Assembly: GCA_048884965.1 (NCBI GenBank)
Contig: JBHLQH010000014.1
Span: 27,375-91,374 of the forward strand
Direction: 5' to 3'
From: Candidatus Thorarchaeota archaeon
GTDB taxonomy: Archaea; Asgardarchaeota; Thorarchaeia; Thorarchaeales; Thorarchaeaceae
Length of the DNA: 64,000 bases
In this document: piece by piece, positions 1 through 64,000 of the stretch
Layout of the letters: each line of letters opens with the position of its first letter
Position numbering within the stretch: position 1 is the stretch's first letter
Notes under the pieces: generated by a model
What the model was told of the DNA's origin: nothing
Seen by the model: the letters and a program-made list of their open reading frames with translations, nothing else
The model's database searches: none
Made by a program: the position numbers and the translations under genes

Positions 1-1408
1 CATCATCAGGTGTAGCTTCTACCATGAACTGATTGAACACCTGTACTTGCTCCTTGAAGATATCAAGATTTGGCAGACTAATGCTTTCATACGTCTTTCT
101 ATAGTCATGGAATCGTATCTGACCTGCTCCTCTTGTTGGACCCTGATTGAACATGAATACATCATGCTTTGGAGTGTCAGTAGTCGGAACCTCAGGACTT
201 TCCTCTGCCATGAAGAAGTATGCAGGCATGAACTTGATGATTTGAGCCATGTTAACATGGACGGTCCCCTCAAGTTTAGGTAGTGCTCGAATATCTCTCG
301 TTGCTGCAGAGAAGTAGGTTTCTGCTTCAAAACCTCTCGCGGCAATAACATCCCAGAGATGATCTATGACCTTCTCACCTTCACTTGTGACTTTCATCTT
401 GACAAGGCTATTGTAGAGGATATATCGACGGTCTTCCAATGAAGCTGTGCGCATGTAGTCTCCCGCTCGCATGGCGAAGAGCTTCATCGCTAAAAGCCGA
501 GTATATCCATCTACCAATAATTGACGGATATGTGAAAAGTCAGTTACCCAGGACCCATAGAGGTTCCTGTTCGCAGCGTGATTAATCGCCTCATAGAAAG
601 CATGGGTACATATTCCAATTGAAGCCCAGCCTAAGTTATACTTGCACAGGTTCACGGTGTTCAGGGTGCAATCCCACGCATCCCTGCCTGTCGATAGGAT
701 GTCTTCTGTAGTGATTGGATAATCATTCAGCTTGTACTCCGCGACATACGACTGAACTGCGACTAGGTTTCTGACGCATTCATATTTCTCATGCTGCGAA
801 TCAGCCACAAAGAACACGTAGCTTCCATATTTTGTATCCTCGGGATCAGATGGAACATCAGTCTTCCCAAATATAGAAACAAGACTAGCAACATTCCCAT
901 TGCCAATATAGTATTTACTCCCTCTTGCCTCGTACTTACCTTCGCCAACTGTCTTTAGAAACATCTCGCTTGAATAAATATCAGCTCCATGTTCTTTCTC
1001 ACTCAATCCAAATGCGAACACTCCTCCTTCTTTAAGAAGATGTGCGGTCTTGCGCTTCACTTCCTCGTTCTTACTCATCCAAATGGGACTTAGACCCAAA
1101 GCGGTAACTTGCCAAGTATACCAATAATGTAGTCCATAGAATGCCAATATTTCATTGAATTCCATATTGCGCCATGCATCCCACCTACACCCCTTCTCTC
1201 CATATTCAGGTGGCGTGAGTAGCTTGTAGAATATCTCCTCTTTCTTTACATAGTCGAGGAAGTCTTGGTACCAAACAAGTGCATGGTCGTCATTCTTGAG
1301 CTTGACCTTTCCCTTGTTCTCGAAGAATTGAATTGTTCTCAGCATAATCTCCTTTGACTCTTCGTCAGGATATTCTCTGGTATGATTGTTTGGATCGAGT
1401 AGAATCAT
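1..1408 (-). CDS. Acyl-CoA dehydrogenase (partial, 3' end runs off the window)
   Basis: Not in the ORF track. Manual translation from ATG at 1408 gives MILLDPNNHTREYPDEESKEIMLRTIQFFENKGK... with ACAD motifs FAFGLSEKEHGADIY and GSKYYIGNG. Confidence 0.85.
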   Translation of the reverse strand, partial: MILLDPNNHTREYPDEESKEIMLRTIQFFENKGKVKLKNDDHALVWYQDFLDYVKKEEIFYKLLTPPEYGEKGCRWDAWRNMEFNEILAFYGLHYWYTWQVTALGLSPIWMSKNEEVKRKTAHLLKEGGVFAFGLSEKEHGADIYSSEMFLKTVGEGKYEARGSKYYIGNGNVASLVSIFGKTDVPSDPEDTKYGSYVFFVADSQHEKYECVRNLVAVQSYVAEYKLNDYPITTEDILSTGRDAWDCTLNTVNLCKYNLGWASIGICTHAFYEAINHAANRNLYGSWVTDFSHIRQLLVDGYTRLLAMKLFAMRAGDYMRTASLEDRRYILYNSLVKMKVTSEGEKVIDHLWDVIAARGFEAETYFSAATRDIRALPKLEGTVHVNMAQIIKFMPAYFFMAEESPEVPTTDTPKHDVFMFNQGPTRGAGQIRFHDYRKTYESISLPNLDIFKEQVQVFNQFMVEATPDD

Positions 1409-1547
1409 TATAGTTCTACTAGTTTTGGTGTGATGTGTGTAAAATGTCTTCTGGACATCTCCTTATCAAAAACCAGCCTTCCTATTTGCAACTTCATGTA
1501 CCTAGTCAGGAGGCTCAAATTTGATACATGGGATTATCATTGACTCT

Positions 1548-4500
1548 TCATTTCAGGTCTAGTTTCTCGGGATGAGTATCGTCATAGGCACCATCAGCTG
1601 CTAGAAGTGCTTCAACATCTCTGATAAAACGCTCTTTCTCATCGAGATCTTGATCTGAGGTTTTATCTGACTTCTCAAGATTATCTTGGATTTCAGTATC
1701 CGAAATCGTGGATTCTGCTAAGGCCTCAGTATCTTCATCTAGCGCCAAGAACGAAGTCGTTTCTTTCTTTGATTCAGCCTCCTTAATCTGAACAATGTCA
1801 TTCCGTTCGATTGCATCCATTATTATTTTGTACACTCGTGTTTCTTCCAACCCACAGGCAGCGATTTTATTCGCCATTTCTTCTAGCTTGAATCCTTCAG
1901 TTGATTCAAGATCTGAGATTACGCGCTTCAAGCAGATTGGACCTCGAGGTAGGTTTCCAGCATCTACAATCCTGTGTCTATATTGAAGGAACATATCTAG
2001 CATCTCGTCAAACAGATTGTCAAACTGTGCTTCCTTTATACTATCAATCACAAGAAGGGGCACTTCTTCAAATTCACAATCGAAGGTTTCACCAACTGCT
2101 TTGGCAAATCGAATCATCCGTTCTTCCTGAGTTTTTGAGGGACTCCCGCTAGTGATGAATGCGCATACTAGATTGCGAGTTCGAATTGTCCTTATGATGT
2201 CTGAAACTGGTGTGATTTCCCATTCTCTTTGAGAAACATCAAATTCAGATCTGAATTGTGATATCGCAGTTATGAATGCAGAAATTAGGGAACCATCAAA
2301 TCCTCCCTTCACCATACGTGAATATATGGGAATGCCACTAGCTTTGTGAAGCACCACTATACCTAGTGTATTTCGTACATCATCAAATCTTCTCTTTATT
2401 GCAAGAGCCTGAATATTCTCTCTTCTCTTCTTACGTCTGTAAAATCTTCGCCCTACATATCCCATTGCAGCAATTCCACCAATCATAAGGAAGGGACTGA
2501 ATCGTGTTACAGTTCTTGTTAGAGCTGCTAGTTCACTCATTGTAGGACTCAAATCAGTTTCAATATATTCTGAATCCGACTCAAGAAGATAGTTAGAGCA
2601 GTCAACATAAATTCGAATCCTTACATCTGAATCCGCGGGAGGCATGATGTAAGTCGTAGAGTATACTCCTTGCGTATTTGATTCTTCTAAGATATCAGTT
2701 CCCAAAGGAACGAGATCCTGAAGTATTTGATATGCTACTGTAGCTCCAGATATTGATTCACCTGTTTCACTATCTACTAGTCGCAGACTTAGAATATGTG
2801 AGGTGCCCTCTAAACCAGAGCGACCTTGAATATCTACAATCGATATCAATGCCTCTCTGACATAAAATACCAAGACTGTTTCCTGAGAAATGTACCCAAT
2901 TTCACTGAAGACCAATGACACCTCAAATGAGCCAACTCCATCAGTAGCAATAGATAATGTATAGAAACCAGTTCCGCTCCTAGTCACCATGGCACTTGCA
3001 GCTGCAGATCCCGACAGAGTTACGACTGCATCTTCTATTCTTGTTCCATTATTCATTGAATATGTGTATGTGAAATTATAGGCTCTTCCAAAAACGAGTT
3101 CATCCATAAGTGTAATATCATTCAAGTTAGTATCAATCGGACCAACTTCAAGCTCAAGGGACAACCTGCTTGTTATATGATTAGTCTTATTGGCTGATAT
3201 GATGATTTCCCAAATCCCTACTCTATCTGCCACGAAGATTATGAGATATGTTTCGATCGACTGAGTTAGAGTATATACTATTCCTTCTCTTGGGTTTGTA
3301 TACACCTCGAAAGATGCAGAACTAACATTGCTTCCAATATCTGTTCTAACATAGGCTATTGCAAGCTGATGCTTGCTTCCAAAAAGAATTGATTCGTGTG
3401 CTTCTCCTTCAATGATTCGGAGTTCAGTAGGAACGATCTGGACAAGCAGTGAAAACGCAGTCGTTGATTTCTGATAGTTCGTAAGATTCGCTTGAATGGA
3501 TATTTGGAAGGAAGTAGTATCAGTCACTGAGGGAAGCATTGTCATATTATAGAATCCGTTTCCAACTTCAGAAACAAGATACGTCAGTCCCGCTGGAGGA
3601 TTCACAATTTGAATTGTAGCACCAGTAATAGGATCTCCATAGTCCTCATTATATCTGAGCTGCAATGTGAAATTCTGATCCAATGAAATGGTTGCATCAT
3701 TCATGTGACCAGTCAATCTTGTTTCAATTGGTACTACAACAAGGGAAAATGAAAGATACTGGGCAACATGATTAGTTATGTTAGCTCGAAGGACAATTGA
3801 AAATGTAGTTGCTATCGTTGGAGTGAACACAATGGAGTAATACCCTTCACCAAAATCAAGAGTCGTTCCAATACTGATACCTGTTTGAGGTGATATCTCC
3901 GCCACCTGAATAGTTGCGCCAGCTACACCTGCTCCTGTGATATTACTATACCTCATCAGAATTGCATAGTCATCTCCATATCCTACCAAATCAGCGGTAC
4001 TATTCAGGCAGGAGAAAGTAGTTCCGATTGGGTTCACTTCAACTTCTAGTTGAACAAGAGCCGTAATAAAACTGGATTTGGTTGCAGTGAGTGTTATTTG
4101 CCAGATTCCCGCAGAATCGAATAGAAAGCAGAGTTGATACGCATCCCCTACGCATTGAAGAGTTGCGAATAGTCCAATTGAGGGTGCTGAGGAAATTGAA
4201 ATATTGGCTGACGTGATGTTGGCAACAACATCAGTTCTGATATATGCTAATGTTACAAGGTATGAATCAGTGATAGAAATGGAGTCGGATGAATGTCCTT
4301 GAATCACTATTAGATCTGTTGGAATAACCTGTACAAACAATGAGAATGCAACCGTCCCGTTTTGATAATTGGCTCGATTAGCTCTAAATGAAATTTGGAA
4401 GGAAGTTGCTTCGCTCACAGATGGTATGAGATTTATGCTGTAAATTCCGCCTCCGACCTCAATAGCTTCGAACGATAGACCCTGAGGTAGATCCACAACT

Positions 4501-7352
4501 GAGATACTCGCAAATGAAATACCGCTTAGAGTATCATCTTGGTATGTCAGCTGAATAGTACAGTTTTGGTCTATTGCTATAGTGGCTCCATTGCTATCAG
4601 ACCTCAGAGATGTGGAGATCTGAGTAACGAGAAGACTGAAGGTGAAGTACTTCGTAGCATGATTTGTAAGATTTGCCTTTATCACTAGTGTATAGGTTCC
4701 TACTGTCGCCGGAGTAAGGTCAAATGAATAATACCCATTTCCTTCATCTGTCGAAATCCCTGGAATCAATCCAGAGGGATTGACCTCTACTACTTGCACA
4801 GTTGCACCTAGTAGGCCCGCACCCGTACTATTTGAGTATTGAACGACAAGGTGAAATGTGCGCCCATATGGGATTAGATTCGCAGTTTCGTTAAGTCCTT
4901 CAAATGTTGTTCCAATTTCTCCCACAATCAAGTTGAATGACACAGATCGCTCTTCATGGAATTTCTTGGAAGCTGTTACAGTTACCTTGTACTCATGAGA
5001 AAGAACACCTGTTATCTCAACAGTATAATGTCCATTACCAAGATCAGAGTGATATCCTTCAATCAGACCGAGAACAGGTCCTGAATATGTGACTGTAATA
5101 TTGGCATCTTCTATTCCGACTCCTATGATTTGCTCGTAATCAATATCAATCAGATATACGTCATTCAAGCCTACCTCGACAGGACTGCCATCCACATTGG
5201 ATAATTGAAGTTCTGTAGCATAAGTCGATATAACCTCGAATTGGCATGTAATGTTGTTATAATAAGGTCTAGTTACATTTACGGTAACATGATACCATCC
5301 CGCTCCAAAAAGGGATGTATCAAAATCTGCTTCCCACCAATTCTTTGCAAAGTTTGGAGTAAAGTCAATAGAACATCCTGACCAGTTAGCTATTACAGAT
5401 ATGCTATCGTCAAGAAGATAATTTCCATTATCAGAATCCTGGTACGTTATCAGATTGGAAATTGTCAGTCCCCACTCAATTTCTATTGATGGGAATGATA
5501 CGGTCGCAAACGCTTGATGATACATAGCGAATGTAGTAACTCCATATGCGATTTCTGTACCATTAGTCCAGAGAAACTGAACTTCCCACTCCCCCGCTGT
5601 TGTATTCAAGCCACTCAGAGTTCTCTCACTCGTATTTACAATTCCATCTATTCCCCCATGAATAATTTCCTCAGACCAAATAGAACCATCCGGCATCACC
5701 CATGCAACTTGCACATCATCTGTAAGCGTCGGTATGGTTTCTTGGGTTCCGATTTCTAGATGTGAACGAGTTCTGTTTCCACTTCTGAAGATATCTGTAT
5801 CGTGCCAATGACCTGATTGACCGTCAAACACTTGTGTTGCTAGTCTTCTTGCATAGTTTATTGATTGAAAATCGACCTCCCACCAGCCAAGTCTATCAAG
5901 AATTGAAATGGGTATAGATACGAATGTTGGTTGAATAGAACAGGTACTAGTGACATCATTTGTAAAGGGATCATATATTGTGACATTATCCCAATCTGAG
6001 GGCATGTAGATGAAGACAGTGAAGTTTTCCAACGTCTCCGTCAAATCTCCTCCAATATAAGTGAATGTTGACAAATCTGAACTCTGTCCAGCATCAATCG
6101 TATACGCGACTCCCTTTTGTGTAGGATGAGTTGTCCACGATGTGTTAGAAAAGAAATGCTGCAGGCTCCACACTTCGTATTCAAAAGAAACACTCACGGT
6201 TGAAGTTATACCGACAGACAATGAATTTGAGTCCCAATAGTGATTTTCCAAACTTGCAGAATAGTACCCATTGCTTCCAGCTATCGGAGTATCTAGTGTC
6301 ATTGCATGAAATTGTAGGCCTACTTCCTCTGGCGTTGGTGGAATATCGCTCAGCAATGAAACATCATCAATAGCCACTTCGAAGATACGTGCGTCCGCTC
6401 CATCAATACCTCCATCACCATCATAGTCACGACCGGGGTTTGTGTCAAAATACCATCCATTGTCTGCTTCTACTAGGAGTCCTATGCTTAATGAAAATTC
6501 AGAAGGAGCATTGATTATATTATGGAAAATAACATCATTCCAGTCATTTTTCTCTGGAGTATCTCTCATGAGATTTACAATATCATATCGCTCACTATAT
6601 GCTCCGTTCTCAATATATGCGACTAGCCAGACATCACCGTAGATTGCAAAGTAGCCATTGTCGATTATTCCGCTTAAGTAATTGTACCTAAAAGATAACG
6701 TCATACTATCCGAATGCGGGTTGTTCTGTATTGTTTGGGTCCATAGGTTATACGTGTCGTCATAGTGATAGTACCTGATATACCCGGAGCTAGTATCCAT
6801 TTCTCCTTGGCTCTCAACAGTTACATACCCCTCTGATTCATCGTATGATGTTATCAGATTCTGATCTCCATAACTTGAATCATACCAATCAACACCCCAG
6901 CCTTCTGGATGTGCTGTTATTGCTCCTGGGTAGATATTCTCACCACTACTACCTTCATCAAAAGTCCCATTCTCTGCGAACTCTCGATTCAGATTCCAAA
7001 GGGCAATTTTCGCATTGCTTGCCACCCAATTACTATCATTGTTTATCGGGATGCTTGTGAACGAATTTTCTCCTGTGTCCGTTCTACTCGATATCACTCC
7101 AGTGCTATAGTACCCTGATTGCTCAACAATGATAGAATCCAAAACACCTTCTTTAGTCGATTGGGATAGAATCTCTCTCCTCTTTGGTTCACCATCATCT
7201 ATGTTGCTGAAATCAGGATTGGTTTGCTTCTCATCACCACATGGATTTCGCGGATTATCCAAGGCTGAAGGATTGCTTGATATGGAGAATAGCATCAAGA
7301 AGATAATAGGCAGCATCAACAGATATCTTCTAGTATACTTTCTTGGACACAT
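1548..7352 (-). CDS. Giant (1934 aa) cell-surface single-pass membrane protein: signal peptide, ~100-aa Ig-like repeats, TM helix, cytoplasmic longin-like domain and acidic tail
   Basis: Hydrophobic N-terminus; repeated GxGxYxxxL...A units with many NxS/T sequons; TM FLMIGGIAAMGYVG followed by RRFYRRKKRR; then LGIVVLHKASGIPIY...LISAFITAISQF. Confidence 0.8.
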   Translation of the reverse strand: MCPRKYTRRYLLMLPIIFLMLFSISSNPSALDNPRNPCGDEKQTNPDFSNIDDGEPKRREILSQSTKEGVLDSIIVEQSGYYSTGVISSRTDTGENSFTSIPINNDSNWVASNAKIALWNLNREFAENGTFDEGSSGENIYPGAITAHPEGWGVDWYDSSYGDQNLITSYDESEGYVTVESQGEMDTSSGYIRYYHYDDTYNLWTQTIQNNPHSDSMTLSFRYNYLSGIIDNGYFAIYGDVWLVAYIENGAYSERYDIVNLMRDTPEKNDWNDVIFHNIINAPSEFSLSIGLLVEADNGWYFDTNPGRDYDGDGGIDGADARIFEVAIDDVSLLSDIPPTPEEVGLQFHAMTLDTPIAGSNGYYSASLENHYWDSNSLSVGITSTVSVSFEYEVWSLQHFFSNTSWTTHPTQKGVAYTIDAGQSSDLSTFTYIGGDLTETLENFTVFIYMPSDWDNVTIYDPFTNDVTSTCSIQPTFVSIPISILDRLGWWEVDFQSINYARRLATQVFDGQSGHWHDTDIFRSGNRTRSHLEIGTQETIPTLTDDVQVAWVMPDGSIWSEEIIHGGIDGIVNTSERTLSGLNTTAGEWEVQFLWTNGTEIAYGVTTFAMYHQAFATVSFPSIEIEWGLTISNLITYQDSDNGNYLLDDSISVIANWSGCSIDFTPNFAKNWWEADFDTSLFGAGWYHVTVNVTRPYYNNITCQFEVISTYATELQLSNVDGSPVEVGLNDVYLIDIDYEQIIGVGIEDANITVTYSGPVLGLIEGYHSDLGNGHYTVEITGVLSHEYKVTVTASKKFHEERSVSFNLIVGEIGTTFEGLNETANLIPYGRTFHLVVQYSNSTGAGLLGATVQVVEVNPSGLIPGISTDEGNGYYSFDLTPATVGTYTLVIKANLTNHATKYFTFSLLVTQISTSLRSDSNGATIAIDQNCTIQLTYQDDTLSGISFASISVVDLPQGLSFEAIEVGGGIYSINLIPSVSEATSFQISFRANRANYQNGTVAFSLFVQVIPTDLIVIQGHSSDSISITDSYLVTLAYIRTDVVANITSANISISSAPSIGLFATLQCVGDAYQLCFLFDSAGIWQITLTATKSSFITALVQLEVEVNPIGTTFSCLNSTADLVGYGDDYAILMRYSNITGAGVAGATIQVAEISPQTGISIGTTLDFGEGYYSIVFTPTIATTFSIVLRANITNHVAQYLSFSLVVVPIETRLTGHMNDATISLDQNFTLQLRYNEDYGDPITGATIQIVNPPAGLTYLVSEVGNGFYNMTMLPSVTDTTSFQISIQANLTNYQKSTTAFSLLVQIVPTELRIIEGEAHESILFGSKHQLAIAYVRTDIGSNVSSASFEVYTNPREGIVYTLTQSIETYLIIFVADRVGIWEIIISANKTNHITSRLSLELEVGPIDTNLNDITLMDELVFGRAYNFTYTYSMNNGTRIEDAVVTLSGSAAASAMVTRSGTGFYTLSIATDGVGSFEVSLVFSEIGYISQETVLVFYVREALISIVDIQGRSGLEGTSHILSLRLVDSETGESISGATVAYQILQDLVPLGTDILEESNTQGVYSTTYIMPPADSDVRIRIYVDCSNYLLESDSEYIETDLSPTMSELAALTRTVTRFSPFLMIGGIAAMGYVGRRFYRRKKRRENIQALAIKRRFDDVRNTLGIVVLHKASGIPIYSRMVKGGFDGSLISAFITAISQFRSEFDVSQREWEITPVSDIIRTIRTRNLVCAFITSGSPSKTQEERMIRFAKAVGETFDCEFEEVPLLVIDSIKEAQFDNLFDEMLDMFLQYRHRIVDAGNLPRGPICLKRVISDLESTEGFKLEEMANKIAACGLEETRVYKIIMDAIERNDIVQIKEAESKKETTSFLALDEDTEALAESTISDTEIQDNLEKSDKTSDQDLDEKERFIRDVEALLAADGAYDDTHPEKLDLK
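3135..4915 (-). repeat. Two copies of a ~297-aa three-domain super-repeat within the giant surface protein
   Basis: IGTTFEGLNETANL vs IGTTFSCLNSTADL; ATIAIDQNCTIQL vs ATISLDQNFTLQL; TSFQISFRAN vs TSFQISIQAN; LAYIRTD vs IAYVRTD; GIWQI vs GIWEI. Confidence 0.8.
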
Positions 7353-7686
7353 TGCGATTGCCTCTTCATAATTAGGTTGTTGGGTGAACGGAGCGTGCGG
7401 CCTCCATTAACAAAATCATATCCAAAGGCTACCGTATATATTGCTAATGTTCTGAAGGACACCGATGTCCAAAATTGTACGTACGTAGCAAGATTATCGG
7501 AAAAAATGACGCAAACGTTCAGTTCTGCACATTATATCCGACGGGGGTTATAGAAATCCCTTGACCCAATGTTCTTGATATGATTTCTTGCATAGACGAC
7601 GATTATTAGAAAGGTATCACCTGAATCGCAAATCGTATTGAAAACCTTTCCTAATGATTTCTTGAAATCTTAAGGGGACTTTCGAT

Positions 7687-8184
7687 TTGATCAGTAGGAA
7701 GGATGCAATCGGGGTTATTGTAGCTCTATTAGTACTCTCATCTTCCATTAGTATCAATCTTCTAACCATTGACCAAGGAATCAATGTTCCCTTTACACTC
7801 ATCCTTGAAAAATACATTCACTCCATGCAAGATGCCCGGACGTTAGTTATCACGGATAATGAAACATGGTCCTCATTATGGTCCGAGATCTATCATGTGA
7901 ATGGTCCCCCACCGAAGATCCTGTATGTGAACTTCACCTGTGAATGGTTGATAGTCGTATGCCTTGGGACACGTCCAATGGGCGGGTATACCCTAAACAT
8001 TACAAGTATCTCACGGACTCTCCTTAGCTACAAGGTATTCTATACGGAAACTGGGGGAGGTGCTGGTATAGCTATGGAAATCTATCCCCTGCAGATAGTT
8101 AAGATTTCGGAATTTCCTGCTGACCTGCCAGTTTCCTTCTATTACTCGTATTCAGAATCTCCCGTTCTATCTGAGTTATCCTGA
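7687..8184 (+). CDS. Membrane-anchored PrcB C-terminal-like domain protein
   Basis: N-terminal TM/signal; VNF...VVCLGTRPMGGYTLNI resembles the PrcB_C motif GxxPTGGYxI. Confidence 0.6.
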   Translation: MISRKDAIGVIVALLVLSSSISINLLTIDQGINVPFTLILEKYIHSMQDARTLVITDNETWSSLWSEIYHVNGPPPKILYVNFTCEWLIVVCLGTRPMGGYTLNITSISRTLLSYKVFYTETGGGAGIAMEIYPLQIVKISEFPADLPVSFYYSYSESPVLSELS

Positions 8185-8207
8185 ATGTGATTCCTAGCTC
8201 TCTGAGG

Positions 8208-8912
8208 TCATAGAGATGTGCCACACTTTTTGCATCGCGCTGTGCCAACTGCGTTCAAATAGCCACACTTGCGGCACTTTCCTGATATGAAATCCTGCAT
8301 TAATTTTGTCGCAGACCCACGGATATTGAGGATAATCTTATCTGAGAGGCCGAGTCTCTTCTTCGCCTTCGAATCAATCCGGTCACAATATGCAACAAGT
8401 GCTCTCAGTTTTGGTTTGACACGCTCCTCTCCCTTCGATATGCGTTCTCGTTCATCAGTATTGAGATAAGCTTCTTGCTGCACAAGTTCTTGATAGAATG
8501 ATTGGATATTATTGAGTGTAGAAAACATCTCTACTAGCATTTCTCCCATATCCTTTGACTCTGGATTCCTTGATGCAAGCGGAATCCTACTTATCTGTTT
8601 ATCAAGGCTAGCCAGCTCCTTCACTACCTGCTTTGCGACGTTACCTGTTTCCGACCCCCCTCCCCGCCTATAGGTACTAGATGTTTGATCTGCTCCAGAC
8701 GGAAGACGTCTTCCAGTCACTCCATCTCCAAAACGAATCCTCGAAGAGCCATCATCATCTCGTTGTACTCCATATGCTTTATCGTCTTTCATTGACTGGA
8801 CTTTAGATCTTGAGAGACCACGTGTCGTTGAGCTCCCACAATAAGGGCAATCGTTCTCGTTCTCCGGCACCTCTGCGCCACAACTTCCACATTTCGCCAA
8901 CATTAGCACCAT
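8208..8912 (-). CDS. Double zinc-ribbon protein with baseplate-assembly-protein-like core motifs
   Basis: CGSC..CPYC at N-terminus, CRKC..CKKC at C-terminus; central IRFGDGVTGRRLPSG..YRRGGG..GNV and DMGEMLVEMF..FYQELVQQEAYLNT. Confidence 0.7.
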   Translation of the reverse strand: MVLMLAKCGSCGAEVPENENDCPYCGSSTTRGLSRSKVQSMKDDKAYGVQRDDDGSSRIRFGDGVTGRRLPSGADQTSSTYRRGGGSETGNVAKQVVKELASLDKQISRIPLASRNPESKDMGEMLVEMFSTLNNIQSFYQELVQQEAYLNTDERERISKGEERVKPKLRALVAYCDRIDSKAKKRLGLSDKIILNIRGSATKLMQDFISGKCRKCGYLNAVGTARCKKCGTSL

Positions 8913-9294
8913 TCCATGTATTCTTCTTCATATAGTCAGGTTCCTCCTGCTATTAATTTCTCTGGCAATAATGTGAAGTGGGTCAAAGCCCAGAGGCAGT
9001 ACGAATACCTGAATCGTCAAGGAGGTAACCATGGACTTCATAGAACCTTTGAGGATTCTAATTATACAACTTACTCGGAAATCGCGAGCTACAAGAACTT
9101 GTATCGGTTTGTTCGCGGTCTGTTTACTTTCGAGCATCTCTCTGGGTAGAGCGTGTCCTGTAGAGAGGAATATCGTACGCAGGAAGTCCCTAATACTACC
9201 TCAGCTCCAGAAGTAGTGCGGGGTCATATGAGAACCATACCATAAGAGTTACTTAGATAGATGTTCGAACAGACGTATTCGAGGTCAGGGTCAG

Positions 9295-11280
9295 ATGTCA
9301 GACTTCAAACTAGAGGCTCCTTTCAAACCGACAGGCGATCAACCACAGGCGATCAAGAAGCTAATCGAAGGTCTTGAGAGCGGATTGGACCATCAGACAC
9401 TTTTGGGAGTCACTGGTTCTGGAAAGACATTCTCCATGGCGAACGTCGTGGAAGCATACAACAAGCCTACCCTTGTCATCTCTCATAACAAGACACTTGC
9501 AGCTCAACTAGCCTCAGAGTACAAGCAGTTCTTTCCCAATAATGCTGTAGAGTACTTCGTTTCCTACTATGATTATTATCAACCAGAAGCATATGTTCCG
9601 AGCAAGGATATGTACATCGAGAAGGAGGCTGACATCAATGCGGAAATTGAGCGTCTTCGACATTCGACCACGAACTCCTTGCGCTCACGAAACGATGTTC
9701 TTGTGGTGGCCTCGGTTTCATGCATCTATGGTATTGGAGATCCGGAAGCATACGACCATTTCAGGATGTACTTGGAAGTAGGGATGGAGATTGACAGACG
9801 AGAGATTCTCGAGCGACTCGTTTCGATGCAATATGAGCGCAATGACATGGAGATTAAGCCCGGTGTATTTCGTGTGCGCGGTGATGTCATTGATGTGTAT
9901 CCGTCAGCTTCAGAGAATAGCATTCGCATCGAACTTGATGGTACCAAGATTGAGAAGATCTCGACATTAGAGGCATTGACTTCAAAGAGACTCTGGTATA
10001 GTAACTGGACAGAGCTCTTCCCTGCACGACATCACGTCGCCAGATACGACACGATCCTTGAAGCATTAGAACCGATGAAACAGGAGATGGAAGAGCGAGT
10101 TGATTGGTTTAAGAGTCATGGAAAATTGGTCGAGGCAGACCGACTGAAGAGGCGGACCATGTTCGATATGGAGATGCTTCGAGAAACTGGCCACTGTGGT
10201 GGAATTGAGAACTACTCGCGATTGATTGATGGACGCTCACCTGGGCAGAAGCCCTATACACTTCTTGATTACTTCCCTGATGATTTCTTGATGATAATTG
10301 ATGAGAGCCATATGACCATACCTCAGGTACGAGGGATGTATCATGGTGACTTGGCTCGGAAGAACAATCTTGTCGATTATGGGTTCCGACTACCCTCCGC
10401 ACTTGATAATCGACCACTGAAGTTCGATGAGTTCGAGCGGTACATGAAGCGGACCATCTACACAAGTGCAACTCCAGGGAGCTATGAACGAAAGAACAGC
10501 AAACAGATTGTTGAGCAGCTCCTGAGACCTACAGGTCTACTAGATCCTCACATCACCCTCAAGCCAGTCATCAATCAAGTTGACAATCTGATTGCAGAGA
10601 TTCGCGTTACTGTCGGACAAGGGCACCGAGTACTCGTAACGACCCTCACGAAGAAGACCTCAGAGATGCTAACTGAGTATCTTGTCGAGAATGGAGTGAA
10701 GGCACGATATCTCCACTCCGATATTGGCACGGTAGAACGGATCGAGATCATTAGACAGCTACGGCAAGGTAAGTTCAATGTCCTTGTTGGCATCAACCTG
10801 CTTCGAGAGGGATTGGACCTGCCAGAAGTCGGACTCGTTGCGATCATGGATGCGGATAAGGAAGGCTTTCTCAGAACTGATTGGGCTCTCATCCAGACTA
10901 TGGGCAGAGCGGCAAGAAACGCGGATGGTAGAGTCATTCTCTATGCTGATCACACATCCGATGCGATGCAGACTGCTATCGACGAAACAAATCGAAGAAG
11001 AGCGTATCAAAGAAAATACAACGAGGAGCATGGCATAGTTCCTACCTCAATCACGAAGCATGTTCATGACATCGCCATAGGTATCAAGTCGAAGGAGTCT
11101 GTCAAGCAAGCAACCATTGAGGAATTCGACCCACTTGAGGCTGAAGAGATCATGGACTTCATCGTTGATCTGGAAGAGAAGATGAAGGAGGCAGCAAGCA
11201 ATCTTGAATTCGAAAAGGCTGCGAAGCTTCGGGACCAGATTGTTATGTTACGAAAGAAGATCGAGGGCAGTATAGCATGA
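9295..11280 (+). CDS. uvrB: Excinuclease ABC subunit B
   Basis: PTGDQP, GVTGSGKT, FVSYYDYYQPEAY beta-hairpin, DESH, GINLLREGLD, C-terminal UVR (LEFEKAAKLRDQI). Confidence 0.98.
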   Translation: MSDFKLEAPFKPTGDQPQAIKKLIEGLESGLDHQTLLGVTGSGKTFSMANVVEAYNKPTLVISHNKTLAAQLASEYKQFFPNNAVEYFVSYYDYYQPEAYVPSKDMYIEKEADINAEIERLRHSTTNSLRSRNDVLVVASVSCIYGIGDPEAYDHFRMYLEVGMEIDRREILERLVSMQYERNDMEIKPGVFRVRGDVIDVYPSASENSIRIELDGTKIEKISTLEALTSKRLWYSNWTELFPARHHVARYDTILEALEPMKQEMEERVDWFKSHGKLVEADRLKRRTMFDMEMLRETGHCGGIENYSRLIDGRSPGQKPYTLLDYFPDDFLMIIDESHMTIPQVRGMYHGDLARKNNLVDYGFRLPSALDNRPLKFDEFERYMKRTIYTSATPGSYERKNSKQIVEQLLRPTGLLDPHITLKPVINQVDNLIAEIRVTVGQGHRVLVTTLTKKTSEMLTEYLVENGVKARYLHSDIGTVERIEIIRQLRQGKFNVLVGINLLREGLDLPEVGLVAIMDADKEGFLRTDWALIQTMGRAARNADGRVILYADHTSDAMQTAIDETNRRRAYQRKYNEEHGIVPTSITKHVHDIAIGIKSKESVKQATIEEFDPLEAEEIMDFIVDLEEKMKEAASNLEFEKAAKLRDQIVMLRKKIEGSIA

Positions 11281-14186
11281 AGGCAGCGAAAACAACAAAC
11301 CCAGATATGGACACCGAAGGTCCGAAGTCTATAGTGGTAGTCGGAGCTGCTGAGCATAACCTCCGGAATATCAGCGTTGAGATTCCGAAGAATAGCCTGA
11401 CCGTTGTCACAGGTGTTTCAGGGAGTGGAAAGTCAAGCTTGGTCTTTGATACGATCTTCGCTGAAGGCCAGCGAAGGTTCGTTGAGAGTCTCTCTGCTTA
11501 CGCTCGTCAGTTCCTCGGTATGCTCGAGAAACCAAAGGTAGACTTCATGTCAGGTCTCTCACCATCTATCTCTATTGACCAGAAGAGCGTCGGTCGTAAT
11601 CCTCGTTCGACAGTAGGTACGATAACAGAGATCTATGACTTTTTGCGTCTTCTCTATGCGCGTATTGGTGAGCCACACTGTCCTTCCTGCGGAAAGAAGA
11701 TCGAACCTCAGACAGCTCAACAGATCGTTGATAGAGTCCTACAGTTGGATGAGACTACAAAGATTATGATCATGGCTCCCATCGTTCGTGGGCGAAAGGG
11801 AGAGTACCGGAAGGAGTTCCGGGACCTGCTTAAGAAGGGCTTCGTAAGAGCGCGAGTTGATGGCGAGCTCATCGATATCGTGGAAGGTATGTCCCTCGAT
11901 CGGTATTTCGAGCACACCATTGAGGTCGTTATCGATCGACTCAATGTAAAGGATTCAGAGCGAGGAAGGATCTCAGAGGCTGTAGAAGCTGCGTTAGATA
12001 TGGCTGAAGGTGTTGTCACCATCTCCACGGATGAAAGGAACCTCACACTCTCAGAGCAGTTCGCTTGTGTGGATTGTGGAATAAGCTTGCCTGAGATGGA
12101 ACCACGTATCTTCTCTTGGAACACTCCTCAAGGTGCATGTGAGAACTGCACGGGGATTGGCACGATTCGAGAGTTTGATCCTGACCTCTTCATCAGAGAC
12201 CCAAAGCTCTCTATTCGTGAAGGTCTTTTTCTAACTGAGGAATGGAGGACAAAACGGTTCGTCGATGGCCGCTATGACAAGATACTGAAGAAATATGGTT
12301 TGACCGTCGACACGCCATGGAATGAGATGACAGAGAAGCAGAAGAACATCTTGCTCTGGGGCTCAGGGAAGGAACTCTTCGAGTTCACCTGGGAAGGTGA
12401 GAATGAAGAGGTCTCTGCTCAATGGAAGGGAACGTTCAAGAGACCCTTTGAGGGGTGGGCGGAGCGTTCTACTCGACTCTACCGTCAGACAAAATCCGAG
12501 TGGCGAAGGAAAGAGATCGAGAAATTCATGTCTCAGCAAAAGTGTCCTGTCTGCAACGGTAGTAGGCTTCGAAAGGAAGCGCAGGCTGTTACTTTCAATG
12601 GTCGATCAATTTCTGATCTAGATGATATGTCCATCAAGGAAATGCATGAGTTCTTTGGCTCAGTGAAGATCGACCCTCGACTCGATCCGGTCGCACAACC
12701 TATCCTCAGAGAGATTCAGGGACGTATCGAGTTTCTTGAGGAAGTAGGTCTCGAGTACCTTACTCTCAGCAGGACTGCTCCTACGCTTGCTGGTGGTGAA
12801 GCTCAGCGAATCCGCTTGGCAAGTCAGATAGGTTCGAACTTGGTAGGCGTCACCTATGTCTGCGACGAACCTTCGATTGGCTTACACGCTCGTGACAATA
12901 TGCGATTGTTGAGGTCTCTCATGCGACTTCGAGATGTTGGGAATACAGTACTGGTGGTGGAGCATGACGAAGAGACCATGATGCATGCTGACTACATTGT
13001 TGATCTTGGCCCAGGCGCAGGATCGGAAGGCGGTGAGGTTGTAGTCGCTGGTACTCTCGAAGAGATTCTCAAGTCGAAGAAGTCGTTGACTGCGAAGTAC
13101 CTTCGTGGAGAAGAACGAATACCTGTCCCCGGGCAACGACGGAAGCCCAACGGTCGATTCCTTGAGATAAAGGGAGCCCGTCATCATAACTTGAAGAATT
13201 TGGATGTCAAGATTCCACTAGGATTATTCATCTCCGTCACAGGTGTATCAGGGAGCGGTAAGTCAAGTCTAATCGTTGAGACGCTGCAACGAGCTCTGGC
13301 TCGGAAGTTCCATAATGCTGAGGCGACTCCTGGCAAGCACGATAGCATCGAGGGCGTTGAGCAGCTCGATAAGGTAATCGTCATCGATCAGAGTCCCATT
13401 GGAAGAACACCTCGCTCAAATCCCGCGACCTATGTAGGTCTCTGGTCGCCCCTGAGGGATCTCTTCGCATCCCTCCCTGAATCTCAGGTCCGTGGTTACA
13501 AGCCAGGTAGGTTCAGCTTCAATGTTAAGGGTGGACGCTGTGAGAAGTGTCAAGGTGCTGGTGTTGAAATTATTGAGATGCAGTTTCTTCCTCCAGTACA
13601 GGTGACATGCAGTGACTGTAAAGGGCGTCGATACAACCGAGAGACCCTCCAGGTGCGCTATAAGGGAAAGAACATCGCAGACGTCCTATCCATGCGAATT
13701 GATGAGGCTACCATATTCTTTGAGAACGTTCCGTCTGTCTACAACCGATTGAAGACACTATGTGATGTTGGCATGGGTTATGTACAGCTTGGACAACCTG
13801 CGACTACCTTGAGCGGTGGCGAAGCTCAACGAATCAAGCTAAGCAAATTCCTTTCTCGTCCTGCCACTGGCCAGACGTTGATACTCTTGGATGAACCGAC
13901 CACTGGACTCCATTTCGCAGATATCAAGAAGCTGCTTGAGGTACTACACCGCCTCGTAGATCTCGGGAATACTGTGCTAGTCATCGAGCATCAATTGGAT
14001 GTTGTGAAGACTGCGGATTGGGTGATTGATCTCGGTCCCGAAGGCGGGAATGAAGGAGGTTATCTTGTTGCAGAAGGAACTCCTGAGGATATCGCAAATG
14101 CTCCTGAGTCATATACCGGGAAATACCTGAAAGATCTCCTCGAAATGAAGGTTCCACTCAGTGTTCAGAGGAGGTCCACGAAATGA
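11277..14186 (+). CDS. uvrA: Excinuclease ABC subunit A, paralog 1
   Basis: Two Walker A motifs (GVSGSGKS), EGQRRFVESLSAYARQF, zinc modules, DQSPIGRTPRSNPATY, LSGGEAQR; ATGA overlap with uvrB. Confidence 0.97.
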   Translation: MKAAKTTNPDMDTEGPKSIVVVGAAEHNLRNISVEIPKNSLTVVTGVSGSGKSSLVFDTIFAEGQRRFVESLSAYARQFLGMLEKPKVDFMSGLSPSISIDQKSVGRNPRSTVGTITEIYDFLRLLYARIGEPHCPSCGKKIEPQTAQQIVDRVLQLDETTKIMIMAPIVRGRKGEYRKEFRDLLKKGFVRARVDGELIDIVEGMSLDRYFEHTIEVVIDRLNVKDSERGRISEAVEAALDMAEGVVTISTDERNLTLSEQFACVDCGISLPEMEPRIFSWNTPQGACENCTGIGTIREFDPDLFIRDPKLSIREGLFLTEEWRTKRFVDGRYDKILKKYGLTVDTPWNEMTEKQKNILLWGSGKELFEFTWEGENEEVSAQWKGTFKRPFEGWAERSTRLYRQTKSEWRRKEIEKFMSQQKCPVCNGSRLRKEAQAVTFNGRSISDLDDMSIKEMHEFFGSVKIDPRLDPVAQPILREIQGRIEFLEEVGLEYLTLSRTAPTLAGGEAQRIRLASQIGSNLVGVTYVCDEPSIGLHARDNMRLLRSLMRLRDVGNTVLVVEHDEETMMHADYIVDLGPGAGSEGGEVVVAGTLEEILKSKKSLTAKYLRGEERIPVPGQRRKPNGRFLEIKGARHHNLKNLDVKIPLGLFISVTGVSGSGKSSLIVETLQRALARKFHNAEATPGKHDSIEGVEQLDKVIVIDQSPIGRTPRSNPATYVGLWSPLRDLFASLPESQVRGYKPGRFSFNVKGGRCEKCQGAGVEIIEMQFLPPVQVTCSDCKGRRYNRETLQVRYKGKNIADVLSMRIDEATIFFENVPSVYNRLKTLCDVGMGYVQLGQPATTLSGGEAQRIKLSKFLSRPATGQTLILLDEPTTGLHFADIKKLLEVLHRLVDLGNTVLVIEHQLDVVKTADWVIDLGPEGGNEGGYLVAEGTPEDIANAPESYTGKYLKDLLEMKVPLSVQRRSTK

Positions 14187-17032
14187 CAGGATACATATCT
14201 GTTCGCGGCGCTGAGGAGCACAATCTGAAGCATGTGAATGTCGATATCCCCCGAGACCGCCTGGTTGTCGTTACTGGACCGAGTGGCTCAGGCAAGAGCA
14301 CATTGGTGTTCGATACGATCTTCGCTGAGGGTCAGAGACGATATGTCGAATCACTTAGCTCCTATGCACGAAGATTCCTTGGCAGACTCGATAAACCAAA
14401 GGTCGAGAAGATAACTGGCTTACCTCCTGCAATCTCCATTGAACAGAAGGGCCGAACGAAGAACCCTCGCAGTACTGTCGGTACCAGCACAGAGATTCAT
14501 GACTACTTTCGACTGCTTTACGCCAATATCGGAATTCCTCATTGTGTTCAATGCTCACGTCCTATGGAACAGCTAACCCCTGAGTCTGCAGCGCGACTGC
14601 TACTTCATGAGAATGGCGGACAACGCATTCATGTCCTCGCACCAGTCGTCCGAGATGAATCGGGAAAGCATGAGGATGTGCTAGCGAACCTCCTAGGCAA
14701 TGGTTTCGCTCGTGTACGAGTCGGCAGCGAGATTCTAGAGATAGAGGGTATCGAGATAGATGGTCGAAAGAAACATTCCATTGATGTTGTCGTCGATAGA
14801 TTGGAGCTTGCTCAGAAGAATAGAGAGCGACTCATTGGTTCCTTAGAGACCGCTTTAGAGGTAGGGAACGGTATCGCGATCGTTCAGCGAGAGGGTACAG
14901 AAGACCTCACCTTTGCAGATCAATTGATGTGCCCATATTGTGGCATTCAGTATGAGAAGCTCGGCCCCAAAGCCTTCTCGTATAACCGACCTGATGGAGC
15001 GTGTCCTGAATGTAATGGACTCGGTGTCACAATGGACATCAATCCTGAACTTGTGATATATGATGATGGGATGACCGCATGGGATTTGGCTGCGAAAGCA
15101 TTCATGAATCGGAAATGGCTGATGAGGAGAATCGATGCGTTGGCTGAGGCTGTCCCCGAATTCGATCCATATATCCCCTATAGAAACCTCCCTGACAACA
15201 TCAAAGAGCTCTTCCTTTGGGGACAGCCTGAAGTGCAAATCACCTTCATAGCAGAGAGTGAGACATCCAGATGGGAGGTTACACGCAAATGGAGTGGAGT
15301 TATGCCATGGCTAAGGACATCATTTGAGAAAGGTAATACTAGCACTAAGGCTTGGTATCGTTGGCAGGCGCAACAGATTGGTGAGAAATACGCATCTCGG
15401 ACAACATGTCGATCATGTAAAGGTCGAAAATTGAAGCCTGAGGCACTGGCTGTCACAGTCGGTGACAAATCAATAGATGAAGTATCATCAATGACCATTG
15501 AGGCTGCTTACAACTTCTTTGACAAGATTATACTGAATGAGCGAGACCTTCGTATTGCTGAGCTCGTATTGAAGGAGATCAAAGCCAGACTGAAGTTCCT
15601 TCTTTCCGTCGGTCTGGAATATCTGAACCTCGATAGACTGTCCATGACCTTGAGTGGTGGTGAGAGTCAGCGTATCCGATTGGCTACCCAGATCGGTTCA
15701 GCTCTTACAGGCGTGTTATATTGCTTGGACGAGCCTTCGATAGGTCTCCATCCTCGTGACATCAATCGGTTGATAGAAACCTTCTACAACCTGCGTAGTC
15801 TGGGTAATACCGTCGTTGTGGTAGAGCATGATAGGGATACTATCGAGGCTGCCGACCACATAATAGACCTGGGTCCATTCGCCGGAGTGCATGGCGGTGA
15901 GATTATCACACAAGGGTCTCCAGATGAGGTGCTTTCGAATAGTGAATCCCTCACCGCTCAGTATCTCTCAGGCTCAAAACAGATAGCTATCCCTCGTGAG
16001 AGGCGGAAAGGGAATGGTCATTCCTTGAAGCTAAAGGGAGCGAAACAGAATAACCTCACCGGGATTGATGTGGATTTTCCACTTGGCAAGTTCATCTGTG
16101 TAACTGGCGTGTCAGGAAGCGGGAAGAGTTCATTGCTGAATGAGACCCTCTACAAGGCACTAGCCCGCGAGATGAACGGTTCCAATGTTACGCCTGGGAA
16201 GTATGACTCCCTTGAAGGAATAGAGCACATCGACCGCCTCGTTCTTGTCGACCAGAGTCCAATTGGCAGAACACCAAGATCCAATCCTGCGACCTATACG
16301 AAGGTCTTCGGAGAAATCAGAAACCTGTTTGCGATGATGCCTGAAGCAAAGACACGAGGGTATGGTCCGGGCCGTTTCAGCTTCAATACGCGGGAAGGAA
16401 GGTGCGAGAAGTGTCAGGGAAGTGGAGTGCTCCAGGTGGAGATGCATTTCATGTCTGATGTATTCATTCAATGTGATGTCTGCAAGGGCAATCGTTTTGA
16501 TCGAGAGACCCTTGAAATCGCTTACAAGGGCAGAAACATCACACAGGTACTATCTATGACGATTGAAGAGGCACTCTTCTTCTTTGGTGAGATTCCAAAA
16601 ATCGCTGACAAGCTCAGGACTCTGATTGACGTTGGCCTAGGATACCTGCAGCTTGGACAGCCTGCGACCCAATTGAGTGGCGGTGAAGCTCAGCGGATGA
16701 AACTGGCATCCGAACTTTCACGGCGAAGCACTGGAAACACGCTCTATATTTTGGACGAGCCGACTACTGGGTTATCAGCTTCAGACGTTGACACACTCTT
16801 GAAGGTAATCAATCGCCTACTTGAATCTGGCAATACTGTGATCATGATCGAACACAATCTCGAGGTCATCAAGACCTGCGATTTCATTGTAGATCTTGGT
16901 CCTGAAGGAGGCGACAAGGGCGGGAAGCTAGTTGCAACAGGAACTCCGGAGGAAGTTGCAGACATAACGAGGTCCTATACTGGGAATCACTTACGAACTG
17001 CACTCTATAGTCCCAATGCAAAGTACGAGTAG
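14183..17032 (+). CDS. uvrA: Excinuclease ABC subunit A, paralog 2
   Basis: GPSGSGKS and GVSGSGKS Walker A motifs, EGQRRYVESLSSYAR, two LSGGE signatures, DQSPIGRTPRSNPATY; ATGA overlap with paralog 1. Confidence 0.96.
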   Translation: MTGYISVRGAEEHNLKHVNVDIPRDRLVVVTGPSGSGKSTLVFDTIFAEGQRRYVESLSSYARRFLGRLDKPKVEKITGLPPAISIEQKGRTKNPRSTVGTSTEIHDYFRLLYANIGIPHCVQCSRPMEQLTPESAARLLLHENGGQRIHVLAPVVRDESGKHEDVLANLLGNGFARVRVGSEILEIEGIEIDGRKKHSIDVVVDRLELAQKNRERLIGSLETALEVGNGIAIVQREGTEDLTFADQLMCPYCGIQYEKLGPKAFSYNRPDGACPECNGLGVTMDINPELVIYDDGMTAWDLAAKAFMNRKWLMRRIDALAEAVPEFDPYIPYRNLPDNIKELFLWGQPEVQITFIAESETSRWEVTRKWSGVMPWLRTSFEKGNTSTKAWYRWQAQQIGEKYASRTTCRSCKGRKLKPEALAVTVGDKSIDEVSSMTIEAAYNFFDKIILNERDLRIAELVLKEIKARLKFLLSVGLEYLNLDRLSMTLSGGESQRIRLATQIGSALTGVLYCLDEPSIGLHPRDINRLIETFYNLRSLGNTVVVVEHDRDTIEAADHIIDLGPFAGVHGGEIITQGSPDEVLSNSESLTAQYLSGSKQIAIPRERRKGNGHSLKLKGAKQNNLTGIDVDFPLGKFICVTGVSGSGKSSLLNETLYKALAREMNGSNVTPGKYDSLEGIEHIDRLVLVDQSPIGRTPRSNPATYTKVFGEIRNLFAMMPEAKTRGYGPGRFSFNTREGRCEKCQGSGVLQVEMHFMSDVFIQCDVCKGNRFDRETLEIAYKGRNITQVLSMTIEEALFFFGEIPKIADKLRTLIDVGLGYLQLGQPATQLSGGEAQRMKLASELSRRSTGNTLYILDEPTTGLSASDVDTLLKVINRLLESGNTVIMIEHNLEVIKTCDFIVDLGPEGGDKGGKLVATGTPEEVADITRSYTGNHLRTALYSPNAKYE

Positions 17033-17665
17033 CTACTTCGAATAATCCAATACAAACTCACTCCACTTCTGTCGCAGCCTCTGATATTGATCATCTCTTG
17101 TAAGCGCTGCCTCTCTCATCAATCTCGAGGCATCCTCTTGTTGTTGCTTTGGTAAAAGGTTCCATGCTTCTGCATCCTCAATAGTGACCTTAGCGCTAAT
17201 TGTATTCTCCCGCTCTACCAATTTTCTCAGGAGTTCAATAGCTTCCTCTGTTTTATCACTGGGAATAATGACGCCATAGACTGAGAGTGAAGAGATGATG
17301 CTTCGAAGTCTGTCCTCAGCATAGTCCCTGACCCCATCACCACTTTTCATCATATCAGTGATCCCAAGTCGATACTCTCTGGCTGTAGCCCTGTAGTATC
17401 TTTGAACTATACCAGTATTTGTCTTCTCAGTCCTGACCTGTCGAACGAGTCCTGCATCCTTCAATCTATCAATGTGGCGCAAGACATTTCCGGGATTCTT
17501 TCCTATCGCATCTGCAAGCTGTTTGACTGTCATCGCTTCGTTCACGAGATATTTGAAGACCAGAACTGCCCTGGTCTTGTCAAATAGAACCTTGATGGTA
17601 TTGGGATCCGAGATTATCTCTAGATCTTTCATTTGCAGTGAAGTGTCTTTAGGTGTCATGTTCAA
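17033..17665 (-). CDS. ArsR-like winged-helix transcriptional regulator
   Basis: MTVKQLADAIGKNPGNVLRHIDRLKDAGLV...QRYYRATA. Confidence 0.85.
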   Translation of the reverse strand: MNMTPKDTSLQMKDLEIISDPNTIKVLFDKTRAVLVFKYLVNEAMTVKQLADAIGKNPGNVLRHIDRLKDAGLVRQVRTEKTNTGIVQRYYRATAREYRLGITDMMKSGDGVRDYAEDRLRSIISSLSVYGVIIPSDKTEEAIELLRKLVERENTISAKVTIEDAEAWNLLPKQQQEDASRLMREAALTRDDQYQRLRQKWSEFVLDYSK

Positions 17666-18570
17666 GGTTCCTCCTTTGGTTCCGAAACTTGCTCTTCTGA
17701 TGTATTTGGGTCAGAGATGAGTAGGTAGGTCCGAGAGGTTGCAAGGATATGAATAGGTAAGATGATCAATACTGTGATCGCTAGGACGAGAAGTGCATAG
17801 ATGGATCCCTCTAAAGTGTCTAAGAATTCTGATCCCATAACAAGATCAATGAATGGCGGTACAATAAGCAACATTTCGATGGAGATGAAGCTAAGCCATA
17901 TGGAGAATACTGCGTCAGATCTTCTTACACCTAGTGATACGGAGTTCTTGAGTGCTGCGGGAATTGACATACCGTCAATGATGCTAGGGAATGTCATCGA
18001 GAGTAACCCCGCACCTAGAATGAACCATATGAAAGCAAGTGTTATCAACAAAGACAAGACGGGATCTCCTATCGGATCAGAGTGAAAGTACCATGTTCCG
18101 AAGATGTATTCCAATCCAATGGGGGCGAAAAGTAGGACGAATTGGATTATCCCTCCTCCAGCAAGAGAGAGGAATTTCCTTTTGAACCATATCAACACGC
18201 CTTCTGCTTCCGTTCCCCCACTCTCCAGCAATTCTTGTCCTATACCAAATAACGCTCCGAATCCTATCAAGAGTGGAGCTACTAGCAGACCAATGAAAAC
18301 CAAAACAATACCAAGTCTACCAATCTCAGTCGAATCAGTAATCAGCTCGCCAATGACCTCGAAGATTCCAAAGGGGATGTCGATTGGACCGACAACCATT
18401 GAGAGATGCAGTGACACGATTAGAGTGCCTGCAAGGAAGATAACAATAGAAACCACTGCAACTCCCAGGAGTGCTAAGAAGAACGAAAGATAGTTCCTGA
18501 TCGTGAATCTTGTTGCAACCCGTATTGTTTCAACATATTCTCCAAATGTCCACTTCTTCAGATCTAACAC
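17662..18570 (-). CDS. Multi-pass membrane protein (about 6-7 TM) of unknown function
   Basis: Multiple hydrophobic helices; IIDGMSIPAALKNSV resembles the 'A-l-x-x-S' motif of common uncharacterised membrane families; overlaps both neighbours. Confidence 0.7.
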   Translation of the reverse strand: MLDLKKWTFGEYVETIRVATRFTIRNYLSFFLALLGVAVVSIVIFLAGTLIVSLHLSMVVGPIDIPFGIFEVIGELITDSTEIGRLGIVLVFIGLLVAPLLIGFGALFGIGQELLESGGTEAEGVLIWFKRKFLSLAGGGIIQFVLLFAPIGLEYIFGTWYFHSDPIGDPVLSLLITLAFIWFILGAGLLSMTFPSIIDGMSIPAALKNSVSLGVRRSDAVFSIWLSFISIEMLLIVPPFIDLVMGSEFLDTLEGSIYALLVLAITVLIILPIHILATSRTYLLISDPNTSEEQVSEPKEEP

Positions 18571-20462
18571 ATCCCTCTGTTTGAATCATCACTAGCTAAT
18601 GTTCGTGCATACCATCTTCGAGAGTACGTCATGGAATTAGTCGATACCTGACATTGAATTCTCCTGTATTTGACGATAACCACAGTTGCAATGACAATTA
18701 TGGCAGGTAGGCCAAGAATCGTGATGAAGAATGGCAGTTGTGAATAATTGGGAATCAATCCTTCACTAAAAGAATAATCCAGAAGGACATTTGGAATCTC
18801 ATCCTCTGAGAAAACATCATAGTATTCCGTTGGTGTGTTAGGTGAGATCACACTGGTAATAATGTACACTTCCTCGATATTACTCCCTTCCACATATTCA
18901 GAGAATGAACCTGCTATTGAATAGTGGATTGACTGCTTGACTGTCCATCCTTCAACATCCCGAATAGCAATCACAATTCCCATGGCATTTGGCCAGGGAT
19001 TCTCGATCTCAAAGGTGAAATTGGATTCAGGTGAATAGATTTTCTTTACATGCATACCGTAGAGGTTATGTCTTACATCTTCTCTCTCGACTGGCCAGTC
19101 GCCAAAATATGTAGTATGCGTTTGGATGGTATAGTCTTGAGTTTCAAACCCATACCTACCATCCTCGATGTCAGGATTATCGAGCACACAAGCAGTGATC
19201 CAATCTAGGTACACATCATTGAATGATAATGATTGATTTGCATCAGCTAATGCTTTCTCTACTGCATAGGCTGCATCCTCTTCTAGTGCAACTAATCCCT
19301 TAACAAAATCGACGCCGAATCTTTCTGCAAGATAGGTGACAAAGAGATATGCCTGTCCATAGCTTGCATCCCAAAACCTACTGTAGAACCTATTGAAGTG
19401 GAGTAAGGACACCTGTGGGCGAAGTGTGTACGAAGTAGTTACAGCATCCGTAATGTAATACCAATATCCTGCATAATCAATTGCATAGTTCGCTAGTCCT
19501 TCCGTCAAGAAGTCAGCTTCATCGAACTCATTATTATCCCAAATCAGATGATTGAACTCATGGATAGTAAGGCAGATTGTTTCATTCATATCCTTCTCCG
19601 AATCCACATAGACCATCTCACGTTGATTTGAGCGGGAACCCGGAAGTTCATTTCTGATCTCATGAGTACCTAAGTATGCTTGCCCCATTGTTCGTACCAA
19701 CGGACATAGGTACACGGTCACTCTTGGATCACTGTCAATGTCACCTAAAGTGCCATCAGGATGCCCAGCTACTTCGACGCCTTTTGGATAGATGATTTCA
19801 TCAAATGCAATCTGCAACTCTTCGCATTTGGAGAATGCGTTTTCCTCCCCGAGTAACTCGATCGATGAATTAGCCATATACACGTAACATGTGCTTCCGA
19901 CCGCAAGTAGCGTGCCTAATGTCTGTATGGATCCCTCCAAGCTTGGTGTCCAGAAGACTACTTGGTTGCCAATACTCTCAGGTTCCTGAGCGATTTCATG
20001 TGAGATGTTCTTTGTCGTATCTACTACTAGTGACTCACTCTCTAGAGAGAACGGAACATACACGTGAACCACCTTCCTCTTCATATATCCATCTAAGAAG
20101 CGGAGAGTAAATTGATATCCCGTACCTGATTCGAAGTTTCCATGTATATCTAATAACATGTATCCGTTAAACCATTCTTCAAGTGCATTATTGCCTGTGA
20201 CATTACTTATCGCTTCTAAATTCTCGATTACTGGGTCACACTCAACCGCAACTAGTTTCAAATCATCTGAAAATGGGCTGAAGACCGCATCGATTTGAAT
20301 TAGACCGCTTACCATATAGGAACATCCGACTGATAGGCATTGGATTTCAGAATCGTTCTCAAACATCGGCATAAGCCATACTGCCGCAATAATGCTACTA
20401 CAAACCAATAGAACGCTGATTCCAGCAACGACTTTTCTTGATGCAGTGATCCTACTTGTCAA
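18564..20462 (-). CDS. Membrane-anchored zinc metallopeptidase (gluzincin, M30-like), paralog A
   Basis: HEFNH plus downstream EGLA; GDIDSDPRV; N-terminal signal anchor and C-terminal TM; likely TTG start at 20462 after a GGTGGTG SD (ORF track starts at 20489). Confidence 0.8.
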   Translation of the reverse strand: MTSRITASRKVVAGISVLLVCSSIIAAVWLMPMFENDSEIQCLSVGCSYMVSGLIQIDAVFSPFSDDLKLVAVECDPVIENLEAISNVTGNNALEEWFNGYMLLDIHGNFESGTGYQFTLRFLDGYMKRKVVHVYVPFSLESESLVVDTTKNISHEIAQEPESIGNQVVFWTPSLEGSIQTLGTLLAVGSTCYVYMANSSIELLGEENAFSKCEELQIAFDEIIYPKGVEVAGHPDGTLGDIDSDPRVTVYLCPLVRTMGQAYLGTHEIRNELPGSRSNQREMVYVDSEKDMNETICLTIHEFNHLIWDNNEFDEADFLTEGLANYAIDYAGYWYYITDAVTTSYTLRPQVSLLHFNRFYSRFWDASYGQAYLFVTYLAERFGVDFVKGLVALEEDAAYAVEKALADANQSLSFNDVYLDWITACVLDNPDIEDGRYGFETQDYTIQTHTTYFGDWPVEREDVRHNLYGMHVKKIYSPESNFTFEIENPWPNAMGIVIAIRDVEGWTVKQSIHYSIAGSFSEYVEGSNIEEVYIITSVISPNTPTEYYDVFSEDEIPNVLLDYSFSEGLIPNYSQLPFFITILGLPAIIVIATVVIVKYRRIQCQVSTNSMTYSRRWYARTLASDDSNRGMC

Positions 20463-20504
20463 AATGGTTACACCACCATTCCGATACACGATTGCAGAAT
20501 ATAA

Positions 20505-20531
20505 AAACGTTTGCTATAAGCGCAAACGTTT
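20505..20531. promoter_or_regulatory. Palindromic operator AAACGTTTGC-N7-GCAAACGTTT
   Basis: Perfect 10-bp inverted arms upstream of peptidase A; the same motif recurs at 22180. Confidence 0.75.
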
Positions 20532-20617
20532 GTGATGATTACGATAATTAATGATGTTCTAGGAATCTCTTGGCCTATAATGTCGCAATCAGATTTCTTC
20601 GGAATGATACTAAGGCT

Positions 20618-22141
20618 TCATCGTTGGGTACTCTTGCGTCTAAGGTGGATGGCTATTGCCAATACAGCTATTGCTGATACTCCCGAAATCGATAGAATAA
20701 AGATTGTCAGTCCTGAAGAATCGGATTGGATTCCCTCTAGTATACGATAATCCAAGTCCACAGATGGAATTTCATCAAGATCATAGACATCTCCATATTC
20801 TGTTGGTGTGCCATCTGACATAAGGGAGACTATGAAATAGACCTCTTGTACGTTGGTACCCTCAATGTATTCTGTTATCTCCATCGCAAATTCGGAATGA
20901 AGGGTTTGAGTAACGTGCCATCCTTCATCATCTAGAAAAGCTGTTGCGATTCCAAGTATCCTTGATGGAGTATTCTCAATCTTGAGTGTCATCTGGTCTA
21001 GAGGCGAGTATAGCTTTCTTGCGTGAATACCATAGTAATTGAATGTAATATCTGATTTTTCGATTGGGTAGACAGCGCCAATGGAATCTTGGTAATCAAT
21101 AGTATAATTCACGGATGTGAATCCGTAGATGCCTTCATAGATATCTGGATTATCTAATGTGATTGCAACAATCCAATCAAGATAGACATCGTTGAAAGTC
21201 AAGTCATATCCTCCATTAGATAGTGCTACATCGACTGCGATAGCTCCGTTCTCGGGAATAGACACGAGACTCTTGACAAAATCAAACCCAAATCGCTCAT
21301 ACAGATAGAGCATAAAGAGATATGATTGTCCATAACTCACATCCCAATAGAAATCACTTGAGATTCTGTTAAAGTATAACAGCGAAGACTGTGAATTCTC
21401 TGTGTATTTAATTACCTGCCTATCTACCATCGTGGACCAGTATCCAGCATATAGGACTGCCAGATTTGCGAGGCCCTCTACGAGAAAGTTTGCCTCATCC
21501 AACTCGTGGTTGAACCATATTAGATGATTGAATTCATGAAGGGCGAGGCATACCATTTCATCGATACTCCACATTGCATCAATCAGGAACATTTCCCTAT
21601 AGTTAGAGTATGGTCCTGGCAAGTCATTCCTGAAATCATAGTACCCGCCGATGAGATGCTCACGAAATGGTCCAAGAAGCATCGTGACTTTGGGATCTCC
21701 GTCAATGTCTCCGAGAGAGCCATCTGGATTGCCAGCAAGCTCAATGTCCTTTGGATAAATGATGGTATCAAATGCTTCTCTTAGTTCATCGCACCTTGAG
21801 ATCAAGTTTGATTCTCCTTGAGCCTCAATGCATGAGTTTTCCATGTATACATAACAATGAGTTCCAACAGATAGTAAAGTCGCGAGTATTTGTTCTTCTC
21901 CTTCGGGATACGGTACCCAGAAATATTGTTGGTTTCCAAATACTTCAGATGCCTTTGTAATATCCTCGATTGGAGCAGGAAGGGGTCCCACCTCAGGAAC
22001 CCCCATTTGAGCATGGCTAATTGTAAGCCAAGAATTGGAGTTAGAAGAAAGGTTAGAAGGAATATAACCCAGACCAATCAAGACTAGTACTACGACAGTC
22101 AGCACACCGTGCTTACTGATGCCGAATCCTATTCGATTCAT
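20618..22141 (-). CDS. Membrane-anchored zinc metallopeptidase (gluzincin, M30-like), paralog B
   Basis: HEFNH plus EGLA; GDIDGDPKV; FNDVYLDWI shared with paralog A; signal peptide, C-terminal TM and basic tail. Confidence 0.8.
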   Translation of the reverse strand: MNRIGFGISKHGVLTVVVLVLIGLGYIPSNLSSNSNSWLTISHAQMGVPEVGPLPAPIEDITKASEVFGNQQYFWVPYPEGEEQILATLLSVGTHCYVYMENSCIEAQGESNLISRCDELREAFDTIIYPKDIELAGNPDGSLGDIDGDPKVTMLLGPFREHLIGGYYDFRNDLPGPYSNYREMFLIDAMWSIDEMVCLALHEFNHLIWFNHELDEANFLVEGLANLAVLYAGYWSTMVDRQVIKYTENSQSSLLYFNRISSDFYWDVSYGQSYLFMLYLYERFGFDFVKSLVSIPENGAIAVDVALSNGGYDLTFNDVYLDWIVAITLDNPDIYEGIYGFTSVNYTIDYQDSIGAVYPIEKSDITFNYYGIHARKLYSPLDQMTLKIENTPSRILGIATAFLDDEGWHVTQTLHSEFAMEITEYIEGTNVQEVYFIVSLMSDGTPTEYGDVYDLDEIPSVDLDYRILEGIQSDSSGLTIFILSISGVSAIAVLAIAIHLRRKSTQR

Positions 22142-22179
22142 ATCCTTCCACCACCTCTTGGATACGAATGGTGAGTTTT

Positions 22180-22204
22180 AACGTTTGCTATTATAGCAAA
22201 CGTT
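22180..22204. promoter_or_regulatory. Palindromic operator AACGTTTGC-N7-GCAAACGTT
   Basis: AACGTTTGCTA-TTA-TAGCAAACGTT between divergent peptidase B and uvrC; extra partial repeat TTATAGCAAA at 22210. Confidence 0.75.
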
Positions 22205-22316
22205 TACACTTATAGCAAATGAACATCATCAATGAGAAATTCGCGGGTTTTCAGAGAGTGGGAGATATATACAGAAGGGCTGAAAAGGAGAGTAGATATC
22301 ATAGAGATGAACACCC

Positions 22317-24128
22317 ATGACTGACCTTGCGAAATTGGTGCAGGACCTCCCACTTCAGCCCGGAGTATATCTCTGGAAGGATGAGAAAGGAGAGATCCTC
22401 TACATTGGCAAGGCAAAGGAGCTCAGAAAACGAGTTAGCTCATACCTTCGGAATCACTCTGACCGTCGAACTTGGGAACTGATGCATAGAGCCAGAGACT
22501 TGGAAACCTTTGTAACGAATACCGAGCGAGAAGCGCTTATTCTCGAAGCCACCCTCATCAAGATGCATCAACCAAAGTACAACCGTGCACTTAAGGATGA
22601 CAGGAAACACGCCTGGATTAAGGTTGATGTGCAATCAGAGAAGCCAACATTCATTGTAACTAGGGACGTTGATAGGGATGGCTCAAGGTATTTCGGTCCA
22701 TATAGAAGTACAAAGAGATTGGAGAAATCGCTAGACACCATTCGAAAATTCATTCCCATCGCCATGTGTCCTGATCCAGTGAAGGTGAAGAGGGAATGCA
22801 TGGACTATCATCTTGACCGCTGTAGTGGAATCTGCAGAGACCATATCTCGAGCGATGAATATCAAGGCCTAGTTGAACAGATGTGCCTCTATCTTGAAGG
22901 ACGATCTGAGCAGCTAACAGAGATGATACAAAAGGAGATGAGAGAAGCATCCGGGAATCTTGAGTTCGAGAAGGCTGCAGAGCTCCGAGATCGCTTAGCA
23001 GATATCGAGCTTATTATGCGACGTCAAAAGGTTATCGATACAGATGGTGGAATATCACGAGATGTTCTTGGTGTTGCTAGAACTGAAGAGGCTGCACTAG
23101 TCGAGATGTTGCTGATTCGTGGTGGTCGTCTAATTGGTCAAGATCATTTCTATTTCGAGGAGAACATGGATTCAACCGATGCTGAAGTATTGACTAGTTT
23201 CATTGAGCAGTTCTATTTCATGTTGCCAAAAGTTCCAGAAGAGATTCTCCTCCCCACTTCGATTCCTGATATGGAACAACTCAGCCTGTGGCTTGAGGAA
23301 ACAGCATGCTCACCAGTCAAGATTATTGTGCCTGAAGCAGGCAAGAAACTTGAGCTTGTGGAGATGGCGAACAAGAATGCATATCGCCAGTTACGAAAGA
23401 TACTGATCCTAGGTGAGAGTGAGGAAGAGATCGTTGACGAAGGTGTGAAAGAACTGAAGATTGCTTTGGGACTATCACGCGCTCCATTGCATATAGAGGG
23501 ATTCGATATCTCCAATATTCAGGGAACTGACCCTACAGGCTCTTGCGTAGTGTTTCAAAACGGTGCGCCAAACAATAAGCGATATCGAATATTTAGGATT
23601 CGATCGAAGGAAACTCCTGATGACTATGGGATGATGAAGGAGGTCATCTATCGAAGATATCGAGGTAGGCTTGAGGAGGGCAAGGCTCTACCAGATTTGA
23701 TTCTTGTGGATGGTGGGAAGGGACAGCTGAATGTAGCTATCCAAGCATTGGAGTCTCTAGGACTCGATTATCTCCATGTAGTGGGGATTGCGAAGCAAGA
23801 GGAGATTTTGTATACGCGGAATCATCCAGAGGGAATTGGCTTAGATTTCGGTTCGGATGGATTGCGACTTGTACAACATGTTCGCGATGAGGCACATAGA
23901 TTCGCACAGAAGTACCATCACAAACTAAGAGAGAAACGATTCGGTGGGTCAATTCTTGAAGAAGCCCCCGGTATTGGTCCCAAACGGCGCCAAGCTTTGA
24001 TGCTGGCCTTTGGCAGTTATGATGGTGTACGGAAGGCTTCTGTTGAAGAGATTGCAGGTGTGGAAGGTATGAATATCTCAAGTGCCAAGGAGCTCAAGGC
24101 ATGGATTGAGCGAGAGGACCCCCTTTGA
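22317..24128 (+). CDS. uvrC: Excinuclease ABC subunit C
   Basis: GIY-YIG (PGVYLW..YIGKAK), Cys cluster, UVR domain, RNase H-like IEGFDISN/DGGKGQL/RDEAHRFA, C-terminal HhH (PGIGPKRR). Confidence 0.97.
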   Translation: MTDLAKLVQDLPLQPGVYLWKDEKGEILYIGKAKELRKRVSSYLRNHSDRRTWELMHRARDLETFVTNTEREALILEATLIKMHQPKYNRALKDDRKHAWIKVDVQSEKPTFIVTRDVDRDGSRYFGPYRSTKRLEKSLDTIRKFIPIAMCPDPVKVKRECMDYHLDRCSGICRDHISSDEYQGLVEQMCLYLEGRSEQLTEMIQKEMREASGNLEFEKAAELRDRLADIELIMRRQKVIDTDGGISRDVLGVARTEEAALVEMLLIRGGRLIGQDHFYFEENMDSTDAEVLTSFIEQFYFMLPKVPEEILLPTSIPDMEQLSLWLEETACSPVKIIVPEAGKKLELVEMANKNAYRQLRKILILGESEEEIVDEGVKELKIALGLSRAPLHIEGFDISNIQGTDPTGSCVVFQNGAPNNKRYRIFRIRSKETPDDYGMMKEVIYRRYRGRLEEGKALPDLILVDGGKGQLNVAIQALESLGLDYLHVVGIAKQEEILYTRNHPEGIGLDFGSDGLRLVQHVRDEAHRFAQKYHHKLREKRFGGSILEEAPGIGPKRRQALMLAFGSYDGVRKASVEEIAGVEGMNISSAKELKAWIEREDPL

Positions 24129-24187
24129 TTTCAAATTTTCGTAAAATAGAAGAAATCATATGGGTGTTTGTTACAGATAGAAACGCA

Positions 24188-24424
24188 ATGACAATAAGAG
24201 TGCTTTTTACCGTCATGTCAAAACCCGGCAAAGCAGATGTAATCTTGGGTAAATTACGGGCTCAAGAGGAAGTGATCGAGGCACATACCATCTCTGACGG
24301 GAAATTCGATGTTATTGCGTGGATTGGTGTACCGTCACTAGAGGCATATCGGATGTTCATCGAGAAAATGGCTGAGATAAAAGAAATCGATGATTTTGAG
24401 TCCTTCATCACTGTTGATGGATAA
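24188..24424 (+). CDS. Stand-alone Lrp/AsnC ligand-binding (RAM) domain protein
   Basis: PGKADV...EVIEAHTISDGKFDVIA matches the RAM pattern; no HTH. Confidence 0.7.
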   Translation: MTIRVLFTVMSKPGKADVILGKLRAQEEVIEAHTISDGKFDVIAWIGVPSLEAYRMFIEKMAEIKEIDDFESFITVDG

Positions 24425-25772
24425 GCTCCCCGTTAATTGCTTCCACATGTGTCCTATTCCTTCTCCCACCATATAACCCATAGACAATCAACCCGATGAG
24501 TGATAGCAAACCTCCCAGTAATATTGTATCGAAATGGAGACTTGGTACAAGCAGTAGGCATGTGATTACACCAAGGACCGGGATGAGTGGGAAGTAGGGT
24601 GCTTTGAATGTTCCAGGAACATTAAGGCCCTTATAATGCAACATAATGACTGATGCGTTGACAATTGAGAGCCCTATAAGATAACCAAAATCTGCGAGGG
24701 ACGCGACAAGAGAAACATCTCCTGGCAAAGCAAATACGCTGACAAGTATGAGTGATGCAACCAATGCTGGAATCGGGGTCTTGAGCTTTGGATTCACTCG
24801 ATCTAAGAACTCTGGGAAATATCTGTCCCTTCCCATCGAGTATGCAACTCTGGCCGTTGCAAGGAACGTTGCATTCAGAGCCGCATAATTCGAGGCTGCC
24901 ATTCCTGCCAATCCGATGTATCCTGCTGTTGGACCAAGCATAATCGCATAAACATCAGCAATTGGTGTATTGGAAGTTTCTATATTGGAGTAATGCGTGG
25001 CTCCAACAAGAACCAGAGCAGCTGCCATGTACACTATGGTCGCGATGCCCAATGTCAACATTATTGCTCGTGGAATATTCCTTGCTGGATCCTTGATCTC
25101 TTCCGAGGCTGTTGTGATTAATTCAAAACCAACAAAGCTGATGTAGATGAATGACACGGCAGTCATGAACTGGGGGATTCCAACGAATTCGGGGATGAAT
25201 GGGTCCAGATTCGCTGGTTGAATAAAGAATAGTCCAATTAGAACAAAACCGAATAATACGATGGCTTGGGCGATGTTCAATATGCCCAAAACTCCTGATA
25301 CTCCCTTTATGCTGATTAGATTGGTGACAAATGTGACCATGATAATAATGATCGCTATCAAACCCACTGTCGACTCTGTTGCAGCAGGAATGAAGAATGC
25401 AAAGGTGTGCGCAACTGCTAGGGCATATAATCCGCATGCGACGACATTACCAATGAAGAGGAACCATCCAGTGAAGAATCCCAACGGTCCTCCAAAGGTA
25501 TCTGCAGCAAATGTGTATCCTCCACCTTGTTTTGGTATTGAACAGGCAAGCTCCGCGTAATTGATGGCAGTAAAAACAGTTAGCAACCCTGTGGCAAGAT
25601 ATGCAATAACGAGTGCTGGTCCGACGATGCCAGCTGCAGTTCCTGAGATGACATAGATGCCACCTCCCAGCATTGCACCGAGTCCAATGTTTGTTGCGCC
25701 AATGAGACCTAGACGACGTGCGAATTTGCCGTCTGGACGCTCATCAACGAATGATTCACCCAATCGTAGCAC
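24408..25772 (-). CDS. APC-family amino acid permease
   Basis: GAMLGGGIY, YAELACSIPKQGGGY, FVGFE..EEIKDPARNIPRAI; about 12 TM. Confidence 0.93.
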   Translation of the reverse strand: MLRLGESFVDERPDGKFARRLGLIGATNIGLGAMLGGGIYVISGTAAGIVGPALVIAYLATGLLTVFTAINYAELACSIPKQGGGYTFAADTFGGPLGFFTGWFLFIGNVVACGLYALAVAHTFAFFIPAATESTVGLIAIIIIMVTFVTNLISIKGVSGVLGILNIAQAIVLFGFVLIGLFFIQPANLDPFIPEFVGIPQFMTAVSFIYISFVGFELITTASEEIKDPARNIPRAIMLTLGIATIVYMAAALVLVGATHYSNIETSNTPIADVYAIMLGPTAGYIGLAGMAASNYAALNATFLATARVAYSMGRDRYFPEFLDRVNPKLKTPIPALVASLILVSVFALPGDVSLVASLADFGYLIGLSIVNASVIMLHYKGLNVPGTFKAPYFPLIPVLGVITCLLLVPSLHFDTILLGGLLSLIGLIVYGLYGGRRNRTHVEAINGELIHQQ

Positions 25773-25954
25773 CAGCCTCAGGATTCAAGAAGTATGATTT
25801 CTAATTACTCCAGTCGCCGGTGTGCCCCTTTTGAAGATTCCTACTTGTTCAATCTGAAAATGCTGTTCGGCTCCCAACCCCGAAGTTTAAATGGGGAAAG
25901 GTTGCGCACTGCTGATGAAGGACTCATTAGAGTCTGAAAGAGAAGTGACCCAAA

Positions 25955-26137
25955 ATGATCTGGAAGGTAACTGACGCTTGTACAGCCTGCGGCACATGTG
26001 CGGATGTTTGCCCAGTCGATCCCACCCTCTATGAGGTTGGCGACAAAGCAGTCTACCAAGTTGCTCGCGCTGATGAGTGCACCGAATGCTATGCTTGTGT
26101 TGATTCTTGCCCCGAAGGCGCAATCGAAGAAGCATAA
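25955..26137 (+). CDS. 2[4Fe-4S] ferredoxin
   Basis: CTACGTCADVCP and CTECYACVDSCP. Confidence 0.93.
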   Translation: MIWKVTDACTACGTCADVCPVDPTLYEVGDKAVYQVARADECTECYACVDSCPEGAIEEA

Positions 26138-26187
26138 CTCAGAGAACATAGACTAGCTATCATCTCCTGATATTGGAGTGGTACACT

Positions 26188-26219
26188 GACATGGGGGTCC
26201 TTATAATGGACTCCCTGTC
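26188..26219. terminator. Stem-loop between convergent genes
   Basis: GACA-T-GGGGGTCC ... GGACTCCC-TGTC imperfect inverted repeat. Confidence 0.45.
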
Positions 26220-26231
26220 GTCGACTCTACT

Positions 26232-26504
26232 CTATCTAATTTTATATGGTTCTCCAAGAATAGAATCAAATTCAGATTTCAGAGATTCGTCCACCAGAAC
26301 AACCCGAATTGATGCGAGATCATCAGTCGATGGGTCGAACACCCCCGCGACCAATTCGATTTTGTCTTCAGTATTCAGCGTAAGTGTCGTCCTTGCTTCA
26401 TCCACATCTTCATTCATGTCAAATCTCTCCTTGATTATATCTAGGACTTCTCTGTACTTTTCCGGTGTGATTTTATAGAACAACTTCATTAACGAATCCT
26501 CCAA
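26232..26504 (-). CDS. Small hypothetical protein
   Basis: 90-aa protein-like ORF filling the gap between convergent/divergent neighbours. Confidence 0.7.
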   Translation of the reverse strand: MEDSLMKLFYKITPEKYREVLDIIKERFDMNEDVDEARTTLTLNTEDKIELVAGVFDPSTDDLASIRVVLVDESLKSEFDSILGEPYKIR

Positions 26505-26583
26505 GTTTTAATACCATTGAGTAAGGTATAAGTCTAACCAATTCGTCTGGACCATAGTTCGAATGTGGAAATGAGGAGATATT

Positions 26584-28305
26584 ATGCAAAAAAACCACCA
26601 CATGATTATTGGAATAACTCTAATACTTTTCATGATGATTTCTGTTGTTCCTTTGACTGTTCAACCAGTTTCAGTTCTGGTCGTCGAGGAAGTGTCTTTC
26701 ACTCCATCTGAAACATATGAGTGGACAGTTTTTGAAGAGAACATGAATGTCACAACCTTCGCTTCTCCCGATGGAAGCAAGGATGAGTTATGGCATTTTC
26801 TGAATTCAGCTGAAGAGAGCATCTATGTTGAAATCTTCGGAATAAATAGTCCATACATACTTGATCTCATCCATGAGCTACATGATACCAAGCCATCTCT
26901 AGAGATGAAGTTCCTAATAGGTGAAGGTAGTATTGGATATTATTCTCAGAATGATTACGTAGCAAACAATCTCACTGAGCTCGGATACGAAGTGAAATGG
27001 ACCAATGGAGATGATTTCACATATGCTCACCAAAAATTCGTGATAATAGACAATGAAACTACCCTTATACACTCAGGTAATTGGGCGAAAACCAGTTTTC
27101 CAGAAAGTAATGGAAAGGCAAATCGGGAGTGGAGTATCGCAATGACTAGCACAGCAGTTACTGAGTACTACAGGTCCGTCTTCGATGGGGACTGGATTAA
27201 TGGTACATATTACAATGCCATAACCGATGGAACTGGTGATCCTTTCACCTATACCTATTCAACTAGTACATATCCTCGTCCATTCGCAGAGGCGGGTAAA
27301 TTCAGTGGCAATATTAAAGTTATACCCATCTTCAGTCCTGACACAAGCCTAGATGGTATCCTATACTGCATTAACGTGGCTCAAGCAACTCTTGATATCC
27401 AGATCCCCTATTTCACGAATGTCGGTGATGCAGGTGCAGTAGATCAAGTCCTAAATGCAATTCTCGCGGCTAAGGAAAGAGGCGTGACTGTTCGTGTCAT
27501 CTCAGAGGAAGAATATGACTGGGATCTTGTGGAAGAGATGTTCCTTGAGCACGATATCCCAATTGTGTGGCAAGATACTCGATGGTTCACAGCTAACCAC
27601 AACAAAGGTATCATCGCTGACGGGCGCATTGTCCTTGTTAGCAGTATCAACTATAGCGATGGAAGTATTTCAGAGAATCGTGAGGCTGGTGTGATTATAG
27701 AGCATGAAGGTATTGCTCAATGGTATCAAGCAATATACGACTTTGATTGGGGGATCGCTGGTGGAGATTCCTTAGATGATGTAAACGTCTATTGGACTCC
27801 GAATATCCCTACTAGCACATCTGAAATTAACGTGACTGTATATGGTCATATGCTATTTGAAGATACTATTGCTGAAGTAGAACTTGATGTTAAGGTAAAT
27901 GATGGTGCATGGTCGAATAATACGATTACTGCGAATGTCTACGAGTCAGCTGAAGAAGACCCTGAGAATTATTTCTATGTTATTCCTGCACAAGCTGACG
28001 GAACGAATATCACAGTTGTTGGTAGAATACGTGTTGGTTCGACATGGCACACTGGAGTTCCTATGGTCATTCGAGTTAGAGATTCCATTGCTTCACCAAC
28101 CTCTACTGATACAACACCTACTACTCCAACAACCACGACTGATCCTCTTGCTGAATTCCTTGCTGAATTTGGTATATGGATTGCAGTTGCTGGAATAGGT
28201 GTGATATGTGGCGGAGGAAGTGCAGTCGCATACAAGAAGGGAAAGATACCTGGAGTCAGCTCAAAGAAAACTACTCGTCGAAGTAGTAAGAAGAAGAAGA
28301 AGTAA
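26584..28305 (+). CDS. Extracellular membrane-anchored phospholipase D-superfamily protein
   Basis: Two HKD motifs (HQKFVIID, HNKGIIAD); signal peptide; T/P linker; C-terminal TM and poly-K tail. Confidence 0.9.
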   Translation: MQKNHHMIIGITLILFMMISVVPLTVQPVSVLVVEEVSFTPSETYEWTVFEENMNVTTFASPDGSKDELWHFLNSAEESIYVEIFGINSPYILDLIHELHDTKPSLEMKFLIGEGSIGYYSQNDYVANNLTELGYEVKWTNGDDFTYAHQKFVIIDNETTLIHSGNWAKTSFPESNGKANREWSIAMTSTAVTEYYRSVFDGDWINGTYYNAITDGTGDPFTYTYSTSTYPRPFAEAGKFSGNIKVIPIFSPDTSLDGILYCINVAQATLDIQIPYFTNVGDAGAVDQVLNAILAAKERGVTVRVISEEEYDWDLVEEMFLEHDIPIVWQDTRWFTANHNKGIIADGRIVLVSSINYSDGSISENREAGVIIEHEGIAQWYQAIYDFDWGIAGGDSLDDVNVYWTPNIPTSTSEINVTVYGHMLFEDTIAEVELDVKVNDGAWSNNTITANVYESAEEDPENYFYVIPAQADGTNITVVGRIRVGSTWHTGVPMVIRVRDSIASPTSTDTTPTTPTTTTDPLAEFLAEFGIWIAVAGIGVICGGGSAVAYKKGKIPGVSSKKTTRRSSKKKKK

Positions 28306-28355
28306 TACATTGGTCGGTGGTCGGATCATAGTCTGACCACTTCCCTCCCTTTTTT

Positions 28356-28961
28356 CTATGCCATTTCACCTGCAGAACTCTCTGCCATTTGGGCAAATTT
28401 CTCACAGCTTTCTGCATCACGAAGTTCATTCCGCTTCTTATGCAATGCAGCTGCAATGCGATATGCTCTGGCAACCTCAGTCCATTTGGCTTGTGCATCC
28501 AGACAAAGTGCCAATGCCTTCCAAGTTTCCGGATTTTCTGAGTCGTATTTGAGTGACTCATTGAAGGCATCAATTGCTTCTTGAATTCGCATTAGGCTCT
28601 CCAATGCCCTTGCCTTCCTCTCAAAGAGAATAGCACTTGCTGGATTTGATTTCAGACCCGCCTTTGCTGCAGTCAGTGCTTCTTCAAATGCCCCTATTGT
28701 AAGAAATGCTTCTACTTTATTAGAGTGCGCTTCATCGCTATCCGGTTTTATCTTAATGGCTTTATCAAAGACAACTATAGCCTCTGATTGTTCTCCAATG
28801 TGAATATGAGCCAAACCCATCTCGTTCAAGACTTGGATTGAACTTGGATTGATTGTTAGAGCTTTTTTGAATTCCGCGATGGCCTTCTTATTCTCACCTC
28901 TAGCTCTAAAATTACGCGCTAGCTTCACAATAGATTCAAAGTCTTGACCACTGGATGACAT
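28356..28961 (-). CDS. Tetratricopeptide repeat protein
   Basis: Successive TPR consensus units (AIAEFKKALTINP, AIVVFDKAIKIKP). Confidence 0.85.
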   Translation of the reverse strand: MSSSGQDFESIVKLARNFRARGENKKAIAEFKKALTINPSSIQVLNEMGLAHIHIGEQSEAIVVFDKAIKIKPDSDEAHSNKVEAFLTIGAFEEALTAAKAGLKSNPASAILFERKARALESLMRIQEAIDAFNESLKYDSENPETWKALALCLDAQAKWTEVARAYRIAAALHKKRNELRDAESCEKFAQMAESSAGEMA

Positions 28962-29089
28962 ACTTGCTCTTCGGAAAGAAATGGTATTAATGATATTGGC
29001 GATGAACTTTTAGACCCTATGATATCTGACCCCAAGGGTTTTAACGCGGACCGACAAAAAAAGGGTTCAGTTAGAAAGAGGCGAATCAT

Positions 29090-29632
29090 ATGGTCAGAGA
29101 TGAGGATTTGTTCGATGATGTTGATGAGGACGAGGAAGACGTTTTCTTCCCTGATGAAGATGAAGAGGAAGTTGAGTATAGGCGTGGAACTACATCTCTG
29201 AATGAAATTCCTGACAAGCCGTCCTTCATGGATGATCCGTGGCCTCCCATTGCATTCATTCTAATACTGATAGGATTTGGATTTACTCTTCTAACTCCTG
29301 TTGATATCTGGTCTCAACACGTATACTATCTTGTAACAACTTACTTGCTTCTCGTTTTTGTTGCGATCGCCAGCGTGATATCATTGGGTGTCTGGAAGAA
29401 AGCAGGTGGATCTCGTCTGCGATTCGGTGGTATAACTAATCTACTAGTAGTTCTGATATGTGGTGCATTCGGCACCGTTGACACCCTCTTGGTAGTCACT
29501 ACTGGAAATCCACTGATTCCAGGAACAAACACTCCTGTGTTACTGCTAGCGTTCGTTATAGTGATATTCTCTCTCTACAGCCTTTGGCTGATTCAAAGGA
29601 CATTCGCTACTGACGTTCCCAAACAGCAGTAA
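29090..29632 (+). CDS. 4-TM membrane protein with acidic N-terminal tail
   Basis: D/E-rich first 30 aa followed by four hydrophobic segments. Confidence 0.75.
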   Translation: MVRDEDLFDDVDEDEEDVFFPDEDEEEVEYRRGTTSLNEIPDKPSFMDDPWPPIAFILILIGFGFTLLTPVDIWSQHVYYLVTTYLLLVFVAIASVISLGVWKKAGGSRLRFGGITNLLVVLICGAFGTVDTLLVVTTGNPLIPGTNTPVLLLAFVIVIFSLYSLWLIQRTFATDVPKQQ

Positions 29633-29636
29633 ATCG

Positions 29637-30014
29637 GTGAGAGTCTTGACTAATGAGAGCCAAACCCTTGAGGAATTGATGGCTCTCATTAGAGACTTCA
29701 TTCGTGAGCGTGACTGGGAACATTTTCAGAAACCCGCAGCTTTAGCTATGTCTGCGTCAATAGAAATGGGTGAACTTTTAGAAAGATTTCAGTGGCTCAC
29801 CAATGAGGAAATCTCTACTCTTCTCGAGGATGATAGGTATAAGGAGAGCATTGCTGATGAAATTGCTGATATCGTTATCTACATGATCCGGTTAGCTGAT
29901 ACGACAAACATAGGTCTGACTGATGCAATTCTAGACAAAATGAAAAAGAATGAAGGCAAGTATCCCGCAGACGAATGGAGAGGACGAATTCCCGATAAGG
30001 TCAGAAATCCATAG
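29637..30014 (+). CDS. MazG-like nucleotide pyrophosphohydrolase (dCTPase-like)
   Basis: ERDWEHFQKP..EMGELLERFQW..DEIADI..KNEGKYP. Confidence 0.9.
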   Translation: MRVLTNESQTLEELMALIRDFIRERDWEHFQKPAALAMSASIEMGELLERFQWLTNEEISTLLEDDRYKESIADEIADIVIYMIRLADTTNIGLTDAILDKMKKNEGKYPADEWRGRIPDKVRNP

Positions 30015-30801
30015 CAAGGCGCTTGTAAAGTTCTGGTCTTCGATCGCTGAGTCGATGATTCCTTGGTGTGAGAGTCTTGTCATTAGCTTCGCTCAGATCG
30101 ATATCGACATACTCGACCCCAATTGATCCGTTCGGAATTCGGAGGAGGATTCTACCTTTTGTGTCAACAATCTGTGAGTTACCGGAGAATTCTAGGCCTC
30201 GTTCAGAGCCAACCCTGTTTGCTGTTGCTGAGAACACTCCATTCTCCAATGATCGTGTCTTCATTGCGGTTTGGCAGAATTCTAGTACGAGATTCGATGG
30301 ATGAAGAATGACCTGTGCTCCTTTTAGTGTGAGAATACGTGCCATCTCAGGAAAAATCCAATCCCAGCAAATCATTACACCAAAATTAGAGTCTTGAAAG
30401 AGAACGACTGGGGGCTCATCATTTCCTGGAATGAACCAATCCTTCTCATCATTGAATAGATGTGCCTTTCGATATGTTGCTAGATGATTCCCATTTCCGA
30501 ATATTCCTGCGGAATTGTAGAGGCTTGAGCCATCGTATTCACAAATACCTGAAACAACTAGCCTCTGATTTTTGGACCAAGCGAGCAATTCTTTTGAGAA
30601 TGGACCTAGAGGTATCGTTTCGGCATATGCCAATACTTCTTCTTTCGATTCAAAGACATATCCAGAATTGGCAAGTTCTGGAAGAACGAGTACCTCAACT
30701 TCCTTTTTATCAGCATCGTTCAAAATATCTCTCAAGGTTTCCAGATTCTCTTCCAATGCTCCTATCTTTGGCTCCATCTGCCCAATACCAAGTCTAGTCA
30801 T
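30001..30801 (-). CDS. Nitrilase/carbon-nitrogen hydrolase family
   Basis: Catalytic E-K-C triad: LPELANSGY, YRKAHL, ICWDWIFPE. Confidence 0.92.
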   Translation of the reverse strand: MTRLGIGQMEPKIGALEENLETLRDILNDADKKEVEVLVLPELANSGYVFESKEEVLAYAETIPLGPFSKELLAWSKNQRLVVSGICEYDGSSLYNSAGIFGNGNHLATYRKAHLFNDEKDWFIPGNDEPPVVLFQDSNFGVMICWDWIFPEMARILTLKGAQVILHPSNLVLEFCQTAMKTRSLENGVFSATANRVGSERGLEFSGNSQIVDTKGRILLRIPNGSIGVEYVDIDLSEANDKTLTPRNHRLSDRRPELYKRLAMDF

Positions 30802-30912
30802 TGTCCATCACTATCTCCATGAATCTCAAATGAGGCTATTACTCATTTGGTTAGAATTTAGCAGAATATCTTTATTTCAGATGATTAGAATTAATTGAAC
30901 AGGGTGGTTTCA

Positions 30913-30999
30913 TTGATTAATGACGAAGGAATGGAAGAGTGGGACGACGAAGACGAGGATTGGGATGATGATGAATGGGAAGATGATGAAGACTGGTAG
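30913..30999 (+). CDS. Unannotated 28-aa acidic Trp-repeat micropeptide 1 (MINDEGMEEWDDEDEDWDDDEWEDDEDW)
   Basis: Manual translation; GGGTGG SD-like site before the TTG (alternative ATG at 30931); mixed synonymous codons; similar peptide encoded at 32106. Confidence 0.7.
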   Translation: MINDEGMEEWDDEDEDWDDDEWEDDEDW

Positions 31000-31008
31000 T
31001 ATCCAGTT

Positions 31009-31821
31009 CTATCTTTCTTGAATCTTCCTTCTAGTGCGAAGCATGAAATTATAGACTCGTTTCAACTGCTTCTCCTCATCATAGTGCCAGAGGGCTCGAA
31101 GGATCTTATGCCTATTCCTTAGCTGCTTCAATTTTCGGGATTGATTGGAGTATTGCTCTCGTAGTTTCTTTGTTGAAATCGATGTTTCTTTGATATGGGG
31201 TTCAATGGCCTTCAATTTACTTTCGATTGATCCTACTTCATGTTCGATCATTCTTTTGTAGGCTTCTTGTATCAGAGACTCTCCTTGCTTATTGACTAAT
31301 CTTAGTCGAGCCCATCTCTTTACATGAGCCCCTACACTCCGTGCTTCCTTTGCGAATTCGTTGGAGTCAAAGAGACTTGTGCCATTCTCTTGTGTGAAGT
31401 ATCGAGCTTTCTCCTTTGCCCGCATGTGGGGCAGCAGAATCACACCAGGGCGAAGGCGAATGCAGGGTGTTCTATGAATGATTCTTTGCATCTTCTTCTT
31501 TTGTTGTTGGGTAGGCTTTTCAAAGGAGAAGACCACAATGCTATACATGGGTTCCTGATATGGTACCTTTTTCCTGGAATCTCCTTTTGGCATCTCTCGT
31601 GCTTTTCTGAATCTCACGTGTGGGATATCCTCTAAGAACTCAATGATTTTCCGCTTCTTCCTCTCAACAATGAAGATACCAGATCCTACCTTCTTGATTT
31701 CTGGCAGTTGCGGTAAATTCTTCTTGGGTGAGATCTCTCTCGAGAGAATGACTAGCCTGCTGCGTTGATCCAGACGCAATGACGGAATTTTCTGGTCATC
31801 GACTGCTTCGGAATCTGACAA
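31009..31821 (-). CDS. Highly basic protein with Cas2/PaaX/ChrB-N-like segment and helical C-terminus
   Basis: About 64 K/R vs about 32 D/E by hand count; YSIVVFSF..KKKMQRII..IRLRPGVILLP pattern; GGTGG SD. Confidence 0.65.
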   Translation of the reverse strand: MSDSEAVDDQKIPSLRLDQRSRLVILSREISPKKNLPQLPEIKKVGSGIFIVERKKRKIIEFLEDIPHVRFRKAREMPKGDSRKKVPYQEPMYSIVVFSFEKPTQQQKKKMQRIIHRTPCIRLRPGVILLPHMRAKEKARYFTQENGTSLFDSNEFAKEARSVGAHVKRWARLRLVNKQGESLIQEAYKRMIEHEVGSIESKLKAIEPHIKETSISTKKLREQYSNQSRKLKQLRNRHKILRALWHYDEEKQLKRVYNFMLRTRRKIQER

Positions 31822-32105
31822 CTAAAAATCAACCACCACTATATGGTCTTGTGAGTGTATAGGTTTTTCTTTTATTGATTTCTTATACCATGAGGGACAG
31901 GCAGGAATCCATTTTATTTTCCTCTTCTGCATTTTTAAAGGTATAATAGAACTTATTCGTGGAATTGGGGATGTGATTTCCAATATTCTAGAAAAAGGAA
32001 TGAATAAAGTATTCTGGATTCATATTCTGGAGTTATTTCTTCCCTTGGTTTTCATACACATCCTTAATTTTTAGTTATCTACACAGGACGTGAGGTGAAA
32101 TAGTC

Positions 32106-32198
32106 GTGTTTCGTTTCTTTGATGAAGATGAAGATTTTGATGACGACGACTGGGACGACGATGACGATGACTGGGAAGACGACGACGATGATTGGTAA
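32106..32198 (+). CDS. Unannotated 30-aa acidic Trp-repeat micropeptide 2 (MFRFFDEDEDFDDDDWDDDDDDWEDDDDDW)
   Basis: Strong GAGGTGA SD at 32092-32098, GTG start, mixed GAT/GAC codons, downstream hairpin. Confidence 0.75.
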   Translation: MFRFFDEDEDFDDDDWDDDDDDWEDDDDDW

Positions 32199-32241
32199 GT
32201 CGTTTCCTCAGTGATGTCTTCAATCACTTGAAGAAAACTTG

Positions 32242-32266
32242 GGGAGCGGGAATATTCTTCGCTCCC
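32242..32266. terminator. Hairpin terminator between micropeptide 2 and convergent MTAP
   Basis: GGGAGCG...CGCTCCC stem followed by TTTGTCTTTG. Confidence 0.6.
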
Positions 32267-32276
32267 TTTGTCTTTG

Positions 32277-33140
32277 TTAGAATAAACCGTTTTTCATTGC
32301 CGTTTGGCAATCGCAAGATGCGTCTTTTGGAATATGTTTGATCATCTCGAATATGAGTTTCTTCACCCGCTCGACATTCTGAGACATGGTCCTCAAAACG
32401 AGCTCGTGCGTAACTGGGCCTTCCTCTCCCTGCACGTCATAGTCTGTTGGCATCGACACATTGACGAAGCAAATTCCAGCTTCTCTTGCAAGTGAGGTTT
32501 CTGGATATGCTGTCATGCCTATCACGTCCCATCCATTACTGTTAAAGAACATAGACTCTGCACGTGATGAGAAACGAGGTCCATTAATGCAAACATAGGT
32601 GCCACCATTATGAGCTTTGTAGTTCAGCTTTCCAGCAGTTTCGAAAGCGACTTTCCTCAGTTCAGGACAAAATGGTTCTGCAAATGGCAAATGACCGATT
32701 GTTCCTCCTTCGAAAAAAGTATCCTTTCTCTGACCAAATGTTCTATCGAATATCTGATCTGCCATGACAAACTCACCTAGTTTGATCTTCTCAGGCTGGA
32801 GGCTTCCAGTTGCTGCAGGTGAGATTATCCTCTTCACACCCAATGCTTTCATTCCCCAAATGTTCGCTCGATAATTGATTGCATGAGGCGGTATGATATG
32901 TCCTCGACCATGTCTGGCTAGGAACGCGATACTTCGTCCTTCTATCTTTCCAATTATGAAATTGTCTGATGGAGCTCCATATGGAGTAAATACCTTGATC
33001 TCTATAGGATCCTTAATGACTTCTGGATCGTAGTATCCGCTACCTCCGAGTAACCCAATCTCGATGGGAAGCAGTGCTTCCAGTTCATCTCTTTTGCTTC
33101 TATCAAGTGGTACAAAATCCAACTTTGCTTCAAATGCCAT
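32277..33140 (-). CDS. mtnP: S-methyl-5'-thioadenosine phosphorylase
   Basis: GGSG, TPYGAPS, RHGRGH..PPHAINYRANI, GPRFSSRAES, GMT, TDYD. Confidence 0.9.
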   Translation of the reverse strand: MAFEAKLDFVPLDRSKRDELEALLPIEIGLLGGSGYYDPEVIKDPIEIKVFTPYGAPSDNFIIGKIEGRSIAFLARHGRGHIIPPHAINYRANIWGMKALGVKRIISPAATGSLQPEKIKLGEFVMADQIFDRTFGQRKDTFFEGGTIGHLPFAEPFCPELRKVAFETAGKLNYKAHNGGTYVCINGPRFSSRAESMFFNSNGWDVIGMTAYPETSLAREAGICFVNVSMPTDYDVQGEEGPVTHELVLRTMSQNVERVKKLIFEMIKHIPKDASCDCQTAMKNGLF

Positions 33141-33239
33141 CTCTCTTCTAACTCCTGAAGCTTGCTACCCTTCTTCTAACTAGTCTCTCATTTATAACTG
33201 ATTTCCAATGGCGAAATAAAACTCGGACAAGGACTTCCG

Positions 33240-33908
33240 TTATTGTGTGATTCTCCAGATCTTGTCCAGTGGGTATTGGATCCTCCCAAGGTATCCCATG
33301 TGGGCTTTGATCTTGGAGAGATTCTCATCTGAGAGTACTATGTTGTTGTATTCTCGGAGATGCTTTTTGACCTCAGGTGTGCTCATCTCCTTAACCTTCT
33401 CACCTTCAAAGATCTTCATGATGAGGGCTGATAGGTCTTCAAAGAAGTTCCATGGCCATATCTCCCACGCCCAAGTGACCTCTACTCCATAATAATCAGG
33501 AACGAATTTAGAGCCTGCAATATGCATGAGCGTGGCTGTCTTGATCTCAGATGGCTTTCCTGTTTCTTGGATATGTCTGACAGCAGTCATGAGGCTCTCA
33601 CCAGTATCTGTAATATCATCAACAACAAGAACCTTCATTCCTTCAACATCCCCTACTAGAGGGCATGAGAGCTGTGCCTTGCCATCTCTTGTAGCAGTGA
33701 CTCCCCAGTGATCGACCTTAACTGAAAATAGATTCTTCACACCCAACAAGTCACATTGAATTCTTGCATGTACCCAACCTCCACGAGCAATTCCAATGAT
33801 TGCTTCAGGCCGCCAGTTAGACTCCTTGATCTTATGGGCAGTCTGATAGGCATAGTTCGCAATATCATCATAATCCAGCACGTAGCAGAGAGGTCCTTTG
33901 AGCTCCAT
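33240..33908 (-). CDS. Purine phosphoribosyltransferase (type I PRT)
   Basis: IARGGW and PRPP-binding VLVVDDITDTGES; PDYY...WEIWPW. Confidence 0.88.
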   Translation of the reverse strand: MELKGPLCYVLDYDDIANYAYQTAHKIKESNWRPEAIIGIARGGWVHARIQCDLLGVKNLFSVKVDHWGVTATRDGKAQLSCPLVGDVEGMKVLVVDDITDTGESLMTAVRHIQETGKPSEIKTATLMHIAGSKFVPDYYGVEVTWAWEIWPWNFFEDLSALIMKIFEGEKVKEMSTPEVKKHLREYNNIVLSDENLSKIKAHMGYLGRIQYPLDKIWRITQ

Positions 33909-33985
33909 TGTATCCACCAAGTCACTTTCATTTGGAAATGGAATCGGATAAAAGTGTGACTACTGTACCAATAAACGCTACGTAT

Positions 33986-34834
33986 CTAGTTATTGTCAAT
34001 CCAAAGTAAGCGAACAGAATCGAATTCGCCAGGTAGATATTCTATCTTGACCTTGACACAGTCCCCTTCCTTAACTTTTCGAGGTATTTCAAATGGTAAA
34101 AACAGCTCCTTCCATCCATCTTCCATATCCAAGATAATTTCGTCATCAAGCGAAGCTTGGAACATCCCGCACAGTCCATGAGCAATTCCATCCTGTTTGA
34201 TATCAAAGGTTAGTGTCTTTCGAACACGGTAATCATCATCTAACGATCGGAGGTCAAACTTTACGATTTCTTCTATATCCGACAGCTCTATCCTCTCTTC
34301 TGCTCCTACCGTCTGAGGTCGTGATGGAAATCGAAGATCTTGGAAAGCAAAACGACTCAACATACTTTCGCTCTGACTCAATATTCCAAATATCTGGACT
34401 GACTTAGGAAGGAGAATTCCTTCTGGTTTCAAAACGTGTTTTGTGATATGAAGCGATGCAGGAATCTGCTGCTCGATGAGCATCATTGAGGAAAGCATCT
34501 CACAAAGAACTATGTCATACTTCTCATGAGGCTTGAACTCAGAGAAGTGCATTGTCTTGAATTCTATCGCGCTATCTAGCTTGTTGTGTTCTGCAGCTTT
34601 TTTCGCATAGAGAATAGAGTCTTCATGCACATCGATTGCAGTTACTTTCGCAGCTCCTGCTTTCGCTGCCAGCAATGCAAGAATTCCAGTTCCCGTTCCG
34701 ATATCCGCAACCTTCATATCAGGTTCAACTATTCGTTCAATCACCTGAGCAAATTTCTGAATCCGCTTTTTTTGACTAAGCAAGCTTATTGCTCCAAGAA
34801 GATCGAATGGTGTTGCGTATTTCCTACCTGACAT
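33986..34834 (-). CDS. PRMT-like (protein arginine methyltransferase fold) SAM-dependent methyltransferase
   Basis: VADIGTGTGILALLAAKAGA; double-E loop DIVLCEMLSSMMLIEQ; LKPEGILLP; beta-barrel-like C-terminus. Confidence 0.75.
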   Translation of the reverse strand: MSGRKYATPFDLLGAISLLSQKKRIQKFAQVIERIVEPDMKVADIGTGTGILALLAAKAGAAKVTAIDVHEDSILYAKKAAEHNKLDSAIEFKTMHFSEFKPHEKYDIVLCEMLSSMMLIEQQIPASLHITKHVLKPEGILLPKSVQIFGILSQSESMLSRFAFQDLRFPSRPQTVGAEERIELSDIEEIVKFDLRSLDDDYRVRKTLTFDIKQDGIAHGLCGMFQASLDDEIILDMEDGWKELFLPFEIPRKVKEGDCVKVKIEYLPGEFDSVRLLWIDNN

Positions 34835-34888
34835 CTCTTTTTTGCCATAACGAATCCTACTTATAACAAGAATGTTGGCTATTGTCTA

Positions 34889-36103
34889 GTGCCGAAGAGG
34901 TCTATTGAGAGGAAAAACCACGATTCTGGAGAACAAATCGATTTGACTGACGAGAGAATCCGAAAAGCAATAGAAGCAATCGAAGACTCATGCAATGAAG
35001 AAGCCATATCAATCCTCGAACCGATTGCCAAGGATTTGGATCCCGATCCGGATGCCCTCGTCTATCTTGGACTTGCCTATATTCAAGCTGAGCGTCCTGT
35101 AGATGCAGTCAAAGTCCTTCGACAAGCACAAGAGATGGTAGAGGATCATTGTGTACTGGCTCTTTTCCTGGGTCGTGCTTTGAGAAGTCTAGGGAAATAT
35201 GAAGAAGCTGAGGATGAACTTCGCCGAGCAATTGAGCTGGAGCCAGAAGATCCAGAAGCCTGGATCGAACTTGGAAAGCTTTTGTATTCCAAGGGGAATT
35301 ATGGAGAAGCAGCTCGCATCATGGATGAAGCAATCATTCTATTCCCTGAGGATCTTTCGCTTCGAGGGACACTTGCTCTTGCGCTGTATAAGCTGGGCGA
35401 TTTCACCCAAGCTACAAATGAATGGGCAAACCTTCACAAGTTAGATCCTGACCTCATGGCTGCAATGACGAATCTTGCATATCTACTTCTTTTGCAAGAT
35501 AGAACCAATGAAGCACTTCCGCTTGTTGAAGAGGCCTACAAGAGAGACTCTGAGGATTATCGTGCGTTGGTTTTGAAGGGTATGGTTTCATTGACAGCTG
35601 ATGAGAAAGACAAGGCGAAAATCTATTTCGAGAAGATCTTAGAGAACCACTCAGATAATGTTGAAGCACTTTCGCGCCTTGCCGTTATCGAATATGAGAA
35701 CGGGGATGCTGAGAAATGTACCGCTCTTCTTGATTACGCTGAGAAACAGATTAACTCAGAACAGGAATGTTGGAGGGGTCTCTGTTTTGCCTATTCACGG
35801 TTGGGCCTTCAAGACAAGCATATTGAATGCTTAAAGAATTGGACTGAACAAGATCCCGGAGCAGCAGCACCTTGGGTTTCACTCGCAATTGAATATGATC
35901 GAGAGGGAAGAAAAGACTTGGCTTTGGGTGCTTGGCGGAAAGCAATGGAGTTACGGGGATATATCCGAATTCATTGTGCCAATTGCAGGCAGAGTATCAA
36001 GTTTGAGATAACCAATGCCTCCGCATTCGAACCATATGAACCGCAGAAGTGCGACAATTGTGGGACAAAGATTGAGATGCCTATCGGCCTTCTAGCCCTC
36101 TGA
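34889..36103 (+). CDS. TPR repeat protein with C-terminal zinc ribbon
   Basis: Many TPR units; CANC...CDNC at the end. Confidence 0.85.
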   Translation: MPKRSIERKNHDSGEQIDLTDERIRKAIEAIEDSCNEEAISILEPIAKDLDPDPDALVYLGLAYIQAERPVDAVKVLRQAQEMVEDHCVLALFLGRALRSLGKYEEAEDELRRAIELEPEDPEAWIELGKLLYSKGNYGEAARIMDEAIILFPEDLSLRGTLALALYKLGDFTQATNEWANLHKLDPDLMAAMTNLAYLLLLQDRTNEALPLVEEAYKRDSEDYRALVLKGMVSLTADEKDKAKIYFEKILENHSDNVEALSRLAVIEYENGDAEKCTALLDYAEKQINSEQECWRGLCFAYSRLGLQDKHIECLKNWTEQDPGAAAPWVSLAIEYDREGRKDLALGAWRKAMELRGYIRIHCANCRQSIKFEITNASAFEPYEPQKCDNCGTKIEMPIGLLAL

Positions 36104-36110
36104 TGGAGAC

Positions 36111-36575
36111 TTGAGCATGTCTTCTCGAAGGTACCCTGAGTTTCCTATACCTGGTGTGGGAGGAGTTGTATTCGGCACGAAAGGTGTTCTTCTTGTGCGA
36201 AGAGATAAGGAACCCGGAAAAGGTCTCTGGAGTATTCCTGGGGGCGGCGTTGAAGTAGGAGAAACTCAACAAGAAGCGTTAGTTCGAGAAGTCCTAGAAG
36301 AAACCGGAGTCCGATGTAATGTCCTTCAATTCATAAGTACAGCTGATATCATCTTTCGTGATAAGAATGGAGATATTGAATATCATTACATTTTGAACCA
36401 TTACCTAGCTGAGGCGTTATCCAGCAGTATCAGACCAGAAACACCAGATGCAGAAGTTGGATGGTTTGCTCTAGATCAACTCCCCATAAGCGATATGCCT
36501 GAAGCCATAATAGATATCGTCAACAAAGCTAGTGCAATTCAAAATCCTATGCAAAAAGGCATCCGAGAAACTTAA
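36111..36575 (+). CDS. Nudix hydrolase
   Basis: Nudix box GGGVEVGETQQEALVREVLEETGV. Confidence 0.93.
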   Translation: MSMSSRRYPEFPIPGVGGVVFGTKGVLLVRRDKEPGKGLWSIPGGGVEVGETQQEALVREVLEETGVRCNVLQFISTADIIFRDKNGDIEYHYILNHYLAEALSSSIRPETPDAEVGWFALDQLPISDMPEAIIDIVNKASAIQNPMQKGIRET

Positions 36576-36636
36576 GAGGTGTCTTTGTTACAGATTGTTA
36601 GTTACAACTTGTCATTGACAGGACGTGCACAACACA

Positions 36637-37098
36637 ATGTTTCGAACAATAATTGCGCTTGTAGTCGCTCTAGTTGTTTCAATCCTAATTGGTGCTTTCC
36701 AAATTCTAGGTCTAACAATTGAAACAATTCAGACGGAGATTCTGGGCTCTGGGGATATTACGAATGTGCTAGCTGCATATGGAGGAGTCCTATTTCAATC
36801 ACTGATGATTCCATACACCAGGGCTCTTGCAGGCAACTTCGCTCCTCTCGCCGCACTTGGAGTTGCAGGTTTCATTGCTGGTTTGATATCAAAGAGTGGC
36901 ATGAGAATGCTTGTCGTTTCTATCATTACTATTGTCCTCTTCTTTGTGGGATACGCTGTTCTAGCAATGTCAGCTGCATTAGATGTTGACATTCTGATTC
37001 CCATCGCTCAAAACATTGCCATCGATTTGGGTGTCGCTTTTGGCCTTCTATTTATCCCTGGTATAATTGGTGCTTCATTGACAGCTGAAGATTACTAG
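36637..37098 (+). CDS. Membrane protein of unknown function
   Basis: About 4 hydrophobic helices. Confidence 0.7.
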   Translation: MFRTIIALVVALVVSILIGAFQILGLTIETIQTEILGSGDITNVLAAYGGVLFQSLMIPYTRALAGNFAPLAALGVAGFIAGLISKSGMRMLVVSIITIVLFFVGYAVLAMSAALDVDILIPIAQNIAIDLGVAFGLLFIPGIIGASLTAEDY

Positions 37099-37109
37099 GT
37101 ATGATTTCT

Positions 37110-37129
37110 AAGAGGGGATTTCCCCTCTT
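37110..37129. terminator. Hairpin between convergent genes
   Basis: AAGAGGGGA-TT-TCCCCTCTT followed by T-rich sequence. Confidence 0.5.
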
Positions 37130-37135
37130 CTTATT

Positions 37136-38614
37136 TTATTGCAGGATTTGTGCGATTGATTCTGAAACTCTCTTTACGAACTCTTCCAAGAATTCCTGAT
37201 CAACAAAAGCTCCCGCGGCCATAGGATGCCCGCCAGCTTCGACTGCAAGTCGTCCATGCTTCTCATTCATAGACTCAGCAATGGTGGTGAATACATCCTT
37301 GAGATTAACGCCTCGCTTTACTATCTGATTCCTTGCTCTACCAGAGATCTTCACTAGGGGGCTATCATCAGTGGTATTAGTGCTAATTCCTAGCACTGGT
37401 TTATCCCCTGGGATGATTGTTGAACCTTGTGCCATCCCAATAACAATCCCAATGATTGTGTCTTTCGTCAGAGGGTCGTTCACGACATAGATACCATCCA
37501 TCTCTTGAAATCCCCCTTCTTCTATCCGACGAATAGCCATAGCTAGATTGGCTCGGTGTTGTTGCAGGAGAGCTATTCCATCTTGAAATGATTCTTCATC
37601 TCCAAGACATATCTTCACTCCTACATCAGACCTTCTATTCCTTCCACACGCATTCAGAAGAGTTGAGAATTCCTTTGCAGTGCTCACTTCACTTCTAGGA
37701 GGTCTTAGCAATAGCGTGATAACATCACCGATAATACCTGTAGCAACTCGTGGATCATCGTAGAACTGTAAGAGCTCGCCAATTAGCTGCTGCACGACCT
37801 TTTGCTTCTCATCTTGATTAAGATCCACCCATCTCCTCCATTCGTCAGTCCGATCCTTCAGCTCGATCCCTAGTTCATTGAAGAAACGGTAGCAAGCATC
37901 CTGATCACCTGTCAACCCGGGTAGGTAGGGATCTGTAGCGTACTGAAGGAGCTGCGGCAAAGGACGAGTGTTGATGCCAAAGAGTGTTAGGTCTTTATCG
38001 ACACTGATGAAATTTTCTTGGATTCCAATTTCAAGTATGGTTGAATTTAGACCTGAGAATCCCTTTCCATAGTAATCTTGTAAGTCGCCTGTTGCACCAA
38101 CGATTGCCAGCTCACTCAAGTCCGCGTTCTCTGGTGAGACCATAAGCGCAAAAAGGAATGATACACCTGCTCCTGATAGTTCCCGACTTCCACTGATTCT
38201 ATGTTGACAGGGATTTATCTCAATTATCTTATCAGTTTCAGTGTCATTGATAGTTGCCCGTTCATTAGGCGGAATATGATGATCGAGGATGATAATTCTC
38301 TTCACATACTCAAGATTCATCAAGTATTCTTCGATAAGACTTATTTGTCCAGAGCCAAAGTCACTGAAGATGACCAGGTCCGGCATAACCTCTTCAACAA
38401 GATCTTTAACTTCAAGAATTGACTCAGAGTTGATCTGATGTACATTTCGCCATCGATGTTCTTTTCCTAGCCTCTCAAGCATCCGAATTACAATTGCCAT
38501 TGAAGTGATCCCATCAGCATCGATATGGGACAAGGCTAGAACTTTCTTTGACTGTCGTACAATCTTTGCGCCTCTTTCAAGTAAGCGTTGCATGTCATTT
38601 GGCAGATCTATCAT
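37136..38614 (-). CDS. RecJ/Cdc45-like DHH-DHHA1 phosphoesterase
   Basis: HIDADG, SDFGSG, LDHH, SGAG, GDLQ, GGHPMAAG. Confidence 0.9.
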   Translation of the reverse strand: MIDLPNDMQRLLERGAKIVRQSKKVLALSHIDADGITSMAIVIRMLERLGKEHRWRNVHQINSESILEVKDLVEEVMPDLVIFSDFGSGQISLIEEYLMNLEYVKRIIILDHHIPPNERATINDTETDKIIEINPCQHRISGSRELSGAGVSFLFALMVSPENADLSELAIVGATGDLQDYYGKGFSGLNSTILEIGIQENFISVDKDLTLFGINTRPLPQLLQYATDPYLPGLTGDQDACYRFFNELGIELKDRTDEWRRWVDLNQDEKQKVVQQLIGELLQFYDDPRVATGIIGDVITLLLRPPRSEVSTAKEFSTLLNACGRNRRSDVGVKICLGDEESFQDGIALLQQHRANLAMAIRRIEEGGFQEMDGIYVVNDPLTKDTIIGIVIGMAQGSTIIPGDKPVLGISTNTTDDSPLVKISGRARNQIVKRGVNLKDVFTTIAESMNEKHGRLAVEAGGHPMAAGAFVDQEFLEEFVKRVSESIAQILQ

Positions 38615-38693
38615 GAAATCTTCTCAACCCTAGTTTCACTTGGTTGCAATGCGAATATAAGTTGACAGCTCTGCTATATTGAGCAGACTGACT

Positions 38694-39032
38694 CTAATCA
38701 CTTGCTCTCGCTACTCTTGAAATAGCTAGGAATATGACTAAGAAGACACTCGCAACCGCGGCAAATGCCTTTGCGACTTTCTGCCAATTTGTCAAAGGTA
38801 CTTCGAATTCTCGAAGCTCATTTGTGACTTTCTTCATGTAGACTCTTGTTTCAGTGTAGAGTGATTCCTGATCATCTTTTGTTGAAGAAAAATCGCTCCA
38901 ACTGGCGTGATAGGGTTCTTCTGGGGATGTTGATAACCACTCATCCCATACTTGTCTAATGGATGTGCTGTGAGGTGGCGGAAAGCTAGTAATCACTTTC
39001 TCTATCTTTTCTTCCCATTCTGTTGGTATCAT
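38694..39032 (-). CDS. Hypothetical protein with C-terminal TM anchor
   Basis: 112-aa ORF ending in a hydrophobic helix. Confidence 0.65.
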   Translation of the reverse strand: MIPTEWEEKIEKVITSFPPPHSTSIRQVWDEWLSTSPEEPYHASWSDFSSTKDDQESLYTETRVYMKKVTNELREFEVPLTNWQKVAKAFAAVASVFLVIFLAISRVARASD

Positions 39033-39218
39033 AGTATTGCACCCCGTTACTTCCCGGCGTAACCAAAGAATAGCTGGAGGTTTTCCTTATTAACTCTTCA
39101 CTATACTCAATTATCCTATTAATTAATATGAAATATTCGACAAATCACGAATTATCCATCTTATCACTTAACTATCATGAAAACAGAATATTGGAGGTTC
39201 ACATGTAAAAACAATCGG

Positions 39219-39244
39219 GACGATGAGCTTTCCGTCTCATCGTC
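39219..39244 (-). terminator. Hairpin terminator after the 39255 gene
   Basis: GACGATGAG...CTCATCGTC perfect 9-bp stem; T-rich run follows on the minus strand. Confidence 0.55.
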
Positions 39245-39254
39245 AATTAGAACA

Positions 39255-39767
39255 TTATCTTCTTGCGGTAAGTTCACGTTGCCATTCTTTCAGATCCGTC
39301 CGTAGCTTTCCAAGGTCTGTCGGGCTTACTGAGTCTATTCTTCCATAGGTCTTTAGAATCCTTACCCACCGACCCATTTTGACAATGACTGCACCGGCAG
39401 CACCTTTCTCCTCAAGTGCCTCAGCCGCCTCGGATATCTTCGTTGAGAGGTCGCTGGCAATTGCACCTTCCCGCAGTTGAGTATCAAGAGTGTCTAGAAT
39501 GGCTGTGTACTGAGAGATTACTCCTTTTTCTTCCAGACTTGCTCCACTTCCTGCAGAAGCCATTGGGACGCTTGCTAGTTTTCTTATGATCTCATCAATC
39601 TTTTCACCGTTTGAAACTACCCTGAGGGTTAGATCATCTGTAGCATCCTGTACTTCTCCAATCTTAGAGATAACATCTATCATTCTATTGAGCATGTCAG
39701 TCAATCTTTCGATTGCTCCATTAATCTCAGTCAGTTTTGCACGAATGTATGTATCTTCTTCGCTCAA
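39255..39767 (-). CDS. Hypothetical coiled-coil/helical protein
   Basis: Heptad-like N-terminal half; probable TTG start at 39767. Confidence 0.7.
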   Translation of the reverse strand: MSEEDTYIRAKLTEINGAIERLTDMLNRMIDVISKIGEVQDATDDLTLRVVSNGEKIDEIIRKLASVPMASAGSGASLEEKGVISQYTAILDTLDTQLREGAIASDLSTKISEAAEALEEKGAAGAVIVKMGRWVRILKTYGRIDSVSPTDLGKLRTDLKEWQRELTARR

Positions 39768-39941
39768 ACAGATTCCCGTCCTTATCTTTGTAGAAAGTGC
39801 ATTACTAGGGCACAAGCTCTTTGTTGTTACATTAAGCTTTCTGTGGCGTTTATTCTTCAGTCCCAGCGTCCATATCCTAAAGCTATTATATAGCCCTCAA
39901 ACAACACCGATTATATGAAAATTAGCTTCTGAGGTAAAGCA

Positions 39942-40289
39942 ATGTATACGGTTAACTACAAAGAACGACCTGAAGAGGAAGTGAATCTCGCTGGTGCTAC
40001 CAAGACGACCGTTCGTTGGCTCATAGGAAAGCGGACTGGCGCACGTACCTATGCTATGCGAATGTTCACTATTAGACCAGGCGGGAAGATACCGTTACAT
40101 TCTCATGAGGAAGAACATGAGATCTTTGTTATTCAGGGTCGTGCTAAAGTCCTTGGAGCTCCAGAAGAAACCTATGCTACGAAGGATGATGTGACATTCA
40201 TTCCCTCTAATATTGAGCATGGATATGACAATACCGAGGGAAAAGAGAATTTCCGTTTCATATGTGTCATTCCACTACTTGATAAGTAG
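39942..40289 (+). CDS. Cupin domain protein
   Basis: PGGKIPLHSHEEEHE...IPSNIEHGY. Confidence 0.9.
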   Translation: MYTVNYKERPEEEVNLAGATKTTVRWLIGKRTGARTYAMRMFTIRPGGKIPLHSHEEEHEIFVIQGRAKVLGAPEETYATKDDVTFIPSNIEHGYDNTEGKENFRFICVIPLLDK

Positions 40290-40351
40290 TAATTCTTCGG
40301 GGACCATGAGATTAGGCACATTTTTGAGAGAATTCAATCCTCCATTTCAAT

Positions 40352-41164
40352 GTGGTACCTATGACACTGGCTGCGAAGAAACTTTGGGTCTTTGATGTCG
40401 ATAACACATTGATTCGTGATGTTGAACATCCCACTCCGTTCGAGGATGCACTTGCTCTATGGAATCACCTCATTGAAACAGGTCGAGCCGTAGCGGTATT
40501 AACAAATGTTGGCAGACTTTCAGCAAATACTATTCACCGTGTAGTATCGAACGCAGGATTCTCACTCGAATTGAAGAATACCTTCAGTGCTGGCGCTGCA
40601 GCAGCAGCCTATGTATACAATAGAAATCCGGACGCACGATGCTTTGTTATCAGTGAAGGCGGTGCTACAGAAGACTTCATTGCGCAGGGGCTCACAGTTG
40701 TAAATAATCCACCAGTAGACTATGTAGCTATTGGTGCTGATCGGGGACTTACCTATCAACGATTGAATTTCGCTACAAAGATGGTCCGTGATGGAGCCAA
40801 GCTAATTTGCATCAGTGGCAGTCGAGATTATCCTGGAATCTATCTGGGAGTCGAAGATGTTTACATCGGTGAGAGGTCTATAGTAGCAGCTATCGAAGAT
40901 GCAACCGGCGAACAGTGTGTTGTTGTTGGGAAACCCCTTCCGGAAATTCTAGTTGAAACTGTGAGAATCTTGGGATTCTCTGTTGAGGACTCTGTCATGG
41001 TGGGTGACAATCCTGCATCAGATATCGCTGGGGGAAAAGCTGCAGGAATGAGTACTGTTTTGATTCAAAGATCAGATAACATCGTACCGTTCGATGCTGG
41101 AGATTTGGACAAGACTCCCGACTACACGGTCGCGTCATTGGAAGAAATAATCTCAGAACTCTAG
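40352..41164 (+). CDS. HAD-IIA (NagD-like) hydrolase
   Basis: FDVDNTL, LTN, GKP, MVGDNPASDIAGG. Confidence 0.9.
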   Translation: MVPMTLAAKKLWVFDVDNTLIRDVEHPTPFEDALALWNHLIETGRAVAVLTNVGRLSANTIHRVVSNAGFSLELKNTFSAGAAAAAYVYNRNPDARCFVISEGGATEDFIAQGLTVVNNPPVDYVAIGADRGLTYQRLNFATKMVRDGAKLICISGSRDYPGIYLGVEDVYIGERSIVAAIEDATGEQCVVVGKPLPEILVETVRILGFSVEDSVMVGDNPASDIAGGKAAGMSTVLIQRSDNIVPFDAGDLDKTPDYTVASLEEIISEL

Positions 41165-41165
41165 A

Positions 41166-41723
41166 TTACCCTATCCATGTCTTATCCTTTCTCACTTCTT
41201 CCATGGAGGCATTGTGGACGATGTTACCTATACTCATAAAGAGGTCTTCAATATTTGAGCCAGTTTTGGCACTTGTTTTGATGAAGGGTATATTCAAGGT
41301 CTGAGCATATTCTGCGGCTCCAAAGAACTGCGTTTCACCTGGCACTAAGTCTGTCTTGTTTCCAGCGAGGATGTATGGCACATTCTCTCCAATGAATCCA
41401 ACTGCTTCTTTGATCCACTTTGGAACAGTGCCAAATGTTTCTTGGCGGGTGACATCAAACATTATCACTAGTCCTTTTGCTCCTTGATAGAAAGTGGAGC
41501 GCAGATGTTTGAATATGTCCTGACCTGCAAGATCCCATATCATCATCTTGACACAGGTGGGTTCATCCCCAACATCAACAATCCTGGAATAATGTTGAAC
41601 TCCCATTGTGCTTTGGTATTCTTTTCGAAAGAATCCTTCAGACCAGCGCAGGATAGTACTAGTCTTGCCTACAGCCGCATCTCCAACTATGCATATCTTG
41701 TAGACATACTCAGGCTTACTCAT
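41166..41723 (-). CDS. Rab-like small GTPase
   Basis: G1 GDAAVGKTS, G2 T, G3 WDLAGQ, G4 NKTD, G5 SAK. Confidence 0.92.
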   Translation of the reverse strand: MSKPEYVYKICIVGDAAVGKTSTILRWSEGFFRKEYQSTMGVQHYSRIVDVGDEPTCVKMMIWDLAGQDIFKHLRSTFYQGAKGLVIMFDVTRQETFGTVPKWIKEAVGFIGENVPYILAGNKTDLVPGETQFFGAAEYAQTLNIPFIKTSAKTGSNIEDLFMSIGNIVHNASMEEVRKDKTWIG

Positions 41724-41823
41724 CCCAACCGACCTCCAGATATTGAATCTGAGATATCAAGCATAATCCCCCTTATTCATCTTTCTAGAAATACTCAAAA
41801 TGATTCGTTGCATGTACGCAATC

Positions 41824-42501
41824 ATGGAGCTGCCAGAGATTCTGTTCAATGTTGGGCGAAATGATCTGAAACTTGCAGTCATTGGATTGGATAAAGTCAC
41901 GATTGAACCCTCTCTTGAAGATTGGGATGTCTATGAAGGACGCATTTTTGAGGAGATTCGCAACTCAACATCCTTAGAAGATGTGAAGGATGATATCATC
42001 TTCCGTTCTTACAGGGATTTGTACTGGTCTTTTGGAATGGACCCTACAAAGCTGAGAGTGTCAAGTGAAGCATTATTGAGAAGAATCGTAAATGGTCTTA
42101 ACTTATGGCGAGTTTCGAATATTGTTGACATCGTGAACCTCGCTTCTGCTCATCATAAAATACCAATTGGCCTTATCGATATTTCAAAGATTCAAGGCTC
42201 ACTTCAGGTTCGTCAGGCAAAGCCAGATGAAGTGTTCACACGAATCGGTGGGGAAACCAAGGTATGTCGGGGGAGAGAAATCGTGCTTGCTGATGAAGAG
42301 AAGATCGTATGTTTTGGTTATGCTACTCACGATTCGGATCATACAAAAGTAACGAGCAAATCTAAGTCAATCTATGTAGTTATGTATGGGTCTCCTGAAG
42401 TATCAATGGACTATCTTGAAACCTCGACCTATGATACACTTCTTTTGATGAAGAAATGGATTCGGTGTAAACCCATTGGTATTAGATACATTCAATGCTA
42501 G
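41824..42501 (+). CDS. B3/B4 (PheRS beta editing-like) domain protein
   Basis: YRDLYWSFGMDPTKLRVSSEALLRR...NIVDIVNLAS...PIGLID. Confidence 0.88.
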   Translation: MELPEILFNVGRNDLKLAVIGLDKVTIEPSLEDWDVYEGRIFEEIRNSTSLEDVKDDIIFRSYRDLYWSFGMDPTKLRVSSEALLRRIVNGLNLWRVSNIVDIVNLASAHHKIPIGLIDISKIQGSLQVRQAKPDEVFTRIGGETKVCRGREIVLADEEKIVCFGYATHDSDHTKVTSKSKSIYVVMYGSPEVSMDYLETSTYDTLLLMKKWIRCKPIGIRYIQC

Positions 42502-42503
42502 TG

Positions 42504-44480
42504 TTAATTCACTTTGAACTCTAAGAAAGGCTCACCAAGTGCGATTCTATCGATAAGTGAATTCCTCTTAGCTGTGTTTACTATCTTCTCAAAGTATTTC
42601 TTCAATCTCTGTTCATCAACGTATTCTGGCTGTTTGATTCCCATACTTGAGATTACTTTGTTCAATACTAGCTCGAAATCAAACACTAGATGCTCAACCT
42701 CTACGGTCTTCCCTTTCTTCTTTATTGGAAGTTTTTCCTTCCTAGCAAGACCTTGATTGAGGGCCTCGCGGGTTTCCTTGAGATACATGCCCCTTGCTCT
42801 CTCATATTCAAGATCTCCTCTCTTTACGAGTTCTTTGAGAAGCTGTAAACCAAAAGTTGTCCTAGCAATCTTCTCTATACGTGCAACAAATCCATTGATG
42901 ATGTCCTCATACGAAACCATCTCTGCTTGACCTTTCGTCGAGAATACCTTCTCATCGTCTTTGGCTTTAGCGAATTTGGCTTTCTTCTCAGCCATTTCCT
43001 TTTCTTGCTGTCTTCGAAGTTCTTCTTGCTGCTTTCTTTGCTCCTCTTCAGCTTTGCGTCTTTCTTCTTCAGCTTTCTTGTCCAATTGAGCTTTCTTTCT
43101 TTCCTCTTCAGCTTTCTTTCTCTCTAGTTCTCTCTCTTTCTCTGAAGCCAATCTCTCTTGTTCAAGTCTTTTCAGTATTTTTTGCTGTTCATTGACTAGC
43201 TTTGACATATGTTCTTTGATATCCTTCTCAGTCAGTGTAACATGTTTGGTGAGAAGCCATCTTACTGCAATATTGTTGACCTTTGGTTTTAGATCTGCAG
43301 ACGAAAAAACGAATGAAGCAGTCTGTTGTCCTGGTAGTTTTGTTATAATTGCTTCAGATTCCTTCTCTCCTGCAATTGGTTCCAATATTCGTTCAAGAAC
43401 CTTCAATGATTGCTCACTGCTGATTCGGCCTGCAGAGATTGTATTGAATTGCTCAAAGGCCTTGTAGTCAATATCCTTTGGACTCTGAGTTGCGATAAGA
43501 CATTCAATTCCATACTTCCTAGCTTGCCTAAAGAGAAGGAGGAATGTTTCCTTTGGACCTGGTGAGCGCATTCCTGCTGGTATGAATGGAGCCGCCTCAT
43601 CTTGGAAAAGCATCATTCTAGGTTTCTCAGTGAAGCCTTGACGAAGCATCCATGAATATAGTTGATTCAACACAATTGCAATGAAGAAATGCTTCTCCTC
43701 CTCGCTTCTTAGTGTCTTTAGGAAAATGACATTGATTGGGGTTCTTCCGTCAATAGGTTTCACCATCTCATCGAAGTCAATCTGTCCTTCTTCCTTGAAA
43801 AGCAACTGGGCTGATCCTACTGTAAGAGTACGAATACGAGTTGCAAGAGTTTGTCGTTCTGACAGCTTCATGTAAGGCTCAAGGTCCACTCCAATCTCTT
43901 CTTGAGGAGAAGTCAACATGTTCGCAAGATCCTTGAGATCATTTACATCCTGCTTCTTTTCCCAGATTGATCTCATTAGTTCATAAATTACTGCGAACGA
44001 TTTGCTCTCCCAAGAGCTCGAGAGACCTCCCACCTTGGTAAGGACCTTTGTCAAGGTTCTGGCTGAGTTATCCAATAATCTAATGACATCATCTGGGTCA
44101 GCGGATGAATCAGGTAGCTTGAGCGGATTGATTGAGATTGATAGCCCCTTGCTGCTTGCAGGCGTGTAGACTTTCACAATGACTTTGTCCATATATTCTT
44201 TCAAGAGCTCTGGAGGAACTCCCTTCTCCTTGAGCTCCTTTGGATCTCCAGGTAACATAAGTGATGCAATGTCCCCTTGAGGGTCTAATGCCAGTATGGG
44301 GATTCCCTCCAATGCCGCTTCTTCAAGGATGACTTTGCTTAGCACCGTCTTACCTGATCCTGTTGAACCGAAGATACCTCCGTGTCTCCTAAGGAGGTCT
44401 ATACTAATCTCAAATTTCTGATCGGTCCTTTTTCCTTGGTCATCTAGGTAATGCCCAAGCCATAGTTTTTGATCCGCCAT
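42504..44480 (-). CDS. HerA/FtsK-superfamily ATPase (DUF87/DUF853-like) with charged helical C-terminal region
   Basis: RHGGIFGSTGSGKT, LDPQGD, QDEA, RQARKYG, ATQSP. Confidence 0.85.
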   Translation of the reverse strand: MADQKLWLGHYLDDQGKRTDQKFEISIDLLRRHGGIFGSTGSGKTVLSKVILEEAALEGIPILALDPQGDIASLMLPGDPKELKEKGVPPELLKEYMDKVIVKVYTPASSKGLSISINPLKLPDSSADPDDVIRLLDNSARTLTKVLTKVGGLSSSWESKSFAVIYELMRSIWEKKQDVNDLKDLANMLTSPQEEIGVDLEPYMKLSERQTLATRIRTLTVGSAQLLFKEEGQIDFDEMVKPIDGRTPINVIFLKTLRSEEEKHFFIAIVLNQLYSWMLRQGFTEKPRMMLFQDEAAPFIPAGMRSPGPKETFLLLFRQARKYGIECLIATQSPKDIDYKAFEQFNTISAGRISSEQSLKVLERILEPIAGEKESEAIITKLPGQQTASFVFSSADLKPKVNNIAVRWLLTKHVTLTEKDIKEHMSKLVNEQQKILKRLEQERLASEKERELERKKAEEERKKAQLDKKAEEERRKAEEEQRKQQEELRRQQEKEMAEKKAKFAKAKDDEKVFSTKGQAEMVSYEDIINGFVARIEKIARTTFGLQLLKELVKRGDLEYERARGMYLKETREALNQGLARKEKLPIKKKGKTVEVEHLVFDFELVLNKVISSMGIKQPEYVDEQRLKKYFEKIVNTAKRNSLIDRIALGEPFLEFKVN

Positions 44481-44624
44481 AATTAATCAACCACTTGAAT
44501 GTATAGTCTGACTTGTCTATCACTTTGCAAGCAATTCTCACTATACTTGCTTCTTTATTACATTTACTTGCAGTAATCTGAAAAAGAGAATAAGAGGTGG
44601 AGTATGTACTCCACCTATCGAGAA

Positions 44625-45257
44625 TTACTGTCCAACTGGCTCGTAACGCCTTCCCAAATATGCTACAATACCAAATACTAGAATGACAGCGAAGATGCCT
44701 AAGACGATTGAGGCAAGTCCGTAGGAGGCTGTGACATCCCATACCCAGTCAAGGAAGACCTTGATACCTGCCATGATGGCACCTAGCAATAGTGATACCA
44801 GCATGAATCGTGATGTCATTTCCTTCACCTGTCCCTGCTCACTTCCTTCAGTTATCTCGGCACTGAAGAAGATGAAGACGAACAGGAATACATAGGCAAT
44901 AACTATCATCGCGGCAACATTGAAGAGACGTTCTTGAAGTATGGTGTCGCTCGGATACAAGACACCAAGGACAAGAATCGTTACAAGAGCCTGTATATAC
45001 ACGAACATGTTACTAACGAGCTTATCCTCAGGATGGACGAATCCTGTGAGCTCGGTGAACGTTGTTATTGATGACATTATCACCACAATTGCTAGGATTG
45101 CAGCTCCTGCAACCCAGAGATAGAAGGGATAATTCCACGCGTTTTCTCCGGCACCTAGATTCAGCGAGTCTAAGAGGGCCCAGAGCCCGCCAGCTCCAGC
45201 TATGACTGCTATTCCAATTCCAGCGAGAACATTACTAACTGTTGTCAATCTTACCAT
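44625..45257 (-). CDS. 6-TM membrane protein of unknown function
   Basis: Hydrophobic helices throughout. Confidence 0.75.
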   Translation of the reverse strand: MVRLTTVSNVLAGIGIAVIAGAGGLWALLDSLNLGAGENAWNYPFYLWVAGAAILAIVVIMSSITTFTELTGFVHPEDKLVSNMFVYIQALVTILVLGVLYPSDTILQERLFNVAAMIVIAYVFLFVFIFFSAEITEGSEQGQVKEMTSRFMLVSLLLGAIMAGIKVFLDWVWDVTASYGLASIVLGIFAVILVFGIVAYLGRRYEPVGQ

Positions 45258-45317
45258 TATGGGTCTCCCCGATTGATTCTAGTCCAACCAATTGTGCTAG
45301 CTTCTATTAACTCTTGC

Positions 45318-46550
45318 TTAAGGCTCGTCATTGGTCATCCGGATTATACCTGATTCGTGCGAAGCAGCTTCTGGTATCAGATATGTCCCTATACAGGCTA
45401 TTGTAATCAGAATAGCTACCAGTACTGATAATCCTAGAATTCCGAATCCCTCATACATGAAGTATCCGACTGCTGGACCTATCACCATACCTGATCCGAA
45501 GAATATGCTGTAAACACCCATCGTACTTCCTCGAGCCTCTTTGTCTGAGATGTCTGTGATGTAGGCCAATGCTGCTGGGGGGAAAGCCCCTGCTGTAAAT
45601 CCTAGGATTGGTAGAACTGGCCATATGGCCCAAAGGTCTGTGAAGTTATCTGCAAATGCGAAGAGGAGATATGCAAGGAAGCCAAATGCGATAAGACCAG
45701 TGATTATGAATGGTCGTCGTTTCATATAATGGTCAGATAGATGACCCATAGTGATTATGCCGATGATCAGCGCTCCACCAAGCATTCCAAAGAGAAGTAG
45801 TAGCTCGATGTTGTTTAGTGAGAAATGTGTTTCCAGAAGATGCTCCGCATTCGCAATCACAAGTCCATACAACGCGATTATTGGGACGTAGACTGGCAAT
45901 AGCTTTTGGATTCTTCTGTCCCGCGCAACCTTGCTAAGCAGTGCCATGATACTGACTTCTTCATTAGATGTGATTTGGCGGGTTTCCTTGATACCAAAGA
46001 TTGCTAGGAATCCACTTATGAAACAGGCAAGAGATGCAGCTAGGAGTATTAAGAATGCCTCGAAACCAAATTGAATGAGGAGAATACCCAAACCATAGCC
46101 TCCAGCGAGGCCCATCAATGTCGATAGGTCATAGTATCCCATGAGCCTGGCTCGATTGTCTCCAGTTGAACAATCTGCAATAATTGACAAAGTCGTTGTC
46201 ACTTTTGCTGCAATCGCGATGCCAAAGATAACACCAAAGAAGACAACCAAAATAGCTATCGTGTTCAATGCGAACATAAGCGCAGTTATAGCAGTCACAA
46301 ACAAGCTCGCTACTTGTATTGGTTTTCTACCCACTTTATCACTCCATGAACCGAATACAGAAACCGCTGATAATTCAGCAATCGGATATACAATCAATAC
46401 TGCAGCTGCTTCCCATCCTTCAACAGCACCTCCCATATACGAGGAGCTCTGGATCACAGCAATCGTGATGTAGAAGGATGCTCTCATCACTAATGTGACA
46501 AAGTATAGTATCAGTAAAGTACCTTTATGTTCAGAAGCGCGAAGTCCCAT
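45318..46550 (-). CDS. MFS transporter
   Basis: GSWSDKVGRK and GHLSDHYMKRR motif A copies; about 12 TM. Confidence 0.9.
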   Translation of the reverse strand: MGLRASEHKGTLLILYFVTLVMRASFYITIAVIQSSSYMGGAVEGWEAAAVLIVYPIAELSAVSVFGSWSDKVGRKPIQVASLFVTAITALMFALNTIAILVVFFGVIFGIAIAAKVTTTLSIIADCSTGDNRARLMGYYDLSTLMGLAGGYGLGILLIQFGFEAFLILLAASLACFISGFLAIFGIKETRQITSNEEVSIMALLSKVARDRRIQKLLPVYVPIIALYGLVIANAEHLLETHFSLNNIELLLLFGMLGGALIIGIITMGHLSDHYMKRRPFIITGLIAFGFLAYLLFAFADNFTDLWAIWPVLPILGFTAGAFPPAALAYITDISDKEARGSTMGVYSIFFGSGMVIGPAVGYFMYEGFGILGLSVLVAILITIACIGTYLIPEAASHESGIIRMTNDEP

Positions 46551-46639
46551 TGTTTTCTTCTCCGTGTTTTACTGGATGCCAGACATCACCGTTTATAAAC
46601 TGCCCTGTGCATGACTTTATCATGGCTGCTAATCCGGCG

Positions 46640-46984
46640 ATGGGGAACTATCTTGGTCTAGAATTTGTCTATGTAGTAATGTATAGACTCCGCTCGATGA
46701 CTGATGAGGACAAGAAGGACTGGATCAAGAAATGGGCTGTAGCTCGCACCAAACTGCCAAAGGGGATAAAGATAATCACTGAAGCAGGGAGTGCATTTGG
46801 TACTGATTACACGGGTTTCACAGTATTCGAAGGTCCATTCGACAAGTTCGAGGAACTCGTGGATATGTTGGAATTACAGTCAGAAGGGTATATCGATAAG
46901 ACAAAGACCATTATCGGAACGAAAGGACTCTTCGACCAATCCTCTGATGCTTTGAAGATTCTTTCTAAGAGACCTATTGACTAG
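46640..46984 (+). CDS. Hypothetical small alpha/beta protein
   Basis: Protein-like ORF; start codon uncertain. Confidence 0.6.
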   Translation: MGNYLGLEFVYVVMYRLRSMTDEDKKDWIKKWAVARTKLPKGIKIITEAGSAFGTDYTGFTVFEGPFDKFEELVDMLELQSEGYIDKTKTIIGTKGLFDQSSDALKILSKRPID

Positions 46985-47049
46985 AATCTTCGTTGCCGCA
47001 GTAACCCCCTTTTTTAACTGAATCTGTTCGGACTGAAGCCATTCGACGG

Positions 47050-48789
47050 GTGACTACAGTGGAGCCATATAAGATTTCCAAGAAGACTGTCATTGTTCTT
47101 ACCATCGCAATCATCTCTGGATATATCTTCTATAATATCGCTCCACCTGATATTCAACCTGGCGAATATTCAGCTACACTGCGCATTGATTCAGAAGGAA
47201 TCTTCACTGAGCAGGTACTCAATATCACTGCTCTCGAATCTGGGGAGCTAGTTGAGAGAACATTTACTGTTGCAGGGTCCACAACTAATGTAACCATTTC
47301 ATATACAGAAAGGTTGCCGATTGCTCCTGGGATTGAGCTGACAATAGAAATCGCTGTTTCCGGAACACCGATTGCGCCTAGTGAAATCACTATGATACTC
47401 TCCAATGGATACAATTTCGAGCAATTATTACGCCCTACAAAGCAAAGCGGATCTTCATACTTCATCCAATATCAACCCTTGGTGAACTCACAGGCAGCTG
47501 TGATGATTCTCGTAGTGGTAGCAATTCTCTGGTTTTCTGAAGGGATTAGCCTTGTTGCAACTTCGATTCTTATTCCAACGATGATTGTCCTGACCAATAT
47601 TACCTCAACTCAATCTGCATTCGCTCCGTTCTTCGACCCAGCTGTAGCTCTTATTTTTGGAGGCTTTCTGATTGGACGAGCATTGAGCAAATACGAACTG
47701 GACAAGAGATTGGCTTTGATGATTCTATCAAAGAGTAGTGGTTCAGGTACGGGTCTTCTAATCACGGTTATGGGCGTAACAGCATTCCTATCGATGTGGA
47801 TAAGCAATACAGCTTCAGCAGCTATTATGATTCCCATCTCTCTTGCAGTTATTTCAAGAATAAACAATATAGAAACACGCAGTAAATATGGAAAGGCGTT
47901 GGTTTTAGGAACTGCATATTCTGCGACACTGGGTGGAGTTGCAAGCTTGGTAGGCTCGCCACCCAATCCCTTAGCTGCAACATATCTAAGAACATTTCTC
48001 GGGATTGAAATCAACTTTGTATCCTGGCTGCCGTTTGGATTGCCTGTGGTTTTGATAATGCTACCTTTGATCTGGCGATGGTTGATTTTCCGATTCAAAC
48101 TACCGAAAGGCGTTGAAGAAATAACTGAGCTGAGGACGATTTCAGAGAAGGAATATCTGAAGCTGGGACCTATGAATACACAACAGAAACTTGTAGTCCT
48201 CATCTTCATGTCTGTGATAGCTTTATGGTTGACCGAATCCCTTCATGGTGTATCAAGTTCTATCGTTGCTGTTATGGGAGGACTCGCCCTTCTAATCTTG
48301 CGGCTATTGGATGAGAAGGATGTTTCTTCAAATATCAACTGGTCGTCGCTTCTCATACTGGGAAGTGGAATTTCCCTAGGCAACGCAATGATATCTACGG
48401 GTCTGTCAGCGTATTTGGCATTTCAAATGACTGCGCTTGGAGTGCTTCCAGGATTTCTTGTAATCGTCATCATTGGATTAGTTGCGGTCGGACTGACAAT
48501 GGTAGCCTCAAATACAGGCGCTGCAGTGATTCTCATACCTATTGCTATACCCTTGGCAATAGACCTTGGTATTGACCCGATTCTTCTAACAATGATCATA
48601 GCGATTGGAGTGTCTATGGACTTTGCATTACCAACCGGAACCCCACCATCAACGATTGCCTACAGTACTGGTGAAGTCGAGATGGACGAGATGATCTCTA
48701 CAGGGCTAGTCATAGATCTTATGGCAGTACTTGTCCTCACACTAGGTGTTGTTTGGCTATGGTCCTTACTTGGCATTGTAATCATGTAG
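47050..48789 (+). CDS. DASS/SLC13 sodium:dicarboxylate/sulfate symporter with soluble insertion
   Basis: SMWISNTAS, GSPPN, VASNTG, LPTGTPPS. Confidence 0.9.
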   Translation: MTTVEPYKISKKTVIVLTIAIISGYIFYNIAPPDIQPGEYSATLRIDSEGIFTEQVLNITALESGELVERTFTVAGSTTNVTISYTERLPIAPGIELTIEIAVSGTPIAPSEITMILSNGYNFEQLLRPTKQSGSSYFIQYQPLVNSQAAVMILVVVAILWFSEGISLVATSILIPTMIVLTNITSTQSAFAPFFDPAVALIFGGFLIGRALSKYELDKRLALMILSKSSGSGTGLLITVMGVTAFLSMWISNTASAAIMIPISLAVISRINNIETRSKYGKALVLGTAYSATLGGVASLVGSPPNPLAATYLRTFLGIEINFVSWLPFGLPVVLIMLPLIWRWLIFRFKLPKGVEEITELRTISEKEYLKLGPMNTQQKLVVLIFMSVIALWLTESLHGVSSSIVAVMGGLALLILRLLDEKDVSSNINWSSLLILGSGISLGNAMISTGLSAYLAFQMTALGVLPGFLVIVIIGLVAVGLTMVASNTGAAVILIPIAIPLAIDLGIDPILLTMIIAIGVSMDFALPTGTPPSTIAYSTGEVEMDEMISTGLVIDLMAVLVLTLGVVWLWSLLGIVIM

Positions 48790-48852
48790 CATTGCATTCG
48801 CGCGACACCTTTAAATCAAAGGAATGCGGGTGCCTCATCGAGCTGAGGAAAA

Positions 48853-49617
48853 ATGAGTTGGTGTGCAAAAGTCATCAAAGGTAAGGCAGATGAATACGTT
48901 CATGCGAAACTGTTGAAATATGGAATGGGCGAGCATCCTGGTCCACGTGCTTTCCTAAAGTTCAGCAAGGCGAGAATCACATTCAAAGCTGATTTGGATA
49001 TGGAGAAGGTCTTCATCAAAGCATATGTTGCAGGTGTTCCTGAGGGCACACATAAGATCAAAGGTACGATTGTCACTTATGAAGACCGAAGAGAGGATAC
49101 TGCCAAACTTACTATGCCGGTGATGTGGAAGGTTTCGAAAGGAAAAGGTGCCACAACCTACAAGGCCAAGCTCAATGAAGCAGCTCCACTTGGAGATATC
49201 AAGGGTCTGGTTGCATTAGACGATCCCACAACATTCTTTCTGATCTCTCTCAATCCGAAGGCAAGTGGTTCTGCATGGAAGATCACAACGAAGACCTCGT
49301 TCCCAAAGGGCGGTCCCTCTGATGATGAGGAGTCTGAGAAGGATCCTGTTTTCAGCAAGGGTGCATTGGAGAATACCGCTGTCGTGATGGATTTCCTCTC
49401 AAAGGAATTATTCCCGGATGTTGCAGATAAGATTGGCCCAAAAACAAAGAGCGTTGATATCCGACAGACAATCTTCATTGATGATATCGAGATTCCTGAT
49501 GACACTTCTCTTTCCTTCAAAGAGAAGAGGAGGCTTGCAAAGAAGCGAGGTCGTCTCATCCGCAAGATCACAATTGATGGCACAGACTATGAAAATGAGT
49601 ATCCCTTCCTAGCATAA
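48853..49617 (+). CDS. Hypothetical basic archaeal protein
   Basis: K-rich 254-aa ORF with SD (GAGG); ends RRLAKKRGRLIRKITIDG. Confidence 0.7.
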   Translation: MSWCAKVIKGKADEYVHAKLLKYGMGEHPGPRAFLKFSKARITFKADLDMEKVFIKAYVAGVPEGTHKIKGTIVTYEDRREDTAKLTMPVMWKVSKGKGATTYKAKLNEAAPLGDIKGLVALDDPTTFFLISLNPKASGSAWKITTKTSFPKGGPSDDEESEKDPVFSKGALENTAVVMDFLSKELFPDVADKIGPKTKSVDIRQTIFIDDIEIPDDTSLSFKEKRRLAKKRGRLIRKITIDGTDYENEYPFLA

Positions 49618-49706
49618 TACTCATCCTTGGTATAATCATTGTACAACCGTGACGTTTAAATGAGCATAGGAGAGCGCGACATAGAATAACTCAAGAGGTT
49701 GAAAAC

Positions 49707-49910
49707 ATGCTCCAAGTAACAATTGAATCATCATTCTTCTACTTTGCACTATTCTTTATTCTATTCGGTCTATTTGCCATTGGATGGCTTGTTGTGCATG
49801 TGGAGCATGCAAGACACTTCTCAAAGTTCAAGGTAGTATCTGCATTGATTCTCGGAGCCATTTTTCTTGGATTCGGTATCCATTTCTTGCTCCTGACATT
49901 TGGGATATAA
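49707..49910 (+). CDS. Small 2-TM membrane protein
   Basis: GAGGT SD, two hydrophobic helices. Confidence 0.65.
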   Translation: MLQVTIESSFFYFALFFILFGLFAIGWLVVHVEHARHFSKFKVVSALILGAIFLGFGIHFLLLTFGI

Positions 49911-50008
49911 GATCATTATAGGTACACACGCACATTATTGATATTCGATGTTTCAGAGAATCCTCTGTGTTAGACAGCTCATATTGGTTGGTCTACACCG
50001 AGAGGAAA

Positions 50009-51193
50009 ATGCTATTGCTACTGGACCCGGACCTTGAGAAAATAGCTGTTCAGAGTAGACAGCGACTAGTGCAGGAGTTTGCAGAAAAACATGCGACACT
50101 AGGTGAACGATCCCGTCGAGTGCCGGTCTATTCTGCTGAAGAAATCGCATCCAAGTATGGCTGTCCTCTACAAATCGCCACAGTAGCATACCTAATTGAT
50201 ATGGACGGTATCACAACCACTAAGAGGGCGGTGGATTTACTAACATCTGAGCTTTTTCGTCGAGAATCAATTGGGGAAGGAGTTCCTAATCTTCCAGGGA
50301 ATGTCCAAGAATTCGCAGTTCAGGAAGGACGGTGGATTTCATACATATATGGCAGCTTTGCAAGAGAGTTTGAGATTAAAGTCCGAGAGCTAGCAAATCT
50401 TGAAAGTGTCTTTGATGAAGATGAACCTCCCGTTGAAAAAGCGATCTCATTATTGAATTCAAGAATCAAGTTAGCCGAGGCATTTCTCTTACCAGTTGTT
50501 CAGGCATGGCTCAAGGATCATTCCAAGGGTACAAGTGAGGATCTCCTACTCTTCATAGGACCTGCAATCACTAACTGGAATGAGAATACGCTGAGGGGTA
50601 AGATCAGGAAACTGAAGCGTAGGAATCAGGCACTATTAAGAAGACTTGTATCAATCATTACATCTGCTGCAGATTCGATGACGATGGACGCATATTCAAA
50701 GAGGATTGAGGTCCTAATCACTGAACTCGATAGTGAGATCAATCGTTTGACACATCGAGCTGCGGCACATCTCATTGTTCAGATTGCTCCACGTCCAACT
50801 GGAGCAAGAGGTGATCGTTCTAGATATGTGGAGTTTGGTACTGGCTCAACTCGAGGGAATAAAGCAGAACCTGATATGGTTTCACCTTTTGACTTCTTAG
50901 AACGGGATATTAGACTAGCTAAAAGAAGAACTGGCGATGAAAGAATTACATATCTTAAAGAAAGAATTTCTCGCGTTTTGAAGGTTCTAAAATACTTGGG
51001 AAATGATCCCTTTTCAAGTTTGCAGCAATCGATTCAAGAAATCACTGAGCGATTTGAGATTACTAATTTGGATACAACTATCTTGGTTGAAGAAATGAAG
51101 GATGCATATGTGAATGCACCTCAAGAGAACTATGACACAATCACAAATGATTTGGTTTATTCATTCATTGAGATGCATGTCTTTTCGGTGTGA
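50009..51193 (+). CDS. Hypothetical helical protein
   Basis: Long ORF; probable ATG at 50009 after GAGG; coupled to next gene by GTGA overlap. Confidence 0.75.
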   Translation: MLLLLDPDLEKIAVQSRQRLVQEFAEKHATLGERSRRVPVYSAEEIASKYGCPLQIATVAYLIDMDGITTTKRAVDLLTSELFRRESIGEGVPNLPGNVQEFAVQEGRWISYIYGSFAREFEIKVRELANLESVFDEDEPPVEKAISLLNSRIKLAEAFLLPVVQAWLKDHSKGTSEDLLLFIGPAITNWNENTLRGKIRKLKRRNQALLRRLVSIITSAADSMTMDAYSKRIEVLITELDSEINRLTHRAAAHLIVQIAPRPTGARGDRSRYVEFGTGSTRGNKAEPDMVSPFDFLERDIRLAKRRTGDERITYLKERISRVLKVLKYLGNDPFSSLQQSIQEITERFEITNLDTTILVEEMKDAYVNAPQENYDTITNDLVYSFIEMHVFSV

Positions 51194-51969
51194 GTGCAAT
51201 GATGAGCTCAACTCCCCTTTTTTGGTTGCTCGATATCGAGGCTTATAACTATAATATTGGAGTTCTCAAAGATTCGGATATGTCTGGCAAGGCATTGATT
51301 GCATCTCACCAATTGTGGTCAATCCTAAGAGATGACAAGGTATATTCCGCCCTGATAGGACCCGGATATTTCAAGGGAGTTGCAGAAAGTGGAAATCGTA
51401 GAGTGGAAGTGAAGGAATATCTCTCTGTGTTGATGTTCGATCCTACCGCATTGCGATATGACGAGCCTCTTCCATTGGTTGATATAATTAATCCCGAAGT
51501 GATTGATCCCCTCGGATCCTCGAAGGTTGAAGAGATAATGACCATTCTAAGTAACCTTGTTGTTGAGAAAGGGAATGTCCTTGCAGGGGATCAGATTGCC
51601 AAAATCACAGGCAAGGCAGATGTTCCACGTTTAGCACATTATACAGATATCCTCAAGAAAATCAGAATCTCTCACGTTTCTGGAGTTCAGAGAGCTAGGT
51701 TCCTCCTTGGTGGGACAAATCGTCCCCTCTACGCTCCAATGGTTGAATGGTTCAATATGCGAAGATACAACAACTTCACACGCCCCAAAGTAATGGGTCT
51801 TCCTTTCGCAAAATTTGCAGACTCGTCAGATATTGAAATCATGTCTGATTGGATGATTGTGGAGAAGGCAGGAATGGGAGGCACAGGCATTGAAGGCTTC
51901 AGACAAGAATATGAGTCTGTCCTACTGAATATCCAGAAGAATGCAGAGTCATACATCTTCGATCTTTGA
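51190..51969 (+). CDS. Hypothetical protein
   Basis: 259-aa ORF overlapping the previous stop. Confidence 0.7.
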   Translation: MSAMMSSTPLFWLLDIEAYNYNIGVLKDSDMSGKALIASHQLWSILRDDKVYSALIGPGYFKGVAESGNRRVEVKEYLSVLMFDPTALRYDEPLPLVDIINPEVIDPLGSSKVEEIMTILSNLVVEKGNVLAGDQIAKITGKADVPRLAHYTDILKKIRISHVSGVQRARFLLGGTNRPLYAPMVEWFNMRRYNNFTRPKVMGLPFAKFADSSDIEIMSDWMIVEKAGMGGTGIEGFRQEYESVLLNIQKNAESYIFDL

Positions 51970-52023
51970 CCTAACCACAAGAGTCTTTGCTTCATTATAT
52001 TGCCCCAAACGTGAGGTTCCCTA

Positions 52024-54678
52024 GTGGAAATAGCAGATGCTGACATTCAGAAAATCTTGGCGAAGCCATACTCCTTTGTCATACGTGCAGGAAGACAAGA
52101 GATGACCACACGGATTGATCTAATGCAGGACATTCTTCTAGACCGTCAACGAGCTAAAATATCAGGGATGGTTGAATATGGTTCCAAGTCCAATGGAATG
52201 CTTGAGATACGAAGGTCTTGGTTTGTAAAATACAATAAGCCTCTCTACTACCAACCAAAGGAATTCCACGAGATACTTCGTCAAGCCAAGTTCATAATCA
52301 TTCCAAGAAAGCAGAAACCGATTTTCCACAAGGAACTCCTTGATTTGTTCGAGCGTCTCCAAGTTCCCAAGCCAAAGATAGTTCCTGTGTGTGAGCATTG
52401 TCTTCGAGATAACAGACTCACAGTGTTAACCAAAAGAAACGCAGTAAAGGTATCAGATACTCAGGTGCTGTGTGGCACATGCGCGAAAGCTGACCTAAGA
52501 ACTGATCTGAAGAGTCTAGGCATAAAGTTGTCCAAAGGAATGCTGCGGCATATTGAGAATCAGCTGATGAAGGTGAAGTCCGTTCCTCGATTGCTTGAAT
52601 TGGTCACCCCCGGATTTGACCCCACTCGTGATCCAGATCTGACGTTGATTGACACCCTGACAACAGGCAAAGATGCAATGGGTGTATCCTTACAATCCCT
52701 CAATTTGGAAGCCGATTTCAAGGAGCTCTTGATTCAAGAGGGATTTGTCACATTATTACCCGTACAGGAGCAAGTTGTGAAGGATGGGTTGCTAAGTGGT
52801 AAAAGCCTGCTGATTGTTTCTTCAACGTCTTCAGGTAAGACGCTAATTGGCGAATTGGCAGGAATTCCGCAAGCTCGAAAAGGAAAGAAGATGATCTACC
52901 TGTCTCCTCTTGTTGCACTAACAAATGAGAAGTATGAAGTCTTTAGGAAGCGATACAAGAAAATTGGACTAAGAACTGGGATCAAGGTGGGAATGTCACG
53001 ACTTGATGTCGGTGACGAGGGCAAACCGATTGTTGATACTGACATTGATAAATCAGACATCATTTGCGCAACATACGAGGCCTTGGATCTCATCTTTCGT
53101 TCAGGAGAAACCAGTAAACTTGGAGAAATAGGAACGATTATTGTTGACGAGATACAAAACCTTGCTGATGAGGAACGTGGTCCTGAACTAGATGGACTTC
53201 TAGCACGAATGAGGTTTCATGCTCCCAAAGCCCAGATACTAGCACTCTCGGCCACCGTGGGCTCTCCAGAGAAACTTGCGAAGGAGCTGAAACTGAAGCT
53301 AGTTAATTACACAGGACGGCCAGTTCCTTTGGAGCGACATCTTGTTTTCGCCAGAAGTGATGAAGATAAACGCAGCATCATTAGGCGTTTGGTAAAGGAT
53401 GAGTTCCGAAAAGTTAGTAGTGCCGGCAATAAGGGGCAATCCATCATCTTCACTTTCTCGCGAAGAAGAGCGCACGCTCTTTCAGACTGGTTGAATGAGC
53501 AGAGGGTTAGGAGTACTGTCTATCACGGAGGTCTCTCCTATGGGGACAGACGAAGGATTGAACACGCCTTTTCGAAGCAACGGTATGAGTGTGTGGTAAC
53601 GACTGCTGCTCTTGGAGCTGGAGTAGACTTACCTGCTTCTCAGGTGATATTTGAGACCCTCGCTATGGGCGCAGATTGGGTTTCCACGGCAGAATTCGAA
53701 CAGATGCTTGGGCGTGCAGGACGACTGGGAAAGCATGATCGAGGACGAGCCTTTCTTCTTGTTCAGCCAGAGCGCAAATATCATGGTGGTCAAGAGAAGA
53801 CTGAAGATGAAATCGCCTCTGATTTGCTTGCTGGAATTGTTGAGGATGTCGAACCTTTTGCAGATATGGAACACAGCGCTGAACAAGCCCTTGCCATGAT
53901 ATGCTCAACAAAACTAGTGGATCTGAAGAAAGTAGCTTTGGCCTATAAGCGGATGCTTTCTGTTTCAGTTCCCCCGTCGGATGCACTCAAGCACCTAGTA
54001 AAGAAACATATGATTAGGGTGCGAGAGGGCGGAGCGCATGTCACAGCACTAGGTCGAGCAACATCCCTCTCATTCCTTACACCTTCTGAAGGTTTGGAAG
54101 TGGTTAAGATGGCTGCATCCATGGATGTCTTGGATATTGCTATCACTTTGGAACCCTTTGATAATGTCTACCTGACAAGCAAATTGCAAGGAGAGGTGAA
54201 CACAGCCTTCAAAACTCACATGCCAACTCGGCTCTTTTCAGGCATATTCATAGATTTGACAAACATCCGAAATCCTCAAGGGGGCGCCTCACGTCTTCCC
54301 AAGTGGGTCTTTGAGGTCTTTTCTCGCTGGACTCGTGACTTCTTCAATTGCGGATGTAGTCTATTCCCAGAATGTGATCATGGACGAGTTGCAGTGGGCC
54401 GTTGGATCGCAAAGCAAAGAAAGGCAGGACTCAATCCAACTGGAATAGCTCAAAAGATGCATCGTGACTATGAGCTTTGGGCTTATCCTGGTGATATCTA
54501 TTCTTGGCTGGACTCATTGATTCATAGTCTGAAGGCAGTACAAAGGATTGCCCTAGTAGAAGGTAAGACTGATCTAAATGAAACGATTGAGGATCAGATA
54601 TCCCGAATTGAAACTCCACTAAAGGATCTAAAATTGGATGAAACTGCAGAAGAGAAGAATGAACCCTCTACTCAGTAG
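52024..54678 (+). CDS. Archaeal SF2 DEAD/DEAH helicase (COG1202/DUF5814 type)
   Basis: LLPVQ, STSSGKTLIGELAG, DEIQ, LSAT, TAALGAGVDLPASQV, QMLGRAGR; C-terminal CGC..C cluster. Confidence 0.88.
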   Translation: MEIADADIQKILAKPYSFVIRAGRQEMTTRIDLMQDILLDRQRAKISGMVEYGSKSNGMLEIRRSWFVKYNKPLYYQPKEFHEILRQAKFIIIPRKQKPIFHKELLDLFERLQVPKPKIVPVCEHCLRDNRLTVLTKRNAVKVSDTQVLCGTCAKADLRTDLKSLGIKLSKGMLRHIENQLMKVKSVPRLLELVTPGFDPTRDPDLTLIDTLTTGKDAMGVSLQSLNLEADFKELLIQEGFVTLLPVQEQVVKDGLLSGKSLLIVSSTSSGKTLIGELAGIPQARKGKKMIYLSPLVALTNEKYEVFRKRYKKIGLRTGIKVGMSRLDVGDEGKPIVDTDIDKSDIICATYEALDLIFRSGETSKLGEIGTIIVDEIQNLADEERGPELDGLLARMRFHAPKAQILALSATVGSPEKLAKELKLKLVNYTGRPVPLERHLVFARSDEDKRSIIRRLVKDEFRKVSSAGNKGQSIIFTFSRRRAHALSDWLNEQRVRSTVYHGGLSYGDRRRIEHAFSKQRYECVVTTAALGAGVDLPASQVIFETLAMGADWVSTAEFEQMLGRAGRLGKHDRGRAFLLVQPERKYHGGQEKTEDEIASDLLAGIVEDVEPFADMEHSAEQALAMICSTKLVDLKKVALAYKRMLSVSVPPSDALKHLVKKHMIRVREGGAHVTALGRATSLSFLTPSEGLEVVKMAASMDVLDIAITLEPFDNVYLTSKLQGEVNTAFKTHMPTRLFSGIFIDLTNIRNPQGGASRLPKWVFEVFSRWTRDFFNCGCSLFPECDHGRVAVGRWIAKQRKAGLNPTGIAQKMHRDYELWAYPGDIYSWLDSLIHSLKAVQRIALVEGKTDLNETIEDQISRIETPLKDLKLDETAEEKNEPSTQ

Positions 54679-54925
54679 CTAGCTCAAACACGACCCTGAT
54701 ATTGCCAACAGCCTTTGGATCCATGGAGTCGATATTGAGATCAATCCATCGATGAAGGTCTCGTCGGATCTCTTCTTTGGTTGTTAGAGCAGTTGGCATT
54801 GGTGCTCTTTCTTGAGATACCAGCTTGAAGTGAGTGCTCCCACAAGAGCAATTGCCTTCTAGTACCTGATCAACATCATCGCAAGTGGCACCACAATCTC
54901 TGCAAACGAACTGCATAGTAATCAC
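54668..54925 (-). CDS. Small zinc-ribbon protein
   Basis: CRDC...CSCGSTHF. Confidence 0.7.
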   Translation of the reverse strand: MITMQFVCRDCGATCDDVDQVLEGNCSCGSTHFKLVSQERAPMPTALTTKEEIRRDLHRWIDLNIDSMDPKAVGNIRVVFELATE

Positions 54926-55004
54926 TATAGATTCGTGGCATCGGATATCTATGAGAGTTGGTAATCTTCAAGTATTACACGCTCGGGGGTCGAAATGAAC
55001 GGGC

Positions 55005-55259
55005 TCAAATGAGGAGAAGCATTGCAATGAAAATCGAGATCGCTGCTATTGCTAGAATAATCTGCGTTCTTCTACTAAATCCCCAAACCAGGGGAATGGG
55101 GCCAATGAATACGACCGCCCTGGTTTCCTTTCTAATATGATTTGCATCCTGATTTATCTCATTACGCGAAAGATGGAAACCGAGAAGAATAAGGAGAATT
55201 CCTGTGAGAATTATCACAAATGCAATTGATTGTGGGTTTAGCATCAACTGTAAGAGCAA
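55005..55259 (-). CDS. DUF131/TIGR00304-like small membrane protein
   Basis: VVFIGPIPLVWG between two TM helices. Confidence 0.75.
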   Translation of the reverse strand: MLLQLMLNPQSIAFVIILTGILLILLGFHLSRNEINQDANHIRKETRAVVFIGPIPLVWGFSRRTQIILAIAAISIFIAMLLLI

Positions 55260-55270
55260 GAATCTTCCCT

Positions 55271-55849
55271 CTATTGGTGCATCTTAATTCGCGTGTCAAG
55301 CTTTGATTCAGGCAGGATGAACTCCATAAGCTCATAGCCTCCCACGCGATCTCCTTCAAGGGCCCATAGTACCACAAAGTCATTGTAGATTTCATGCTCA
55401 AGTTTGCTATCAATCTCTACAACTTGTGTTCCATATGGGAATCTCCAAATGATCTCAAAATCATATGGTGCATTTTCTTCCTCAAGCCATGTTTGAATAT
55501 TGTTGCCGCCCGGTTGGAACCTACCTGCAAAGTCAATGAGATATACTACTGCAACGACTTCACTAGATCCTTTCAGGAAAATATCCGTGTATCGAACGAT
55601 TGATTTTACACGATCGCCATTAATCTCAACTCGCTCTTCATCAAGGAAGTACTGCATATTTGATGCAAGTTTTGTAATCTCTTTCTCAAGGAGACTCTCA
55701 TCTTGTGTAACTTGTCGGTAATGTCCTTCAAGGTCTAAATATTCGAAACACAATCTTTCGTGTATCTCTCCTGTATGAGATACAGAAAAGAACGATTCAG
55801 CATGTATTGGCTCAACGAAATCCTCACTTTCTGAGAACATGATTTTCAT
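55271..55849 (-). CDS. Hypothetical acidic protein
   Basis: 192-aa ORF directly abutting the upstream gene. Confidence 0.7.
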   Translation of the reverse strand: MKIMFSESEDFVEPIHAESFFSVSHTGEIHERLCFEYLDLEGHYRQVTQDESLLEKEITKLASNMQYFLDEERVEINGDRVKSIVRYTDIFLKGSSEVVAVVYLIDFAGRFQPGGNNIQTWLEEENAPYDFEIIWRFPYGTQVVEIDSKLEHEIYNDFVVLWALEGDRVGGYELMEFILPESKLDTRIKMHQ

Positions 55850-56854
55850 CTACTCCAATGGAACGGCACTAATTCCTTTTTGAATGAGATATCCAGAGAA
55901 GACTCCAGCATTACTTGTAAAGCAGTATACAATTCTAGGGTTTACTTTCTCAGCAAACTCCAAGAGATTCGGAAAGTCTGTATGAGCGCTTAATGGAAAA
56001 CCTCCATTTCTATATTCTCCCAAAGTCCACCCAGAGAGATTGTAGTTCTGTTTTCTGCGTTCCAGATCCTTTGCAAAGGAAGGTCCAATCATCTTTCGTA
56101 CATTGCTAATAGCATGCCTTGGTGCGGATGTAACGATGGCACAACCTTGCTTTAGGGTAGTCTTGACTTCAACGTCCTCCAAGTTTGCGTATCTCAATTC
56201 TATCCCATATTTGGTATAAATCTCTGATACTGCATCAACAGCTGGATTACCTGAAACTACATCTATTCCACTATTAGCTAACAATGCTATTGCTTCTTGT
56301 GCTTTACCCAGTGAATACGCATGAAATATCGGGATTCTACCGCTCTCGATTGCTTGACGAGCTGTTGTGATAATATCATTGTGAATCAGCTCTCGTCTAG
56401 GGAACACCCATTGTGGTGTTCCATATGTTGCTTCGGTAATTAGGACGTCTGCATCAATTGGAACCGCCGCTTTGTGAACAACACTATCTGATGCATTGAA
56501 ATCCCCAGTATACAGCACAGTCAATCCATCATCGAATACTAGCTTGAACATTGTAGAGCCAATAACATGGCCCGCATTCAATGCAGTAATGTATACACCA
56601 ATTTGTCCGATTGTATCATTGAATCCTATCGTGCTCAATCCCGATTGGATTCTTCCGCCTCGCGCGTTCAAAGCATCTATCGTTTCCTGAGTTGCGATGA
56701 TGTGTCTTGCATCTTCCAAGTTCCCTATGTGATCCGCATGTGCGTGAGATAGCAATGTCGTAGTACCAGAGATGCCTGTATCCAATGCGAGACTTACATC
56801 CCCATATTTGATACGAATTCCAGTACGGTGTTTAGCAACTCTGAGAGAAGGCAT
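55850..56854 (-). CDS. MBL-fold/beta-CASP nuclease
   Basis: SHAHADH, AGHVIGS, LYTGDF, ITEATYG, YSLGKAQE, SAHTDF; likely start MPSLRV at 56854. Confidence 0.88.
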   Translation of the reverse strand: MPSLRVAKHRTGIRIKYGDVSLALDTGISGTTTLLSHAHADHIGNLEDARHIIATQETIDALNARGGRIQSGLSTIGFNDTIGQIGVYITALNAGHVIGSTMFKLVFDDGLTVLYTGDFNASDSVVHKAAVPIDADVLITEATYGTPQWVFPRRELIHNDIITTARQAIESGRIPIFHAYSLGKAQEAIALLANSGIDVVSGNPAVDAVSEIYTKYGIELRYANLEDVEVKTTLKQGCAIVTSAPRHAISNVRKMIGPSFAKDLERRKQNYNLSGWTLGEYRNGGFPLSAHTDFPNLLEFAEKVNPRIVYCFTSNAGVFSGYLIQKGISAVPLE

Positions 56855-56916
56855 CTTATGGCAACCATCTTTTACTCTTGGTGTTCCAACAAAAGGCTTT
56901 CCGCTTATACTTGCAT

Positions 56917-57870
56917 CTATAGCGCCTTTCGGTAGAGTTTGAGTTCTGAAACATCGATTGCATCTCCACATAGTGAACTCATTGCGTTCAATACTTGAGA
57001 GTCACTTGGCATCATATTGAGAGTGACAGAAGAGAGTCCTCTTTGTTTTGCCAGTGATATGATTCTCAGTGCAACATCTTGACTGGATACCTCTGAGGGG
57101 TCAGATAGCAATGATGTGATGAGGAACGTATTGTTCCATGTTTGAGTTCCTATCGATAGTTGCGGTTCATTATCAACTGATACTGAATAGTGTGAGGAGG
57201 CCTTCTGTGCAAGAATCACGCTGAGCCAAAAACAGCCATGGTCCGGTCGCTCGTTTGGCGATACTTTCCAAAAAAGCTGCTTTAGGGTTTCAGTTTCAGC
57301 AGAAGGACTGTCCCACTTCAATGTCGAGGGTATCTCTATTTTATCAGGGATCGCATATGTTGCTCTTTGAAACAAAGCGATCTCTTTGAAGCCATTTTCG
57401 ATCAATGCCTCTTCAGTCCATGCGCCAAGATCTGTGCAAAATGGAAATGGAATGCTCTTCATATCATAAGCGGGATTTACAAAAGCATCTACCTCTCGTA
57501 TTGCAACGGATTTGAAAAATGGGAGGGATGTCTTCACGATATGCTTTGTAAGGCGAAGCCTACTCTTTTCTGGTATTCGAATCGAAGAAAGAAGCAATCC
57601 CATTCTAGCAGTGTCGCGGAAGATGGTCGATGCTCCTGCCTCTTCATCTCCAAGATATGAAATGAAGAACATGCTCCCATCCAAATGTATGTATGTCTGA
57701 GCTGCATCATAATCATCTTCAGGAATATCTGTTTGACGCAGCCTAATCCATACATCCAATTCCTCGGTGGCGAGCCTTCTAGAATAATACGGCTGGTCTT
57801 CCACATGAGTTCTCTCCAATTCATCTGCTTCTTCCCACTTCCACGTTAAAATCTCATTGCCTATGTTCAT
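56917..57870 (-). CDS. Hypothetical protein, possibly tandem GNAT-like fold
   Basis: 317 aa; LIENGFKE-type element; fold assignment weak. Confidence 0.55.
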   Translation of the reverse strand: MNIGNEILTWKWEEADELERTHVEDQPYYSRRLATEELDVWIRLRQTDIPEDDYDAAQTYIHLDGSMFFISYLGDEEAGASTIFRDTARMGLLLSSIRIPEKSRLRLTKHIVKTSLPFFKSVAIREVDAFVNPAYDMKSIPFPFCTDLGAWTEEALIENGFKEIALFQRATYAIPDKIEIPSTLKWDSPSAETETLKQLFWKVSPNERPDHGCFWLSVILAQKASSHYSVSVDNEPQLSIGTQTWNNTFLITSLLSDPSEVSSQDVALRIISLAKQRGLSSVTLNMMPSDSQVLNAMSSLCGDAIDVSELKLYRKAL

Positions 57871-57921
57871 TAAGCGAAGGGTTTATTGAGTAACGTTACG
57901 TCAACACGAAAGGGGAATTGC

Positions 57922-58905
57922 TTGAAGTCGTTGGTTCTGACGCGTGATGGATTTCAGATTGCTGACACTCCGATGCCATCTATGATGCCCGGCGAGGTCA
58001 GAATAGAGGTTCGTTCTGTTGGAATCTGCCGCACAGATTTGAAGATCTGGAAGAATCAAATTGATACCGACCTGCCACTAATCCTTGGACATGAGATTTC
58101 GGGTATTGTTCATGATAGCACAGTCCCCGATATTGCCCCCGGAACTCCAGTAACAACTGAAATAGACCTTTCATGTGGGACTTGCTGGTATTGTAGAAAT
58201 GGGAAGAAGCATCTTTGCTCTGCTAAGAAAACACTTGGAATATCCACTGATGGTGGACTCACAGAGTACATTGTTGTTCCATACGACTTAATCCACCAGC
58301 TGCCAGTGGGGATTGATTCCATCAAAGGCACTTTTGTTGGACCGTTATCGAATGCAATCGAAACCTACACTCGTGCAACCGTTGATCCGAGTGAAAGTGT
58401 TCTTATCATTGGCACCGGTAAGATGGGCTTGATAATCGCCCAAGTCTTTGAGGCATTCGGATCTGAAGTACTTCTATTAGGAGATAACCAATGGCATATG
58501 GGTGTCGCTCGTCAGCTTGGATTGCAACATATATTGGGGCTTTCATCCAATTGGAAGGAGGAGCTAACCGAGCTCACGAAGGTAGGCCCGAATATTGTAG
58601 TAGAGGCAACAGGCACAAAAAGAGGTCTGGATATTGCTCTGGATGTCGTTCGGAGCGATGGCACCATTGCACTCACTGGTCATCATGAAGCTAACTATCA
58701 AATCAACCCACGTCAGCTAATTGGACGTGAACTCAAGCTGATTGGAACTTCACGCGGTGACTATGAGATGGCGATTGAGATGCTACAGAAGGGAAGAATT
58801 GAAGTACGGAAGCTCGTTACGAAACAATTTCCTCTGGAGCAAGGTGTGCAAGCATTTGAAGAAGCATCAAAACCTGAAGTTGTCAAAGTAAACATCAACA
58901 TCTGA
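57922..58905 (+). CDS. Zinc-dependent MDR alcohol/sugar dehydrogenase
   Basis: GICRTD, GHE, CGTCWYC..C structural zinc site, GTGKMG Rossmann. Confidence 0.88.
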   Translation: MKSLVLTRDGFQIADTPMPSMMPGEVRIEVRSVGICRTDLKIWKNQIDTDLPLILGHEISGIVHDSTVPDIAPGTPVTTEIDLSCGTCWYCRNGKKHLCSAKKTLGISTDGGLTEYIVVPYDLIHQLPVGIDSIKGTFVGPLSNAIETYTRATVDPSESVLIIGTGKMGLIIAQVFEAFGSEVLLLGDNQWHMGVARQLGLQHILGLSSNWKEELTELTKVGPNIVVEATGTKRGLDIALDVVRSDGTIALTGHHEANYQINPRQLIGRELKLIGTSRGDYEMAIEMLQKGRIEVRKLVTKQFPLEQGVQAFEEASKPEVVKVNINI

Positions 58906-58916
58906 GGAAACATTCA

Positions 58917-60188
58917 ATGAAGAAATATGCAGCGGATCTTCATATTCACTCACTTCATTCAATTGGTGTCAGTAAGAATATGACCATACCAAATCTAGCG
59001 AAAGGTGCAATAAGCAAAGGGATCAGTCTAATAGGAACTGGGGACGCAACTCAACCTGATTGGCTGAAGCATATCGAGAGTACCCTGGAACGCAAGGATG
59101 GACTCCTTTCGTGTAATGGAATCCATTTTATTCCTTCGGTTGAGTTTGAAGATAAGGACTCGATTCATCACGTTATACTCCTTCCAGATTTTGAGGCCGT
59201 TCACAAACTGCGATCTCTCATAGCTGCTGACTCTCCAAATCTCAATCATGAATGGGGTGGTCGCCCTCGAGTGAATCTTCAAGCTGAGGCAATTGCAGGA
59301 CATGTCCGTGATGTCGGTGGGATGATCGGTCCAGCTCATGCATTTACTCCTTTCAAGGCAATTTTCAGAGAAGGCAAGTATGATAGCATAAAGGATTGCT
59401 ACGGCTCAGAGGCAGATCACATCCATTTCCTGGAACTAGGTCTATCCGCTGATACTGAGATAGCTGACTTTATTCCAGAACTTCGCCGACTAACATACAT
59501 CACCTCTAGTGATGCTCATTCACCGTCTCCTGACAAGCTTGGACGTGAGTTCGTTGTCCTTGAAATGACATCTCCCTCTTTTGATGAAGTCAGAAAAGCA
59601 TTGATGCGAGAAGGCGGAAGAAGCTCTTCGCTCAATTTGGGTCTTAATCCCATGCTTGGAAAGTACTATCTTTCATTCTGCTCCAAGTGTCGCAGAACCG
59701 TCGTTATTCAGGAGGGTAGCAAATCTCCATCATTTGATTCACTTAACATCTACATTAGTTGTAAGGACGATGCTGAGCATGCGAAGCTCCTTGCTGATAT
59801 AAGCAAACGCGCTGTCAAATGTCCAAGTGATGGAAAACCTCTGAGGTTGGGAGTCAGAGACCGAGCTGCGATGCTCGGTGAAGTTAGGAGTAAAAGTCCC
59901 AAGCATCGACCGCCCTATCTTCATATCCCTCCTCTCCTCGATATCATCCAAACTGCATTGGGCACAAAATCGAATAAGGTGCAATCCGTAAAACGCCTAT
60001 ACAAAGAGATGATTGGGACCCTGGGTACTGAAGTAGAAATCTACACATCCGCAAAGACCGACAAAATCTATCAGATAAATGAGAGACTAGGCGAATTCAT
60101 TGACTCCTATCGAAAAGGAAAGGTGAGGTATGTTCCCGGCGGTGGTGGTAGATACGGGACAATTGTATCACCTTGGGAAGCTGAATAG
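58917..60188 (+). CDS. Endonuclease Q (TIGR00375 PHP family)
   Basis: DLHIHS..SKNM, GTGD, GPAHAFTP, ELGLSAD, SDAHSP, LGRE, GKY, PGGGGRYG. Confidence 0.87.
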   Translation: MKKYAADLHIHSLHSIGVSKNMTIPNLAKGAISKGISLIGTGDATQPDWLKHIESTLERKDGLLSCNGIHFIPSVEFEDKDSIHHVILLPDFEAVHKLRSLIAADSPNLNHEWGGRPRVNLQAEAIAGHVRDVGGMIGPAHAFTPFKAIFREGKYDSIKDCYGSEADHIHFLELGLSADTEIADFIPELRRLTYITSSDAHSPSPDKLGREFVVLEMTSPSFDEVRKALMREGGRSSSLNLGLNPMLGKYYLSFCSKCRRTVVIQEGSKSPSFDSLNIYISCKDDAEHAKLLADISKRAVKCPSDGKPLRLGVRDRAAMLGEVRSKSPKHRPPYLHIPPLLDIIQTALGTKSNKVQSVKRLYKEMIGTLGTEVEIYTSAKTDKIYQINERLGEFIDSYRKGKVRYVPGGGGRYGTIVSPWEAE

Positions 60189-60189
60189 A

Positions 60190-60501
60190 ATGACCGTCGT
60201 TAGAGGGATAATCCGAGAAGTAGGAAAAAGCACGACTACTAGAGTTGGTACTCGTAAGTGGTATGGAAAGACGACCATCGTCATACAGGATGAAACGACT
60301 ATGAAGACATATTCTGTACATGTTCCAGCCCATGTTATGGATAAGCAGAGGTTCCTTCCGAGAGTAGGCACACCAGTCATAGTACATGGTTACGTAGAGG
60401 AAGCAGAGTACGGTCTCTCTGATTACGTTGTTACTCGAGTTACTCATATCAAGCGAGAAGGTGAGGGGCTTCTCAAAGTACACAAATTCGATGAGGAGTA
60501 G
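60190..60501 (+). CDS. Small probable OB-fold protein
   Basis: VRGIIREV...PRVGTPVIVHGYV beta-strand pattern; ATG 1 nt after the EndoQ stop. Confidence 0.6.
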   Translation: MTVVRGIIREVGKSTTTRVGTRKWYGKTTIVIQDETTMKTYSVHVPAHVMDKQRFLPRVGTPVIVHGYVEEAEYGLSDYVVTRVTHIKREGEGLLKVHKFDEE

Positions 60502-60504
60502 GGA

Positions 60505-60807
60505 TCATTTCTTGGATTCCCTGATTATGAAGCTTGGAGAGATTATCCATTGTGACTTGCATTTTGGACACTTGGAGGGTCTCTTCGCAGAACCCTGTGG
60601 TTTGAAGACATACTCACAGCTGCCACATCTGGCAGGTTTGATCAATAATTCCTTTCTTTGATGCTTGATGGATTTTGCTATATGCTCAATATCTTCATAC
60701 ACTATTGATCGTTGCTTGATATCTAATGCTTGGCAGATATCTTCAGCAGTGAGCGGATATTCTGTATCCTCTAGGAGCTCTGTTATCCTTTCTCTTCTGG
60801 TTTGCAT
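60505..60807 (-). CDS. Archaeal HTH-zinc ribbon transcriptional regulator (COG3357)
   Basis: TRRERI..VYEDIEHIAKS..PARCGSCEYVF..PSKCPKCKSQWI. Confidence 0.88.
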   Translation of the reverse strand: MQTRRERITELLEDTEYPLTAEDICQALDIKQRSIVYEDIEHIAKSIKHQRKELLIKPARCGSCEYVFKPQGSAKRPSKCPKCKSQWIISPSFIIRESKK

Positions 60808-60914
60808 TGGAATATCCTTTCCTCTTCAGGATGGTCCTGTTCAGTAATTTGAACAGGCTGTTTCAAACGTAGAGTCATATCAAAGTTGTTCCTATTCCAA
60901 CATGGGTCAATACA

Positions 60915-61622
60915 ATGAAAGAGTATGATACTGGATTAAATATCACTGCAATCAGTGCTGTGGTAGTAGCTATCGTGGTAGTGTCGGGATTGTTCGTAGT
61001 AACAGTATTGCTGCCTCCGGGTACTCCAACGACAACTCCGACGACGACTGGGCCGAATGGAGGTTATGGCATTAGGGCTGCGGATTATTTGAACAACAGG
61101 CGAGGAGATGTTGAATTCTACTGGACATGTAATTGTACCCTCGTAAATACAGACATCTCATCCTACTATGCTGAAACTGTACCTGAGGCTTTTGTCGACG
61201 GAGTGCTAATGAATAGGACAGACTCAGGCGGCATTATCAATGTGCTCTTCTCTCCTTGGAGTGAGCGTCACATCGGTATCGGTGAGCTTTCAGTCACGCA
61301 ATGGGAGAATCTAGCTGGTACCGTTGTTAATACAATTGAAGATCTGCCAGATTATGTTGGAATTCCAGAAATAGAATCTTGGTATCCAACGTTGAATCTT
61401 GGAATATACTTCAATGACGGGACATTCTTCGCATTACAATACTTTGCTAGTGATGGTGTAGTATCTCTCTCAAACGGAACTTGGGACGGATTCAGTGAAT
61501 GGGGATGGCCAAATACGACCGGATACGATCCAAACGACCATTGGCTTCAATCTGCAGGTCTTATGGACATTCCAATGACTGCATTATATTCCATCGTTAC
61601 AGAGAATGTGCCCTACTCCTAA
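60915..61622 (+). CDS. Membrane-anchored extracellular hypothetical protein
   Basis: N-terminal TM, T/P linker, NxT sequons. Confidence 0.7.
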   Translation: MKEYDTGLNITAISAVVVAIVVVSGLFVVTVLLPPGTPTTTPTTTGPNGGYGIRAADYLNNRRGDVEFYWTCNCTLVNTDISSYYAETVPEAFVDGVLMNRTDSGGIINVLFSPWSERHIGIGELSVTQWENLAGTVVNTIEDLPDYVGIPEIESWYPTLNLGIYFNDGTFFALQYFASDGVVSLSNGTWDGFSEWGWPNTTGYDPNDHWLQSAGLMDIPMTALYSIVTENVPYS

Positions 61623-61653
61623 TGGATAGAGTGTGCTAAGATATCAATCGCGT

Positions 61654-61687
61654 AAGTGGGTGTTCTTTTAAGATTGCACACCCACTT
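61654..61687 (+). terminator. Hairpin terminator
   Basis: AAGTGGGTGT...ACACCCACTT followed by T run. Confidence 0.55.
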
Positions 61688-61713
61688 TTTCTTATTATCA
61701 AGGTGAGAATCAA

Positions 61714-62160
61714 CTGAACGACGAAGAGCAAAGAGAGCTAATTAACAAACTCCTCAAAGGACGTACGATGAGTGTATACGCCTTATTGCTGACCCACGAC
61801 AAACTAGGTGTTCGAGATATTCAGAGATATCTGGACTTCTCAAGTCCAAGTCTCGCTCTGCATCATCTGACGAAACTTACAGAGCTTGAACTTGTTGAGA
61901 AAGACAACCATGGGGAGTATTCAGTGACGCGGTTGGTGCGTGTAGGGTCCCTCTCTCTCTTTGTCAGGCTCGGGAAGCGTTTGCTTCCACGTTTTCTTTT
62001 CCTTGCTACTATGTTTTCGGGTATGCTCATAGTCTACATCGCATTCTTCCTTTCATGGCCTCCAAATGGTGGAGATATAATGTTCGTCGCATTATGCCTG
62101 ATATCGATGGCCATTGTTCTACATGAGAGTCAACGTGTATGGAATCTCTCTCCATTCTAG
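61714..62160 (+). CDS. Membrane-tethered winged-helix regulator (possible CTG start)
   Basis: LKGRTMSVYALL..GVRDIQRYLDFSSPSLALHHLTKL..GEY plus two C-terminal TM helices. Confidence 0.75.
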   Translation: MNDEEQRELINKLLKGRTMSVYALLLTHDKLGVRDIQRYLDFSSPSLALHHLTKLTELELVEKDNHGEYSVTRLVRVGSLSLFVRLGKRLLPRFLFLATMFSGMLIVYIAFFLSWPPNGGDIMFVALCLISMAIVLHESQRVWNLSPF

Positions 62161-62261
62161 GTTTCTGATATCATTCGGAACTACCGAGTGACAGGAATAT
62201 ATAGCTTTGATGATGTTCTTTCGTTGAGTGGATACTCCACCTGTTTTGAGGACGATACTCT

Positions 62262-63524
62262 ATGCCCCAGCAGAAATTGGAACCAGAGAAGCGGACTGTC
62301 AGAAGGACAGATGATTCTATGTGCTCCAAATGTATGGGACATCGTTCTTTATGTGGTGTCACTCCATGTCCCTTACTGATGCGAGCGAAGGCTCTCATCG
62401 ATATTGATAAAGCTGTTACAGGGCATAATCTAGAGGGGTCTAGTCCCCCTTCAGTGTTTGTTGGAAATCAAGGATATCCTAAGGTGCTGCTTGGTCCATT
62501 GATACCTCCCATTCGTGGGAAAGAAACGTCTCTTATGGAACGACCTGATCTCTGGCTGAACAAAACCTTGGATGAGATACTCTCTATTCGATTCAGTCTT
62601 ATAAGAACCAAGAAGAGAATTCCTGTTGATGCGGCTATTGAGCCATCAAGAATGCTTCATGAAACACAAACAATGGCTCTCTCTGATGTTCCTCTCGATT
62701 CAGAAGCAACTCTGATAAAGCGGCCTACATTCACTAGCGTCTTTACTGGTCGCACACTTCCCATTGGTCCTTCTGCTCCGCTGGATGACTTTCACCTTGA
62801 TGACAATCCAAAGGTTCCCAAGCCTGTTGATCGTGCAACAAGTGATGTCGATCTAAATGCAACCCTAGGAATTATGGAGATGTTCGATGGCGGAATAAGA
62901 CAGGAACACATGACTCGCGTACTTTCTGTTGGTTTGCTTGGAATCAAGAAACGCCGCAAATTGGTCCCTACACAATGGAGCATCACAGCTGTTGATGATA
63001 TCATCGGAAGACAGTTGCACAAGGAAGTGCTTCGATTGCCTTGGCAGAATGACTACCAAGTTTATGCTGACCATGCACTCGGGAACACTGTTGTTCTACT
63101 ATTCCTCCCCAGTAGTTGGCAATTCGAGGCACTTGAATGTTGGCTAGGTAGCTTGAACCCGCCAGTGTTTTCTGATCATGAGTGGTATAAGGGTAGAAAG
63201 GACTATGCAACATCTATTGTTGGCGCTTACTATGCAACTCGCTTGCCTGCTCTCGAGCATCTTGTAAAGAAACGAGGAAAACAGGCAGGTGTTATAGTGT
63301 TCATGGAGATTGATCCAACGCAATGGGTCCCTCTAGGAGTTTGGAGATTCAGAGAGATCGCATATCGTGCATTGTCGCAACCTTCAAAGAAATTCACTAC
63401 TCTTGATGAAGCGATTAATGAGGTAGGTACACATCTGAGGAATCCTGTGAAGAACTACATATCAGCAAGTGAAATTCATCACCATTACACAACTCAGACC
63501 CGTCTAACGGATTTCTTCAATTGA
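62262..63524 (+). CDS. nreA: Archaeal Nre DNA repair protein
   Basis: CSKC..LCG..CP, GSSPPSVFVG..GYPKV, RRKLVPTQWSITAVDD, GAYYA, C-terminal PIP box QTRLTDFF. Confidence 0.9.
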   Translation: MPQQKLEPEKRTVRRTDDSMCSKCMGHRSLCGVTPCPLLMRAKALIDIDKAVTGHNLEGSSPPSVFVGNQGYPKVLLGPLIPPIRGKETSLMERPDLWLNKTLDEILSIRFSLIRTKKRIPVDAAIEPSRMLHETQTMALSDVPLDSEATLIKRPTFTSVFTGRTLPIGPSAPLDDFHLDDNPKVPKPVDRATSDVDLNATLGIMEMFDGGIRQEHMTRVLSVGLLGIKKRRKLVPTQWSITAVDDIIGRQLHKEVLRLPWQNDYQVYADHALGNTVVLLFLPSSWQFEALECWLGSLNPPVFSDHEWYKGRKDYATSIVGAYYATRLPALEHLVKKRGKQAGVIVFMEIDPTQWVPLGVWRFREIAYRALSQPSKKFTTLDEAINEVGTHLRNPVKNYISASEIHHHYTTQTRLTDFFN

Positions 63525-63572
63525 TGCGGGTAATTTAAGAGAGGAATTGAGAAAGGTCTAGATGAGGAATAC

Positions 63573-64000
63573 ATGACGTTATATGAGCGTATTTGCAATC
63601 TGAGTAGCAAGTCACGATTGCACCGAATATCAGGGAGGACGAAAGACAGAGACCTAGCCAAAGCGATTTCGTTTCTCTCACCAATAATGGCTGTCACCAT
63701 CGAAGGCGTAGTTTCTGCGTCATATCTCGTGGCAGCTCTAAGTTTCATGTCGTTAGTTTTGATCCTGTATTTCTTTAGTATCACGATTCTGGTTTCTATT
63801 CTTTTATCCCTAACAGTTTCAGTTTTGATCTATTTCGTCATTGTCACCTATCCGGTTTCGGTTATGAACGGATACAAGCTGGGACTTTCTGAAGAAGCGG
63901 ACTTGGTGTTTGAGCAATTCCTAATTGTGTTTCAATCTGGAGGAACTATCTTTGATGCAATAGAGATGGTCGCAAATTCCAGGCACCCTCTTCTCTCTGC
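63573..64000 (+). CDS. TadC/T2SSF-like membrane platform protein (partial)
   Basis: Manual translation MTLYERICNLS...two TM helices...YP...QSGGTIFDAIEMVA; open to window end. Confidence 0.6.
   Translation, partial: MTLYERICNLSSKSRLHRISGRTKDRDLAKAISFLSPIMAVTIEGVVSASYLVAALSFMSLVLILYFFSITILVSILLSLTVSVLIYFVIVTYPVSVMNGYKLGLSEEADLVFEQFLIVFQSGGTIFDAIEMVANSRHPLLS

Follow-up and report, generated by a model that had tools for sequence, protein, structure and literature searches.

The gene that we studied lies on contig C14 of a genome assembly, here called G000, that totals 4.09 Mb in 99 contigs (95.7% complete, 7.2% contamination). By the window we mean the whole stretch of 64 kb that was analysed (G000:C14:27375-91374), and positions are counted from its first nucleotide. 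The list of open reading frames and their translations place a gene for a protein of 234 aa (P0001) on the minus strand. On one side, this gene is flanked by a divergent UvrB-UvrA cluster; downstream are a gene on the opposite strand whose product has a PrcB_C domain and a gene encoding a giant surface protein of 1934 aa.

In the public gene set, the protein (P0002, 194 aa) begins only at M41, so that the first of two zinc ribbons is left out. We regard this start as mis-called because, in an alignment of nine sequences, every ortholog keeps the first ribbon. In the sequence 5' of the ATG of the longer reading frame, there are two A/T-rich candidates for TATA-like boxes (Table 1). A scan of the region for promoters and terminators of the bacterial type gave nothing useful, the models being bacterial and the host an archaeon.

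Table 1. Features of the gene and its encoded protein, in positions of the window
Feature	Position	Strand	Evidence or remark
Whole gene (P0001), 234 aa plus stop	8208..8912	(-)	ORF list, translation, orthologs, dN/dS
N-terminal C4 zinc ribbon, aa 5-28 (C8, C11, C22, C25)	8829..8900	(-)	Pfam Zn_Ribbon_1/DZR
FGDG..YRxGxG beta segment, aa 41-100	8613..8792	(-)	TIGR02243 404-477, BLASTP, phmmer, HMMs
Linker helix, family-specific, aa 101-117	8562..8612	(-)	Without baseplate match; helical in both models
Helical hairpin, aa 118-180, with the D.G..L.E....D.L..YQ....E.YL.T helix	8373..8561	(-)	Homology to the N-terminal helix of baseplate wedge proteins
C-terminal helices, family-specific, aa 181-211	8280..8372	(-)	Without baseplate match; confidently helical
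C-terminal C4 zinc ribbon, aa 212-234 (C213, C216, C227, C230)	8211..8279	(-)	eL40/RanBP2-like pattern C-x2-C-x3-N-x6-C-x2-C
Candidate TATA-like box	~8951-8959		A/T-rich sequence
Candidate TATA-like box	~8928-8936		A/T-rich sequence

Two zinc ribbons at the termini

The CxxC pairs of the protein occur at aa 8/22 and 213/227, and in the alignment of nine orthologs all of the ribbon cysteines (8/8) are invariant. The Pfam model Zn_Ribbon_1 (PF13240) matches in two stretches, the best of which is aa 7-27, with 36.6 bits against a cut-off of 25, and the model DZR (PF12773) scores 27.6 bits against a cut-off of 27.3. The arrangement is nevertheless not that of a DZR domain: the two ribbons (aa 8-25 and 213-230) are ~185 aa apart, and do not lie within one domain of ~45 aa.

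The C-terminal ribbon, and only this one, is matched by the NCBIfam model for the ribosomal protein eL40 (NF003161) at E 2.3e-5, with a score of 23.8 bits that is below the curated cut-off of 54 bits. Chains of eL40 in the PDB match the profile of the protein family at E 6e-4, and this search of the sequences of solved structures with the family profile returned eL40-type ribbons only.

Baseplate homology in reversed order

Between the ribbons lie two segments that are related to proteins of contractile baseplates. The NCBIfam model TIGR02243 (putative baseplate assembly protein) matches the protein in two stretches at E 6.1e-10, where the 38.3 bits are below the curated cut-off of 155.8 bits. 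The best stretch pairs aa 41-119 with model positions 404-477 of 659. Beyond position 477, in the C-terminal gpJ/dimerization region of the model (~480-659), we found no match. A model for a baseplate wedge subunit, PHROG 219, matches weakly (E 2e-3). Pfam has no model that covers the full-length proteins of the TIGR02243 type.

Two such full-length proteins, P0004 (823 aa) and P0005 (901 aa), are encoded in tandem by the same genome on contig C12, and both align with the small protein in BLASTP. For P0005, aa 44-87 align with residues 598-641 at 52% identity (E 4e-13), while a second, long and gapped alignment (27% identity, E 2e-5) puts the helix at ~aa 120-160 opposite residues ~77-118. For P0004, aa 109-159 align with residues 182-230 (E 3e-5) and aa 36-74 with residues 511-549 (E 6e-5). 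A phmmer search of 1.84 billion representative proteins gave 1504 matches at E<=1e-3, and the best 150 of these are mostly proteins of 800-1000 aa with two matching stretches each.

To compare the order of the two segments, we built one HMM for each (FGDG and helix) from the alignment of the small protein's family, and ran both on the phmmer matches. Both segments are present in 121 of 123 large proteins, and in all of these 121 the helix comes before the FGDG segment; the helix starts at a median position of aa 65, and the gap between the segments has a median of 527 aa and a minimum of 199. In the small protein, the same HMMs locate the FGDG segment at aa 41-94 and the helix after it, at aa 117-182. 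Narrowed to aa 118-158, this region matches the helix of 122 large homologs.

A reading of this gene that was made from the sequence alone, without database searches, had proposed that two C4 ribbons enclose two baseplate motifs in inverted order within 234 aa. Pfam, TIGR02243, BLASTP and phmmer agree on this arrangement, and the 121 full-length proteins bear out the inversion. The limits that had been suggested for the motifs, aa ~44-92 and ~119-156, need some correction, to ~41-100 and to ~118-158, with the latter probably reaching 180. The FGDG motif is internal in full-length proteins, as had been supposed, and the helix, which had been called N-terminal, is near the N-terminus and not at it.

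With the HMMs, baseplate homology runs to ~aa 95-104 for the first segment and to ~aa 150-160 for the second. MAFFT extends the second segment past a 7-aa family-specific insertion and through the second helix of the hairpin, with homology probably reaching aa 180. We then asked which residues the family has in common with 62 baseplate proteins. In the FGDG segment, these are F61, G62, D63, G64, G67, R69, Y81, R82, G84 and G86; in the first helix of the hairpin, they are G123, Y140, Q141, E147, L150 and T152; and further aligned positions, L169, L172 and Y/F175, are in the second helix. The columns that are most conserved in the 62 baseplate proteins are invariant or nearly so in the family of the small protein. 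C176, by comparison, is invariant in this family only. The family-specific helices at aa 181-211 are conserved among the long-form proteins (E 4e-12 to 5e-16). Both motifs are thus truly homologous to wedge proteins of the TIGR02243/Afp11 type, and their similarity is not due to chance.

Structure predictions and structure searches

We predicted the structure of the protein with AlphaFold2, using two alignments. With nine sequences, the mean pLDDT was 70.8; helices at 86-108, 120-145, 152-178, 181-187 and 191-210 were predicted confidently and the FGDG region (31-88) poorly. The other alignment, A3, combined the nine orthologs with 62 FGDG fragments and 62 helix fragments of full-length proteins, each kept in separate rows. 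It raised the mean pLDDT to 79.1, with 64-72 in the FGDG region and a pTM of 0.37, and its model of that region consists of a beta-hairpin (strands 47-51 and 57-61) and loops. Low confidence in a monomer would be in keeping with a segment that packs onto other chains as it folds. A prediction with three copies of the protein, made without controls, scored 0.00 and counts neither for nor against self-association.

Structural comparisons did not single out a particular relative. Foldseek searches with both models found nothing in the PDB at E<=1e-3, and a Foldseek search of viral models in BFVD gave no match. VIA-align, run against 48,161 PDB representatives, recovered generic helical bundles and hairpins only, at Z 8-11 (e.g., FlgN at 11.0 and CsoR at 8.8). 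The pyocin R2 baseplate chain 6u5b_h (residues 2-120) aligns with the helical part at Z 9.2 (rmsd 4.0, 118 aligned residues), a score that is inseparable from those of the generic bundles. Among solved structures, the sequence of P0005 matches one Baseplate J-like chain (9gtp_1K, E 1.3e-3). Two observations from this work speak against regarding the protein as an assembly module: the helical part resembles many generic bundles, and the confidence of the FGDG segment is low to moderate in monomer models.

Distribution, variants and selection

Public data and related genomes contain full-length relatives of 223-232 aa with 34-42% identity to the protein. One of these, NHJ12726.1, is annotated as [quoted passage not shown]. 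Within one Thorarchaeota family, at least four genera have full-length orthologs. Among 400 sampled genomes of the phylum, the family profile has matches in 21, of which 16 are among the 85 genomes of family f1. The long form is intact in G000, G003, G006, G014, G028, G367 and G371; the copies in G013, G368 and G380 are partial or frameshifted, those of G013 and G380 being frameshifted or split. So far, the protein family has been found in Asgard archaea only, and mainly in one Thorarchaeota family. A search of the literature for a protein of this kind in Asgard archaea had no result.

The family also includes variants of the architecture. Short forms of 111-133 aa, in which two ribbons enclose the FGDG segment and the helical part is absent, are present in family f1 as well as in two further Asgard families; both G003 and G006 carry long and short forms. 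The two forms have the first ribbon, the linker and the FGDG segment in common (e.g., 44% identity over aa 7-87). In another variant, P0021 (432 aa), a long insert follows the first ribbon. Ribbon-less mini-proteins of ~125-200 aa come from metagenomes; the two segments are in native order in the P0016 cluster (22 members), P0098, P0107 and P0133, and in permuted order in P0087 and P0119. None of these mini-proteins was found inside a tail gene cluster. That they have just the two segments suggests that the segments form a self-sufficient unit.

In a tree of 56 columns of the FGDG module, all ribbon-flanked modules (17/17) fall on one side of a branch that separates them from 62 baseplate modules. 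The support for this branch is only 36%, although the clustering of labels beat that of 500 out of 500 shuffles. This tree is compatible with a single capture of the FGDG module.

Selection was estimated as dN/dS by the method of Nei and Gojobori for the two ortholog pairs that are unsaturated. For G006 and G003 (dS 0.96), the ratio is 0.24 for the small gene and 0.09-0.19 for flanking genes; for G014 and G028 (dS 0.63), it is 0.26 and 0.09-0.12, respectively. Within the same genome pairs, dN of the small gene is ~1.5-4x that of the flanking genes, and the encoded protein has 35-61% identity versus 72-90% for its neighbours. The gene is under purifying selection, yet evolves faster than its neighbours.

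These data bear on the possibility that the gene is a non-functional relic of a degraded tail cluster, or else a chimera created by assembly. The frameshifted or split copies in G013 and G380 would be expected of a relic. However, intact full-length orthologs are present in seven or more genomes that stem from different samples and assemblies; the cysteines and motifs are invariant; dN/dS is ~0.25; and long contigs, of 154 kb and 669 kb, also carry this architecture. We therefore consider this possibility to be largely refuted, and give it hardly any weight.

The neighbours of the small gene are ordinary cellular genes that differ between genera. G006, G003 and GCA_016840845.1 share one locus, in which the gene is accompanied by genes for Lsm, a protein of 346-380 aa that is of unknown function, a UbiE-type methyltransferase and FtsZ; in GCA_016840845.1, genes of ribosomal proteins are also nearby. 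In G014 and G028, the gene adjoins that of an Rce1-like protease, and in GCA_011365025.1 it is located among metabolic genes. In G000, the ortholog of the 380-aa neighbour has internal stops; it is on contig C25 and is not adjoined by the small gene. From this location we conclude that the G000 copy, which is ~41% identical to the copies in congeners, is a displaced and divergent one. The patchy spread of the family, its fast evolution, the frameshifted copies and the displacement in G000 suit a conflict-related or accessory gene better than they suit a housekeeping scaffold, and are a further point against the reading as an assembly module.

The ribbons and the genomic context might together point to a factor that binds nucleic acids or proteins by means of its ribbons, such as a regulator or a protein associated with the ribosome or RNA, in which the core is a structural spacer or a dimerizer. 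Such a factor would account for the invariance of both ribbons, for the likeness of the C-terminal one to eL40 and to RanBP2-type fingers, for short forms that drop the helical part and retain both ribbons, and for copies that adjoin Lsm, FtsZ and ribosomal-protein genes. However, the ribbon matches are generic, with eL40 under its family cut-off, and the neighbourhood varies between genera. Moreover, the signature residues of the core are as conserved as the cysteines, which speaks for a core that is more than a spacer. We consider a ribbon-driven factor of this kind unlikely.

Relation to contractile injection systems

The genome itself encodes a complete extracellular contractile injection system (eCIS). 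This locus, on contig C12, has genes for a sheath, a tube, a T4_baseplate-like protein, a Pvc16-like cap, an AAA ATPase, a spike OB domain, gp25, the two TIGR02243 paralogs, a gpI/Mu gp48-like protein, a DUF6519/beta-helix protein and a protein with an eCIS_core domain. It is the sole locus in G000 with sheath, tube and full-length TIGR02243 genes. The contig is archaeal, and one gene that flanks the locus is a member of a family with a huge expansion in the sister genomes. The locus is slightly richer in AT than its flanks (0.40 versus 0.43-0.44). The gpI-like protein bears a zinc ribbon of the same type as those of the small protein. In the 64-kb window around the small gene, we found no tail genes, in keeping with what the sequence-only reading had said of it.

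Given the tandem paralogs, one might imagine that the small gene was born by a deletion between P0004 and P0005. A simple model of this kind does not fit, as the FGDG segment is closer to that of the downstream paralog, P0005, and we leave this origin as speculation.

Among the ~10 genomes that carry the long form, G000 is the only one with full-length TIGR02243 genes. In carrier genomes that are 74-99% complete, such that absence means that a gene was not found, tube genes were not found in G003, G006, G013, G014 and G028, gp25 was not found in G006, G013, G014, G028 and G367, and a sheath was not found in G006, G014 and G367. G028, whose assembly has 9% contamination, has one sheath-like match above the cut-off, and G013 has a weak sheath match. 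Conversely, full-length TIGR02243-type genes, which occur in ~8 of the 400 phylum genomes, are present in seven Asgard genomes besides G000, none of which has the small protein. The small protein does not track the presence of an eCIS, which argues against an obligatory partnership.

It had been suggested earlier that the protein could be an adaptor for an eCIS encoded elsewhere. As a general role of the family, this is unlikely: an eCIS does exist on C12, but most carriers are without detected eCIS genes. A narrower version is that the protein acts remotely on the C12 system, whether as a chaperone for its assembly, as an adaptor or as an additional wedge chain. The complete eCIS with its two paralogs in the same genome could be seen in this light, as could the FGDG segment of P0005, whose 52% identity is not exceeded by any match in the library of 1.8 billion proteins, and the ribbon of the gpI-like protein. 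However, the small gene lies among genes for DNA repair on a contig other than C12; its orthologs occur in genomes of 93-99% completeness in which TIGR02243, tube and gp25 genes were not found; and the other eCIS-bearing Asgard genomes do without it. We judge even this narrower role to be very unlikely.

The proposal that the gene is a domesticated baseplate fragment is supported, in that the gene is conserved in at least four genera, evolves under purifying selection with dN/dS near 0.25, keeps the signature residues, has lost the rest of the baseplate protein and lies among ordinary neighbours. The matches exclude that baseplate families are unrelated to it, and the orthologs exclude a one-off chimera.

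A possible reuse of the wedge-assembly core

In contractile baseplates, the wedge is a triplex with a core bundle, an inserted wing, a trifurcation unit and a dimerization domain (PMC10996793). [quoted passage not shown] Each chain contributes two helices to the core bundle, and gp25, the sheath initiator, clasps the resulting bundle of six (PMC9942802, PMC8894135). The N-terminal region, which is homologous across TIGR02243, TssF and gp6, is the part that binds gp25 (PMC4604203).

We used this architecture to predict what the small protein has retained. Based on its position in full-length proteins, the hairpin probably corresponds to the core-bundle element. None of the structural papers that we found gives residue ranges for the trifurcation unit. 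By inference from linear order only, as opposed to a residue-level mapping onto a structure, the FGDG segment would represent this unit. The wing and the ring-forming parts are gone and the parts that join chains are kept, which is why we read the remainder as an assembly core.

As a whole, the protein is in our view best explained as a cytoplasmic protein that is an exapted, circularly permuted miniature of the wedge-assembly core (Afp11/gp6/gpJ type, TIGR02243), placed between two C4 ribbons and serving protein-protein assembly; our confidence in this explanation is evenly balanced. We favour exaptation because of the two-segment homology, the reversed order, the purifying selection and the carriers that are mostly without detected tail genes. 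In full-length proteins, the hairpin would contribute to the six-helix core bundle and the segment after the wing to the trifurcation unit, these being the presumed sites at which gp25 docks and the three chains of a wedge come together. With those surfaces, the small protein would most probably form assemblies, either of its own copies or with a partner protein, independently of any resident injection machine, and the terminal zinc ribbons would act as clamps or binding modules.

The same retained parts could instead serve interference. As an antiviral or anti-CIS decoy, the protein would mimic the triplex-forming wedge core, enter nascent wedges of a contractile-tailed virus or mobile CIS that invades the cell, and poison baseplate assembly, given that it is without a dimerization domain. 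The loss of the ring-forming part alongside the preservation of chain-joining elements and signature residues is what a decoy would need. The patchiness within the family and within genera, the elevated dN, the broken copies in G013 and G380, the several architectural variants and the position of the G000 copy, away from that common to its congeners, are also as expected for a gene in conflict. However, the gene is not in a recognisable defence island, and no family of defence HMMs in PADLOC-DB 2.0 matches at E<=1, a result that is still compatible with an undescribed defence role. Relatives were found neither on IMG/VR contigs, queried with the protein, nor in GenBank phages by tblastn; the presumptive targets, full-length TIGR02243-type genes, are rare; and the analysis identified no contractile-tailed virus of these archaea. 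Thus, we regard a decoy as rather improbable, although it is the alternative that we would rank highest. A more specific form, to which we assign somewhat less credence still, is a host defence by a "poison subunit", in which a permuted triplex mimic caps the assembling baseplates of contractile-tailed viruses or of invading CIS elements in Asgard archaea, and the short forms and bacterial mini-proteins are parallel inventions.

The protein is a new architecture built from known modules. Wedge proteins normally occur only in tail or injection clusters, and here their chain-joining elements have been excised, reordered, framed by ribbons and kept under selection. If, as we favour, the module has kept the mode of assembly of a wedge core, it would be a compact natural unit for trimerization or docking, and a clear exaptation of structural parts derived from viruses or CIS in an Asgard lineage. 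If interference with baseplates proved true, it would be a new principle of defence and potentially a tool against the assembly of CIS and myoviruses. On a practical level, the current annotation of the family mentions only a zinc ribbon domain, and the public start of this gene calls for revision.

Comparison with known systems

Double zinc ribbon proteins (DZR, Zn_Ribbon_1) have the same CxxC-x10-CxxC ribbons, and the protein described here differs from them by the baseplate-derived core that is added between the ribbons. Its C-terminal ribbon aligns with the archaeal eL40-type ribbon at the sub-threshold score given above. The orphan mini-proteins share the same two baseplate segments; however, they lack ribbons, are mostly in native order and are probably bacterial.

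With the wedge proteins of the TIGR02243 type and Afp11, Pvc11 and Alg11 (gp6/TssF/gpJ superfamily), the protein shares the hairpin and the FGDG..G.R.P.G......YR.G.G segment. These wedge proteins have ~800-1000 aa, whereas our protein has 234 aa and the segments reversed. It is also without their wing insertion and C-terminal gpJ/dimerization part, and has ribbons and family-specific helices in addition. Moreover, their genes sit in tail clusters, whereas the small gene is unlinked to such clusters and is mostly found in genomes without detected tail genes.

Some wedge proteins are naturally wingless, namely P2 gpJ, Tri2 of R-pyocins and diffocins, and gp22 of the cyanophage Pam3; in these, the core-bundle helices adjoin the trifurcation unit with no large insertions (PMC9942802, PMC10996793). 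Although the wingless proteins keep the native order, the ring-closing dimerization domain and the location in a tail cluster, all of which are absent in our case, they are the closest natural analogue of a compact core of helices and beta structure such as that of the small protein.

Start and surroundings of the small gene

The public gene call for the small zinc-ribbon gene, P0002, comprises 194 aa and begins at M41 of the open reading frame, and the N-terminal zinc ribbon is thereby lost. This ribbon is kept in all orthologs, and the real start of the protein is most likely M1 or M4. Directly upstream, and divergently transcribed, is the UvrB-UvrA cluster (see Table). Another gene of the window encodes a 1934-aa protein with a hydrophobic segment at its N-terminus and numerous N-x-S/T sites; near aa 1590, a hydrophobic segment is followed by a basic stretch and then by a predicted cytoplasmic tail of ~330 aa. 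This protein is like the giant surface proteins expanded in this archaeal lineage.

The orthologs of the small gene in two related genomes, G013 and G380, are broken across two or three reading frames, the result of either pseudogenization by frameshift or faulty assembly. In congeners, the small gene neighbors a 346-380-aa unknown protein, whose ortholog in the source genome, on contig C25, has a frame that crosses two TGA codons and one TAG codon. It is possible that this ortholog is a pseudogene, or that the alignment crosses frames.

Table. Locations of the genes and loci discussed
Feature	Location	Strand	Remark
Part of small-gene ORF missing from P0002	window 8793-8912	-	ORF vs public gene call
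1934-aa protein	window 1548-7352	-	repeat-rich
UvrB-UvrA cluster, then third ORF	window 9295-17032	+	bacterial-type; third ORF 949 aa
Split ortholog of small gene, G013	L015 863-1539	-
Split ortholog of small gene, G380	G380:C36:16000-16677
Ortholog of 346-380-aa protein	G000:C25:37943-39046 (locus L028)	-	58% identity
Short-form gene	L016 1471-1866	+
Short-form gene	L022 8001-8336	+
Ribbon-less mini-protein gene	L023 7051-7599	+
Ribbon-less mini-protein gene	L024 5996-6544	+
Ribbon-less mini-protein gene	L026 4344-4940	+
Complete eCIS locus	G000 contig C12, ~9320-36665 (L006 4321 to L007 11666)
P0179	L008 6103-8499	+	gpI/Mu gp48-like baseplate protein
Sheath-like match	G028:C158:4061-4600	+

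Related small proteins

Several Asgard families have short forms, in which an FGDG segment lies between two zinc ribbons and the helical part is absent (P0014, P0015, P0018 and P0028; 111-133 aa). Short and long forms occur together in each of two genomes, G003 and G006. Metagenomic orphan mini-proteins without ribbons consist of the baseplate helix and the FGDG segment, and nothing more. Their order is native in the P0016/P0163 cluster (22 members), near which GH25 lysozyme and patatin genes are found, and permuted in P0119/P0178. No tail gene cluster surrounds the ribbon-less genes at L023, L024 or L026.

Contractile injection genes

The eCIS on contig C12 of the source genome is the only one in ~85 sampled genomes of archaeal family f1, and its GC content is 0.40, versus 0.43-0.44 in the flanks. 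It encodes sheath, tube, Pvc16 cap, AAA ATPase, spike and gp25, as well as two tandem TIGR02243 paralogs, a gpI-like protein (P0179), a beta-helix fibre-like protein and an eCIS_core-domain protein. A single sheath-like match above the Pfam cut-off, within a 955-aa frame, was found in genome G028 (9% contamination), where no tube, gp25 or TIGR02243 genes were seen; this match may be a piece of another Asgard CIS, or it may stem from contamination. The zinc ribbon inserted in P0179 (CxxC-x10-CxxC, aa 259-277) and those of the small protein belong to one general type (BLASTP E 0.008).

Follow-up and report, generated by a model that had tools for sequence, protein, structure and literature searches.

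The 64,000-nucleotide stretch of Thorarchaeota DNA analysed here (the window) contains two micro-genes for hyper-acidic, tryptophan-punctuated peptides, which bracket a gene for a very basic protein on the opposite strand (Table 1). We infer that peptide and basic protein function as a polyanion/polycation pair, probably linked to translation, and give this reading a probability of roughly 0.45. Judged from their sequences, peptides 1 and 2 are members of an undescribed archaeal family of hyper-acidic, Trp-punctuated and usually Trp-ended microproteins of 25–60 residues, which are presumably disordered. The family of the basic protein is small, archaeal and strongly basic throughout. The dependence between the two is one-way: the basic protein is nearly always accompanied by the peptide, and the peptide also occurs without the basic protein.

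Table 1. Features of the peptide/basic protein locus, in window coordinates
Feature	Position	Strand	Remarks	Basis
RBS-like GGGTGG of peptide 1	30902–30907	+	5 nt 5' of TTG start	Read from sequence
Peptide 1 gene	30913–30999	+	TTG start; 28 aa; 19/28 D/E; MINDEGMEEWDDEDEDWDDDEWEDDEDW; downstream type	Sequence and ORF list
Terminator-like hairpin and T-rich tail across peptide 1 stop	30991–31008	+	Weaker than the hairpin 3' of peptide 2	
Basic protein gene	31009–31821	-	270 aa; net charge +32	
Conserved AT-rich block, candidate TATA/BRE of basic gene	31865–31885	-	~45–65 nt 5' of its start	
CCTTAATTnTTAG box, candidate TATA box of peptide 2	32062–32074	+	Invariant block, intergenic alignment	
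Shine-Dalgarno GAGGTGA of peptide 2	32092–32098	+	7 nt 5' of GTG start	
Peptide 2 gene	32106–32198	+	GTG start; 30 aa; 21/30 D/E; MFRFFDEDEDFDDDDWDDDDDDWEDDDDDW; upstream type	Sequence and ORF list
G+C-rich terminator hairpin and T-rich tail	32241–32267	+	Between peptide 2 and convergent MTAP gene	

The peptide genes

The initial annotation had described two acidic Trp-containing ORFs, a hairpin behind the second and a gene for a very basic protein between them. The sequence and the ORF list bear out the coordinates, strand, D/E counts and SD-like sites of both ORFs, each of which ends in D-W-stop, as well as the basic gene. The hairpin is equally sound: the 80-nt region containing it folds at -26.9 kcal/mol (z = -3.8), a value equalled by no shuffle. 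For peptide 1, an in-frame ATG at 30931 offers an alternative start, giving 22 aa.

Using a criterion of ≥12 D/E and ≥2 W per 20 residues, peptides 1 and 2 were the sole places found in the whole genome (4,089,206 bp, six frames), and the ORF pair is therefore far beyond chance. Profile searches with the peptide alignments returned no match, either in the peptides' own genome or among PDB sequences. Since the peptides are low-complexity and profiles yielded no matches, DNA patterns were used in their place. The pattern TGG(GAN)4-N3-9-TGG(GAN)3 is present in 72 of 301 genomes of the phylum, and its reversed control in none. The peptides had no match in Pfam and no significant match was found in Rfam; an atlas feature search with peptide 2 gave scores below 0.9. 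Exact look-up of five peptides in the protein collection found none of them, which alternative-start translation may explain in part. Literature searches covering acidic Trp small proteins in archaea, and Asgard DSS1/Sem1 and microproteins, turned up no account of the family. W-acidic repeats are also present as tails of many unrelated bacterial proteins, so that composition alone defines no homologous family.

On comparative sequence evidence, peptide 2 is a real, conserved gene. Among its 24 orthologues (alignment A3) nearly all have a GAGGTGA-type RBS 5–8 nt from the start, and the C-terminal residue is W in 19 and F in two. More broadly, a GGTG/GAGG-type site lies no more than 16 nt 5' of the start at 25 of the 27 peptide loci examined. 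Differences among the peptide 2 orthologues amount to 0.15, 0.16 and 0.53 at codon positions 1, 2 and 3, respectively, position 3 thus varying 3.4 times as much as positions 1 and 2. With their conserved RBS and this third-position wobble, the ORFs behave as protein-coding micro-genes, as had been supposed. A TTAATT box common to the close relatives stands 5' of many peptide 2 orthologues, hairpins equivalent to that of peptide 2 follow the stop at several orthologous loci, and one orthologue is already called as a 30-aa gene in GCA_016840825.1.

Peptide 1 is a lineage-variable second copy. The same position is filled by a heterogeneous downstream family at 10 loci (alignment A2), characterized by the motif [WL]PEE[DFY]W, and an RBS comparable to that of peptide 1 precedes downstream-type peptides in other genera. 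In the closest relative (locus L031) the downstream peptide has decayed, leaving a short remnant.

The basic protein

The gene converges on peptide 1, the two stops lying 9 bp apart, and diverges from peptide 2 across a 284-bp spacer. The AT-rich block upstream of it corresponds to invariant columns 44–62 when five intergenic regions are aligned; a search of the spacer gave no palindromic operator. Net charge within the family ranges from +17 to +42. Residues K109, R113, R124, R134, R169, W170, W245 and Y257 are invariant or nearly so.

The predicted model (pLDDT 83, pTM 0.81) comprises two ferredoxin/Cas2-like domains (residues ~21–73 and 93–175) and a C-terminal three-helix bundle (residues 178–269). 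No wHTH is present in the model, the N-terminal domain of which is beta-rich and ferredoxin-like. The window protein belongs to no family in Pfam, NCBIfam or PADLOC, a related-loci search of a collection of genome contigs found no relative of it, and a PDB sequence search with the family alignment (A1) returned coiled-coil noise alone. VIA searches with the full model were swamped by generic three-helix bundles.

In its modelled fold the protein appears remotely ChrB_N/PaaX-like. Residues 74–270 match ChrB_N/PaaX_M atlas clusters with TM scores of 0.42–0.52 by query and at most 0.68 by row, and the top PDB match in Foldseek is PaaX (8a39, E 0.011). The distant homologue P0041 matches PaaX_M at E 1e-4 on its N-terminal domain, scoring 22.6 bits where the cut-off is 24; of the 30 sequences in alignment A1, one matches PaaX_M or ChrB_N in Pfam, at E 0.026. 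The N-terminal half alone gives generic ferredoxin-like matches (Z no higher than 5.2), among them Cas2 at Z ~4, and a faint Cas2 profile match (E 0.0045) was seen in one distant homologue.

Linkage of peptide and basic protein

The initial annotation had tied its proposal to conservation of the ORFs and to their linkage with homologues of the basic protein. A scan of the flanks of such homologues, down to ~20% identity, revealed an acidic-W micro-ORF within ~520 bp at 34 of 37 loci, or at 30 of 31 when full-flank loci alone are counted; on conservation and linkage the proposal survives. Much of the adjacency in Thorarchaeota comes from a single stretch of conserved gene order (MTAP, peptide, basic protein, CN-hydrolase). 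The linkage holds where the other neighbours differ (L011, L012, L014, L017, L022, L024 and L030) and for remote homologues with changed orientation (L033, L044, L063, L065, L066, L201, L202 and L203). Most Thorarchaeota loci have the divergent peptide/basic pair with a shared spacer of 160–420 bp. The neighbours at the locus encode MTAP, CN-hydrolase, a MazG-like protein, a PRTase and a methyltransferase, with TPR genes nearby; neither cas genes nor a CRISPR array belong to this context. A look through 28000–35000 of the window revealed no lysine-rich micro-gene. Of the 25 Thorarchaeota genomes with the basic gene, 23 have one copy.

In at least 10 Thorarchaeota genomes an acidic-W micro-ORF lies beside MTAP and the basic gene was undetected, five of these having also been profile-searched. 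Since the peptide is kept in genomes without the basic gene, it must be more than a dedicated partner of that protein. In other Asgard families the micro-ORFs are solitary, and no basic-protein homologue lies closer than 1.5 kb.

Basic proteins flanked by more peptides are more positively charged, averaging +35 at two-peptide loci versus +25 at one-peptide loci. The Mann-Whitney p is 4e-4 by loci and 0.006 by genus means (Spearman rho 0.56); these values are uncorrected for phylogeny and cover about five lineages. The two-peptide state requires 2–5 changes on the tree. This trend fits a titrating or neutralising partner. In the window, the basic protein carries +32 versus a sum of -39 for peptides 1 and 2.

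Translation context

At six loci (L065, L087, L105, L169, L191 and L192), belonging to Thermoproteota, Bathyarchaeota, Brockarchaeota and Desulfurococcaceae records and one MAG contig, a micro-ORF lies directly 5' of the ABCE1 gene on the same strand. Three contigs (L065, L202 and L203) have the gene order Cgi121, basic protein, peptide, ABCE1; in these remote lineages the pair is co-directional, reading from basic protein through peptide to ABCE1. Because of this cluster, or of the peptide-ABCE1 pair, in other archaea, the wider job of the peptide is likely to be in translation or ribosome recycling. In the present Thorarchaeota genome ABCE1 is found on another contig and has no micro-ORF 5' of it.

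A bolder version would make the microprotein a pan-archaeal, hitherto unannotated translation factor, a soluble imitation of the P-stalk tail or rRNA which tunes recycling by ABCE1, with the basic protein as its ribosome- or RNA-binding partner, and maybe a counterpart of DSS1-type adaptors by analogy or even ancestry. We consider this extension rather improbable.

Comparison with known systems

The acidic C-terminal tails of bacterial SSB and T7 gp2.5, and phage DNA mimics, compete with nucleic acid for a basic surface, and DSS1 likewise binds basic surfaces. The peptides share with the former an acidic run with an aromatic end; unlike the tails, which are part of the binding protein, and the mimics, which are folded, they would be separate products of about 30 residues. 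With DSS1/Sem1 (PF05160), the small, acidic and disordered adaptor and DNA mimic of eukaryotes, they have in common that they are tiny, rich in Asp and Glu, presumably disordered and equipped with a few conserved Trp or aromatic anchors. However, they are half as long as DSS1, they do not have its C-terminal helix, and their genomic partners are the ChrB_N-like basic protein and ABCE1 rather than PCI proteins or BRCA2.

The basic protein, as modelled, may resemble PaaX (PaaX_M, PF20803) and ChrB (ChrB_N, PF20229) in having a Cas2-like domain and then a helical domain. It differs in possessing an extra N-terminal ferredoxin-like domain and a charge of about +30, in having no Pfam match, wHTH or ChrB_C, and in standing outside any paa or chr gene context.

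For binding to aABCE1, the aP1 tail relies on hydrophobic residues at its C-terminus, L103, L106 and F107 (PMC6125642). Both this tail and the microprotein are acidic flexible segments with a hydrophobic or aromatic end, and relatives of the micro-gene lie directly 5' of the gene of the protein that the tail binds. In contrast to the tail, the microprotein is free-standing and untethered to the ribosome, it is far more acidic, and it has Trp in place of the L/F helix motif.

Proposed function and alternatives

We propose that the peptide is the polyanionic partner of the basic protein. Its Asp and Glu residues would imitate phosphates, and the spaced Trp residues bases or hydrophobic anchors, so that the peptide may shield the protein's conserved surface of Arg, Lys and aromatic residues. 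Thus shielded, the protein might stay in solution, or unbound to nucleic acid, until its function is required, and the number of peptide genes would roughly match its positive charge. The peptide, and probably the pair, would have a wider role, likely in translation or ribosome recycling. A mimic pair titrating the basic protein had been suggested before; the charge trend fits the titration part of that suggestion.

The antitoxin-like part fares worse. In such a scheme the basic protein would be a Cas2/VapD-like nuclease toxin and the acidic peptide a nucleic-acid-mimic antitoxin, for which one can cite the opposite charges, the tight adjacency, the Cas2-like fold, the generic ferredoxin matches that include Cas2 at Z ~4, and the faint Cas2 and PaaX_M matches in distant homologues. 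The genes here form no operon, being monocistronic, divergent or convergent, and furnished with their own signals; the basic gene is mostly single-copy and syntenic in a conserved housekeeping neighbourhood; the supposed antitoxin is far more widespread than the toxin and is kept where the toxin is absent; and PADLOC and TA families gave no match. We regard this scheme as very unlikely. Another arrangement, in which a PaaX/ChrB-like, DNA-binding basic protein controls the micro-gene and itself while the peptide does something unrelated in the cell without ever contacting it, would account for the divergent layout across a shared spacer, for the ligand-responsive regulators PaaX and ChrB being the nearest folds, and for the one-way dependence, as a regulator would sit beside its target and the target could also occur alone. 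Against it, neither a wHTH nor any other DNA-binding domain is recognisable in the protein, the spacer has no palindromic operator, the co-directional order with ABCE1 in remote lineages is no regulator layout, and the correlation of charge with copy number is left unexplained; we judge it unlikely. We are similarly doubtful that the peptide is a free-standing mimic of the ribosomal P-stalk tail acting on ABCE1 or translational GTPases as the last 18 residues of aP1 do, with the basic protein as a side-player such as a ribosome-binding factor. The six ABCE1-linked loci and the binding of the aP1 tail to aABCE1 speak for this possibility, but the peptides carry no LxxLF-type stalk motif, ABCE1 lies elsewhere in this genome without an adjoining micro-ORF, and the tight Thorarchaeota link to the basic protein would go unexplained.

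The chance is slim that the peptides are true DSS1/Sem1 homologues or forerunners, or W-acidic ligands of Arp2/3 or of TPR proteins of the Asgard cytoskeleton, the latter echoing the initial annotation's idea of a ligand for Arp2/3 or the cytoskeleton. The composition is DSS1-like, MAFFT aligned [WL]PEE[DFY]W with EFPAEDW of DSS1, the genome has a genuine actin gene (445 bits), and the TPR genes, which are only part of the local synteny, lie nearby. However, none of 10 peptides matches PF05160 at E up to 10, in a run in which human DSS1 scored 82 bits and in which HMMER composition filters may hide weak matches. Smith-Waterman scores against DSS1, with 500–1000 shuffles per peptide, did not exceed what composition-matched shuffles gave (downstream type, z ~0.4–1.7; upstream type, mostly below 2), and DSS1 homology was rejected on these two results. 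PCI-domain matches in the genome were set aside as weak winged-helix matches, present also in control genomes. A search of the genome for ARPC4 (PF05856), run with no positive control, gave no match. Distribution speaks against the cytoskeletal idea: the same micro-ORFs are found in Thermoproteota, Bathyarchaeota and Brockarchaeota, typically 5' of ABCE1 in these TACK archaea. There remains the reading that the ORFs are untranslated and represent a GA-rich low-complexity RNA or DNA element, or slippage repeats, with no protein product. The DNA is indeed a (GAN)n-TGG repeat, and reverse frames are also open in 22–23 of the 24 orthologues. Yet RBS, start codon and a stop codon directly behind the final Trp recur with the right spacing, third positions drift freely whereas TGG and GA do not, Rfam gave no match, and the reversed pattern drew a blank in the 301 genomes, all of which makes this reading extremely improbable.

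Implications

If the proposed polyanion/polycation pairing holds, archaea including Asgard encode a widespread class of ~30-codon genes largely missed by gene callers and protein databases, an instance of conserved genes hidden by ORF-length cut-offs. Few known proteins would be as acidic as their products. The case would be concrete and cheaply testable, with one 30-residue synthetic peptide and one recombinant protein. The fixed genomic partnership with a basic protein, or with the essential ribosome-recycling ATPase ABCE1, would then represent a polyelectrolyte-type regulatory pair, possibly a translational one.

Organization of the locus

In this Thorarchaeota (Asgard) MAG, two very small, strongly acidic, tryptophan-containing open reading frames, peptides 1 and 2, lie on either side of the gene for a highly basic protein. 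Both were present exactly as described in the initial annotation, including their D-W-stop ends and Shine-Dalgarno-like sites, and the hairpin that it had placed after peptide 2 was likewise confirmed. The charge of about +30 which it gave for the intervening protein, encoded on the minus strand, was close to the computed value.

Features of the peptide-basic protein locus (window coordinates) and predicted domains of the basic protein
Feature	Position	Strand	Description
Ribosome-binding site before peptide 1	30902-30907	+	purine-rich, GGGTGG
Peptide 1	30913-30999	+	TTG start, 28 aa, 19 D/E, ends D-W-stop (sequence and ORF list)
Weaker hairpin of peptide 1	30991-31008	+	from folding
Basic protein gene	31009-31821	-	270 aa, net charge +32
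Ribosome-binding site before peptide 2	32092-32098	+	purine-rich, GAGGTGA
Peptide 2	32106-32198	+	GTG start, 30 aa, 21 D/E, ends D-W-stop (sequence and ORF list)
Strong hairpin and T-rich tail after peptide 2	32241-32267	+	region -26.9 kcal/mol, z = -3.8
Beta-rich N-terminal domain	residues 21-73		AlphaFold model
Ferredoxin-like domain	residues 93-175		AlphaFold model
Three-helix bundle	residues 178-269		AlphaFold model

The basic gene converges with peptide 1; a spacer of 284 bp separates it from peptide 2, with which it is divergent. When the 4.09-Mb assembly was scanned in six frames for 20-residue stretches containing no fewer than 12 D/E and two W, only peptides 1 and 2 were recovered; since these two genome-unique objects lie 1.1 kb apart, theirs is no chance pairing. 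The spacer also holds a tandem 13-nt direct repeat, TATTCTGGATTCA / TATTCTGGAGTTA (32010-32035, +), which is only partially conserved in the nearest relative.

Among the other genes nearby, 29090-29632 (+) encodes a predicted membrane protein of 180 aa whose N-terminal tail is strongly acidic and contains Phe (MVRDEDLFDDVDEDEEDVFFPDEDEEEVEY); it belongs to no Pfam family and is conserved at the same position in L031, the closest relative. At 33986-34834 (-) is a 282-aa SAM methyltransferase with weak matches to PRMT5 C-terminal and oligomerisation domains (PF17286, E 6e-5), co-oriented with the PRTase and MTAP genes in a block conserved in L031.

The peptide genes

The basic protein was used as a query in 60 relatives, and the flanks of the resulting loci were scanned for micro-ORFs. 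Among the other genomes of the family (n=36), 24 encode it, and nearly all loci have a divergent ORF of 26-35 residues, rich in Asp, Glu and Trp, 160-420 bp upstream of the basic gene. A Shine-Dalgarno site of the GAGGTGA type stands 5-8 nt ahead of its start at 25 of 27 loci, close relatives share a CCTTAATTnTTAG box some 20 nt further upstream, and in several orthologues a hairpin follows the stop codon. The aligned orthologues of peptide 2 (n=24) begin M-x-F, carry Trp at a spacing of 5-8 residues and end in W (19) or F (2). Differences between them at codon positions 1, 2 and 3 are 0.15, 0.16 and 0.53, respectively, TGG and the GA of the acidic codons being retained while the third base is free to vary, a pattern that reads as a coding signature. 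In GCA_016840825.1 the orthologue is annotated as a called gene of 30 aa, and Rfam gave no significant match. Judged from the ribosome-binding site, the upstream box, the wobble pattern, the called orthologue and the lack of an Rfam match, peptide 2 is a real conserved gene, and the conservation proposed as a check on the micro-ORFs thus holds for it.

Peptide 1 represents a downstream, convergent type (10 aligned loci), more heterogeneous than that of peptide 2, in which a [WL]PEE[DFY]W motif is frequent. It varies even inside the genus, being merely a remnant in the closest relative. Genome G003 keeps the downstream copy alone, and G001 and G005 the upstream copy alone.

The basic protein

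No family in Pfam, NCBIfam or PADLOC accommodates the basic protein, and only 92 relatives emerged when 1.84 billion cluster representatives were searched with a profile. Its AlphaFold model is confident (pLDDT 83, pTM 0.81). The best PDB match by Foldseek was a weak one to PaaX (E 0.011), VIA structure searches gave only generic helical bundles, and the N-terminal half alone matched only generic ferredoxin-like folds, including Cas2 (Z <=5.2). The structural atlas was more telling: it returned the protein's own cluster, placed in Thorarchaeota (TM 0.84), two Bathyarchaeota clusters (TM 0.71-0.74 by query, 0.77-0.81 by row) and, over residues 74-270, ChrB-family clusters with ChrB_N and PaaX_M (TM 0.42-0.52 by query, <=0.68 by row). 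The distant homologue P0041 has a PaaX_M match (E 1e-4) in its N-terminal domain, and Pfam describes PaaX_M as a "central Cas2-like domain". We read the predicted structure as a pair of Cas2-like ferredoxin domains followed by a helical bundle, and the protein as a putative distant relative of the effector modules of ChrB_N/PaaX type; these possess a DNA-binding wHTH, whereas the basic protein has none. All homologues are strongly basic (+17 to +42), the positive charge is distributed over all three domains, and conserved residues include K109, R113, R124, R134, R169, W170, W245 and Y257.

The mean charge of the basic protein is +35 at two-peptide loci versus +25 at one-peptide loci (Mann-Whitney p = 4e-4 over loci, 0.006 over genus means), and protein charge correlates with the summed peptide charge (Spearman rho 0.56). 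At the window locus the two peptides together contribute -39, against +32 for the protein. Since the two-peptide state changes just 2-5 times on the basic protein tree, this signal comes from few lineages and is no more than suggestive.

Linkage and distribution

A scan of the flanks of basic protein homologues for short D/E/W ORFs, as the initial annotation had proposed, covered 37 distinct loci at which a homologue is detectable with the profile. At 34 of these an acidic-W micro-ORF lies no more than about 520 bp away, as it does at 30 of the 31 that have 600 bp or more of flanking sequence on each side. Part of the linkage in Thorarchaeota reflects a single syntenic block of MTAP, peptide, basic protein, optional second peptide, CN-hydrolase and MazG. 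Synteny does not account for the whole association, since the pair also persists beside other neighbours in Thorarchaeota (L011, L012, L014, L017, L022, L024, L030) and in remote homologues of about 20-25% identity with differing contexts and orientations (L033, L044, L063, L065, L066, L201, L202, L203). The basic gene was undetected in at least 10 Thorarchaeota genomes (five of them also searched with the profile), all of which retain an acidic-W micro-ORF next to MTAP, in several cases at the same site, between MTAP and CN-hydrolase. The dependence is one-sided, the peptide persisting where the basic gene is undetected. Other Asgard families have micro-ORFs of 40-75 residues in which W-acidic repeats follow an 'M..GPKKK'-type N-terminus and the last residue is often Y; no basic protein homologue lies within 1.5 kb of them.

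Genome G005 holds two basic protein-peptide pairs, L003 and L030. The latter groups with another genus (L012) with 100/99 support in the basic protein tree, a placement that points to lateral transfer or to a contaminated bin (contamination 6%).

A pattern scan for W-(D/E)4-7 repeats, in one genome per prokaryotic species, found them to be widespread. In bacteria (Gemmatimonadota, Planctomycetota, Chloroflexota, Clostridia and others) most of them form the tails of 60-600-residue proteins; in archaea most are micro-ORFs of 28-60 residues, in records titled Thermoproteota, Desulfurococcales, Bathyarchaeota, Brockarchaeota, Micrarchaeota, Hermodarchaeota, Promethearchaeota and Thorarchaeota. Since homology among low-complexity peptides of different phyla is unprovable by sequence, "family" here denotes a shared design and shared genomic partners; so defined, the micro-gene family is real. 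At six loci (L065, L087, L105, L169, L191, L192) a same-strand micro-ORF lies directly upstream of the gene for the ribosome-recycling ATPase ABCE1, and three contigs (L065, L202, L203) have the order Cgi121, basic protein (remote homologue), acidic-W peptide, ABCE1. In the window genome ABCE1 is on a different contig, with no micro-ORF upstream, and a lysine-rich micro-gene looked for around the peptide-basic protein module (28000-35000) was not found.

Several variants were also encountered. In f22, a different family of the phylum, the gene for a SAVED-domain protein (PF18145, E 3.5e-19) immediately precedes, at L038:1-915 and L040, a micro-ORF whose N-terminal half is rich in lysine and whose C-terminal half is W-acidic (MNNGPKKKPAPKKPIYEEEEDEEDWEEEEDDWEDEDD). 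In Chloroflexota and Caldilineales records (L135, L154), small proteins carry a CPxCG zinc-ribbon-like motif together with a C-terminal tail of W-acidic repeats ending in F (e.g. ...CPECGAPGDAFSFWSDDDDEDLENWDEEDEDWDEEDEDWDDDDDDEDDF); tails of a similar kind are found on many proteins of 60-400 aa from Gemmatimonadota and Planctomycetota. Two of the stand-alone acidic-W microproteins, at the f9 loci L059 and L060, have I-Y-S and F-Y-S as their last residues. These fit, possibly by coincidence, the hydrophobic-Tyr-X ends of proteasome activators.

Possible role

Two main roles had been put forward in the initial annotation. An antitoxin-like pair titrating the basic protein would agree with the close linkage and opposite charges of peptide and protein; it does not fit the gene organization, the single-copy syntenic inheritance and the retention of the peptide without the basic protein. 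The genome does encode a true actin (445 bits to Pfam Actin), and acidic-Trp peptides were also considered as Arp2/3 ligands, a reading at odds with the distribution of the micro-ORFs in TACK archaea. Homology to DSS1 was rejected, there being no profile match and no similarity above composition-matched shuffles; DSS1 is an analogue at most.

What we observe is a conserved, one-sided partnership of a micro-gene with a very basic ChrB_N/Cas2-like protein and, in other archaea, a recurring translation-gene neighbourhood. The peptide may serve as a polyanionic cover or mimic for a binding surface of the basic protein, its acidic residues standing for phosphates and its Trp residues for bases or hydrophobic anchors. 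The aP1 tail, acidic with hydrophobic end residues, binds ABCE1 and offers a precedent for how an acidic-W peptide could act (PMC6125642). A broader role of these peptides would lie in translation or ribosome recycling.
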